A stretch of DNA of 32,000 bases from contig NZ_CP064923.1 of assembly GCF_018336915.1 (NCBI RefSeq), forward strand, positions 2,100,001 through 2,132,000, given 5' to 3'. Below the pieces are notes generated by a model that worked only from the letters and a program-made list of their open reading frames with translations, was not told the DNA's origin and searched no databases. Origin of the DNA: Acaryochloris marina S15 (lineage in GTDB: Bacteria; Cyanobacteriota; Cyanobacteriia; Thermosynechococcales; Thermosynechococcaceae). This document shows positions 1-32,000 of this stretch, piece after piece. Position 1 is the first letter of the stretch. Every line of letters begins with the position of its first letter. Position numbers and translations under genes: made by a program.

Positions 1-254
1 ACTTTATTCCAATGGAGAAACCCAAGCAATGTCTGCTTAGGCCATTCTCCAAAACTTACTTGAGTAACACCCTCCATTTCCTCTAGACTTACCAGCTTGC
101 GATCTCAACGCTGAATCTTTTGAACTGTTGAGAAGCAGTGGCTTACTCCTTTGGGCGGCTAAGAGGATACCTTAGGAATCCGGTTCATATCGTTTTTGGG
201 CAGTAGTACCTTCTGATTCGGCGCCTAAGGAGTTAGATACCTGAGGAAAATAGT

Positions 255-986
255 ATGGGAGATTGGTATAAAGCTGACCTGGCCTATATCCACGATATTG
301 GATATGGCGATTTTGCTGACCAAGCGGCTGTCGAAATCTTGGTCTGCTTTCAAGCACATCAGATTGAATTGGGTTTAGTAGTCGATTTAGGCTGCGGTAG
401 CGGCATCTGGGCAGATCACTTAGTCCAGGCGGGGTATCAAGTCTTGGGCATTGATATTTCGGAAGCCATGATTGAGCTGGCCCGCAATCGCGTTCCTACT
501 GCAGAATTTCGGATGGAGTCCTTATTTACAGCCAGTCTTCCCACCTGTCAGGCGGTGACGGCCCTAGGGGAAGGTCTAAATTATTTATTCGACGCAGAAC
601 ACAATTCATCTCGGTTAGGTTCTATATTCCAGCGAATCTTTGATGCCCTTGAGTCTGGAGGACTGTTTCTGTTTGATCTGGTGGAGCCAGGTCAGGTTGA
701 ACAAGGGCAAGTCAGTCAGGGATTTAGAGAAGGGGACGATTGGATGGTTTTGGTTGAGAAACAAGAGGATTTGGAAAAGATGATCCTGACGAGACGGATC
801 ATCACCTTTCGGCAAGAGGGTCGTCTGTATCGGCGGGATGAAGAAATTCACCGACAGCAGCTCTATAATGCCGAAGAGATTGCTGAACAGTTGAGTCAGA
901 TAGGATTTCAAGTTCAAATCTCTAATGCTTATGGTGAATACGAACTTGCGATCGCACGTAAAGCCATCACAGCTCGAAAACCTTAG
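255..986 (+). CDS. Class I SAM-dependent methyltransferase
   Basis: 243-aa ORF with SAM-binding motif I (VVDLGCGSG) followed by the acidic-loop motif (VLGIDIS). Length and motif spacing are typical of small Rossmann-fold methyltransferases. Confidence 0.8.
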   Translation: MGDWYKADLAYIHDIGYGDFADQAAVEILVCFQAHQIELGLVVDLGCGSGIWADHLVQAGYQVLGIDISEAMIELARNRVPTAEFRMESLFTASLPTCQAVTALGEGLNYLFDAEHNSSRLGSIFQRIFDALESGGLFLFDLVEPGQVEQGQVSQGFREGDDWMVLVEKQEDLEKMILTRRIITFRQEGRLYRRDEEIHRQQLYNAEEIAEQLSQIGFQVQISNAYGEYELAIARKAITARKP

Positions 987-990
987 ACAC

Positions 991-2781
991 CTACTTGGAA
1001 GGCTGAATTTGCTTCTTGACCCGCTCTTGATTCAGCAAAGCTAGGGAATGATTGGGATTGAGACTAAGGGCTTGTTCTAGGCTAGCTAAGGCTTCAGGAA
1101 AATTCCCCAGCGCCTTTAGGGCTATCCCTTTCCCTGTCCAATAATCGGCATTTTTTTCATTAAAGGCGAGGGCTTTGTTATAGGCAGCCACCGCCCGACT
1201 ATAGGACCGCAAGCCCATCAGAGCGAGGGCTTTGTTATACCAAGCGCGATCAGATTTGGCATCCAGAGCCACAGCTTGATCCGCAGCAGCTAGGGCCTGT
1301 CCATAGTCTTCTAGTCGCCAATAGGCTGCACTTTGATTAATCCATATTTCTACTAGTGTCGGTTGCTTACCGGCATTGACATCTCCCTTTAAAGCTCGAT
1401 CGTAAGCCGCAACGGCTTCTTCTAACTTGCCAAGAGTTGCGAGAATCCGGCCTTGGTTGAACCAGGCTAGGGAAGATTGAGGATCATACTCCACGCCCTG
1501 TTCCGCAGCATCCAATGCCTCATCAAATCGCCCTAAACGCCACAGTGATAAAGCCCGAGCACTCCAAGCATGGGCATCTTGAGGCATGATGGCTAACGCA
1601 CGATCGATGGAGGTGAGGGCTTCCTTGAACCTGCCAAGACCAATCAGTGCTGTGCCCCGCTGGCTCCAGGCAAAGTCCAGCCCTGCCTCTCCCCAATCTC
1701 CGTCCCCTTCTTGGAAGGCTTTTTCGCAGCTGGCTAGGGCCGTCTCAAACTGGCGAAGTTGATTGGCATTGGCACATTGCTGAATTAGGGCCGCAGAAGA
1801 TTTAGGGGCCAGGGTAACGGCAAATTCATGGGAAGCTTGTGCCTGTTGATGTTCTCCCAATTGATCCAGCAAAATCCCCTGTTGAGACCACAGCTTGGGA
1901 TTCTCAGGGGCAAAAGCGAGAGCCTTGTCATAGTTTTCAAGGGCCTGATTATACTCTCCTAATTGTCGATGGAGTTGGGCAAGTTGGGACCAACCTATGG
2001 CAGCAGAGTTGTCTGGCCAGTCTTCTTGGAGGGCGCGATCGCAGGATTGAAACGCTCGTGAATATTGCTTCTGTGATGCCAACACCTGACAGTGGCCAGC
2101 CCATGCTCGTCCATCATGTTCATTGATATGTGTAGCCCAATCATAGGCAGCTAAGGCTTCGTCAAATCGCTTCAACTCAAATAATGCTGCTCCTCGGTAA
2201 TACCAAGCCTGATCAGGTAACGATTGCAGCCGTTGATCTGCCACTTGCAAGGCTAATTCACAATCTTTGAGAGCAGGTTCATAATTTTTGAGTTGAAAAA
2301 GGCTAATGCATCGCTTCGCTAAAATCTGAGGTTTGTCGGGTTCAAGCTTTAGAACCTGATTGAAGGCCGCTACAGCTTCAGAATGCTTGGCTTGGGCAAA
2401 AACAATCGTGCTGCGATCGGTCCAGGCTTGCGGATCGTTGGAATTTAAAGCAATCGCTTGATCACACGCTTTGAGAGCTTCTGCATATTTTTCATTTTTG
2501 AGCTTTTTATCATATTGCTTTTTCTTCAGAGCTTCGTTATTTTGGGCTTGCTGGGTCAGGCTCTGACATAATCCTGCCCAATGACCATAATCTTGTAATC
2601 CTTCTTGGGCATGAAGGCTTTGGGGTAGCAAGGCACTCAGTAGGAGGGGCGATGCTATTCCCCATAGCAGTAATTTTGCACTAGACCCGATGCCATATCC
2701 CTGTACCAGATTCAACTGACGGCTAGTTTTTCCAAAGATGATCAATAATCTTTTTTTAGGGACAAGAGTGGGTTGTTCCAT
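991..2781 (-). CDS. TPR-repeat protein, probably exported
   Basis: Long ORF built of tandem ~34-aa TPR-like units (e.g. AWYNKALALMGLRSYSRAVAAYNKALAFNEKNADYW). A hydrophobic N-terminal segment (AKLLLWGIASPLLLSALLPQSLHA) resembles a signal peptide. The start is uncertain: ATG at 2781 (MEQPTL...) overlaps the upstream pentapeptide gene by 26 nt, a TTG at 2715 is an alternative, and the ORF-track start at 2841 looks too long. Confidence 0.75.
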   Translation of the reverse strand: MEQPTLVPKKRLLIIFGKTSRQLNLVQGYGIGSSAKLLLWGIASPLLLSALLPQSLHAQEGLQDYGHWAGLCQSLTQQAQNNEALKKKQYDKKLKNEKYAEALKACDQAIALNSNDPQAWTDRSTIVFAQAKHSEAVAAFNQVLKLEPDKPQILAKRCISLFQLKNYEPALKDCELALQVADQRLQSLPDQAWYYRGAALFELKRFDEALAAYDWATHINEHDGRAWAGHCQVLASQKQYSRAFQSCDRALQEDWPDNSAAIGWSQLAQLHRQLGEYNQALENYDKALAFAPENPKLWSQQGILLDQLGEHQQAQASHEFAVTLAPKSSAALIQQCANANQLRQFETALASCEKAFQEGDGDWGEAGLDFAWSQRGTALIGLGRFKEALTSIDRALAIMPQDAHAWSARALSLWRLGRFDEALDAAEQGVEYDPQSSLAWFNQGRILATLGKLEEAVAAYDRALKGDVNAGKQPTLVEIWINQSAAYWRLEDYGQALAAADQAVALDAKSDRAWYNKALALMGLRSYSRAVAAYNKALAFNEKNADYWTGKGIALKALGNFPEALASLEQALSLNPNHSLALLNQERVKKQIQPSK

Positions 2782-4189
2782 CAGGCATCGTGGCTCCACA
2801 CAAGTAGGCATCGGTAAGGGTGGTACCCTCAACGTTGGCATTTTCTAGATTGGCTTCTGCTAGGTTGGCATTTTTGAGGGTCACGGCTTTGAGGCTGGCT
2901 CCCGTTAGATCGGCCCGAAACAGGTTAGCTTCGGTCATATTGGCCCCATCCAAAATGCTTTGGGTTAAATTAGCCTCGGGCAATTGGGCTCGAAAAAAAT
3001 CAACTTGGCTGAGATCAGCTTGAACTAAGTCAGCCGTTTTCAGTTCTAGCTCTCTACCTCCCTGGTTGACCAGTTCCCACACCTGCCGCCATTTATCGGC
3101 CAGAACAGTTTTGATATTGATTTTGCTCTTGTGTAGCTTTGCCAGATTAAGATCGGCCCCTTCCAAATTGGCGTAACGTAAATCGGCCCCTTGTAAATTG
3201 CTATTGGTTAAATTGGCTCGACGAAAATTTGTATAGCGGAGACGGGCATTACTAAAATTAGTGGCTCGCAGGTTACTATCTTGCAAATTGACAATAAACA
3301 AATAAGCTTGGGACAGATCCGCTTCTTCCAGCTCTGCCCCTTCTAAATTGATGCCCACCCAATGCACACCACTCAGATTTTTGCCTTTTACCGGTGCGGC
3401 AGATGCTCCCGTAGTGAGTGCCTCAGATGTTTCTGTGGAAGTTGGCTTCTTGATCGGTTGCGGATTGACAATCGCCCAAGCATCTCGCCATTTCGGATCT
3501 AAAACTGTGGTGTCATCAATTTTGGCGTCTCTCAAATCAGTATTTACTAAATTGGCTCCAGTCAAATCGGCTCCAATCAAATTGGCTCCCTTCAGAGATG
3601 CTCCTTCCAAATTGGCGTTTACCAGCTTTGCTCCTACTAGCGATGCATTCTGTAATCGAGCTTGAGATAAAGTAGCAGTGGTCAGATCAGCCTGATTCAA
3701 CTGTGCCTGAGCTAAGTTAGCCCTAGCTAAATTGGCTTCCATTAATTTCGCTTGGCTCAAGTTGGCATCACGGAGTTGAGCGTTTTCCAGATTGCTGAGT
3801 ATCAGCCGTGCTTGAGATAAGTTAGCCCGGAATAAGATGGCTGCGCCCAATTGGCTTTCCTCTAGATTGCTGAGGGTGAGTTGGGCACTAGAAAGGATCG
3901 CCTCCCGCAAATCGGCTTGTTTGAGATCCGCTCGAAGTAGATCTGCTCCATCTAGCTTGGCTCCCCGCAGATTTGCTTCTTTAAGATTGGCCCCTTTTAG
4001 GTTGGCATTCCGAAGATCAGCTCCACCTAATTTGGCCTTATCCAGCTGACAGTCGGCACATTCACGTGTTTCTTTTAGCTGATCAACATGATCGCTTTTG
4101 GCAGCCTGTACTGACTGCACGAAAATGGTGAGCACAAAAACTCCACTCACTAGTCCTGATGAAGTTTTTGCAATCTGGCTAATCCGCAA
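2756..4189 (-). CDS. Pentapeptide-repeat protein with N-terminal signal peptide
   Basis: 477-aa ORF with an N-terminal hydrophobic signal (LVSGVFVLTIFVQSVQAAK). Long runs of A(D/N)LxG-type pentapeptides (ANLKGANLKEANLRGAKLDGADL...) form three blocks. The blocks are separated by two related linkers (DPKWRDAWAIVN and ADKWRQVWELVN). Confidence 0.88.
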   Translation of the reverse strand: MRISQIAKTSSGLVSGVFVLTIFVQSVQAAKSDHVDQLKETRECADCQLDKAKLGGADLRNANLKGANLKEANLRGAKLDGADLLRADLKQADLREAILSSAQLTLSNLEESQLGAAILFRANLSQARLILSNLENAQLRDANLSQAKLMEANLARANLAQAQLNQADLTTATLSQARLQNASLVGAKLVNANLEGASLKGANLIGADLTGANLVNTDLRDAKIDDTTVLDPKWRDAWAIVNPQPIKKPTSTETSEALTTGASAAPVKGKNLSGVHWVGINLEGAELEEADLSQAYLFIVNLQDSNLRATNFSNARLRYTNFRRANLTNSNLQGADLRYANLEGADLNLAKLHKSKINIKTVLADKWRQVWELVNQGGRELELKTADLVQADLSQVDFFRAQLPEANLTQSILDGANMTEANLFRADLTGASLKAVTLKNANLAEANLENANVEGTTLTDAYLCGATMPDGTTHSCP

Positions 4190-4315
4190 AACCCGAACCT
4201 CAGATTTTAGGAAAGATCAACTACAGATCATGGCATGTTCGCTTGCTACAAATGATTAGACAAAGGTCTAGCATCATCAGGAAGAACACAAAATTAGATT
4301 CATTATGGGTCAACT

Positions 4316-4330
4316 AGATCATGCATGATC
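4316..4330. promoter_or_regulatory. Perfect 14-bp palindrome GATCATGCATGATC; related half-motif AGATCATGGCATG at 4225-4237
   Basis: Read directly in the 280-bp divergent intergenic region between the pentapeptide gene (-) and the MGS/lipid-kinase gene (+). Operator function is only inferred. Confidence 0.25.
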
Positions 4331-4469
4331 GCTGTGTAAAGCGGGAATCACTGATACGAACTTCGGGAGATAAGCCACTGATAAGCTTGGACACTTGAAC
4401 GATTCTGTCAAGCTCATAGAACAACGTATGATCAACAAAAGACACAGGTTTTGAGCACGAGGCAATTGC

Positions 4470-5777
4470 ATGGCAGCTACGATCGCATTGATCGCACACG
4501 ATCGGAAAAAAGATCAAATCGTTGAATTTGCTAAGCAATACCAACCTGTCCTTTGTCGGTATCACATCATTGCCACAGGTACGACTGGGCAACGGATTCA
4601 GGATGCTACAGACCTTGATGTAGAGCGAATGCTGTCAGGCCCTATGGGAGGTGATGCCCAAATTGCAACCCAGGTGGCTGAGGGCAAAGTTACCGCCGTT
4701 ATTTTTCTCATCGATCCGCTCTATGCCCAACCCCATGAACCCGATATTCAGACCCTTCAACGGATTTGTGCCGTTTATGATGTACCCGTTGCCATCAATG
4801 TAGGGACAGCAACGGCCATCCTAGAGCAACTGCGCCGTACCCGAGTCGCTCACCTTGTTTTCAATCCAGTGTCTGGGCAAGGCAATGCCGATCACGATCT
4901 AACTTTGATAGAAGAACTTCTCAGTCCAGCCATGGAACTCGTGGTGCATTTAACCACTCCAGATACCCATCCCAGCGAACTCGTGGAAGATGCGATTTCA
5001 GCTCAAGCCGATTTGATTTTGGCTTCCGGTGGTGATGGCACTATCTCTGCTGTGGCAGGGGCATTAATTGGATCCAATATTCCTCTGGGAGTGATTCCTC
5101 GGGGAACAGCCAACGCTTTTGCGGCGGCCCTCAGCATTTCCCAGGGATTTACACCTATTCGAACGGCCTGCAACATTATTGTCCAAGGGAAGACTTGGGT
5201 GGTCGATGTGGCGAAGTGTAACGATCAGCCGATGATTTTACTAGCAGGGATTGGATTAGAGGCAGAAGTAATTGAGCGAGCAGACCGAGAGGCCAAAAAT
5301 CGTTGGGGGGCTTTCGCCTACATTATGGAAGGGATTAAGCAGTTCAATCAGCAGGAGCTTTTTGAAACGGAGATTGAGGTGGAGGGCGTGATCAAAACCT
5401 TTAAGGCCGGTGCCGTCACGATCGCCAATGCTGCACCCCCTACTTCAGTGATGGCCCAAGGGGCAGGGGTCGTCGATGCTAGTGATGGACTGCTGGATAT
5501 TACGATTGGCGCTCCCCAAACAGACTTGGAAGCGGTCGGAGCAATGGTGAATTTAGTGGGTGCCGCCCTTCTGCGCCAACCCACCAATCGAGAAGACATT
5601 ATCAATCTCCAAACTCGGCGGGTGAAAGTAAAAACCCAACCACCCCAAAAAGTTGTGGTGGATGGGGAGATGATCGGGACAACCCCCATCGAAGTGGAAT
5701 GCATTCCCCGAGGGTTGATTGTATTTGCCCCGGAGTCAGCAGATCTTCATCAGGAAACTTCGGAACCAGAAGCATAA
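4470..5777 (+). CDS. Fusion protein: methylglyoxal synthase(-like) domain + diacylglycerol-kinase-family (YegS/DagK-type) lipid kinase domain
   Basis: The N-terminal ~125 aa align by eye with MgsA (IALIAHDRKK, ATGTTG, LSGPMGGDAQ, PHEPDIQTL, PVAINVGTA). The rest carries DAGK catalytic-domain motifs (NPVSGQG, ASGGDGTISAV, GVIPRGTANAFA). Confidence 0.82.
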   Translation: MAATIALIAHDRKKDQIVEFAKQYQPVLCRYHIIATGTTGQRIQDATDLDVERMLSGPMGGDAQIATQVAEGKVTAVIFLIDPLYAQPHEPDIQTLQRICAVYDVPVAINVGTATAILEQLRRTRVAHLVFNPVSGQGNADHDLTLIEELLSPAMELVVHLTTPDTHPSELVEDAISAQADLILASGGDGTISAVAGALIGSNIPLGVIPRGTANAFAAALSISQGFTPIRTACNIIVQGKTWVVDVAKCNDQPMILLAGIGLEAEVIERADREAKNRWGAFAYIMEGIKQFNQQELFETEIEVEGVIKTFKAGAVTIANAAPPTSVMAQGAGVVDASDGLLDITIGAPQTDLEAVGAMVNLVGAALLRQPTNREDIINLQTRRVKVKTQPPQKVVVDGEMIGTTPIEVECIPRGLIVFAPESADLHQETSEPEA

Positions 5778-5798
5778 GTGGGTTAAAGGACATACCGA

Positions 5799-6146
5799 CT
5801 AACGATGGAATCCTTTATGGTCATGATGGAACTTACGATCATGACCATGGTGCTTGTCGTGATGCTTCTTATCGAATTTTTTGAATTTTTTGAATTTCTT
5901 GAATCCAAAATTAGGGGAGCGACGGAATCGGTTAAAGCGTCGGCGACCGTGATTTCGCCGACGGAATCTGCGGCGACTATGAAAACCACGACGATGATGA
6001 CCAAATTTGTTGAACTTTAAGGAGACCAATTGAGGCTCTTGCTGGTCAGAAAATAAACCAATCTCGGCGGCTTTCGCTTCGCTGATACCAATCGTGAAAA
6101 CGGATAAGCTGAGTAATGCAGTGGAGAGTATACGTTTCGGAGTCAT
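5799..6146 (-). CDS. Small secreted His/Arg/Lys/Phe-rich low-complexity protein
   Basis: ATG at 6146 is preceded by AAGAGG. The N-terminus MTPKRILSTALLSLSVFTIGISEAKA-AE is a canonical signal peptide with an AxA site. The mature part is dominated by R/K/H/F (HHRRGFHSRRRFRRRNHGRRRFNRFRR...KKFKKFKKFDKKHHDKHHGHDRKFHHDHKGFHR). The ORF-track start at 6275 adds an implausible leader. Confidence 0.55.
   Translation of the reverse strand: MTPKRILSTALLSLSVFTIGISEAKAAEIGLFSDQQEPQLVSLKFNKFGHHRRGFHSRRRFRRRNHGRRRFNRFRRSPNFGFKKFKKFKKFDKKHHDKHHGHDRKFHHDHKGFHR
5874..5906. repeat. 9-bp tandem repeat (GAATTTTTT x2, GAATTTCTT, partial GAATCC) inside the His/Arg-rich ORF
   Basis: Read directly: gaattttttgaattttttgaatttcttgaatcc. 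It encodes (KKF)3 on the minus strand, and the unit length is a multiple of 3. Confidence 0.85.
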
Positions 6147-6350
6147 CTTCTGTGCCTCTTTTGTCGTTAATATCAATTTAGAGCTGGAACCTGAGAAGAA
6201 GCTGATGACTGTCTGAGGTGAGGTGATCAGATTGCTGAAGATTTTCAACCATAATAATATCGCCCTCATTTGCAAGCATTCACCTTCTCTAAGACTCCTA
6301 ATTCGTTAAGCTGAAGACTCTTTAGTCTCCACTGTCTCGCTAGGTTTTGC

Positions 6351-7733
6351 ATGAAGTTGCGAAATAAATTTTTTCAGCAACGGACTGATCGACATCCGCC
6401 ACAGATTCATCCGCTGCTTCGTCCCCAATGGCCTTTTGATCCTGGCAAGCTACCTTTCTTTTATGGTTGGGCGATTTTAGCTGCCTGCACAATCGGGATA
6501 ATCATGAGTATCCCTGGGCAAACCATGGGAGTGAGCGTTTTTACGGACTATTTGATTGAGGCCACGGGGGTATCGCGGCTGCAGCTCAGCAATGCTTATC
6601 TGATTGGCACGGTAACCAGCGGATTGTTGTTGCCATTTGGGGGTGTATTTTTAGATCGGTTTGGAACGCGCCTGTCTGTGGTGTTGGCTTCAGTTTGGTT
6701 GGGGCTGACGTTGGGGTATATGAGTGTGTGCGATCGCATCGCCGTATCCCTCAGTCAAACCTGGAATTTACCCACCTCTAACTATATTGCCTTTGGTTTG
6801 CTGGTACTGGGATTTACCAGTCTGCGATTCAGTGGGCAAGGCATGTTAACCATGTCCAGTCGTAACACCTTAGGTAAATGGTTTGATAAGCGACGGGGTT
6901 TAGCCTCGGGGATTGCTGGAGTCTTTATTTCTTTTGGATTTGCCTCAACCCCTTCTATTGTCAATACCTGGATTGAAGCTACAACCTGGCGGTGGACCTG
7001 GGTCAGTATGGGCTTAATGGTCGGATTGGGCATGAGTAGTTTAGGCTGGCTTCTCTATCGAGACAATCCTGAGGAATGTGGTCTACAGATGGACGGGAAA
7101 TTCAACCCCTCAGCCCCCCCACCATCTCAAGCTTCCGTTGACACCCGCAGAGATTTCACTCGCAGCGAAGCACTCCGCACCCCTGCTTTTTGGGCCGTAA
7201 CATTAGCCTTATCCTGTCAAGCTTTAGCGATCACAGGCATTACTTTTCATATCGTCGACCTTGGAGCGGAAGTGGGCTTAACTAAAGCCGAAGCAGTCGC
7301 CCTATTCATCCCGATGGCGTTGGTATCGACGATAATGGGATCTTTGATGGGCTTGGCTGCCGATCGAATTCGGCTGCAATTTCTGTTTATGGGCATGATG
7401 ACAGCCTTAGGAATTGGCATTGCCAGTATGGCTAATTTAGATATTGTGGCTTTGCGCGGGTTTGCCATTGCTGGATTGGGCAGTAGTGGGGGGTGTTTTG
7501 GCACCTTATCTGCCGTGGCATTACCCCGCTTTTTTGGTCGAACCCATTTAGGGGCAATTTCAGGGGTACAGATGATGAGTATTGTATTTGCCAGTGCGAT
7601 TGGTCCTTCTTGGATGGCACTGTTTAAAAACTTTGCGGGATCCTACCAACTAGGCCTCTATTGCTTTTGTATTTTTCCACCCCTTATTCTATTGCTCAAT
7701 TGGATGGCACCTAATCCACAGGCACGCAGGTGA
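6351..7733 (+). CDS. MFS-type transporter
   Basis: 460-aa polytopic membrane protein with roughly 12 hydrophobic segments in two halves, separated by a central hydrophilic loop (YRDNPEECGLQMDGKFNPSAPPPSQ...). It has an MFS-like DRFGTR loop motif after TM2. Confidence 0.78.
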   Translation: MKLRNKFFQQRTDRHPPQIHPLLRPQWPFDPGKLPFFYGWAILAACTIGIIMSIPGQTMGVSVFTDYLIEATGVSRLQLSNAYLIGTVTSGLLLPFGGVFLDRFGTRLSVVLASVWLGLTLGYMSVCDRIAVSLSQTWNLPTSNYIAFGLLVLGFTSLRFSGQGMLTMSSRNTLGKWFDKRRGLASGIAGVFISFGFASTPSIVNTWIEATTWRWTWVSMGLMVGLGMSSLGWLLYRDNPEECGLQMDGKFNPSAPPPSQASVDTRRDFTRSEALRTPAFWAVTLALSCQALAITGITFHIVDLGAEVGLTKAEAVALFIPMALVSTIMGSLMGLAADRIRLQFLFMGMMTALGIGIASMANLDIVALRGFAIAGLGSSGGCFGTLSAVALPRFFGRTHLGAISGVQMMSIVFASAIGPSWMALFKNFAGSYQLGLYCFCIFPPLILLLNWMAPNPQARR

Positions 7734-7769
7734 GAATCGACTTTGAAAAAGTTTTCAGACCTTTAGCTA

Positions 7770-8111
7770 TTAGTGCTCAATTTCTGGAGGTAGTTTAAAT
7801 TCCCCGGATGGAGTAGGTAAAAACGGATATGTATTTGGAATAGCAGCTAAGGGAATAGCCCCATAGATATGGGGATACTGCTCTTCTCCTCCCTCACAAT
7901 TCTCATATCGCAGCTCCATATCCAAAAGCTGAGGGTTGATTTCTAGTAAAACTAGATCTGTGCGATCGCAAAACAAACGGTGGGCCACTTCTAAGACTTG
8001 ATGCTGATCGGAGCAGTGAATAAACCCCTCAGTCGTAAGGGAAGAGGCGCGATACTCCCTAGCCGTTTGGGCAGCCTGCCAATCAAACTTTTGAGCAATA
8101 TGGAAAATCAT
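7770..8111 (-). CDS. DUF952-family protein
   Basis: 113-aa ORF whose pattern (MIFHI...W..A......Y...SL..EGFIHCS...Q...VA...F.....LVLL.I....L......E......YPHIYG.I....I) I recognise as DUF952. Confidence 0.7.
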   Translation of the reverse strand: MIFHIAQKFDWQAAQTAREYRASSLTTEGFIHCSDQHQVLEVAHRLFCDRTDLVLLEINPQLLDMELRYENCEGGEEQYPHIYGAIPLAAIPNTYPFLPTPSGEFKLPPEIEH

Positions 8112-8279
8112 ACTTTTGAGTCAGACCTCAGTTCTGAAAGGGGTAACAAGTACACAATAGAGATTAGTTTATCCTGCAACAACCTGAATCTCATTGTGTT
8201 GAGAGCTGAACTCCTCAGTGTTCCTATCCTAAAGACCCATATCCACTCTGTTCAAAAGATCTGATTGGTCTTTAGCAAA

Positions 8280-8924
8280 ATGATAGATTTTCTGCAATCA
8301 AACTGGATTGACCCGGTTCAGACAACAGTCCATGATAGATATGGCAAATGGTTTCTTGGAGCGGAGATATCTTTAATGAGTGACAGTAATAAAAGCCCAT
8401 TTAATCAACAACTTACTAAATGGTGGGACTTAGTCTCAGCTAAAGATACATGGGATTCGTTTAAAAAATTCTTTGAATTGGCATGGACCATCATTAAAGA
8501 AACAGGTATCCTGGCTTACCTGTTTATTCTTGGGGGACTCGTTTCAATTGGTTGGGTTAAAGATCGCTATACTGACTTGTCTGAAAGCGTAAAGTCTCTA
8601 CAAAACCAAGCAAATGAAGTAGGAGATGGCAACCTTGTGTCGGAAGCCGGTAAATCTCTGATAGAAGCAACTAAAAAAGGAGCAGATAATGCGCTGCAAA
8701 CTGCTCGCACGAAGTTAGATATTAAAGTACCGGAAAAAAAAACTAAAGAACCCGTAGCAGCTAAGCCTACTGCGAGCAAACCACCCGCTTCTGCCCCAGC
8801 GGCAAGCCCTGCTCCTGCTAGCACCCCGGCCCCTTCACCATCCCCATCTGCTGAAAGTAAGGCTGAAGAAGAAGTCACCCGGCAACCCGATTCTCAAGAG
8901 CCCCCAGAGTCTCAAGAATCATGA
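8280..8924 (+). CDS. Hypothetical membrane protein with Pro/Ala/Ser-rich C-terminal tail
   Basis: One clear TM segment (GILAYLFILGGLVSIGWV) and a C-terminal PAS-rich low-complexity region (AAKPTASKPPASAPAASPAPASTPAPSPSPSAE). The start is ambiguous: TTG 8265, ATG 8280, or ATG 8376 preceded by GGAG. Confidence 0.5.
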   Translation: MIDFLQSNWIDPVQTTVHDRYGKWFLGAEISLMSDSNKSPFNQQLTKWWDLVSAKDTWDSFKKFFELAWTIIKETGILAYLFILGGLVSIGWVKDRYTDLSESVKSLQNQANEVGDGNLVSEAGKSLIEATKKGADNALQTARTKLDIKVPEKKTKEPVAAKPTASKPPASAPAASPAPASTPAPSPSPSAESKAEEEVTRQPDSQEPPESQES

Positions 8925-8996
8925 GGTTTTAGCAAAGCCAAAACCAACCTCAATATTGTGCATAATTCTCTATCAATCTTTCGGACTGATGGAGAA

Positions 8997-9476
8997 TTAT
9001 TTTTTTGGGCTTCCAAGATGAAGTTGAAATGCCATAAAATCCAACAAAATTTTCTGGTGGGGATAGGCTAGAGGGAATGTGCCTTGGGCTTTTTGGGAGT
9101 ATCGTTTGCTATCCTGAATTTCTTCAGGCGAGAAAAATCCCCAGTCCCAACCTTCCATGAGTTTCAATTCAGAAAGAGGGACTGTAAGGGGGGCATAGTA
9201 AACATGGCGAACGACGCCTGGATCAGGATAGAGATTAAATAGCTTAATGGTGGATGTGCGATAACCCAGTTCTTCCATAAGTTCTCGATGAATAGCATCG
9301 TCTGGATGTTCGCCCGGATCGCAATGCCCACCAAAAAAGCCCCAATGCCCTGGATAGGCAATACCTGGAATATCATCCCGAAGCTGCATTAAGTACTGAT
9401 CTTGCTGATACAGGATTGCGATCGCAACTGAATGCGATTTCTCTTCAGAACTCATGGGTACAGATTGCTCCTGCAT
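8997..9476 (-). CDS. NUDIX hydrolase
   Basis: Complete Nudix box GX5EX7REUXEEXGU is present: GGHCDPGEHPDDAIHRELMEELG. Confidence 0.88.
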   Translation of the reverse strand: MQEQSVPMSSEEKSHSVAIAILYQQDQYLMQLRDDIPGIAYPGHWGFFGGHCDPGEHPDDAIHRELMEELGYRTSTIKLFNLYPDPGVVRHVYYAPLTVPLSELKLMEGWDWGFFSPEEIQDSKRYSQKAQGTFPLAYPHQKILLDFMAFQLHLGSPKK

Positions 9477-9697
9477 AATCCCTGAAATCCTAGCTTAAAG
9501 CGGCGAGTAACACAGGCATTAAGCCCTACAAATCTCCAAAACTTCGCCCTTAAGCTTTTGAGTTCGCACCGGAGATACTGATTCTCAACCCTTGAAGGCG
9601 AATGAGATACTTTACTATGCCTTGCAACATCTGCTTGTTGAGTAAGCCTAGTCCAAACTCAAGACCTTAGTATCAACACTTTATACGTACCCAAATT

Positions 9698-9734
9698 GAG
9701 CGGAGTGCTATTTGTGAAGTGCAGCACTCCGCTC
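9698..9734 (-). terminator. Terminator-like hairpin downstream of infC
   Basis: Perfect 12-bp stem (gagcggagtgct / agcactccgctc) with a 13-nt loop, about 60 nt after the infC stop. The U-tract is weak on either strand. Confidence 0.4.
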
Positions 9735-9791
9735 ATTGAATTCTCGCTATCCTATACCCTCTTGCCTATACGCAAGAGAGAAAAAGCAGTG

Positions 9792-10283
9792 TTATACAGG
9801 CACAAGTTGAACAATCAACGCACGTCGATCAAAGATTTGAACCTCACTTACCTTGCTTAAATCCTCGATGACTCTCTGCAATAAGTCGGTGGCTCGGTCA
9901 CGATGCTGGTGTTCTCGGCCTCTCAAGCGCACTTGAAACTTGACACTGTCTCCCTTTTCAAGCCACTGCAAAGCCCGACTAATGCGGACCCCATAATCAG
10001 CTTCGCCCACATTTGGGCGGAGTTTTACTTCTTTCAGAGAAGGTTTAGAGGAAGACTGCTTCTGACGCTTCTTCTGCTCATATCGATACTTGCCAAAATC
10101 CATGATCTTGGCGACTGGTGCGTCCTCTCGCTCGGAGACGACCACCAAGTCCAGTTTGGCCTGCTGGGCCAGGGAAAGCGCTTCTTGTGTATCAACAATT
10201 CCTTGCTTAGTCCCTGTCTGATCGATCAGTAGGACTTTTTTGGCTAGGATTTTGTTATTGATGGAGGGTTTTTTCAGAATAAT
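9792..10283 (-). CDS. infC: Translation initiation factor IF-3, initiating at a non-canonical ATT (AUU) codon
   Basis: The ORF-track fragment encodes the IF-3 linker and C-domain (KIMDFGKYRYEQKKRQK...VKFQVRLRGREHQH). The in-frame upstream extension encodes the conserved N-domain (KVLLIDQTGTKQGIVDTQEALSLAQQAKLDLVVVS). No ATG/GTG/TTG lies between the in-frame TGA (10305-10307) and 10148. ATT ATT at 10283/10280 is preceded by GAGG with 5-nt spacing. Confidence 0.85.
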   Translation of the reverse strand: MILKKPSINNKILAKKVLLIDQTGTKQGIVDTQEALSLAQQAKLDLVVVSEREDAPVAKIMDFGKYRYEQKKRQKQSSSKPSLKEVKLRPNVGEADYGVRISRALQWLEKGDSVKFQVRLRGREHQHRDRATDLLQRVIEDLSKVSEVQIFDRRALIVQLVPV

Positions 10284-10483
10284 GTTGACCTCAAATCTAA
10301 AAGATCAGTATAGACACATTGCGATCATAACTGACTCTTACCCCCGTTTGGTTCTATCTACAGGATGACTTAGGGTCGAGTGTCGTTTAATTTTTGCCTA
10401 CTCCAAGCTAGCGGACGGTTACCTACAGATATTGGGTATTCTAAGTTCCACTTCGAGGGCTTGAGTAACGGGCAATAGACAAG

Positions 10484-11140
10484 GTGGAGATGGGCATCTT
10501 TCTCAGATATATATTGGCTTTTATGGTCGTTGCTGGCATTGCCATTAATTGCACTCTCTATTATTCAGTCAAAATGCTTTGTCAACCAGAACGCCTATTC
10601 GAGATAGTTTCAAACATTAACGACAGAAAGTTCAGTAAGGCTTTTCATAAGCTCAATGAATCAGCCAAGTCACTTTCCTTCTCTCATGAAGCCTTTTTCC
10701 TCTTTCATGGTGTTATTGGACCACCTTTGCTCTGCACATCATGGATTAATACACAAGAAAAAACGAGGATGTTGGCCTACCTAGGAGGTGGGGTGAAGAG
10801 CATAGATTTTGTCACAAAATATAGCGATATTCGCAGCCTGACAACGGCCTCAAGCAATGAGGCAATGTTACTGCCTTATCCGCCGTCCTATTATGTCCAA
10901 GCGTTTACGGGAATTGGCGTACATGCTCAATACCACAGACACCAAGAAGCAAGGACGTTAATTGAGACTAAGCTAAAGATTGCACCCATCATGCCTCATC
11001 AGGATGTGGTGAGTGGAGCATCAGTGGCAATGAAGAGGCAAGCGAAATATATTATGCGCTTGCCCTATTGGTACTTAAGAGGCGTCTATTGGTATTTAAT
11101 CCGCAGATACAATAGGGTTAATCGGAAAATAATCTTATAA
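10484..11140 (+). CDS. Hypothetical protein with N-terminal TM segment, no recognised domain
   Basis: 218-aa ORF with a GTG start and N-terminal hydrophobic helix (FLRYILAFMVVAGIAINCTLYY). No motif recognised; coding status is moderately supported by length only. Confidence 0.45.
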   Translation: MEMGIFLRYILAFMVVAGIAINCTLYYSVKMLCQPERLFEIVSNINDRKFSKAFHKLNESAKSLSFSHEAFFLFHGVIGPPLLCTSWINTQEKTRMLAYLGGGVKSIDFVTKYSDIRSLTTASSNEAMLLPYPPSYYVQAFTGIGVHAQYHRHQEARTLIETKLKIAPIMPHQDVVSGASVAMKRQAKYIMRLPYWYLRGVYWYLIRRYNRVNRKIIL

Positions 11141-11180
11141 CAGCTTTCCAAGCTCAATAACCGCAAGGAGAAACCGATGG

Positions 11181-11355
11181 AATCACTGCATTTGCAAATG
11201 ATAGTCCTGAATGACTTTCACATTCATCGTTTCTAATTGCAGCGATCGCAACGCTGCTGCCGTCGCCCCTGCAATCGTCGTCTTATAGGCTAGGGCAGAC
11301 CGTCAAATCAAGCGACTATCAGCATGGGTATTGGCAGATGGCGTAAAATATCCAC
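11181..11355 (-). pseudogene. Decayed duplicate of the carB 3' end (last ~57 codons)
   Basis: Manual alignment to 12551-12735 shows colinear high identity, starting 2 nt outside the stop codon. In the carB frame it reads [52 protein letters not shown]. True carB reads [61 protein letters not shown]. Differences are an internal TGA (11303-11305) and two in-frame deletions (12 nt and 6 nt). Confidence 0.85.
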
Positions 11356-11457
11356 AAAACCTGAGATTTGCGCCCATTAGATTAAGCAGACAGCTAAACT
11401 TATCGTCACCAGAAAACGCATCTCAGAGACTTTAAAGACAAGTGAAGAGGGGCAAAA

Positions 11458-12537
11458 ATGAGAGAAAAAAGCTGGTATAGGGTTCTATCGAGGGCAATAA
11501 AAAACGATCTTTCTCACAGGCTTCGACGCTGGCAGTTACTGGTATTAGCCGCAGGTTTAACCTTTAGTATGGTGCTGTTGGGGACTAGTGCGATGGCCTT
11601 AGGCCGGTCGGTGATCAGCGCACAAATGGATCTTCCTCAAACTAAAGCTGAAACAGGACCAACCAATGCCGCCGTCTATCACTTTAAAGTGGGCGACTTT
11701 AAGGCCATGGTGGTGAGTGACGGTACCCTATCCTTTCCACCAAACTTCTTTGTGCCCAAAGCCGACCCCAAGGCAGTGACAGCAGTACTGAAGGAACATT
11801 TTCTCGCAACCAAAGATGTTTTAGCCCATATCAATGCCCTATACCTTGAAACCGATGAACATAAAGTTCTGATCGATACAGGCGCAGGGACTGCCTTTGG
11901 TCCCACCGCTGGTCATCTGCTGGAAAATCTTGAAGCCGCAGGTATTACTGCCCAAGAAATTGACACGGTTATTTTGACCCATGCCCACCCAGACCATATC
12001 GGCGGTATTTTAGATCCTAAGGGCCAGCTGCGCTTACCCAATGCCCAGTTCTATATCTCCCAGGCAGAGTCTGACTTTTGGATGGCGGACACCGTGGAAC
12101 TGCCCAAATCCCTATTAGACAAGGAAACAAAAGCTGGGACGATTATGGGGGCCAAGAAGAGACTAAGCGCTATTCAAGATCGGACGACCCTATTTGCCAT
12201 GGGCAGTGAGGTCATTCCCCATATTCAAGCCGTTGATTCTACGGGGCATACTCCCGGACAAGCTTCCTTCCTCATTACTTCCGGTGAAGACAGTCTACTC
12301 ACCACTGGAGACGTTTTCTTTAGCGATCCTCTTAACTTGGAGAACCCAGACTGGGAAGTGGCCTTTGATGGTGACCCTGAACAAGGTGTAATCGCTCGTC
12401 GTCAGTTACTGGAAACGGTTACTGCTCAGCGCCGTCTGCTGTTGGTGCCCCATATGCCCTTCCCAGGGCTGGGTCACGTCAGAACTCAAGGGGATGCCTA
12501 TGGGTGGGAGCCAGTTGTCTGGCGGTTTGCCGTTTAG
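11458..12537 (+). CDS. Exported MBL-fold metallo-hydrolase (lactamase_B superfamily)
   Basis: HxHxDH motif (ILTHAHPDHIGG) plus downstream His/Asp ligand candidates (STGHTPG, TTGDVF, PHMPFPG). The N-terminus has RR followed by a hydrophobic stretch ending AMALG (signal/Tat-like). A good SD (GAAGAGGGG) precedes the ATG. Confidence 0.85.
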   Translation: MREKSWYRVLSRAIKNDLSHRLRRWQLLVLAAGLTFSMVLLGTSAMALGRSVISAQMDLPQTKAETGPTNAAVYHFKVGDFKAMVVSDGTLSFPPNFFVPKADPKAVTAVLKEHFLATKDVLAHINALYLETDEHKVLIDTGAGTAFGPTAGHLLENLEAAGITAQEIDTVILTHAHPDHIGGILDPKGQLRLPNAQFYISQAESDFWMADTVELPKSLLDKETKAGTIMGAKKRLSAIQDRTTLFAMGSEVIPHIQAVDSTGHTPGQASFLITSGEDSLLTTGDVFFSDPLNLENPDWEVAFDGDPEQGVIARRQLLETVTAQRRLLLVPHMPFPGLGHVRTQGDAYGWEPVVWRFAV

Positions 12538-12552
12538 CTGATCCATTAAAAA

Positions 12553-15500
12553 TCACTGCATTTGCAGGTGATAGTCCTGAATAGCTTTGACATCCATTGT
12601 TTCTGATTGCAGCGATCGCAACGCTGCTGCCGTCGCCTTTGCTCCCGCAATCGTTGTAATCAGTGGAATCTTATAGGCTAGAGCCGACCGTCGAATCAAA
12701 CGGCCATCGGCATGGGCATCACTGCCGGAGGGCGTATTGAGAATTAGCTGCACCTGACGATTTTTGATCAAATCTAGAACATTGGGGCGGCCTTCATGCA
12801 GTTTTAGTACTGGAGTCACCTCAAAGCCTTCTGCCTCTAGAACCTTTTGAGTTCCGGCTGTCGCCACCAATTTGAATCCTAAGTCAATTAAATCCTTGGC
12901 AATGGGGATCACCGCTTGCTTATCTCGATCCGTCATGGAGACAAAAACCGATCCCGATTGGGGTAGATCCTGATGGGCCGAGAGCTGAGATTTGGCAAAG
13001 GCTTTACCAAAATCAGTATCAATCCCCATTGCCTCACCTGTAGAACGCATTTCGGGGCCTAAAATCGTGTCGGTGCCAGGGAATTTAGCAAAGGGCAATA
13101 CTGCCTCTTTCACAGAGATATGCTGAGGAATTCGCTCCTTTGTGATCCCTAGTTCCGCTAGTGTTTGGCCTGACATCAACCGAGCTGCAACTTGAGCGAT
13201 GGGCAAGCCAATTGCTTTAGAGACAAAGGGGACTGTGCGAGAAGCTCTGGGATTGGCTTCCAAGATATAGACCTGCTCCCCCTGGACAGCAAATTGCAGG
13301 TTCATTAAGCCAATAACATTAAGCTGTTGTGCAAGCTGCTTACTCCACTGTCGGATCGTCGCTAGGGTTTCTTCTCCTAGGGATAGGGTAGGGATTGCAC
13401 AGGCAGAATCGCCCGAATGAACACCTGCTTGCTCGATATGCTCCATAATGCCGCCGATCACAACTTCACCAGTACGATCTGCGATCGCATCTACGTCTAC
13501 TTCAATGGCATCTTCTAAAAACTTGTCCACCAAGATGGGGTGATCTGGTTCTATTTGGACCGCAAAGGTCATATAGCGCTCTAGTTCTTCATCTGAGTAG
13601 ACAATCTCCATTGCCCGTCCCCCCAGCACATAGCTGGGCCGCACCACCACGGGATATTGGATTCGCTGGGCCACTTCAATGGCTTCCTGGTTGCTGCGGG
13701 CAATCCCATTGGGTGGCTGTGTGATGTTGAGGGTATGGAGAATCTGCTCGAATCGCTCCCGATCCTCGGCGATATCAATGGAGTCTGGCGATGTGCCCCA
13801 AATCTTGGGACCGTCAGGCTTCTCTTGTAAATAGGTTTGCAGTGGCACCGCCAACTTTAGGGGAGTTTGACCACCAAACTGGATGATAATCCCTTCTGGA
13901 TTTTCCGCCTCCAAAATATTGAGCACATCTTCTTTAGTCAGGGGTTCAAAATAAAGGCGATCACTGGTGTCATAATCCGTGGATACGGTTTCCGGGTTGG
14001 AGTTGACCATGATCGTCTCAAAATCATCCGCCTGCAAAGCATAGGACGCATGGCAACAGCAGTAGTCAAACTCAATACCTTGGCCAATCCGATTCGGCCC
14101 CGACCCCAGAATGATTACCTTACGGCGATCGGAGGGCAACACTTCCGATTCCTGCTCATAGGTGGAATAGTAATAGGGGGTCAAAGCTTCAAACTCAGCC
14201 GCGCAGGTATCTACCGTTTTATAGGCAGGCACCACCCCTAGCTGTTTCCGATAGGTGCGGACTTCATCTTCGCTGGCTAAGGTGGCGAAGGCAATCTGTG
14301 GATCGCTAAATCCTTGCTGCTTAATCTGCCACATCAAGTCTGCTGTCACATCGTACAGATTGGTTTGCTTAAGATAGTTTTCAGTGGTTAGCAGTTCCTG
14401 AAAATGCCAAAGGAACCAGGGGTCAATTCCCGTAATCTCATAAATTTCTTCAACGCTGATATCCGCCTGCAAGGCATGGCGAACAGTATAGATACGGTCA
14501 GGGTTAGGATTTCGGAGGCTAGCCCGAATCTGCTCTAGACTCGGCAGGTTCTCAGCCTGGTCACATCCCCAGCCAAATCGTCCTGTTTCTAACGACCGTA
14601 GAGCCTTCTGAAACGATTCTAGAAAGGTGCGGCCAATGGCCATCGCCTCGCCCACAGATTTCATCTGCGTGGTTAACGTAGGTTCTGAACCGGGAAACTT
14701 TTCAAAAGCAAACCGAGGAATTTTAGTGACGACATAGTCGATGCTGGGCTCAAAGCTTGCTGGGGTTTTGCGCGTAATATCATTGGGAATTTCGCTAAGA
14801 GCATAGCCAACCGCCAATTTGGCTGCGAACTTAGCAATAGGGAATCCGGTAGCCTTGGACGCGAGGGCGGAAGAACGAGACACCCGAGGATTCATCTCAA
14901 TGACAACCACATCGCCATCGACAGGATTCACTGCAAACTGAATATTTGATCCACCCGTTTCTACCCCGATTTCGCGGATGATCTTAATAGAAGCATCCCG
15001 CAATCGCTGATATTCCTTATCCGTCAGAGTTTGGGCTGGGGCAACGGTAATCGAGTCCCCCGTATGTACGCCCATCGGATCGATATTCTCGATGGAGCAA
15101 ATAATCACCACATTGTCGGCTAGATCCCGCATGACTTCCAGCTCATACTCTTTCCAGCCAATCAGGGACTTCTCAATCAAAATTTGAGAAACGGGGCTGG
15201 CATCGAGACCACTCTGGGAAATCGCTTCAAATTCTTCTTGGTTATAGGCAATGCCACCCCCCGTCCCCCCTAAAGTAAAGGCAGGGCGAATGATTAAAGG
15301 ATAGGTGCCAATCTCTTGGGCAATTTGCTGGGATTCTGCCATGGTTTCGGCTAAACCCGATGGACAAACACCTAAGCCAATCCGCCCCATGGCTTCTTTA
15401 AATAGCTTGCGGTCTTCAGCCATTTCAATGGCCGGGAGTTTGGCTCCAATGAGCTCCACACCATATTTATCTAAAACTCCAGTCTTGGCTAAAGTGACCG

Positions 15501-15795
15501 CCAAGTTCAAAGCAGTTTGGCCGCCCATCGTTGGCAACAAGGCATCCGGTCGTTCTTTGGCGATCACCTTTTCGACCAATTCGGGGGTTAGGGGTTCAAT
15601 ATAGATCCGCTCCGCTGTTTCTGGATCCGTCATAATCGTGGCTGGATTAGAGTTAATCAACACCACTTCATATCCTTCGTCCCGCAATGCTTTGCAGGCT
15701 TGGGTACCGGAATAGTCAAATTCACAGGCTTGCCCAATCACAATTGGCCCAGAACCAATCAGCAGGATTTTGTGCAGATCATCACGGCGAGGCAT
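12553..15795 (-). CDS. carB: Carbamoyl-phosphate synthase large subunit
   Basis: 1080-aa ORF with two ATP-grasp halves and diagnostic N-termini of each half ([25 protein letters not shown] and [25 protein letters not shown]), plus a C-terminal MGS-like allosteric domain. Confidence 0.98.
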
Positions 15796-16309
15796 AAGCT
15801 AGGAACTTCTCAGAAATAGGCAGGTCGGGAATTGTGGATGAGTCCGGGGCAATCCTTCTCAGGTGTAGTCAGGGACTTCAATTTCCACTTCTAAGGATTG
15901 TGACATTCTCTGGTTTGAACCGCTAGTCAATCTTGATGATTCGGCATCCTGAATGGATTCAAGGCTAGCGATTACACAGGGTTGTTTTGAGTTCGCAGTG
16001 AGAAAATCACATTAATTCGGTTAGCAAGCTTAGCCATAGCGGTTTTGAGAGATTTATAACCCTTTAAACGCAATAGCATTGATCACAAGGGTTCTGAGTA
16101 TGGACTACCCAATCCTGTTCTTTTTCTGAGGTTCAAATCTTTGATGAACCTACAGAATTGGCGCAATAAATTTCTCTTGCCCCATCAGTGTTAGCTTCAT
16201 CCCCTGGATGACCAGCTATCTTCTCTCTCAGGTTGTCCTTAGATTTTTCCTCTAAGCTAGAGCCATGAATTTGGGCAGAAACATTAGAGACTGAAGGGGG
16301 CGGCAGCTT

Positions 16310-17362
16310 ATGAAACGACGTCAGGCATTAAAGCGACTTTTGCAAGCATCCGGTGGTATGGTTGCCACACTCCTGCCAGGATGTGTCAACTCTCAGCACT
16401 TACGTCTCTTATTTGCCGTAGAACCCCAGCAATTTGATCAACCCTTACCGGAACATCGGGTTACTCCCGTAGGAGAGTTTTATGTGCAGTCCTACGCGTC
16501 ACCCCCTGAAGTCAATCTCGATACTTGGCAATTGCAGTTTACGGGACTGGTGGATCAACCCCTGACCCTAAAATTTACCGATATTTTAGCGGCACCCCAA
16601 GCAGACTTTTATTTAACGATGGAGTGCATTGGCAATCGCACCGGGGGAAAACAAATCGGCAATGCCCTATGGATGGGGACGCCTTTATTGCCGTTTCTTA
16701 AGCAAGTAGGTGTGCAGGACAAGGCGGTTGAGTTTATGCTCCATGGTGCTGATTCCTATGAGACGACTTTGCCCGTTGCCGATTTGATGAGATCGGATGT
16801 GCAGCTCGTGCATCGAATGAATGGGGAGCCGCTAACGAGATCCCATGGTTTTCCCCTGCGAATCATCATTCCGGGGCGGTATGGCCAGAAGCAACCGAAA
16901 TGGCTGACAGAAATCGAGGCCATTGCTACTCCCAAAAAAGGATACTGGGAACGTCAAGGCTGGTCGAATACCGCAAAAATCGCGACCCATGCTATTGCCC
17001 AGAAGGTCCAAGGGGAGAAGGTTTGGAATAAAAACTACCATATTGATCTGCCCCGAATGGGAGAGAGCGGATGGCAGGGAGGGGTCACCCTTGCAGGTGT
17101 GGCGATTGATCAGGCTCAGCCGATGGAGTGGGTCAGAATTAGTACGGATAATGGGCAGACCTGGATGCAAGCAGATATCAATCAGCCCAGTTCTCCCCAT
17201 GAATGGACTCTCTGGCAGTATCTTTGGCAGCCGACTCAACCGGGGACCTATAAGCTGCTGGCCCAGGCAAAGTCGCGAACTGAAACGCAAAAAATCATAG
17301 ATAAAAATGGCAAAGATGGCAGTGCTGGCATCTTAAGAATTTCAGTCAACCTAGAACCTTAA
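16310..17362 (+). CDS. Sulfite-oxidase-family molybdopterin oxidoreductase with Tat/lipoprotein-like signal
   Basis: N-terminal twin-arginine motif (MKRRQALKRLL) followed by LLPGC (lipobox-like). The Mo-ligand cysteine context is MECIGNRTGG. The catalytic-domain motif is HGFPLRIIIPGRYG. The C-terminal Ig-like Moco-dimerisation-type domain reads VRISTDNGQTWMQA...W.LW.Y.W.P..PG.Y.L.A.A. Confidence 0.8.
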   Translation: MKRRQALKRLLQASGGMVATLLPGCVNSQHLRLLFAVEPQQFDQPLPEHRVTPVGEFYVQSYASPPEVNLDTWQLQFTGLVDQPLTLKFTDILAAPQADFYLTMECIGNRTGGKQIGNALWMGTPLLPFLKQVGVQDKAVEFMLHGADSYETTLPVADLMRSDVQLVHRMNGEPLTRSHGFPLRIIIPGRYGQKQPKWLTEIEAIATPKKGYWERQGWSNTAKIATHAIAQKVQGEKVWNKNYHIDLPRMGESGWQGGVTLAGVAIDQAQPMEWVRISTDNGQTWMQADINQPSSPHEWTLWQYLWQPTQPGTYKLLAQAKSRTETQKIIDKNGKDGSAGILRISVNLEP

Positions 17363-17657
17363 ATGGATGAGAAGACTCAGCTAAAAAATATTTTTGGATT
17401 GGCAGAGGATTGCAATTTTTGAATAATTTAATTGCAGTTTCTGCATAATGCCGCCATTGAAATCATCAAACCGTAAGAACGGTTACAGAATCCCTCTACT
17501 AAGAATTGCTAACTTAAGTAAACATAACGAACAAGCATGCTGATAACAGCAGGTTTGAGCTTGTACCCAATGCGTTTCAAAGCCCAAGATTTAGCAGTGG
17601 TGATGGCTGGCCCTAGTAGGCTTTCTACTTGTTTTATTTCACTTCTCGACATCTCCT

Positions 17658-17810
17658 ATGAACAGCAGATCACCTTTACTCTATGCAACCTTAATCGGGT
17701 TTTTTGCCGGAATTGGTCATGGTTTTGTATCCCACAATACCGATTTACCCTTGTCCCTAACCGATCAGTTTCTCCAGCCTTTTCAGATTAGCCAAGTTCC
17801 AGAAGAGTAA
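17658..17810 (+). CDS. Candidate 50-aa single-TM small protein (below ORF-track cutoff)
   Basis: The ATG at 17658 opens MNSRSPLLYATLIGFFAGIGHGFVSHNTDLPLSLTDQFLQPFQISQVPEE*. It has one plausible TM helix and looks more protein-like than the overlapping 84-aa track ORF. No SD or homology support. Confidence 0.25.
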   Translation: MNSRSPLLYATLIGFFAGIGHGFVSHNTDLPLSLTDQFLQPFQISQVPEE

Positions 17811-17893
17811 AGCTTTTATAAAGGGTATCGATTTATACGGAATAAACTGAGAAGATACTAAGATTGAATGTTTCAATCTTGGGCTATATAGAA

Positions 17894-18106
17894 ATGTATT
17901 CGCATACTCAGTCTTCTAATTCTGATCGCGTCCTTGGTGCATCCCTAGCCGCTTTCTCGATACTGGCAGTTGGCTTTTCAGCCTTCGTTGTAGGTTATTC
18001 TTTGACCCGCTCCTCTCTTCAAGGAAATACTGCGAACGCAAACACAGTCGTTCACGAGGGTGTTGTTCCTCATCAAGGCACTCTCTGGCAAGATGTCGGT
18101 CAGTAA
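17894..18106 (+). CDS. Candidate small membrane protein (70 aa)
   Basis: The ATG at 17894 opens MYSHTQSSNSDRVLGASLAAFSILAVGFSAFVVGYSL... with one TM helix. It is followed about 30 nt later by a strong hairpin. No homology recognised. Confidence 0.35.
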   Translation: MYSHTQSSNSDRVLGASLAAFSILAVGFSAFVVGYSLTRSSLQGNTANANTVVHEGVVPHQGTLWQDVGQ

Positions 18107-18138
18107 GACGGATGATATAGCTTAAATAATTTTGATGA

Positions 18139-18178
18139 GAACTTCATGCTGCACTGTTAATTAGCCAGCATGAAGTTC
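18139..18178. terminator. Strong hairpin between convergent genes (possible bidirectional terminator)
   Basis: Perfect 13-bp stem (gaacttcatgctg / cagcatgaagttc) with a 14-nt loop, located between the + small ORF and the - MAPEG gene. U-tracts are imperfect on both strands. Confidence 0.5.
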
Positions 18179-18260
18179 TTGTGGTGGCGATAGTCGTAGC
18201 TTTTTTTGTCTAAAGGCTTGTTACTTATACGGGAGTGGTGTGGCATCTAAGGACAGGTTG

Positions 18261-18668
18261 CTAGAAAACCACCTGAGCCCCAATCATCAGCACAGCCGCC
18301 CAAGAAACCAAGTATGTGGGAGTCCGTAAATAAGGAACCCCGAAGATGTATACGCTGGCGTGCATGACGCGTGCCCAGAAAAAGGTTGCAGCCCAAGCTG
18401 TAATCACACCAGGATTGGCTTCAGTTAAGTGGGCTGCGATCACAACTGCGGCAAATGCGGGCAGGGTTTCCACCATATTCAGATGGGTTCGTTTGGCTCG
18501 CTGTGCCCAGACTGGAATGTCAGGAGATTCTGCAGGGAATTTGCGGGTGGGATAGTTATTGATAAAAGCCGGTATTCCCCAGACAAAGGTGCGATTGAGA
18601 ATATAGGGTGTCCACAGTAATACACAGAGCATGCCGCTGGCAGCCAGATAGAAAAGGGCAGTATTCAT
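18261..18668 (-). CDS. MAPEG-family membrane protein (glutathione-transferase-like)
   Basis: 135-aa protein with 4 predicted TM helices. The size and pattern (R..R.H.N..E..P.F........) are what I associate with MAPEG. Confidence 0.72.
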   Translation of the reverse strand: MNTALFYLAASGMLCVLLWTPYILNRTFVWGIPAFINNYPTRKFPAESPDIPVWAQRAKRTHLNMVETLPAFAAVVIAAHLTEANPGVITAWAATFFWARVMHASVYIFGVPYLRTPTYLVSWAAVLMIGAQVVF

Positions 18669-18722
18669 AGTGTTCTCCTTAGGGTTGATTGAAAGTTCGC
18701 AGATGAATGGGAGACAGAATAT

Positions 18723-19262
18723 TTACTCTGTTCCTCGCAAGGGATAGTTGTTGGGAATGATGTAGGCTAGGCCGCTCAATAGCGAATCAAAATCGATGCG
18801 GGAAAACGGATGGGTGCCAATATTGGCGAAGTACAATCGACCATCCGGCTGAATGAGAAACACGGCGGGTTCACTAAACAAAGCCGGCTCTTGTTCAAAA
18901 TGGCCTTGACTCAGATATAAACCCCAGTCCCGCATCTGGTCTGGTGTTAAGCCATAACCGAGAGATAACTGCTGGAGGTTGGCCTGGGTCTTGAGTTGCT
19001 GTGTTTTGTCTATGCCATCACCACTCAGGGCAATCACTTGAACGCCAAGTTGGGTAAAGGATGCCAGCTTTTGATCAAGTTCAGTGAGATATTGCTGACA
19101 AATGGGGCAATGGAGCCCGCGATAGAAAACCACCATCGTGTAGTGCTCAGGGGTTTGATCTGCCAAGCGCCATGGTCCGTTATCTAAGGTCCGAACAACT
19201 AGGGGTGGGGCGGCATGGCCCATGAGGAGTTTGGGTGAGGTGGTTTGAGCAAAAGTAATCAT
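18723..19262 (-). CDS. Thioredoxin-fold redoxin / peroxiredoxin-like (AhpC/TSA-type) protein
   Basis: 179-aa ORF with the FYRGLHCPICQQYL active-site context (CxxC in a Trx-fold position). It lies immediately upstream of the MAPEG gene and is co-directional with it (54-bp gap). Confidence 0.78.
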   Translation of the reverse strand: MITFAQTTSPKLLMGHAAPPLVVRTLDNGPWRLADQTPEHYTMVVFYRGLHCPICQQYLTELDQKLASFTQLGVQVIALSGDGIDKTQQLKTQANLQQLSLGYGLTPDQMRDWGLYLSQGHFEQEPALFSEPAVFLIQPDGRLYFANIGTHPFSRIDFDSLLSGLAYIIPNNYPLRGTE

Positions 19263-19331
19263 AGGTTTAGTCCGGGATAGAGAGTGCGATCGCAGTTCCG
19301 TTTCGCTTTCTCTATCCTGGAGCAGGTTAAA

Positions 19332-19380
19332 CTATAGAGCAAGACTATTTATTGTATAGAAGCTATAGATATTATCTATA
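19332..19380. promoter_or_regulatory. Cluster of ATAG/CTAT inverted repeats (candidate LysR operator, includes a T-N11-A box)
   Basis: Read directly: ATAGagcaagaCTAT (19334-19348), TATAGaagCTATA (19355-19367, T-N11-A) and ATAGATattATCTAT (19365-19379). They sit in the 119-bp divergent region between the redoxin gene and the LysR gene. Confidence 0.4.
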
Positions 19381-19381
19381 T

Positions 19382-20251
19382 ATGGATCTCTACCAAGTTC
19401 GATACTTTCTGACCATTGCTGAAACGGGTACCTTTTCCCGGGCAGCAGAGCGACTCTATCTTTCTCAGCCGTCCCTATCGGCAGGAATCAAAAAGCTGGA
19501 GCAAGAGCTAGGAGTGGCGTTGTTCGAGCGGGGGGGGCGACGGACGGTTTTAACCGCAGCGGGACAGGCGTTTAAGGAGCGGGCCACGGTGATTATGGCT
19601 CAGTACCAAGCGGCCCTACATGAGCTCAAAGGCTTTAACGATCGCCCGACTCTCAAGGTGGGGGTGCTGAGTACCTTGCGGGTGAGTGAGCTGGCCGATT
19701 TGGTTCATAGTTTTCAGCAACACTATCCCCATGTGACCCTGGAAATGTATGACCATCCCGCCGATGCATTGCAGGACAAACTCCCCCAAGGTGAGGTGGA
19801 TGTGGCAATTACGGTGTTGGGACCACAGGATGATGCCCAAACCTCAACTCTTTTGTTTACTCAGCCCTTGTTGCTAGCTGTTCCTGCCCGTCATCCCTTG
19901 GCACAACGAACTTCGGTGCGGTTAGCTGAACTGGATGGTCAACCCTATATCGATCGGGTGAACTGTGAATTCTTCAAGCAAGAGTGTCAATTGCTAGAAG
20001 CCCAAAAAATCAGTCCCCAAATCGTGTACCGGGCCAGCCATGAGGAATGGGTGATTTCCTTGGTCAAAGCTGGACTGGGGATGAGTATGATGCCCTATTG
20101 GCGGGGACTGACAGACATTGTTTATCTGCCCGTTGTTGATGTCGATTTTCAACGTCGGGTTGGCATTAAATGGCGGCTCCAGTGTTCTGAGATGGTTGAG
20201 CAGTTTTGCCGGTTTGCCACGAGTCATAATTGGGAATCGATGGCGGGGTGA
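19382..20251 (+). CDS. LysR-family transcriptional regulator
   Basis: Canonical N-terminal wHTH (MDLYQVRYFLTIAETGTFSRAAERLYLSQPSLSAGIKKLEQELGVALFER) plus a substrate-binding domain. The ATG at 19382 is preferred over the track's TTG at 19352. Confidence 0.92.
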   Translation: MDLYQVRYFLTIAETGTFSRAAERLYLSQPSLSAGIKKLEQELGVALFERGGRRTVLTAAGQAFKERATVIMAQYQAALHELKGFNDRPTLKVGVLSTLRVSELADLVHSFQQHYPHVTLEMYDHPADALQDKLPQGEVDVAITVLGPQDDAQTSTLLFTQPLLLAVPARHPLAQRTSVRLAELDGQPYIDRVNCEFFKQECQLLEAQKISPQIVYRASHEEWVISLVKAGLGMSMMPYWRGLTDIVYLPVVDVDFQRRVGIKWRLQCSEMVEQFCRFATSHNWESMAG

Positions 20252-20253
20252 AA

Positions 20254-20940
20254 CTAAGGTGCGATCGCATCCAACGCATCCCAGAATGCCTGCAGATCCT
20301 CGTAGTGAGGGAGAATCACTTTTGCCCCTTCAATTTTAAGTTGGTGAGCGGCTTCTCCGGTCGCAATGCCAATAAAAGGATATTTTAAGTTTTTCGCGGC
20401 TCGTACATCCCAAATGCCATCCCCCACATAGATCACATGGGTAAAAGTCTGTTGGTAGGTTGCTTGAGCACGGTCCAGGGCAATCTGACAAATACCTTCT
20501 CGTGAATCATGATCGTCTGCAAAGGCATATGGAATGTCCGCAAAGGGTAATCCCGCCGACTGCAGCTTAAACTGAACCGATGCAGTCCAAGCGCCACCTG
20601 CGTAGCAGATCTGATAATCCGGGGAAGCTTGCAACTGTTTCAGCAGGACATCAGCACCAGCAATAGGGAAAACGCCGCCCTCCCGGACAGCACCTTGGGC
20701 GAGTCGTTGCAACAATTGTTTTTGAAAGAGCGCTATTTCATTGGAGTCAGGTAAACGTCCTAACTGTTGTTCACAGATTTCCCGAAGAATACAGGCATCC
20801 GTGACATGGGTATAGGTGGCCCAATCTTCAGAGATATTCGTAATTCCAAAAATGTCTTGAACTGTTTGGACAAACGCCAGATCGTCGAGGTCATTGGAGG
20901 CCGTAAGGGTGCCATCAATATCGAACATTATCAGTTTCAT
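20254..20940 (-). CDS. HAD-superfamily hydrolase
   Basis: HAD motif I (MFDIDGTL) at the N-terminus and motif IV-like VGDGIWD near the C-terminus. Confidence 0.85.
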   Translation of the reverse strand: MKLIMFDIDGTLTASNDLDDLAFVQTVQDIFGITNISEDWATYTHVTDACILREICEQQLGRLPDSNEIALFQKQLLQRLAQGAVREGGVFPIAGADVLLKQLQASPDYQICYAGGAWTASVQFKLQSAGLPFADIPYAFADDHDSREGICQIALDRAQATYQQTFTHVIYVGDGIWDVRAAKNLKYPFIGIATGEAAHQLKIEGAKVILPHYEDLQAFWDALDAIAP

Positions 20941-21263
20941 GGTCTGAAGCTTATCTGGGAATTAGGTTGGATTTATTAGCATATCGTTACTTTTGTTCAA
21001 TGTTTCGATGAACAGAATGAACGCCCATTTTAAGGCTGCTTTAGCCCAGAAGACGTCATATTCCTGGGGCAGACTTTATCCGTTCTGGAAAGGTTGCCCT
21101 ATTCGTTACCCCTCAACTTTATTCATTCTTTTACTGTTGAAAGTATATTTATCTTTACTCAGTAAGGCTTCTAGCCCTTATCGATGGAGAAGGACTTTTA
21201 AAAGTGCAGGTTATATTAAAAGAGGTATTTATCTCGATACCAAATAATTCCTAGGGTTTGCTG

Positions 21264-21875
21264 ATGATGACAAATAATAAAGAGGTAGGTCCCATCTTGG
21301 GGACCGAAAACCTATTGAGCATTCTGTTAAGTGGATCGGAGACTTGGAATGATTGGCGGATTAAAAATCCGACCATCCCGGTTAACTTGTTTAAAGCCAA
21401 TCTCAGTAATGCACTGCTCCGAGGCGCAAATTTTGCTAACGCAGATTTTCGTAAAGCTAAACTGTTTCGAGCGGACTTACGGGCAGTGTGCCTCTATCGG
21501 GCTGATCTGAGGGGCGCCAATCTTAAAGGTGCCAATCTGTTTGGTGCCAACCTGAGTGGAGCCAACCTGAGTGGTGCGAACCTCAGTAATGCCATGCTTT
21601 ACTGTGCCAATCTTGGAGGGGCCAATTTAAGAGGCACCATTTTAGACAGTGCAAACTTGATGCGAGCTAACTTCAGCCATGGAGATCTTCGGAATGCCAT
21701 TCTTCGGAATGCCAAACTCCAAGGCACTCACTTTGAGGGGACTCGTATGTTGCGCACTGACTTGGATGAGATTAACCTCAGCAAGGTCCAGATCGATGGG
21801 GTTCACTTAATGGATGTTGATATCAACCATTCTGCGATGGAAGATGCTGCCGTTACGGGCATCCTCATTAGCTGA
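21264..21875 (+). CDS. Pentapeptide-repeat protein (cytoplasmic, no signal peptide)
   Basis: Contiguous A(N/D)LxG pentapeptides (ANLSNALLRGANFANADFRKAKLFRADLRAV...GANLKGANLFGANLSGANLSGANLSNA). The ATG at 21264 is preferred over the TTG at 21258. Confidence 0.88.
   Translation: MMTNNKEVGPILGTENLLSILLSGSETWNDWRIKNPTIPVNLFKANLSNALLRGANFANADFRKAKLFRADLRAVCLYRADLRGANLKGANLFGANLSGANLSGANLSNAMLYCANLGGANLRGTILDSANLMRANFSHGDLRNAILRNAKLQGTHFEGTRMLRTDLDEINLSKVQIDGVHLMDVDINHSAMEDAAVTGILIS
21543..21587. repeat. Three tandem near-identical 15-bp units inside the pentapeptide gene
   Basis: The units ggtgccaacctgagt / ggagccaacctgagt / ggtgcgaacctcagt encode GANLS x3. Confidence 0.8.
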
Positions 21876-21914
21876 TATCGATCTTGGGCATCTGTTCAGA
21901 GAAAACATCATAAC

Positions 21915-21944
21915 GGGTGACCATTCCTAACGGTTTGGTCACCC
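21915..21944. terminator. Hairpin between convergent pentapeptide and ilvE genes
   Basis: 9-bp stem (gggtgacca / tggtcaccc) with a 12-nt loop, followed on + by cgtttgactttc (weak T-run). Confidence 0.35.
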
Positions 21945-21994
21945 CGTTTGACTTTCTCTCTAGCAATGAATCTCCGCTGTATCTGATGACCAGA

Positions 21995-22954
21995 CTAAGA
22001 ATTTAGACCTATAACTTTGAGCCAGTTAGAGTACCGTTGCTCTGCTCCCATCATCACATTTTTCATCAACTCGCGTAATTGGTCTGATACCGGACGGTGT
22101 GCTGGCAGTTTGTAGGTTTCAATTTCCAACACGGGTGAGATTTGAGCTGCTGTGCCACAGAGAAAGACTTCATCTGCAATAAACAGTTCAGACTTGTCCA
22201 CTGGACGCTCAATCACAGGAATCTCTAGATCCTGTGCCAGTGTGATGATGCTGGCTCGGGTAATGCCTTCTAAAATGTCCTGATCAACACTGGGGGTAAT
22301 CAATTGGCCATTTCTGACCAGAAATAAATTCATGGCCGATGCCTCGCTGACCTTACCCTGAGAGTTCATCAAAATTGCTTCATCAAACCCTGAAGCAACC
22401 GCTTCTGTTTTTGCTAGGGCTGATGCAATATATGCAGCACTCGACTTGCCTCGCAGGGGCTGGCTGCGATCTTCCTGTCGTAGCCAAGAGCTGATTCGAC
22501 ATCGTACACCGCCTTGGTGCAAGTAATCTCCCATTTCTAGGCCATAGATTAACAGGTCTTTGTCGACATCATGGAGTCGGGGTGCAATGCCCAGGCTTGA
22601 GGTGTAGATCAACGGCCGGATATAGAAGGAGGTTTGGGGCTGGTTGCGGCGAACAAATTCAACAAATGTTGCTTCTAGGTCGATGGGGTCAATATCGGTA
22701 TTGAGATATTTAGCACTCTGACTCAATCGCCGACAGTGATCCGTAAGACGAAACAACATCATCTGTTTGGAGTCATGGGGAGAGGGCACTCCTCGAATTC
22801 CACCTAGGACAGAGGTGCCGTAGTGAAGCGCGTGGGTGGCAATGGAAAGTTGGGCTTCAGGAAAGGGGCAGAATTTTCCTGCCAAGAAAGCTATGGGCAG
22901 AAATTCTGGAACAGGAGTCGCTGCTGGTAATTCGGGTTGAGTGAGGAGTGTCAT
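21995..22954 (-). CDS. ilvE: Branched-chain amino acid aminotransferase (class IV PLP enzyme)
   Basis: 319-aa ORF with class IV aminotransferase features (HALHYGTSVLGGIRG, FYIRP, KSSAAYIASALAKTEA, EASAMNLF, ILEGITR, DEVFLCGTAAQISPV). Confidence 0.85.
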   Translation of the reverse strand: MTLLTQPELPAATPVPEFLPIAFLAGKFCPFPEAQLSIATHALHYGTSVLGGIRGVPSPHDSKQMMLFRLTDHCRRLSQSAKYLNTDIDPIDLEATFVEFVRRNQPQTSFYIRPLIYTSSLGIAPRLHDVDKDLLIYGLEMGDYLHQGGVRCRISSWLRQEDRSQPLRGKSSAAYIASALAKTEAVASGFDEAILMNSQGKVSEASAMNLFLVRNGQLITPSVDQDILEGITRASIITLAQDLEIPVIERPVDKSELFIADEVFLCGTAAQISPVLEIETYKLPAHRPVSDQLRELMKNVMMGAEQRYSNWLKVIGLNS

Positions 22955-23021
22955 GATACAGCACTTGCAAAAGGTTCACGATGAACTTTAAAATAGCACC
23001 ACTCTTTAGTGGTGTCATCTA

Positions 23022-23840
23022 ATGAGCGATGCCCAGTACTTAGAAAGCCTTGTAGATTTGGGATTGACTCGGTATCAGGCCGCTGTCTATTTGGCTCTGA
23101 TGGATCGGCAGGACTTTACGCCTGCTCAGATTGCGACCCGTGCTCAAGTTCCTCGGCAGCGGATTTATGATGTCTTGGCATCACTGTGCGATCGCGGTTT
23201 ATGTCTCGAACGCCATTCTGGTCGGCAACGGATTTTCCAAGCTGTGGATCCGTCCCAGGCTCTACCCACCCTGCTGCAAGAAAAACAGAAACAATTCAAC
23301 GCCGAACTTCAGCGACAAGAACAACAGACGCATCTTGCCATCAACGCCCTTGCCCCCCTGTATACCCAAGGCCACAACACCCAAGATCCTCTGGCTTATA
23401 TTGATGTCATCTCTGAGCCGAATCGGATTACGGACTGTGGCGTTAAACTTTCCCAAGCGGCCCAATCCTCGATCAGTGTTTTCTTCACCTACCCGTCTTT
23501 ACTGAGTCATGAAAACGGGCTCACCCTCGTGCAAGATCCACTTCAGCGCGGTATCTGCTATCGTACGATCTACGAACACAACATCTGGCAAGATCCCAGT
23601 AGCCAAGATTTTATTCGCCAGTGCCAAGACTGGGGGCAGCACGTTCGTTTTGTGAATGAGGTGCCGTTCAAAATGCAGCTTTTTGATCAGAAAATTACAT
23701 TACTTTCTCTGCAGGACCCCTTATTGGGAACGCCTAGCTTTACGGCCTTAAATATTACCCATCCAGGACTAGGGGGAATGCTCAATATTGCCTTTGAATC
23801 CTTGTGGGCACAGGGCACATCTGAACCTCTACAGACTTAA
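23022..23840 (+). CDS. TrmB-like transcriptional regulator
   Basis: The N-terminal wHTH matches the TrmB pattern (LVDLGLTRYQAAVYLALMDRQDFTPAQIATRAQVPRQRIYDVLASLCDRGL). It is followed by a coiled linker and a C-terminal domain. Confidence 0.72.
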   Translation: MSDAQYLESLVDLGLTRYQAAVYLALMDRQDFTPAQIATRAQVPRQRIYDVLASLCDRGLCLERHSGRQRIFQAVDPSQALPTLLQEKQKQFNAELQRQEQQTHLAINALAPLYTQGHNTQDPLAYIDVISEPNRITDCGVKLSQAAQSSISVFFTYPSLLSHENGLTLVQDPLQRGICYRTIYEHNIWQDPSSQDFIRQCQDWGQHVRFVNEVPFKMQLFDQKITLLSLQDPLLGTPSFTALNITHPGLGGMLNIAFESLWAQGTSEPLQT

Positions 23841-23980
23841 TTCAACGGATTTATAGTGTCTCAGAAAGCTGATGGGCAACTTACCCAGAAGCCTTTTACA
23901 AGACAACGGACTTCTCTCAACGATAAATTTAGGATTCTGAAAAGAAAGTTTACGTTGAGTCCCTTAAATGATAGGTTTAG

Positions 23981-25510
<1,530 letters not shown>

Positions 25511-25519
25511 GGAGGCATT

Positions 25520-25936
25520 ATGTCACTAACAGTACGAGTCATTGCTGCCGATAAGACGGTGTGGGACTCTGCGGCTGAAGAAGTCATTCTGCCCAGCACC
25601 ACTGGCCAACTCGGTATCCTATCAGGTCACGCACCATTACTCTCGGCTCTTGATGTCGGGGTAATGCGGGTTCGACCTGGTAAAGACTGGGTTTCCATCG
25701 CTCTCATGGGTGGCTTCGTTGAAGTTGAAAATGATGAAGTGATTATTTTGGTGAACGGTGCTGAGCGCGGTGACGCCATTGATCGGGAAGAAGCCCGCTC
25801 CACTTTATCTGCTGCTCAAACTCGATTAGATCAATCAGAGCAAAGCGAAGATAAGCAAGAGCGTTACGAAGCACAACGTGACTTCAAACGCGCCCGTGCT
25901 CGACTTCAAGCCTCTGGCGAAGTCGTCAAAATCTAA
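25520..25936 (+). CDS. atpC: F1 ATP synthase epsilon subunit (cyanobacterial atpE)
   Basis: 138-aa ORF 9 nt after the beta-subunit stop with GGAGG upstream. It has an N-terminal beta-sandwich pattern ([43 protein letters not shown]) and a C-terminal helical hairpin. Confidence 0.94.
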
Positions 25937-25958
25937 GTTTCATTGGTTGTTGACTGTT

Positions 25959-25994
25959 CTGAGCCTTGCTATTGCAAGGCTCAGTTCTTTTTTA
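25959..25994 (+). terminator. Rho-independent terminator of the ATP synthase beta-epsilon operon
   Basis: Perfect 11-bp GC-rich stem (ctgagccttgc / gcaaggctcag), 4-nt loop (tatt), followed by ttctttttt. Confidence 0.88.
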
Positions 25995-26262
25995 TGGAAT
26001 TTACCCAATAATTAACCCGCTGAATGACGGCTCTATGGCCAGCTCAAATTCCGTGGCGATGTTAGGAATGAGGTTTATTGTTAGTCAAAAAAGTTAGAAC
26101 TTTCTTGGGTTGATAGACTCAAACATAAGATGTGGAAGCATCAATCAACCAACGGATTTCTGTTCTATCTTCTAACATTAGGCGTTCCCACTTCCTAAAA
26201 GTGATGTGATTGAGCAAGGTATAGAAGAGATAACCTATTCATCAGACCATGTGGAAGATTAG

Positions 26263-26757
26263 TTATTGAGTCTGTTTCGGATAGGTAACCAAGAATAGAG
26301 TATAGAAGAATAAAATAAAAATGCTATGAAAAATTATGTGTCCATCTAAACTATTTCTTACCCTCCAATAATTCCATATTTCATAGGAATTGCGAGCGGG
26401 GATAGCAAAGACAATCAGCTGGCAATACGTTCCATCAATCCAAGCCAATATAGTTATTCCGTAAAATATCGTTCTGAGCCAAAGAGGACAAAGAGTATTT
26501 ACTGCTTTAAAAGAATCCTGCTCACGGCTATATATGGAGATTAAATGGCAGGCAACGACGAATAATGGAGCCATGAAAAATAGTAAAACTGTACGATGCC
26601 AGTTAATTAAATCTTTTGCCTGTGAAATATTTTCTGATAGTGGCGTGATTATCTCGACATAAGTTTTTACATGATGCCACAAGAAAACTAATGTCATAGA
26701 GGACAAAAATAATCCTGTAAATCTGAGTGTTTTGATAACTCTGTTATCGGTAAGCAT
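26263..26757 (-). CDS. Hypothetical polytopic membrane protein in an AT-rich segment
   Basis: 164-aa ORF with 4-5 hydrophobic segments (e.g. FTGLFLSSMTLVFLW, LLFFMAPLFVVACHLI, IFYGITILAWI, IIFHSIFILFFYTLFLV). No motif recognised. The local sequence is visibly much more AT-rich than its neighbours. Confidence 0.5.
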   Translation of the reverse strand: MLTDNRVIKTLRFTGLFLSSMTLVFLWHHVKTYVEIITPLSENISQAKDLINWHRTVLLFFMAPLFVVACHLISIYSREQDSFKAVNTLCPLWLRTIFYGITILAWIDGTYCQLIVFAIPARNSYEIWNYWRVRNSLDGHIIFHSIFILFFYTLFLVTYPKQTQ

Positions 26758-26787
26758 TGACTTAAAATACAGAATTTCCTGTGTAGA

Positions 26788-26820
26788 CTTGCAGCAGTTT
26801 TTTGAACAGACTGCTGCAAG
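26788..26820. terminator. Hairpin just downstream of the SPFH gene
   Basis: Perfect 11-bp stem (cttgcagcagt / actgctgcaag) with an 11-nt loop, 12 nt beyond the SPFH stop. The T-run (ttttgtattt) is on the + side, so its orientation as a minus-strand terminator is imperfect. Confidence 0.45.
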
Positions 26821-26831
26821 TTTTGTATTTA

Positions 26832-27677
26832 CTATTGCTGGGAATCCACATCTCCTAAATTAAAGAGAAATGGGATGCTGTTATTGCCTTTTCCGTCCAT
26901 AACTAGAACCTTGGGCATTTGGGCACCCCCTTCACGCCAGGCGGCGATCGCTTCTTTTTGGAGTACTAGCTTGCCTCCTTGGCTTTTTAAGGTTTCAGCC
27001 AAGAGGCGCTGAGCTTCGGCTTTACCTTTGGCGCGGTTAATTTCCGCTTGGGCCTGGGCTTCGGCTTTCTTCGCATCAAAAATGGCTTGTTTGGCCTGCT
27101 GTTCAGCAATTTGCTTGGCTTCAACGGCCTCATTAAATTTAGGGCTAAAGCTGAGGTTTTCAATGGCACTGCCCTCAAAATTGATGCCAAAGCTAGATAG
27201 CCGTTTGGTCATGCCTTCGTCAAAGGCTTGACGAAGCTGCTCACGCTTAGTAATCGCTTCTTCAGCTGTATATTGAGCACTGGATGCCTTAAATGCTTCT
27301 TGGGTTAGGGATCTGACCTTAGCTGTAACTTGAGACATGGTGCCAATACGGGTTCTAGTATTGGCTAGTGGACCTGGATCGATGGTGTAGAAAACCGTTA
27401 GTTCGGCGGTGAGGTCTTGTAAATCTTTGGTTGCGGCTGCTGCGGGGAACTGCTCTTGTTGGATGTTGGCATCGTAAACATCAATCCCGCAAAATAAAGG
27501 ACATTTGAGGTTCAGACCACTTTGGACCGCTCCTTTTTGGACTTTGCCTAAGAACTTGTAAACACCAATTTGGGTGGGTCCTAGAATTTGAAAAGTATTG
27601 ACACCCACTAAAGCTATAAACAGTCCTAGCCCGGTTTTCCAATTCAACCAACCAAGAGTGTTTTTGACATTATTCAT
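26832..27677 (-). CDS. SPFH/Band-7 (prohibitin/HflC-like) membrane protein
   Basis: N-terminal TM (GLGLFIALVGVNTF), an SPFH core (GVYKFLGKV....GLNLKCPLF..I..YD...Q) and an Ala/Glu/Gln-rich coiled coil (AVEAKQIAEQQAKQAIFDAKKAEAQAQAEINRAKGKAEAQRLLAE). Confidence 0.85.
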   Translation of the reverse strand: MNNVKNTLGWLNWKTGLGLFIALVGVNTFQILGPTQIGVYKFLGKVQKGAVQSGLNLKCPLFCGIDVYDANIQQEQFPAAAATKDLQDLTAELTVFYTIDPGPLANTRTRIGTMSQVTAKVRSLTQEAFKASSAQYTAEEAITKREQLRQAFDEGMTKRLSSFGINFEGSAIENLSFSPKFNEAVEAKQIAEQQAKQAIFDAKKAEAQAQAEINRAKGKAEAQRLLAETLKSQGGKLVLQKEAIAAWREGGAQMPKVLVMDGKGNNSIPFLFNLGDVDSQQ

Positions 27678-27813
27678 TTGTTTGTCTCCAATGAACCTTC
27701 AAGGTTCAAAAGCTGTATAAATTCAATCGACGCTGACGAAGTGGCGTTTCTATGGGTTGATAAGCAAGGAAAATTATCCTTAGAAATTTGGGCTTATTCG
27801 TACTGGCCCAACG

Positions 27814-28566
27814 TTAATCTGCTGTTAGAAAAGGCTGTGATTCAAATCTTGAAAGCTTGGCAACGACTGCATTGGGGAATCCTTGCAGTTGCTGTTGGAA
27901 GCTCTGGACGGCCTGGTTATATCGCATTCGTTCTACGGCCAACCGATTTTCTGTACCAGTGATTTCATACTGGAGGTTGATATAAAGTTGGCTGGATTTT
28001 AGAGCTGAATGGTTCAGGGCATAGGTTTGAAACTGATCAATGGCCTGATCTATTTTTTCTATTGCATCCTGCTGCTGTTCAAGACTGCGGGCCTCTAAGT
28101 AGGCTTGCCGCGCCTCGATGAGTGCTGTCACTAGGATGCTTTCGTGGGTGGTGTAGGCTTGGGTGACTTTGACCAATTTAGGGATTAAATCTGCTCGTCG
28201 CTGACGTTGGTTCTCGACTTGCGCCCAAGCAGCTTCTACCTGAATTTTATGATTGGTAATCGCGTTGTATGTGGTAAAGATCCATCCTACGCCTCCCATT
28301 ATAGCAATTGAGCCGATAAGCAGCCATTGACTTAACCACCGTCTAATATACTGCCTTTTTTTCTCTTTTTTGGTGTTTTTGGCTTGAATTTCTGCAATGG
28401 CTTGAGGAATATACTTCGCTGAAATCCCTGCTTCTTCTGCTGCTGCTTCCAACTCTGCTAGTGAGTAGCGTTCTAAGTTAGCAGAGGCGTATTGAGAGGC
28501 TAACTCAAAAATTGCAGGGGCTTCATTGGCAGGAATATTTTGCTTGTCAGGTCTCATTGTTTCCAT
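27814..28566 (-). CDS. LemA-family protein with ~80-aa N-terminal extension
   Basis: TM (WLLIGSIAIMGGVGWIFTTY) followed by the LemA core (YNAI......V.AAWAQVENQRQRRADLIPKLV..........HE..........AR...). Typical LemA proteins begin at the TM; here ~80 residues precede it. Confidence 0.85.
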   Translation of the reverse strand: METMRPDKQNIPANEAPAIFELASQYASANLERYSLAELEAAAEEAGISAKYIPQAIAEIQAKNTKKEKKRQYIRRWLSQWLLIGSIAIMGGVGWIFTTYNAITNHKIQVEAAWAQVENQRQRRADLIPKLVKVTQAYTTHESILVTALIEARQAYLEARSLEQQQDAIEKIDQAIDQFQTYALNHSALKSSQLYINLQYEITGTENRLAVERMRYNQAVQSFQQQLQGFPNAVVAKLSRFESQPFLTAD

Positions 28567-28584
28567 CTCTTGAGAAATAGTGAT

Positions 28585-29841
28585 TTACCAACCCCCGCCA
28601 GCACCACCCCCGCCACTGCTTCCACCACCAAAACCACCCCCACCAGAACCCCCACTGGAACCTCCGCCACTGCCTCCCCCTCCGCTATAGCCACCGTAAC
28701 CGCCATAACTACTGGTAGAGCTAGAACGTGATCGGACTGGTTTTAGACGAGGTGTTTTCTCTTGAAATTCTTTGTAGAGGCCACAACAGACGCACATTTG
28801 CGTAATCAATTGCTTCCCACATTCTTTTTCTGTTGCTTCTTCCAAGATTTCTGTGGCATGTCGGGTGGTGTATTCCTCGCAATTAGAACATTCTCGAAAA
28901 GAAATCTGGTTCCAAATATAGGCGCGGATATGAATTGAATCTGAAGCATTAGGACAAGACGATGAACACTTCCAACCCATAAACTTAACGCTACCCATTT
29001 TTTGAGCGGTTTGTTCAATGGTGGTGAGGTGGGGCGAAAGTATTTCAGCATTCACTTTTTTGAGGCTTTTCTGGCAATAGATACAGCGGGGTGGTGTACT
29101 TCTCAAGTCATTGCTGTATTCCTCCCGAGAAACACGAGATCGTTTCCCTGGTTTCAGTAATGCTCCTTTTTTTCGATTAACCAGAAAACTCATGCCGCCT
29201 ATGAATCCACCACCGCCTAAGACCCATAAAATCCAAGAGAAGTCAGAACTGTCTTGAGATGTGTTGGGTATTGGATTAGAAGACACGGTGACTGATGAAT
29301 CAGAGCCGAGATGGGTCACTAAAAGCTGAGTCCCTTTCAAGGTTCCTTGATCAAAGTTGCCAGTCTTAAATTTGGGGAGAATCTGCTGGTCAATAATGCG
29401 ACCCACTTTGGCATCGGGCAAAATGGCTTCGATGCCATAACCAGTTTCGATTTCAACTCGACGGTCACTTTTGGAAATCAGGAATAGTACACCGTTGTCC
29501 TCCTCTTTTTTACCAATACCCCAGTGGTTAAATAGGCTGGTGGCAAAGGCTTTGGGTGAAGCTGATGGGGCTGTATTGGTAACAGTCACCACAGCAATTT
29601 CGCTACCATTCTTAGCTTCTAAATCAGTAATCAGTTGATTGAGTTTGGCTTCGGTTTGGGGACTGAGGACATTTGCCATGTCTGTAACCCAGGCTCCATT
29701 TTGCTGACGAGGATTGGGGACTTGTTTGTAGGGAACTGCCCGGGCTGTAAGGGGAAAAGTTGTGATGCCAGCAAGGCAACCACTGGCTATGGCAGCCCTA
29801 AGGCTAATACTTTTATAAGTGCTGGGATATGTCGTTTTCAT
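28585..29841 (-). CDS. TPM-domain (YgcG-type) membrane protein with Cys-rich cytoplasmic insert and Gly-rich C-terminal tail
   Basis: Signal peptide from the ATG at 29841 (MKTTYPSTYKSISLRAAIASGCLAGITTFPLTARA). The TPM domain reads VTDMANVLSPQTEAKLNQLITDLEAKNGSEIAVVTV...NGVLFLISKSDRRVEIETGYG.EAILPDA. It continues with a TM (FSWILWVLGGGGFIGGMSFLV), a segment with CxxC/CxxxC pairs, and the tail ...GGGFGGGSSGGGGAGGGW. The track start at 29955 would overlap the upstream gene. Confidence 0.85.
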   Translation of the reverse strand: MKTTYPSTYKSISLRAAIASGCLAGITTFPLTARAVPYKQVPNPRQQNGAWVTDMANVLSPQTEAKLNQLITDLEAKNGSEIAVVTVTNTAPSASPKAFATSLFNHWGIGKKEEDNGVLFLISKSDRRVEIETGYGIEAILPDAKVGRIIDQQILPKFKTGNFDQGTLKGTQLLVTHLGSDSSVTVSSNPIPNTSQDSSDFSWILWVLGGGGFIGGMSFLVNRKKGALLKPGKRSRVSREEYSNDLRSTPPRCIYCQKSLKKVNAEILSPHLTTIEQTAQKMGSVKFMGWKCSSSCPNASDSIHIRAYIWNQISFRECSNCEEYTTRHATEILEEATEKECGKQLITQMCVCCGLYKEFQEKTPRLKPVRSRSSSTSSYGGYGGYSGGGGSGGGSSGGSGGGGFGGGSSGGGGAGGGW

Positions 29842-29905
29842 TCTGGACGTTCCTGAACTGGATAAAGAGTTAAAGATCTCCCAAAAAAAACTCAATGAGG
29901 TTTTC

Positions 29906-30418
29906 CTATTTACCTCTGTCACCTCTGCTGAAATCATCTGAGTCCCCATAGTCACTGGAACTGCTGTGATAGCTATCTGAATCCTTACGGCTATGACTAT
30001 CGTTATGTCTGCTGGTTAGGCTCATCTTTACCCGTCTGATGATGCCAAGGCCAAAACCTAAGAAGAAGAGTGAAGGTAGCCACGCCCAAGGATGCCTTGG
30101 GGAAGAGCGGAGTTTACGATTGGTCGGAGTCGAATATGGAGTGGTGTCAGCTCTGAGGTGAGACTTTAGGTCAGTCTTGGAGGTTGTTGTGAGAAAACCA
30201 GTAACAGTGGGAGTGGATAGTGCCAAATAAGGATCTTGGCTGATTGCTCGCTGATGGAGTGTTGCTGATAGGGCAATCTTCTGATGAAGCCGGTGAGGCT
30301 GGGGAATTTCCTCGATGGTGGCGGGATAGGTGGCAATACCTGAAGGGTAACCACCAGCTATCGCAATTCCAGTCCCAATGCCGATGACCTGGCAAGTTCT
30401 AAACCTTATTGTTTTCAT
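29906..30418 (-). CDS. Small bitopic membrane protein, paralog of 30566..31120, Ser/Asp/His/Tyr-rich cytoplasmic tail
   Basis: Its N-terminus (MKTIRF..VIGIGTGIAIA), the blocks GYPSGIATYPATI / RAISQDPYLALS, a single TM (WAWLPSLFFLGFGLGII) and the tail SDSYHSSSSDYGDSDDF all align by eye with the upstream ORF. No known domain recognised. Confidence 0.55.
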   Translation of the reverse strand: MKTIRFRTCQVIGIGTGIAIAGGYPSGIATYPATIEEIPQPHRLHQKIALSATLHQRAISQDPYLALSTPTVTGFLTTTSKTDLKSHLRADTTPYSTPTNRKLRSSPRHPWAWLPSLFFLGFGLGIIRRVKMSLTSRHNDSHSRKDSDSYHSSSSDYGDSDDFSRGDRGK

Positions 30419-30565
30419 TTGATAGTCTCGTGAAATCTATTAGGGACAAGGTCCCTGAAGTAGTGACAACGTGGTTTTTGAACTGGGAATAAAGTGTTAG
30501 AAGGAAAGTGCTCAATTTTCTGTTGTGCTTCCCAATAGGAAAATTGAGCTGACTGGGAGAACGGC

Positions 30566-31120
30566 TTACCAATCTCCACCATCGCCGCCCCCATCACTGC
30601 TTCCACCACCGAAATCGCTACTATCGTTATAGTTCCCATAATCGCTATGGCTGCTAGAATCGCTGCTACAGTCGAACCAGGTGTTGCTGCTGCTCCGATT
30701 CCCACTGGACTGATTGGCTAGAATTCGCCAAAAAATAATGCTGCTAAAGCCTAGAATGCCGATCAGCACAATCCAGTCAGTAGAATCTTGATTCGAAGAA
30801 CGGGGTTGGCGACGATTCGAGTTTGATGCCACAGCAATCGATTGATCGATATGGAAAGAGGAAAATGCCAGTGGTTGTTGGGAAACTTGTCTTGGAGACA
30901 AACCCGTGGCTATGATTGTCGAAGGTGGAGTGAGGGCTGAATCGTAACCAATACCGATAGCAGGTTGATGATCCATTTTGGTTTCTATGACTGGATGCAA
31001 CTGAAGGGGAGCGACAGCTCCCTGGTGGACAGATGCTGCAGCGCAAAGGGGAACGGTTGCGATCGCAACAACAATACCAACACCCATAACTTTGTGGGGA
31101 GAATACTTTATAGATTTCAT
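30566..31120 (-). CDS. Small bitopic membrane protein carrying a YgcG-like Gly/Ser/Asp tail ending in Trp
   Basis: The ATG at 31120 is preceded by AGAGGA. It has a signal-like N-terminus (MKSIKYSPHKVMGVGIVVAIATVPLCAAA), a TM (WIVLIGILGFSSIIFW) and the tail SSDSSSHSDYGNYNDSSDFGGGSSDGGGDGGDW. Its last 16 codons are homologous at DNA level to the TPM gene's last 16 codons. Confidence 0.6.
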   Translation of the reverse strand: MKSIKYSPHKVMGVGIVVAIATVPLCAAASVHQGAVAPLQLHPVIETKMDHQPAIGIGYDSALTPPSTIIATGLSPRQVSQQPLAFSSFHIDQSIAVASNSNRRQPRSSNQDSTDWIVLIGILGFSSIIFWRILANQSSGNRSSSNTWFDCSSDSSSHSDYGNYNDSSDFGGGSSDGGGDGGDW

Positions 31121-31166
31121 TTGGAAATCCTCTGGCAATAAAATCAATAGGCGAACTAAATGAGTT

Positions 31167-32000
31167 CTACGACTGCTGTCGTTGAAATGTGTGCAGATTA
31201 TTTTGGCTAGACAGGACCTGACCGATAATTGGGTGATAGGTCTGCTCGTATTGGCTAACCCTATGTGTGGGATGAAATAAGGACTCTACATACTGGCGGC
31301 AGTCTGCCCGATTGAGTTGGAGGGCTGCTGGAATTTTGTGGACAAACTCACTAATGGTGGAGCAGATAAACCCAGATTTACCGTCTGCAATGATGTCTGG
31401 GACCGGGCCACAGTTCATGGCAATCACGGGGGTGCCGCAGGCCATCGATTCCAACATTGCTAGGCCAAAGGGCTCATCCCAGATAATGGGGAAGACGGCG
31501 ACGGCTGCCTTGGCGAGAAGATCTGCTTTTTGGGCATGGTTGACTTCTCCGAGATACTGAATGTGCTGGCCGTCAATGTGAGGTTTGATCTGTTGATCGA
31601 AAAAGTCTTGCTCGGAAGGGGCAATTTTGCCTGCCATTTTTAGGGGCAATCCGGCATGTTGGGCAATTGCGATCGCAAACTGCGGACCTATCTCTGGAGC
31701 CATTCGTCCGACAAAGGCAATGCAAGGCGGGGTCTGGCATTCAGCCGCAAAGGGATATCGAGATAAGTCAATGCTGTTGTGAATTGTATCAATGTAATTG
31801 AGGTGGGGCATCGTTGGTTTCTGGGCCTCACTAATGTTGATCATTGGAAGTTGAGGACAGTGTGCAAAGAGTGGGTGATTACTGACCTGATGTCCTCGTT
31901 GGACTAATCCTTCTGTTAGGACACTAATGACACTTTCTATACCGCCATGCGCTTTCCCAGAGTGGTGAAACCTGGGCGATATGCAGGGGGGCTGTTTGTA
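31167..32000 (-). CDS. GT-B fold glycosyltransferase (GT4-like), 5' end outside the window
   Basis: The frame is open from 31167 to the window edge (278 codons, checked codon by codon upstream of the track's ATG at 31844). N-terminal Gly-loop region: HGGIESVISVLTEGLVQRGHQV. C-terminal domain motifs: FVGRMAPEIGPQ, FPIIWDEPFGLAMLESMACGTPVIA, GKSGFI. Confidence 0.8.
   Translation of the reverse strand, partial: YKQPPCISPRFHHSGKAHGGIESVISVLTEGLVQRGHQVSNHPLFAHCPQLPMINISEAQKPTMPHLNYIDTIHNSIDLSRYPFAAECQTPPCIAFVGRMAPEIGPQFAIAIAQHAGLPLKMAGKIAPSEQDFFDQQIKPHIDGQHIQYLGEVNHAQKADLLAKAAVAVFPIIWDEPFGLAMLESMACGTPVIAMNCGPVPDIIADGKSGFICSTISEFVHKIPAALQLNRADCRQYVESLFHPTHRVSQYEQTYHPIIGQVLSSQNNLHTFQRQQS

Follow-up and report, generated by a model that had tools for sequence, protein, structure and literature searches.

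A decayed copy of the carB 3′ end marks a probable integrase-free insertion beside carB in the Acaryochloris marina complex

The 32,000-nt stretch of Acaryochloris marina S15 DNA that was analysed (hereafter the window) carries a degraded second copy of the 3′ end of carB, separated from the intact gene by a single gene encoding an MBL-fold hydrolase. We consider it probable (roughly 60%) that this arrangement arose by an integrase-free insertion-duplication, through homologous recombination in the carB end, before the strains of the A. marina complex diverged. One ancient event, in the common ancestor of that species complex, would have landed a cassette of ~1.3 kb (a lactonase-like MBL gene with ~230 nt of upstream DNA) directly behind the carB stop codon, so that each side of the cassette would carry ~285 nt from the 3′ end of carB together with a few post-stop bases. 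The copy attached to carB would then have stayed under selection, with the distal copy free to decay. The remnant is old and decays neutrally, the polarity of the insertion is clear, no recombinase accompanies it and both copies of the carB end originate within one lineage; from these observations we infer the route of recombination. The result is a real but ordinary recombination scar, involving no new mechanism or system.

The remnant (11181..11331, minus strand) is a pseudogene fragment of the carB 3′ end and a degraded, same-orientation copy of 12551-12719. Local alignment gave 161 identical positions in 186 aligned nucleotides (86.6%), with in-frame gaps of 6 and 12 nt, in keeping with the identity of about four-fifths or better estimated by hand in an earlier note on this DNA. 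The alignment of the 11150-11400 region with the carB end that the note had proposed recovers the repeat: aligning 11150-11420 with 12520-12800 scored 193, against a mean of 17.5 (sd 2.2) for shuffled sequences, so the direct repeat is genuine and far beyond what chance would give. The translations of the two copies were anchored at their common stop codon, located at 11183-11185 in the remnant and 12553-12555 in carB. Read in this way, the remnant corresponds to approximately the last 57 codons of carB plus the stop, and the lesions first noticed by eye are confirmed, namely a CGA to TGA change giving a premature stop at 11303-11305 and the in-frame loss of the residues IPLI (12 nt) and AK (6 nt). 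Orthologous remnants in four other loci (L001, L083, L084 and L085) lend further support to the assignment. The fine geometry was also as first described. Homology starts 2 nt past the stop, the only ORF between the repeats is that of the 359-aa MBL-fold protein (11458-12537), and the stops of this gene and of carB are 15 nt apart (12538-12552). The repeat had, however, been drawn as far as 11355; its carB-derived part stands, but the stretch past ~11327-11331 is MBL upstream spacer that was joined to the remnant by a later deletion.

A longer remnant, of 281 nt, is kept in A. marina NIES-2412 (L083:7490-7770). Since it is, the segment originally duplicated comprised ~285 nt from the carB 3′ end together with a few post-stop bases, as reconstructed from L083 and L085. 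The functional copy of this segment (12553..12840, minus strand), across the whole of which the L083 remnant aligns, comprises the last 95 carB codons and the stop and lies within the MGS-like allosteric domain. Its internal junction, J1, falls at about -285 and is common to L083 and L085, the deepest lineages; it maps to L083 ~7768-7771. None of the lineages among the retrieved loci keeps more than ~285 nt of carB in its remnant. This shared junction argues against the remnant being what is left of an entire second carB, either a duplicate or a xenologue, that was once functional and was then mostly deleted. Synonymous changes are over-represented among the differences that separate the remnant from the functional copy (dN/dS 0.11-0.25), as if the divergence had taken place partly under purifying selection, which such a history would predict. 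However, the synonymous excess is weak and would arise equally from an allelic donor or from later recombination into the functional copy, and we regard a lost second carB as very unlikely.

In the window lineage, a secondary deletion (junction at 11327..11331) has removed ~130 nt from the 5′ part of the remnant and ~100 nt of spacer, as revealed by a multiple alignment with L083 and L085, both of which retain the missing segment. Short microhomology (GGGTAT/GATAT) is found at this junction. At the opposite end of the cassette, the MBL and carB stops converge on the 15-nt spacer (12538..12552), and a comparison of the post-stop flanks of functional copies and remnants suggests that the first ~4-12 nt past the carB stop may belong to the duplicated segment. 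As a separate observation, L085 seems to carry two displaced carB tails around its MBL gene. The second of these is 108 nt long, the contig ends at L085:8988, and the 29 nt past this second tail had no significant match.

The cargo gene (11458..12537, plus strand) has a match to Pfam PF00753, and its product belongs by sequence to the methyl-parathion-hydrolase / OPHC2 / AidB-like lactonase group, with PDB matches to 4o98, 4le6, 1p9e and 4zo2 (E 1e-44 to 1e-52). Its score against the NCBIfam AidB model was 148 bits, below the 360-bit cutoff for equivalog status. An N-terminal RR-plus-hydrophobic segment suggests that the protein is exported. The spacer upstream of the gene (11332..11457, plus strand) is conserved at 83-92% identity in the five MBL-carrying loci, and L083 and L085 have it as a block distinct from their complete remnants. 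It therefore arrived with the MBL gene, is not derived from carB, and presumably contains the MBL promoter and 5′ UTR. No consensus promoter was found within it, nor any homology beyond the five Acaryochloris loci.

All the A. marina-type loci that were retrieved (the window, L001, L083, L084 and L085) have the order remnant, MBL gene, carB, and the carB and MBL accession numbers are adjacent in strains MBIC11017, MBIC10699 and CCMEE 5410. The sister lineages L092 (Acaryochloris sp. RU_4_1), L096 and L097, whose carB products are 91-95% identical at the amino acid level, contain neither the MBL gene nor a second carB end. Orthologues of the MBL gene in other cyanobacteria (59-79% amino acid identity) lie in unrelated contexts away from carB, as judged on contigs long enough to display the neighbouring genes. 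Because the sister lineages lack both features and the orthologues are located elsewhere, a single insertion of the MBL gene accompanied by duplication of the carB end is indicated, and the earlier suggestion that the gene is an insertion relative to related strains is upheld. Presence and absence among relatives had been put forward as a means of deciding this point. The segment is indeed missing from the sister lineages, but none of L092, L096 and L097 shows a precise empty site whose two flanks both match, since the region is heavily rearranged. L096 has the carB 5′ flank in common with L084, and L097 has the NUDIX-DUF952-MFS flank in common with the window; between NUDIX and carB, no two lineages have the same gene content. 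More distant carB loci (at most 80% amino acid identity), searched by a genome-contig scan with full-length carB, showed no synteny and no second carB end. Moreover, no strain was found in which the MBL gene lies next to carB without a remnant, the arrangement that a related-strain donor would need. The scar is datable and, because it dates to the root of the A. marina complex, is a useful synapomorphy.

The earlier note had read this geometry as the footprint of an integrative element that brings a replacement 3′ end with it. Elements e14 and phage 21 integrate into the 3′ end of E. coli icd in this manner, bringing a surrogate 3′ end. As at icd, the intact gene is followed by cargo and then by the displaced original 3′ fragment, and the duplicated gene 3′ ends bracket the insert as direct repeats that stop at the end of the coding sequence. 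A relic of a site-specific element (a prophage or genomic island) with its own surrogate carB end, from which the integrase and everything else except the MBL gene were later deleted, would produce this same direct-orientation arrangement, homology ending a few nucleotides from the stop codon, and sister lineages without the MBL gene. However, no recombinase is present in the 32-kb window or in five related loci, and the note had itself remarked that no integrase remains at this site: neither an integrase nor a transposase was found in the window (Pfam, all ORFs of at least 100 aa) or in the gene lists of L001, L083, L084 and L085. The least-decayed insert, that of L083, consists of the MBL gene and 230 nt and nothing else. 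Furthermore, IMG/VR contained no relatives of the MBL protein or of the C-terminal 95 aa of carB, and no plasmid relatives were recovered with the 1.7-kb DNA in distant mode. Unlike the icd elements, the carB insert thus has no integrase or other element gene, carries as cargo a single 1.1-kb gene and has no related element in viral or plasmid collections. Both of its repeat copies belong to the same lineage, rather than one deriving from a long-separate element. An element with a surrogate end is therefore not supported, and we think it improbable that the locus is a relic of one. The geometry of a duplicated gene 3′ end plus cargo is, by itself, not diagnostic of an integrative element.

The ancestry of the two copies bears on the same question. 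Remnants and functional 3′ ends of the MBL-carrying strains form one clade, with the MBL-free relatives outside it (86% bootstrap). By sliding-window identity, the last 288 nt of functional carB is not an outlier against the rest of the gene, and dS between remnant and functional copy is 0.29-0.58, compared with at least 1.4 against the MBL-free relatives. A foreign origin of the functional 3′ end, for which the phylogeny of the carB end had been suggested as the test, is rejected on the evidence of the tree, of dS and of identity in sliding windows; the grouping of the functional end with the remnants also counts against an element relic. Recombination with DNA carrying a carB terminus, the other possibility raised in that note, remains viable, but with a close relative or the cell's own genome as the donor.

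The view of the remnant as a displaced, decaying carB 3′ fragment is supported by its lesions, which differ among lineages. The nonsense change, the 12-nt and 6-nt deletions and the 5′ truncation are those of the window remnant; L083 has deletions of 1 nt and 5 nt, L084 a 15-nt deletion and a rearranged end, and L085 an internal deletion of ~130 nt. Six substitutions are common to the window and L083 remnants, in addition to lineage-specific ones. Between remnants dN/dS is 0.63-0.80, versus 0-0.03 between functional copies, although these values rest on small counts (44-50 codons). The remnants decay neutrally and independently in each lineage, and the remnant is a non-functional pseudogene fragment. 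Set against its functional copy, it offers an internal neutral-rate yardstick for Acaryochloris.

Retention for a function, either as the MBL promoter or 5′ UTR or as an antisense to the 3′ end of the carB mRNA that couples both genes, could be suspected because no lineage has lost the remnant altogether and because it lies immediately upstream of the MBL gene, on the strand that would give carB-complementary RNA if transcribed. However, the deleted parts differ by lineage, substitution between remnants is near-neutral, and the block that is conserved is the MBL-adjacent spacer and not the remnant. A scan of the remnant for promoters and terminators, Rfam families, tRNAs and folding was negative throughout (folding z = -0.94), and on these promoter, Rfam, tRNA and folding results an RNA or regulatory role was rejected; that the remnant is kept for a function is extremely unlikely.

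The synonymous excess of remnant over functional copy gave P values of 0.0005-0.2 by pair and assumptions, and was not significant against the closest functional allele. Such an excess is suggestive only. It would point to separate source genomes for the two copies, but it could equally stem from an allelic replacement that later affected the functional end. A local event within a single genome is a rival reading. Either the carB end would have been duplicated in tandem or by template switching, with the cassette taken up at the break, or the MBL gene and carB end would have been duplicated together in tandem and one of the two MBL copies subsequently deleted. The shared lineage of the two copies agrees with such an event, as do a divergence roughly equal to the decay expected after duplication and the non-significant excess against the closest allele. 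However, the repeat boundary lies ~2-12 nt from the carB stop and abuts the MBL stop, which is unexpected for a random duplication, and the version in which duplication precedes deletion requires two precise extra deletions. Moreover, the MBL gene is not beside carB in any outgroup, so an arrival event is required regardless. A purely local origin is thus unlikely, if by no means negligible.

For the favoured insertion-duplication through the carB end, the main candidate is a single-crossover (Campbell-type) integration of a circle in which the MBL cassette would have been joined to ~300 nt of carB 3′ end. Alternatively, recombination could have been homologous on one side and illegitimate on the other. 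The partner that supplied the carB sequence would have belonged to this lineage or been closely related to it. In agreement with Campbell-type integration, a direct duplication of ~285 nt (within a range of 0.1-1 kb) surrounds a heterologous 1.3-kb cassette, and the two copies of the repeat trace back to one genome or to two closely related ones. Insertion-duplication mutagenesis is the laboratory use of single-crossover integration. As in single-crossover insertion-duplication generally, no site-specific recombinase need be involved at carB, and the gene remains whole so long as its 3′ end lies within the duplicated piece. In E. coli conjugation experiments whose donors had homology at a single side, the majority of recombinants had arisen by single-crossover integration of circles, with 109-950 bp of the homologous segment duplicated, and these events (duplication) were distinguished from HFIR (deletion) (PMC3240628). 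The carB locus resembles those single-crossover products in having a heterologous insert between direct duplications, here of ~285-300 bp. The usual result of HFIR, a loss of the recipient DNA that separates anchor from joint, was not found, the carB end being duplicated and not deleted. Unlike the products of those experiments, the carB case is natural, fixed and inherited by a whole species complex, with the circle and the donor inferred. It is a clear-cut case from nature in which one accessory gene became fixed beside an essential gene without mobile-element machinery.

Displacement of C termini or gene 3′ ends has also been described at Rhs, CDI and T6SS effector loci, where homology-facilitated illegitimate recombination was proposed as the route (Kirchberger et al. 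2017, PMC5361080). There, as proposed for carB, incoming DNA anchored in a conserved gene replaces or re-supplies the 3′ end, and the older piece is orphaned downstream. The events can be sequential, and L085 hints at a second displaced carB end. However, those loci diversify toxins and immunity functions under selection, whereas carB is a housekeeping enzyme whose 3′ end was merely restored and whose displaced piece has no function.

The intact carB (12553..15795, minus strand) encodes the 1080-aa carbamoyl-phosphate synthase large subunit, with Pfam CPSase_L_D1/D2/D3 and MGS domains and 91-99.8% amino acid identity to other Acaryochloris carB products. Identity between the window and L001 is 99-100% in the MBL gene and 75-80% at 14100-15000; between the window and L083 it is ~90% in the MBL gene and 97-99% in carB. 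By these comparisons the carB locus is a strong inter-strain recombination mosaic, and frequent homologous exchange through carB follows from this pattern. Acaryochloris is known for its genome plasticity, and carB is essential. An extension of the insertion-duplication reading would make the carB 3′ end a recurrent integrase-free landing pad in Acaryochloris, with a cassette mobile purely by homologous recombination with carB. Only insertions that re-supply the 3′ end of this essential gene would survive, each leaving a displaced tail. Recombination between the direct repeats would release the cassette as a carB-homologous circle, and another strain that took up this DNA could integrate it by a single crossover. 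We consider such recurrent mobility distinctly improbable.

Lastly, the gene beyond the remnant, orf218 (10484..11140, plus strand), encodes a hypothetical protein with no family match in Pfam or NCBIfam. The same gene stands beside the remnant in L001, L083 and L085; it is the native flank, convergent with the remnant and ending 40 nt away from it.

The window contains carB (12553-15795, minus strand; 1080 aa, with Pfam CPSase_L_D1/D2/D3 and a C-terminal MGS-like domain) and a convergent gene for a 359 aa MBL-fold hydrolase (11458-12537, plus strand) that ends 15 nt from the carB stop. Alignment places a direct-orientation copy of the carB 3′ end (12551-~12719) beyond this MBL gene, at 11181-~11331. 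This remnant aligned to the carB end with a local score of 193, against 17.5 ± 2.2 for shuffled sequences, and 161/186 aligned bases were identical, with two gaps (6 and 12 nt) that keep the frame. Translated in register with carB from the common stop codon, it carries an arginine-to-stop change (CGA to TGA, 11303-11305) and lacks the residues IPLI and AK; alignment and translation thus bear out the repeat and all three lesions exactly as an earlier note had claimed. That note carried the homology to 11355, but the carB-derived part ends at ~11327-11331 and the remainder is the upstream spacer of the MBL gene. The repeat is the sole substantial direct repeat within the 32 kb, bar a short Gly-rich tail in two other genes. 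This Gly/Ser-rich tail (28585-28648 and 30566-30614; 82% identity across 49 nt including the stop) is common to a 456 aa TPM-domain protein and a 193 aa ORF without a family, both on the minus strand. Separately, the infC ORF (9792-10148, minus strand) is 118 aa from the first listed start (TTG), and 156 aa are called in a related locus. IF3 genes typically start at an unusual codon, and the short ORF is consistent with such a start rather than with truncation.

The MBL protein is 90% identical to one from A. marina NIES-2412, and clustering at 90% identity puts the carB of the window together with that of A. marina MBIC11017, MBIC10699, CCMEE 5410, NIES-2412 and 'Moss Beach'; for three of these genomes the accessions of the carB and MBL proteins follow directly on one another. 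Four related MBL-carB loci were retrieved: that of a near-identical strain (L001), that of A. marina NIES-2412 (L083) and those of two more divergent Logan assemblies (L084 and L085). In each of them a remnant of the carB 3′ end closely precedes the MBL gene. The L083 remnant is 281 nt long (7490-7770), and its inner junction (J1), where carB-derived DNA meets the spacer, is common to L083 and L085. These two features allow the ancestral layout to be reconstructed, which ran: orf218 stop, 40 nt, a remnant of ~285 nt, J1, spacer A (~100 nt), spacer B (~130 nt), the MBL gene, 15 nt and carB. In the window and L084, a deletion at a short microhomology (carB CATGGGCAT, spacer GATATTGGCAT) has removed spacer A (~100 nt) together with the 5′ part of the remnant. 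This deletion is nearly the same in both (window 11327-11331, L084 ~7879) and either occurred once and was inherited or occurred more than once. L084 differs from the window on both sides of the remnant-MBL-carB block, its outer flanks holding Wzy/glycosyltransferase genes at one end and HTH_3-HipA at the other. In L085 the carB copy abutting the MBL stop (8852-8988) is itself decayed, being 108 nt long (…TMAGTKATAVAWRSLQSKTMDVNAIQDDRLQMQ*) and joined to unrelated sequence, so that dead carB tails lie on both sides of the MBL gene. The contig ends 29 nt after the second tail; the double tails hint at a second displacement event.

Neither an MBL gene nor a second carB end was found in the sister loci L096 (carB 95% identical to that of the window at the amino acid level), L097/L098 (94%) and L092 (Acaryochloris sp. 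RU_4_1, 91%), and the MBL gene therefore stands as an insertion, as had been proposed. Nor do A. thomasi (L094) and L095 have the MBL-carB pair. Synteny between L096 and L084 extends over HipA-HTH_3-carB (~80% nucleotide identity), the homology ending at the carB stop codon. In L097 carB is followed by a sensor kinase and then by NUDIX, a 185 aa ORF, DUF952 and MFS, matching the left flank of the window. Beyond the genus, the MBL protein has its nearest orthologues (77-79% amino acid identity) in Synechococcus PCC 7335, Leptothoe and a marine MAG, where the gene lies in unrelated contexts, and carB directly adjoins the MBL gene in 0/31 metagenomic MBL loci, many of them on contigs too short to show neighbours. 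The MBL-free carB loci of the sister lineages and the contexts of the MBL gene outside the genus show that the MBL-carB adjacency had a single origin, at the base of the A. marina complex. No exact empty site with both flanks conserved was found among the related loci compared, because the NUDIX-carB interval differs in gene content in every lineage.

The lesions that disable the remnant are lineage-specific: the nonsense change, 12-nt and 6-nt deletions and 5′ truncation in the window; 1-nt and 5-nt deletions in L083; loss of 15 nt in L084, together with a rearrangement breakpoint within the final ~16 nt; and an internal deletion of ~130 nt in L085. Between orthologous remnants dN/dS is 0.63-0.80, compared with 0-0.03 between functional 3′ ends (small counts). 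No promoter, terminator, known RNA family or unusual folding was indicated for the remnant, and what is conserved ahead of the MBL gene is the spacer rather than the remnant. A retained function for the remnant is, against these lesions, ratios and missing regulatory or RNA signals, extremely improbable; it is junk. Within the spacer, directly upstream of the MBL gene, the motif TATTGGCATATGGCATAAAATATCC (window 11332-11360, L083 7872-7900, L085 7625-7650) is kept in all five lineages. In the relatives it is a tandem TGGCATA heptamer, of which the window has a slightly degenerate form, and it may serve as a promoter element or as the binding site of a regulator.

The earlier note had the functional carB 3′ end brought in from a foreign source. 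In a neighbour-joining tree of the last 288 nt of carB, all remnants and the functional ends of MBL-carrying strains formed one clade (86% bootstrap), with L092, L096, L097, L094 and L095 outside. At synonymous sites, remnant and functional copy diverge by 0.29-0.58, and divergence to the MBL-free relatives is at least 1.4. Identity to these relatives is 77-80% for the functional last 288 nt, well within the spread of 288-nt windows along the gene, and 79-82% for the rest of carB. Judged on these comparisons, the functional end is not foreign, and both copies arose within the A. marina lineage. Synonymous changes are somewhat over-represented among the differences that separate remnant from functional copy (P 0.0005-0.2), which is suggestive of two allelic sources and would equally follow from later allelic replacement of the functional end.

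Homologous exchange is frequent at this locus. The window and L001 share 99-100% identity in the MBL gene and over most of carB, except for ~1.1 kb (14050-15250) at 75-88%, falling to 75-80% over 14100-15000. Across this ~1.1 kb the window and L083 are 95-99% identical. Identity to L083 is ~90% in the MBL gene and 97-99% in carB, switching at the MBL/carB junction. On these profiles carB is a patchwork of inter-strain or inter-species recombination tracts. In E. coli, donors with one-sided homology mostly gave single-crossover integrations with duplications of 109-950 bp, and true homology-facilitated illegitimate recombination yielded deletions (PMC3240628). Single-crossover integration of a circle produces a heterologous insert between duplicated stretches of target homology a few hundred bp long, as seen here. 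We therefore favour, with a probability of roughly 0.6, an integrase-free insertion-duplication driven by homology: a circular molecule in which a carB end was already joined to the MBL cassette would have undergone a single crossover in the resident carB end, leaving the insert between duplicated ends. The repeat ends within ~2-12 nt of the carB stop, directly against the MBL stop, as expected of such a molecule; a random local duplication would not be expected to end there, and we consider a purely local duplication with cassette capture unlikely. That the remnant is the residue of a second carB copy, since mostly deleted, is very improbable. A stripped integrative element, the other part of the earlier reading, is improbable. 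The type of integration whose end state resembles this locus is that of e14/phage 21 at icd, and its defining tests fail here: no integrase, transposase or other recombinase was found in the 32-kb window or any related locus, there is no foreign surrogate end, and no related elements were found, the MBL gene and carB C-terminus having no match among viral contigs and the 1.7-kb region none among plasmids. Moreover, the least-decayed insert leaves no space for a recombinase gene. Insertion-duplication would work here as it does in the laboratory, and the 3′-end displacement is similar to that at Rhs and T6SS effector loci (PMC5361080). The locus is a genuine, well-dated recombination scar of an already known kind, newly seen here, and we claim no new mechanism.

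Lastly, the MBL protein has matches at E 1e-44 to 1e-52 to methyl parathion hydrolase, the organophosphorus hydrolase OPHC2 and the structure of an acyl-homoserine lactonase, and its match to the AidB lactonase model falls below the cutoff of that model. An N-terminal RRW followed by a hydrophobic stretch suggests export. Composition, put forward earlier as a check on origin, is like that of carB (GC 50.6% vs 49.8%, GC3 49.2% vs 50.6%), so it gives no sign of recent foreign origin. Identity to the proteins of PCC 7335 and Leptothoe, which are distant, marine and Leptolyngbya-like, is 77-79%, against 80-84% for the housekeeping carB, and the protein hit list held no named hit from MBL-free Acaryochloris; this distribution suggests horizontal spread of the MBL gene among marine cyanobacteria. 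On L113, an unrelated cyanobacterial contig among the 31 metagenomic loci, an MBL homologue (31-900, 68% amino acid identity) and the 3′ end of a convergent carB (5700-5897) are ~4.8 kb apart, a proximity that may be coincidence or a looser, older MBL-carB linkage.

Follow-up and report, generated by a model that had tools for sequence, protein, structure and literature searches.

The core of the gene cluster described here is the cyanobacterial form of a pan-bacterial membrane pair, LemA-YgcG/TPM. In Acaryochloris, this pair, a TPM gene followed by a LemA gene, is extended by a prohibitin gene downstream and two small, apparently degenerate TPM copies (small1 and small2) upstream. The cluster offers a useful variation on a known puzzle, the widespread TPM-LemA pair, and is not a new kind of system. 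The explanation that we favour, tentatively and at somewhat short of even odds, is that the products form a periplasmic/lumenal-side scaffold that assembles or maintains membrane proteins. All features lie in one 32,000-nucleotide stretch of the Acaryochloris marina S15 genome (the window; NZ_CP064923.1, positions 2,100,001 to 2,132,000) and are listed in Table 1.

Table 1. Features of the gene block and its flanks, in window coordinates
Feature	Position	Strand	Details
GT4-family glycosyltransferase (GT)	31167-32000	-	Pfam Glycos_transf_1 2e-24; cut by window end
small1	30566-31120	-	184 aa from ATG; hypothetical protein WP_249369983.1
small2	29906-30418	-	170 aa
TPM (YgcG-type) protein	28585-29841	-	418 aa; Pfam TPM_phosphatase 1.2e-42
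TPM protein, TPM domain	29317-29688	-	residues 52-175; preceded by signal peptide
TPM protein, TM	29179-29235	-	residues 203-221
TPM protein, Cys-rich beta domain	28747-29154	-	residues ~230-365
TPM protein, Gly-rich tail	28588-28716	-	end = FGGGSSGGGGAGGGW
LemA	27814-28566	-	250 aa; Pfam LemA 7.5e-35
LemA, conserved cytoplasmic N-domain (predicted)	28381-28566	-	residues 1-62; then basic linker
LemA, TM	28270-28335	-	residues 78-99
LemA, helical bundle	27820-28254	-	residues 105-249
LemA-SPFH spacer	27678-27813	-	136 bp
Prohibitin-type SPFH/Band 7 protein	26832-27677	-	281 aa; Pfam Band_7 5.2e-25
Hairpin	26785-26823		stable; 16-bp stem, GCAGCAG…CTGCTGC core

Gene order and its conservation

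The layout reported in a first-pass annotation, namely five co-directional minus-strand genes that are separated by 147, 64, 18 and 136 bp, the last of them (SPFH) being followed by a hairpin, was confirmed from the open reading frames and the sequence, and all of the domain calls made there were correct, with Pfam matches to TPM_phosphatase, LemA, Band_7 and Glycos_transf_1. The GT gene does lie 46 bp upstream on the same strand, as measured from its stop codon to the small1 ATG; the maximal small1 frame extends to a TTG at 31147. GT occupies the upstream position in all of the Acaryochloris versions that were examined (L001-L003, L077 and L078). However, the suggestion that it belongs to the unit was not borne out, as it is a neighbour at the level of the genus only and, when aligned with the L078 ortholog, the S15 gene has an in-frame deletion of ~82 residues in the N-terminal Rossmann domain.

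Of 65 informative cyanobacterial loci, 38 have TPM and then LemA on the same strand. The pairing noted earlier is real and conserved, and these two gene families are the only ones widely shared across 79 loci. Proteobacterial plasmids carry LemA-YgcG-TPM. TPM then LemA is the only widely conserved part of the cluster. SPFH adjacency is missing from most cyanobacterial TPM/LemA loci, and SPFH follows LemA only in Acaryochloris (6/6 versions). SPFH lies directly after TPM in two further loci (L023 and L042), which belong to separate TPM clades and unrelated cyanobacteria. None of 80 metagenomic prohibitin loci has TPM or LemA within 6 kb; in 44 of these loci the sequence reaches 2 kb or more upstream. 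Within the genus, the block GT-small1-small2-TPM-LemA-SPFH recurs in diverged Acaryochloris (small1 44-46 % identical) with different downstream flanks, and because of this the arrangement is more than chance. In the diverged lineages, synteny breaks off immediately behind SPFH. All six Acaryochloris versions have a hairpin (-18 to -33 kcal/mol) after the SPFH stop codon, even though several of them differ in their downstream flanks, and the conserved block ends with this hairpin. Gene order is thus kept across Acaryochloris, but a five-gene complex is not conserved beyond the genus.

The five genes may be co-transcribed. The LemA-SPFH spacer, 83 % identical among the six Acaryochloris versions, includes an inverted repeat (TGAACC-N5-GGTTCA, 27692-27708) that immediately precedes GGAGA and the ATG of SPFH, and this strongly conserved spacer may hold a separate promoter or operator. 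Consensus scans, which found no terminator-like site on the minus strand of the spacer, decide neither for nor against one operon.

These patterns bear on an alternative that we consider possible though rather unlikely, in which the functional unit is TPM-LemA alone and the prohibitin, GT and small genes were inherited by descent in one genus with no mechanistic link. The wide sharing of TPM and LemA only, the restriction of the LemA-SPFH order to Acaryochloris, the 80 prohibitin genes found elsewhere with neither partner nearby, the possible regulatory site in the spacer and the absence of the small genes from two Acaryochloris lineages (L001 and L002) are all in keeping with it. However, TPM followed by SPFH in two unrelated clades would be expected by chance in well under 0.1 cases in ~60 loci (a rough estimate), and the synteny break and conserved terminal hairpin right after SPFH, the presence of the system-specific tail on small1 and the Bacillus precedent of TPM, zinc-ribbon and Band-7 proteins together (PMC11237479) all argue against it.

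Architecture of the encoded proteins

The first-pass annotation described all five products as bitopic or membrane-anchored. TM or signal segments with K/R flanks support this in general, but the hydrophobic segments of small2 are weak. In the TPM protein, the TM segment is followed by 7 K/R, and the AF2 model of the TPM domain matches 2kw7, 7tbr, 5anp, TLP18.3 and Psb32 (Foldseek). The Cys-rich module forms a confidently predicted, compact beta-rich domain (AF2 pLDDT 92.9, pTM 0.80) with four knuckles, C253xxC256, C292xxxC296, C318xxC321 and C350xxC353. Seven of its Cys (C253, C256, C292, C318, C321, C350 and C353) are invariant among 88 homologs. The domain is conserved, and its earlier description as probably zinc-binding is supported; it is predicted to bind two Zn and to lie in the cytoplasm. 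A Foldseek search of the PDB gave nothing below E = 0.1, and none of the Pfam and NCBIfam models scored above cutoff. Relatives were found in 215 clusters among 1.84e9 representatives, and a TPM domain is present in 98 of the best 150. In cyanobacteria the TPM protein gained a double-CxxC domain between the TM helix and an ancient Gly-rich FGGG…GGxW tail. The consensus of the TPM-family tail in cyanobacteria is FGGGSSGGGGAGGSW, and proteobacterial YgcG proteins end in …GGGGFGGGGASGRW.

LemA matches PDB 2ETD (2.9e-23). The N-domain is conserved in 43/43 cyanobacterial LemAs and is covered by 0/85 matching plasmid LemA records, and it would appear from these comparisons to have been gained in cyanobacterial LemA and to be missing from non-cyanobacterial LemAs. 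The helical bundle had previously been placed in the cytoplasm. This is probably wrong, and the bundle is predicted to be on the periplasmic/lumenal side, because there are 8 K/R before the TM segment versus 1 after it, the Polaromonas LemA carries an LSGC lipobox and is thus a proteobacterial lipoprotein, and MamQ has the corresponding layout (PMC3905215).

The SPFH protein, named prohibitin family protein in RefSeq, consists of an N-terminal TM anchor, SPFH domain and coiled coil. Its best PDB sequence matches are prohibitins (6.5e-27, over residues 21-249), and its dN/dS is 0.03-0.04. With K/R counts of 2 versus 3, its topology is ambiguous.

Small1 has a signal peptide, a P/S/T/Q-rich ectodomain of ~85 aa, a TM helix (residues 115-133) and an S/D/G/N-rich tail, predicted to be cytoplasmic, with neither a TPM domain nor the Cys module. 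The end of the tail, DFGGGSSDGGGDGGDW, fits the TPM-family consensus. That small1 and small2 are paralogs, as proposed, is weakly but genuinely supported by BLASTP (E = 2e-4, 26 % identity; identities overall are 26-29 %) and by a collinear alignment. The proposal that both tails derive from the TPM tail holds for small1, whereas the small2 tail is truncated (…DFSRGDRGK). A relationship to the TPM gene is seen both in the tail of small1 and in hhalign, which aligned the N-terminal 74 residues of the small proteins with residues 1-103 of the TPM family (probability 94 %, E = 1.4e-7), although the aligned region includes the signal peptide, which can inflate the score. From these similarities, small1 and small2 look like TPM paralogs that have degenerated but retain the signal peptide and TM helix and, in the case of small1, the tail as well.

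Both proteins appear to be restricted to Acaryochloris. Nine small1 homologs, apparently all from this genus, were recovered, with those from Logan on contigs shared with Acaryochloris-type TPM genes; small2 orthologs are in L003, L077 and L078. The small genes evolve fast and are under purifying selection (dN/dS 0.33-0.43 for small1 and 0.32-0.46 for small2), and in the small1 alignment the tail is the most conserved part. It is improbable, in our view, that they are decaying remnants of tandem TPM duplications that are becoming pseudogenes and have no function of their own. The vestigial TPM N-terminal homology with internal deletions, the dN/dS values above those of the other genes, the losses in L001 and L002 and the truncated small2 tail would suit such decay, as would the tendency of these loci to duplicate and break up their TPM genes (L003 has an IS-split copy as well as a TPM fragment, and L025, L052 and L060 have 4-6 TPM copies). 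However, the frames are intact (176-189 aa) in homologs down to 44 % identity, dN/dS is <1, the last 27 residues of small1 are nearly invariant, and analogous TPM-less reading frames with the same tail recur in other cyanobacterial TPM/LemA loci (e.g. L012, L025, L047, L055 and L069), one of them above the Pfam YxzE cutoff.

Predicted topology and candidate function

The TPM domain, LemA bundle, prohibitin domain and mini-protein ectodomains are predicted to face the periplasm or thylakoid lumen, and the Cys module, LemA N-domain and tails the cytoplasm. This topology is based on the K/R counts, the Polaromonas lipobox, the MamQ layout (PMC3905215) and the lumenal APEX2 labelling of both prohibitin and Psb32 in Synechococcus 7002 (PMC7880944). 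In the favoured scaffold explanation, the TPM and LemA ectodomains would work at the periplasmic/lumenal face as a unit, accessory or chaperone-like, that serves integral membrane complexes, and a prohibitin ring would confine it to a patch of membrane. On the cytoplasmic side, the Cys module, LemA N-domain and tails may serve assembly or regulation, and the tail-bearing mini-proteins may be modulators without a TPM domain that rely on this tail interaction too. The TPM-LemA pairing, the shared tail, the paired cytoplasmic additions, the SPFH link, the topology and functional analogies count for this explanation. It is weakened by the rarity of SPFH adjacency, the loss of the small genes in L001 and L002 and their fast evolution, the conserved spacer, the ambiguous SPFH K/R count and the signal peptide within the hhalign match. 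Also against it, the analogies are drawn from distant organisms with different architectures, and the window has no PspA/Vipp1 or FtsH gene. The earlier interpretation of the cluster as a modular complex is partly supported, and the products may form a physical complex.

Comparison with known systems

In B. subtilis, the zinc-ribbon protein YdjG, the TPM protein YdjH and the Band-7 protein YdjI interact with one another and anchor PspA, and the proteins are mutually dependent for membrane localisation (PMC8581546, PMC11237479). Like the Acaryochloris genes, theirs form one operon-like cluster that brings together zinc-ribbon modules, an SPFH protein and a TPM protein whose tail is of low complexity. 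An equivalent envelope or thylakoid stress module, in which the TPM/zinc-ribbon and SPFH proteins recruit Vipp1/IM30, encoded elsewhere, to damaged membrane, has only a slim chance of being correct. It would be consistent with this shared domain set (PMC11237479), the need for YdjG and YdjH to localise YdjI and PspA (PMC8581546) and findings in Flavobacterium columnare, where an sppA mutant under membrane stress induces lemA as well as a TPM gene (PMC13236525). However, the window includes no PspA/Vipp1 gene, whereas pspA is adjacent in Bacillus, and LemA is found here but not there. The zinc ribbons are on separate proteins in Bacillus and the Cys module is fused to the TPM protein here, with zinc-ribbon homology not demonstrable (no Pfam match). 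YdjI is soluble and cytoplasmic with a C-terminal zinc ribbon, in contrast to the N-terminally TM-anchored prohibitin, relatives of which face the lumen (PMC7880944).

Small1 and small2 gave weak matches to PF25184 (YxzE-like putative bacteriocin) from the TM helix and Gly-rich aromatic-ended tail, at 21.7 versus the cutoff of 40 bits, and they are ~3x longer with a signal peptide and ectodomain; a bona fide member (41.3 bits) lies near a TPM gene in Hydrococcus (L055). Bacteriocin-type peptides with immunity or export neighbours, or an anti-phage defence island, are highly improbable readings, as leader-peptide, protease and ABC-exporter genes are absent and PADLOC families match 0/6 proteins.

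Lumenal Psb32/TLP18.3, which act in PSII repair (bioRxiv 10.1101/2024.10.28.620569), share the TPM fold (Foldseek 8c7i 4e-7, 3pvh 2e-7), signal peptide and cyanobacterial host. Psb32 lacks a LemA partner, the Cys module and this kind of FGGG…W tail, and the TPM protein was rejected as a Psb32 equivalog (67 vs 160 bits). Prohibitin/HflKC rings, including Synechocystis Phb1 (Slr1106), which is recovered together with FtsH and PSII assembly intermediates (PMC9157124), resemble the SPFH protein, whose best sequence matches are prohibitins, in the N-terminal anchor and coiled coil. Phb1 is compared here as a member of the prohibitin family, and the SPFH gene has no adjacent FtsH or NfeD gene. The searchable literature held no report of prohibitin linkage to TPM/LemA.

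MamQ, the one protein of the LemA family that has been linked to a cellular process, is needed for magnetosome (organelle) membrane biogenesis (PMC4902198). It has the same layout of cytoplasmic N-terminal segment, one TM and lumenal LemA bundle (PMC3905215), but its N-domain is unstructured, whereas that of the cyanobacterial LemA is conserved and probably folded. The LemA here is far below the MamQ equivalog cutoff (45 vs 250 bits), and magnetosome genes are absent. AscF, a TPM subunit of the CIII-CIV supercomplex in mycobacteria, acts together with AscG, a small protein with a single TM (PMC13456599), and the structures 8ovc and 6hwh are matched at E ~3e-3. However, AscF is cytoplasmic and small1 and small2 are unrelated in sequence to AscF/AscG; that the mini-proteins complement a strand is only speculation.

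A further close likeness is to the LemA-YgcG/TPM pair of diverse bacteria (COG1704/COG1512 type). In both, LemA adjoins one or more co-directional TPM genes, whose products share a signal peptide, the TPM domain, one or more TM segments and a Gly-rich aromatic-ended tail with the same motif. The order is reversed: here TPM precedes LemA, whereas the proteobacterial plasmids have LemA first. The Acaryochloris TPM protein additionally contains the Cys module (~140 aa), the LemA is anchored by a TM segment and has a conserved N-domain of 62 aa, predicted to be cytoplasmic, where the other is a lipoprotein, and the prohibitin and TPM-less mini-proteins are added.

Organization of the gene cluster

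Five minus-strand ORFs had been proposed in the first-pass annotation to form a membrane-protein cluster, and all were found where it had placed them. The intergenic gaps of 147, 64, 18 and 136 bp agree with the ORF coordinates and the sequence, the glycosyltransferase (GT) gene ends 46 bp upstream of the cluster and a hairpin is present beyond the SPFH gene, all as claimed. The TPM, LemA, SPFH and GT domain calls are backed by Pfam. The window is part of the Acaryochloris marina S15 chromosome, and the TPM protein, small1, small2 and SPFH are identical to RefSeq or GenBank entries. RefSeq/GenBank names are, in order of transcription, hypothetical (the two small bitopic proteins, small1 and small2), YgcG family protein, LemA family and prohibitin family.

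Features of the cluster and its surroundings (window positions)
Feature	Position	Strand	Basis	dN/dS
GT4 glycosyltransferase	31167-32000		Pfam Glycos_transf_1	
small1	30566-31120 (maximal ORF to 31147)	minus	ORF	0.33-0.43
small2	29906-30418	minus	ORF	0.32-0.46
TPM protein	28585-29841	minus	ORF; Pfam TPM_phosphatase 1.2e-42	0.10-0.22
TPM residues 414-417	28588-28602			
LemA	27814-28566	minus	ORF; Pfam LemA 7.5e-35	0.17-0.19
LemA-SPFH spacer	27678-27813			
Inverted repeat in spacer	27692-27708			
SPFH	26832-27677	minus	ORF; Pfam Band_7 5.2e-25	0.03-0.04
Hairpin 3' of SPFH	26785-26823			
orf164	26263-26757			
Chromosomal context	1-24000			

Consensus scans found no terminator-like sites on the minus strand within the cluster and no promoter-like sites in its spacers, the counts being at the level of shuffled sequence. 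Indirect evidence for a putative single operon, or complex of all five proteins, comes from this lack of terminator-like sites, from the hairpin conserved at the end of the block and from synteny across the genus. In an alignment of six Acaryochloris versions, the LemA-SPFH spacer is 83 % identical; the TPM proteins there are just 61-80 % identical, and the spacer DNA is better conserved than the protein products of the TPM and small genes. The spacer includes an inverted repeat, TGAACC-N5-GGTTCA, adjoining the ribosome-binding site (GGAGA) of SPFH, which may be an operator or an RNA/translational hairpin. Together, the spacer conservation and the repeat leave room for control of SPFH apart from the rest.

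A multi-TM protein is encoded by orf164, 74 bp downstream of SPFH and past the hairpin. It has no Pfam, NCBIfam or PADLOC family match, and an exact-sequence look-up found the product in Logan assemblies only, with no NCBI entry. It is 70 % identical in MBIC11017, and is not at that position in the loci from IP29b_bin.148 (L077) and a Logan assembly (L078). The chromosomal context listed in the table is ordinary, with genes for a TPR protein, pentapeptide-repeat proteins, a DAG-kinase/MGS fusion, an MFS transporter, NUDIX, carB, a molybdopterin oxidoreductase, MAPEG, AhpC beside LysR, HAD, a class IV aminotransferase, TrmB and atpD-atpC; PspA/Vipp1, FtsH and NfeD were not found in that stretch.

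Domain composition of the TPM, LemA and SPFH proteins

In the TPM protein, a signal peptide and a TPM domain (residues 52-175) precede a single TM helix, which has 7 K/R residues after it; then come a Cys-rich region and a Gly-rich tail that ends FGGGSSGGGGAGGGW. It scored 145.3 bits against PF04536 (cutoff 22.1 bits), and this layout, with a terminal W on the Gly-rich tail, makes it a YgcG-type protein. The same tail is found in Polaromonas and Phenylobacterium YgcG/TPM proteins. Identification as Psb32 was rejected, as the score against the NF047379 equivalog (67.4 bits) is below the cutoff of 160 bits. The AlphaFold2 TPM domain, modelled with a homolog alignment, matches PG_0361, Rhom172_1776, BA41, TLP18.3 and Psb32 in Foldseek, with target-normalised TM-scores of 0.84-0.87 to 2kw7, 7tbr and 5anp. 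In the full-length model, residues 414-417 are modelled as a beta-strand and the rest of the Gly-rich tail is disordered; confidence for these four residues (block mean 54) is slightly above that for the tail before them (34-40). Such a strand could stem from docking of the GGGW end onto a folded domain.

The Cys-rich module noted earlier in the TPM protein is conserved: C253, C256, C292, C318, C321, C350 and C353 are invariant in 88 cyanobacterial homologs, in which the tail is nearly invariant. Modelled alone with AlphaFold2, this double-CxxC module is compact and beta-rich (pLDDT 92.9, pTM 0.80). Foldseek searches of the PDB, using the module alone and within the full-length model, gave no match with E < 0.1; the best E was 0.12, with local matches of ~40-50 residues to NrdR and ZPR1. 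Pfam and NCBIfam searches at relaxed E-values gave nothing above cutoff, and zinc-ribbon matches were sub-threshold only (DUF2387, the best in Pfam, 16.9 versus 25.9 bits, and YheV, 15.9 versus 49 bits). As no model or fold match reached cutoff, the module was not assigned to a curated zinc-ribbon family or a solved zinc-ribbon fold. When all 1.84 billion representatives were scanned with phmmer, just 215 clusters contained it. Among the best 150 of these, scored with a home-built TPM HMM, 98 include a TPM domain and the others are fragments, or a TM helix and the module with or without the tail. Two TPM homologs (P0021 and P0041) and other TPM proteins of ~550-590 aa contain two tandem modules, each preceded by a PxGRSR juxtamembrane-like motif, which indicates that the module acts as an independent, duplicable domain.

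In LemA, an N-domain of 62 residues is followed by a basic linker with 8 K/R, a single TM helix (residues 78-99) and the LemA bundle. It scored 120.4 bits against PF04011 (cutoff 26.2 bits), matches PDB 2ETD (E = 2.9e-23) and has an N-terminal membrane anchor. It is not MamQ (NF040966 equivalog, 45.3 versus 250 bits), and there are no mam genes in the window. A word-index search with the N-domain found 2 near-identical fragments only and was uninformative on distribution, which was judged from 43 LemAs of the fetched cyanobacterial loci and 85 plasmid-borne LemAs from other phyla. The N-domain, with the motif IPe..aPevleLASryYa…YS..EL..Ag.E..IPaEfIqQAI, is kept in 43/43 of the former and in none of the latter, for which all matches begin at query residue 59 or beyond. 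It had no match above cutoff in Pfam or NCBIfam at relaxed E-values.

The N-domain is predicted from the sequence to be cytoplasmic and the LemA bundle to be outside. This topology fits a LemA from Polaromonas, whose LSGC lipobox makes it a lipoprotein, and MamQ, for which a cytosolic N-terminus and a lumenal LemA domain are described (PMC3905215). Because the charge distribution, the Polaromonas lipobox and the MamQ layout all point outside, the cytoplasmic LemA bundle assumed in the first-pass annotation is probably wrong.

SPFH scored 88.9 bits against PF01145 (cutoff 23.6 bits) and belongs to the prohibitin subfamily, all significant PDB matches (top eight distinct sequences) being to prohibitin 1/2 over residues 21-249. 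It is neither HflK nor HflC (equivalog scores of 32.8 versus 159 and 27.3 versus 134 bits). An SPFH-NfeD operon was also rejected, as the neighbours are LemA upstream and orf164, with no family match, downstream, and L077 and L078 contain no NfeD. SPFH has an N-terminal anchor whose orientation is ambiguous by charge. However, a Synechococcus 7002 prohibitin was enriched, as was Psb32, by lumen-targeted APEX2 (PMC7880944), and this favours lumenal/periplasmic exposure of SPFH.

Distribution of the TPM-LemA pair and its neighbours

The TPM-side sample consisted of 76 species-level genome loci with TPM-Cys relatives and three loci from contig look-ups. LemA follows TPM on the same strand in 38/65 loci with sufficient downstream sequence, and a divergent LemA was found in three more. 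In all-versus-all ORF clustering, two families alone proved widely shared, TPM (in 78 loci) and LemA (in 44). Tandem TPM arrays are common (L025, L052 and L060). Among the annotated plasmid LemA loci, LemA is followed by YgcG/TPM genes in 3/4 (Polaromonas, Halomonas and Phenylobacterium), the encoded YgcG/TPM proteins end …GGGGFGGGGASGRW, and no SPFH gene was found. These plasmid pairs and the shared tail indicate that the pair and the tail are ancient, and that the Cys module and LemA N-domain are cyanobacterial additions.

The pairs in Polaromonas pPNAP02 (L160) and the Halomonas plasmid (L161) lie within heavy-metal/copper resistance islands, together with genes for P-type ATPases, heavy-metal-associated and YHS domain proteins, DUF5676 and isoprenylcysteine carboxylmethyltransferase. 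This gene content may point to a setting of metal or envelope stress for the pair. In Acaryochloris sp. IP29b_bin.148, a second contig (L060) carries five tandem TPM genes, then a LemA gene and no SPFH. Its LemA is 41 % identical to that of the window, and as the same genome carries the GT-small-TPM-LemA-SPFH block of L077, Acaryochloris keeps paralogous TPM/LemA systems.

Conservation of gene order in relatives, as predicted for the five-gene cluster, was found in part: GT-TPM-LemA-SPFH holds within Acaryochloris, but SPFH follows LemA in no other cyanobacterial locus fetched. In the Acaryochloris loci (the window, L001-L003, L077 and L078), the block order GT-(small1-small2)-TPM(-TPM)-LemA-SPFH is kept and a hairpin lies 3' of the SPFH stop in every version, but the downstream flank varies among lineages (orf164 in the window and MBIC11017, Tmemb_14 in L077 and LysR in L078). 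In Waterburya (L042) and Coleofasciculus (L023), the same kind of prohibitin is found right after the TPM-Cys gene, with no LemA, and the three SPFH-linked lineages sit in separate clades of a neighbour-joining tree of TPM proteins. By a rough estimate, well under 0.1 immediate TPM-SPFH adjacencies are expected by chance in ~60 loci. No TPM or LemA was found in 80 metagenomic prohibitin loci (44 with at least 2 kb upstream), though the relatives in that scan are just 32-42 % identical and divergent TPM domains might evade tblastn. Taken together, these counts make the SPFH link recurrent but rare, and SPFH adjacency is far from a defining feature. That TPM and LemA alone form the unit, the rest being genus-level neighbours, is the leading alternative to a larger system. 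The two families are the only ones widely shared, and the prohibitin recurs in separate clades; we consider this alternative rather unlikely.

The MBIC11017 version of the locus (L003) is structurally unstable. At 9320-12185, a duplicated fragment (TM and start of the Cys module) is fused in frame to a second TPM gene, whose own Cys module and tail (11619-12185) are cut off from it by two opposite-strand transposase-like ORFs (10266-11514). The GT4 gene upstream of the cluster has an in-frame N-terminal Rossmann deletion of ~82 residues in the window strain, MBIC11017 (L003 5889-6668) and bin.148 (L077 7119-7961), and the full 366-aa version is kept in L078 (6861-7961). As the remaining part is still 80-84 % identical, GT4 may be an inactivated or repurposed enzyme.

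Origin of the small proteins

The nine homologs of small1 (176-189 aa, down to 44 % identity) are apparently all from Acaryochloris. The best-conserved part is the C-terminal half, namely RRQPRSS, a TM helix, then …HSDYGNYSDSSDFGGGSSDGGGDGGDW. The proposed paralogy of small1 and small2 was supported, as they are collinear at 26-29 % identity (BLASTP E = 2e-4). Their tails had also been said to derive from the TPM tail without the TPM domain; this holds for small1, from which the TPM domain is mostly gone, but the tail of small2 is truncated. In a profile-profile alignment, residues 1-74 of the small family align with residues 1-103 of the TPM family (probability 94 %, E = 1.4e-7, a score to which the signal peptide adds). 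With the shared tail, this indicates that small1 and small2 are probably degenerate TPM paralogs, minus most of the TPM domain and the entire Cys module. Both are under purifying selection, weaker than that on their neighbours. We give the view that they are remnant ORFs less weight than the alternative of a TPM-LemA unit alone.

TPM-less ORFs with a TM helix, an S-rich stretch and a FGGGDSGGGGAGGD[WF] end were found in several lineages (L012, L015, L025, L043, L047, L055 and L069). Tail-bearing mini-proteins are, therefore, a recurring theme, and small1 and small2 themselves are genus-specific. The small1 ectodomain gave nothing above cutoff in Pfam or NCBIfam at relaxed E-values. For the TM and tail part, the nearest curated family is PF25184 (YxzE-like), to which small1 and small2 each scored 21.7 bits, below the cutoff of 40 bits; a true member is encoded close to a TPM gene in Hydrococcus (L055). 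In GlyGly-CTERM, PEP-CTERM and LPXTG signals, the motif precedes the TM helix and basic cluster. The order here is TM, low-complexity stretch, Gly-rich end, and a sorting signal of these types was rejected. The MBIC11017 ortholog of small1 has an in-frame stop (L003 6715-6748) opposite the first 11 codons of the window version, so this ortholog must start at a downstream Met (MGIGIG…), with a shortened positively charged n-region of the signal peptide.

Possible function and comparison with known systems

For all five genes, the sequence-based topology, domain content, conservation patterns and selection are demonstrated by this analysis. The TPM domain, LemA bundle and prohibitin domain would be on one periplasmic/lumenal face, and the Cys module, LemA N-domain and tails on the cytoplasmic face. 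We infer that the cluster may be a platform for membrane-protein assembly or maintenance, with the mini-proteins as TPM-less modulators working through the same tail. The analogies are with Psb32 and TLP18.3, TPM proteins that serve as accessory subunits during PSII repair (bioRxiv 10.1101/2024.10.28.620569), AscF, a TPM accessory subunit of the CIII-CIV supercomplex (PMC13456599), cyanobacterial Phb1, which occurs with PSII assembly modules and FtsH (PMC9157124), and MamQ of the LemA family, which is required for organelle membrane formation (PMC4902198). In Bacillus subtilis, YdjG, YdjH and YdjI, which bring together zinc ribbons, a TPM domain and Band-7, interact with one another and serve to anchor PspA (PMC8581546, PMC11237479). 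On these analogies, the platform reading is quite possible, though it falls a little short of probable.

A cluster acting as a Psp-like recruiter of Vipp1 would resemble the last of these systems, but PspA/Vipp1 was found neither among the larger ORFs of the window nor in the gene calls of L077 and L078, and we give this reading little weight. A bacteriocin role, suggested by the YxzE match, or a defence role is very unlikely, as there are no leader-peptide, protease or ABC-exporter genes and none of the six proteins matched a PADLOC-DB family.

A more specific version of the platform reading is a long shot. The FGGG…GGxW tail would be a docking peptide that plugs TPM proteins, TPM-less mini-proteins and TM plus Cys-module proteins into one membrane platform. 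In cyanobacteria, the Cys domain and the LemA N-domain would make up this platform, joined in some lineages by a lumenal/periplasmic prohibitin ring, and the mini-proteins would have evolved as regulators or competitors of a machine for membrane-complex assembly and turnover. If true, it would give a first mechanistic handle on the LemA-TPM pair and tie it to prohibitin/FtsH-type quality control of thylakoid complexes.

To our knowledge, few bacterial membrane proteins of no known function are as widespread as LemA and the YgcG-type TPM proteins. The annotations of all five genes, and the TPM-LemA pairing as an unexplained association, are already known; no study of this pairing, or of LemA, SPFH and TPM together, was found in the searchable literature. 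What this analysis adds is an account of the cyanobacterial variant, in which the Cys domain is unmatched and LemA has an N-domain, the probable derivation of the mini-proteins from TPM genes and the recurrent but rare prohibitin adjacency. Nothing in the cluster shows a new type of system. Experimental handles are the confidently folded, unmatched Cys domain with the LemA N-domain that appears alongside, the tail motif common to TPM proteins and TPM-less mini-proteins, and the recurrent prohibitin neighbour, a protein seen with PSII assembly intermediates and FtsH. If the parts interact, three poorly understood families (TPM, LemA and prohibitin) would be joined in a single, testable model of membrane maintenance; failing that, the region is no more than an ordinary TPM-LemA locus whose neighbours are genus-specific. 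Compared with the PspA-YdjGHI Psp module, no PspA gene was found among the larger ORFs of the window, but a TPM domain, a Cys module and a Band-7 protein are present. With this cluster the LemA/TPM question becomes more testable, which makes it worth following up.
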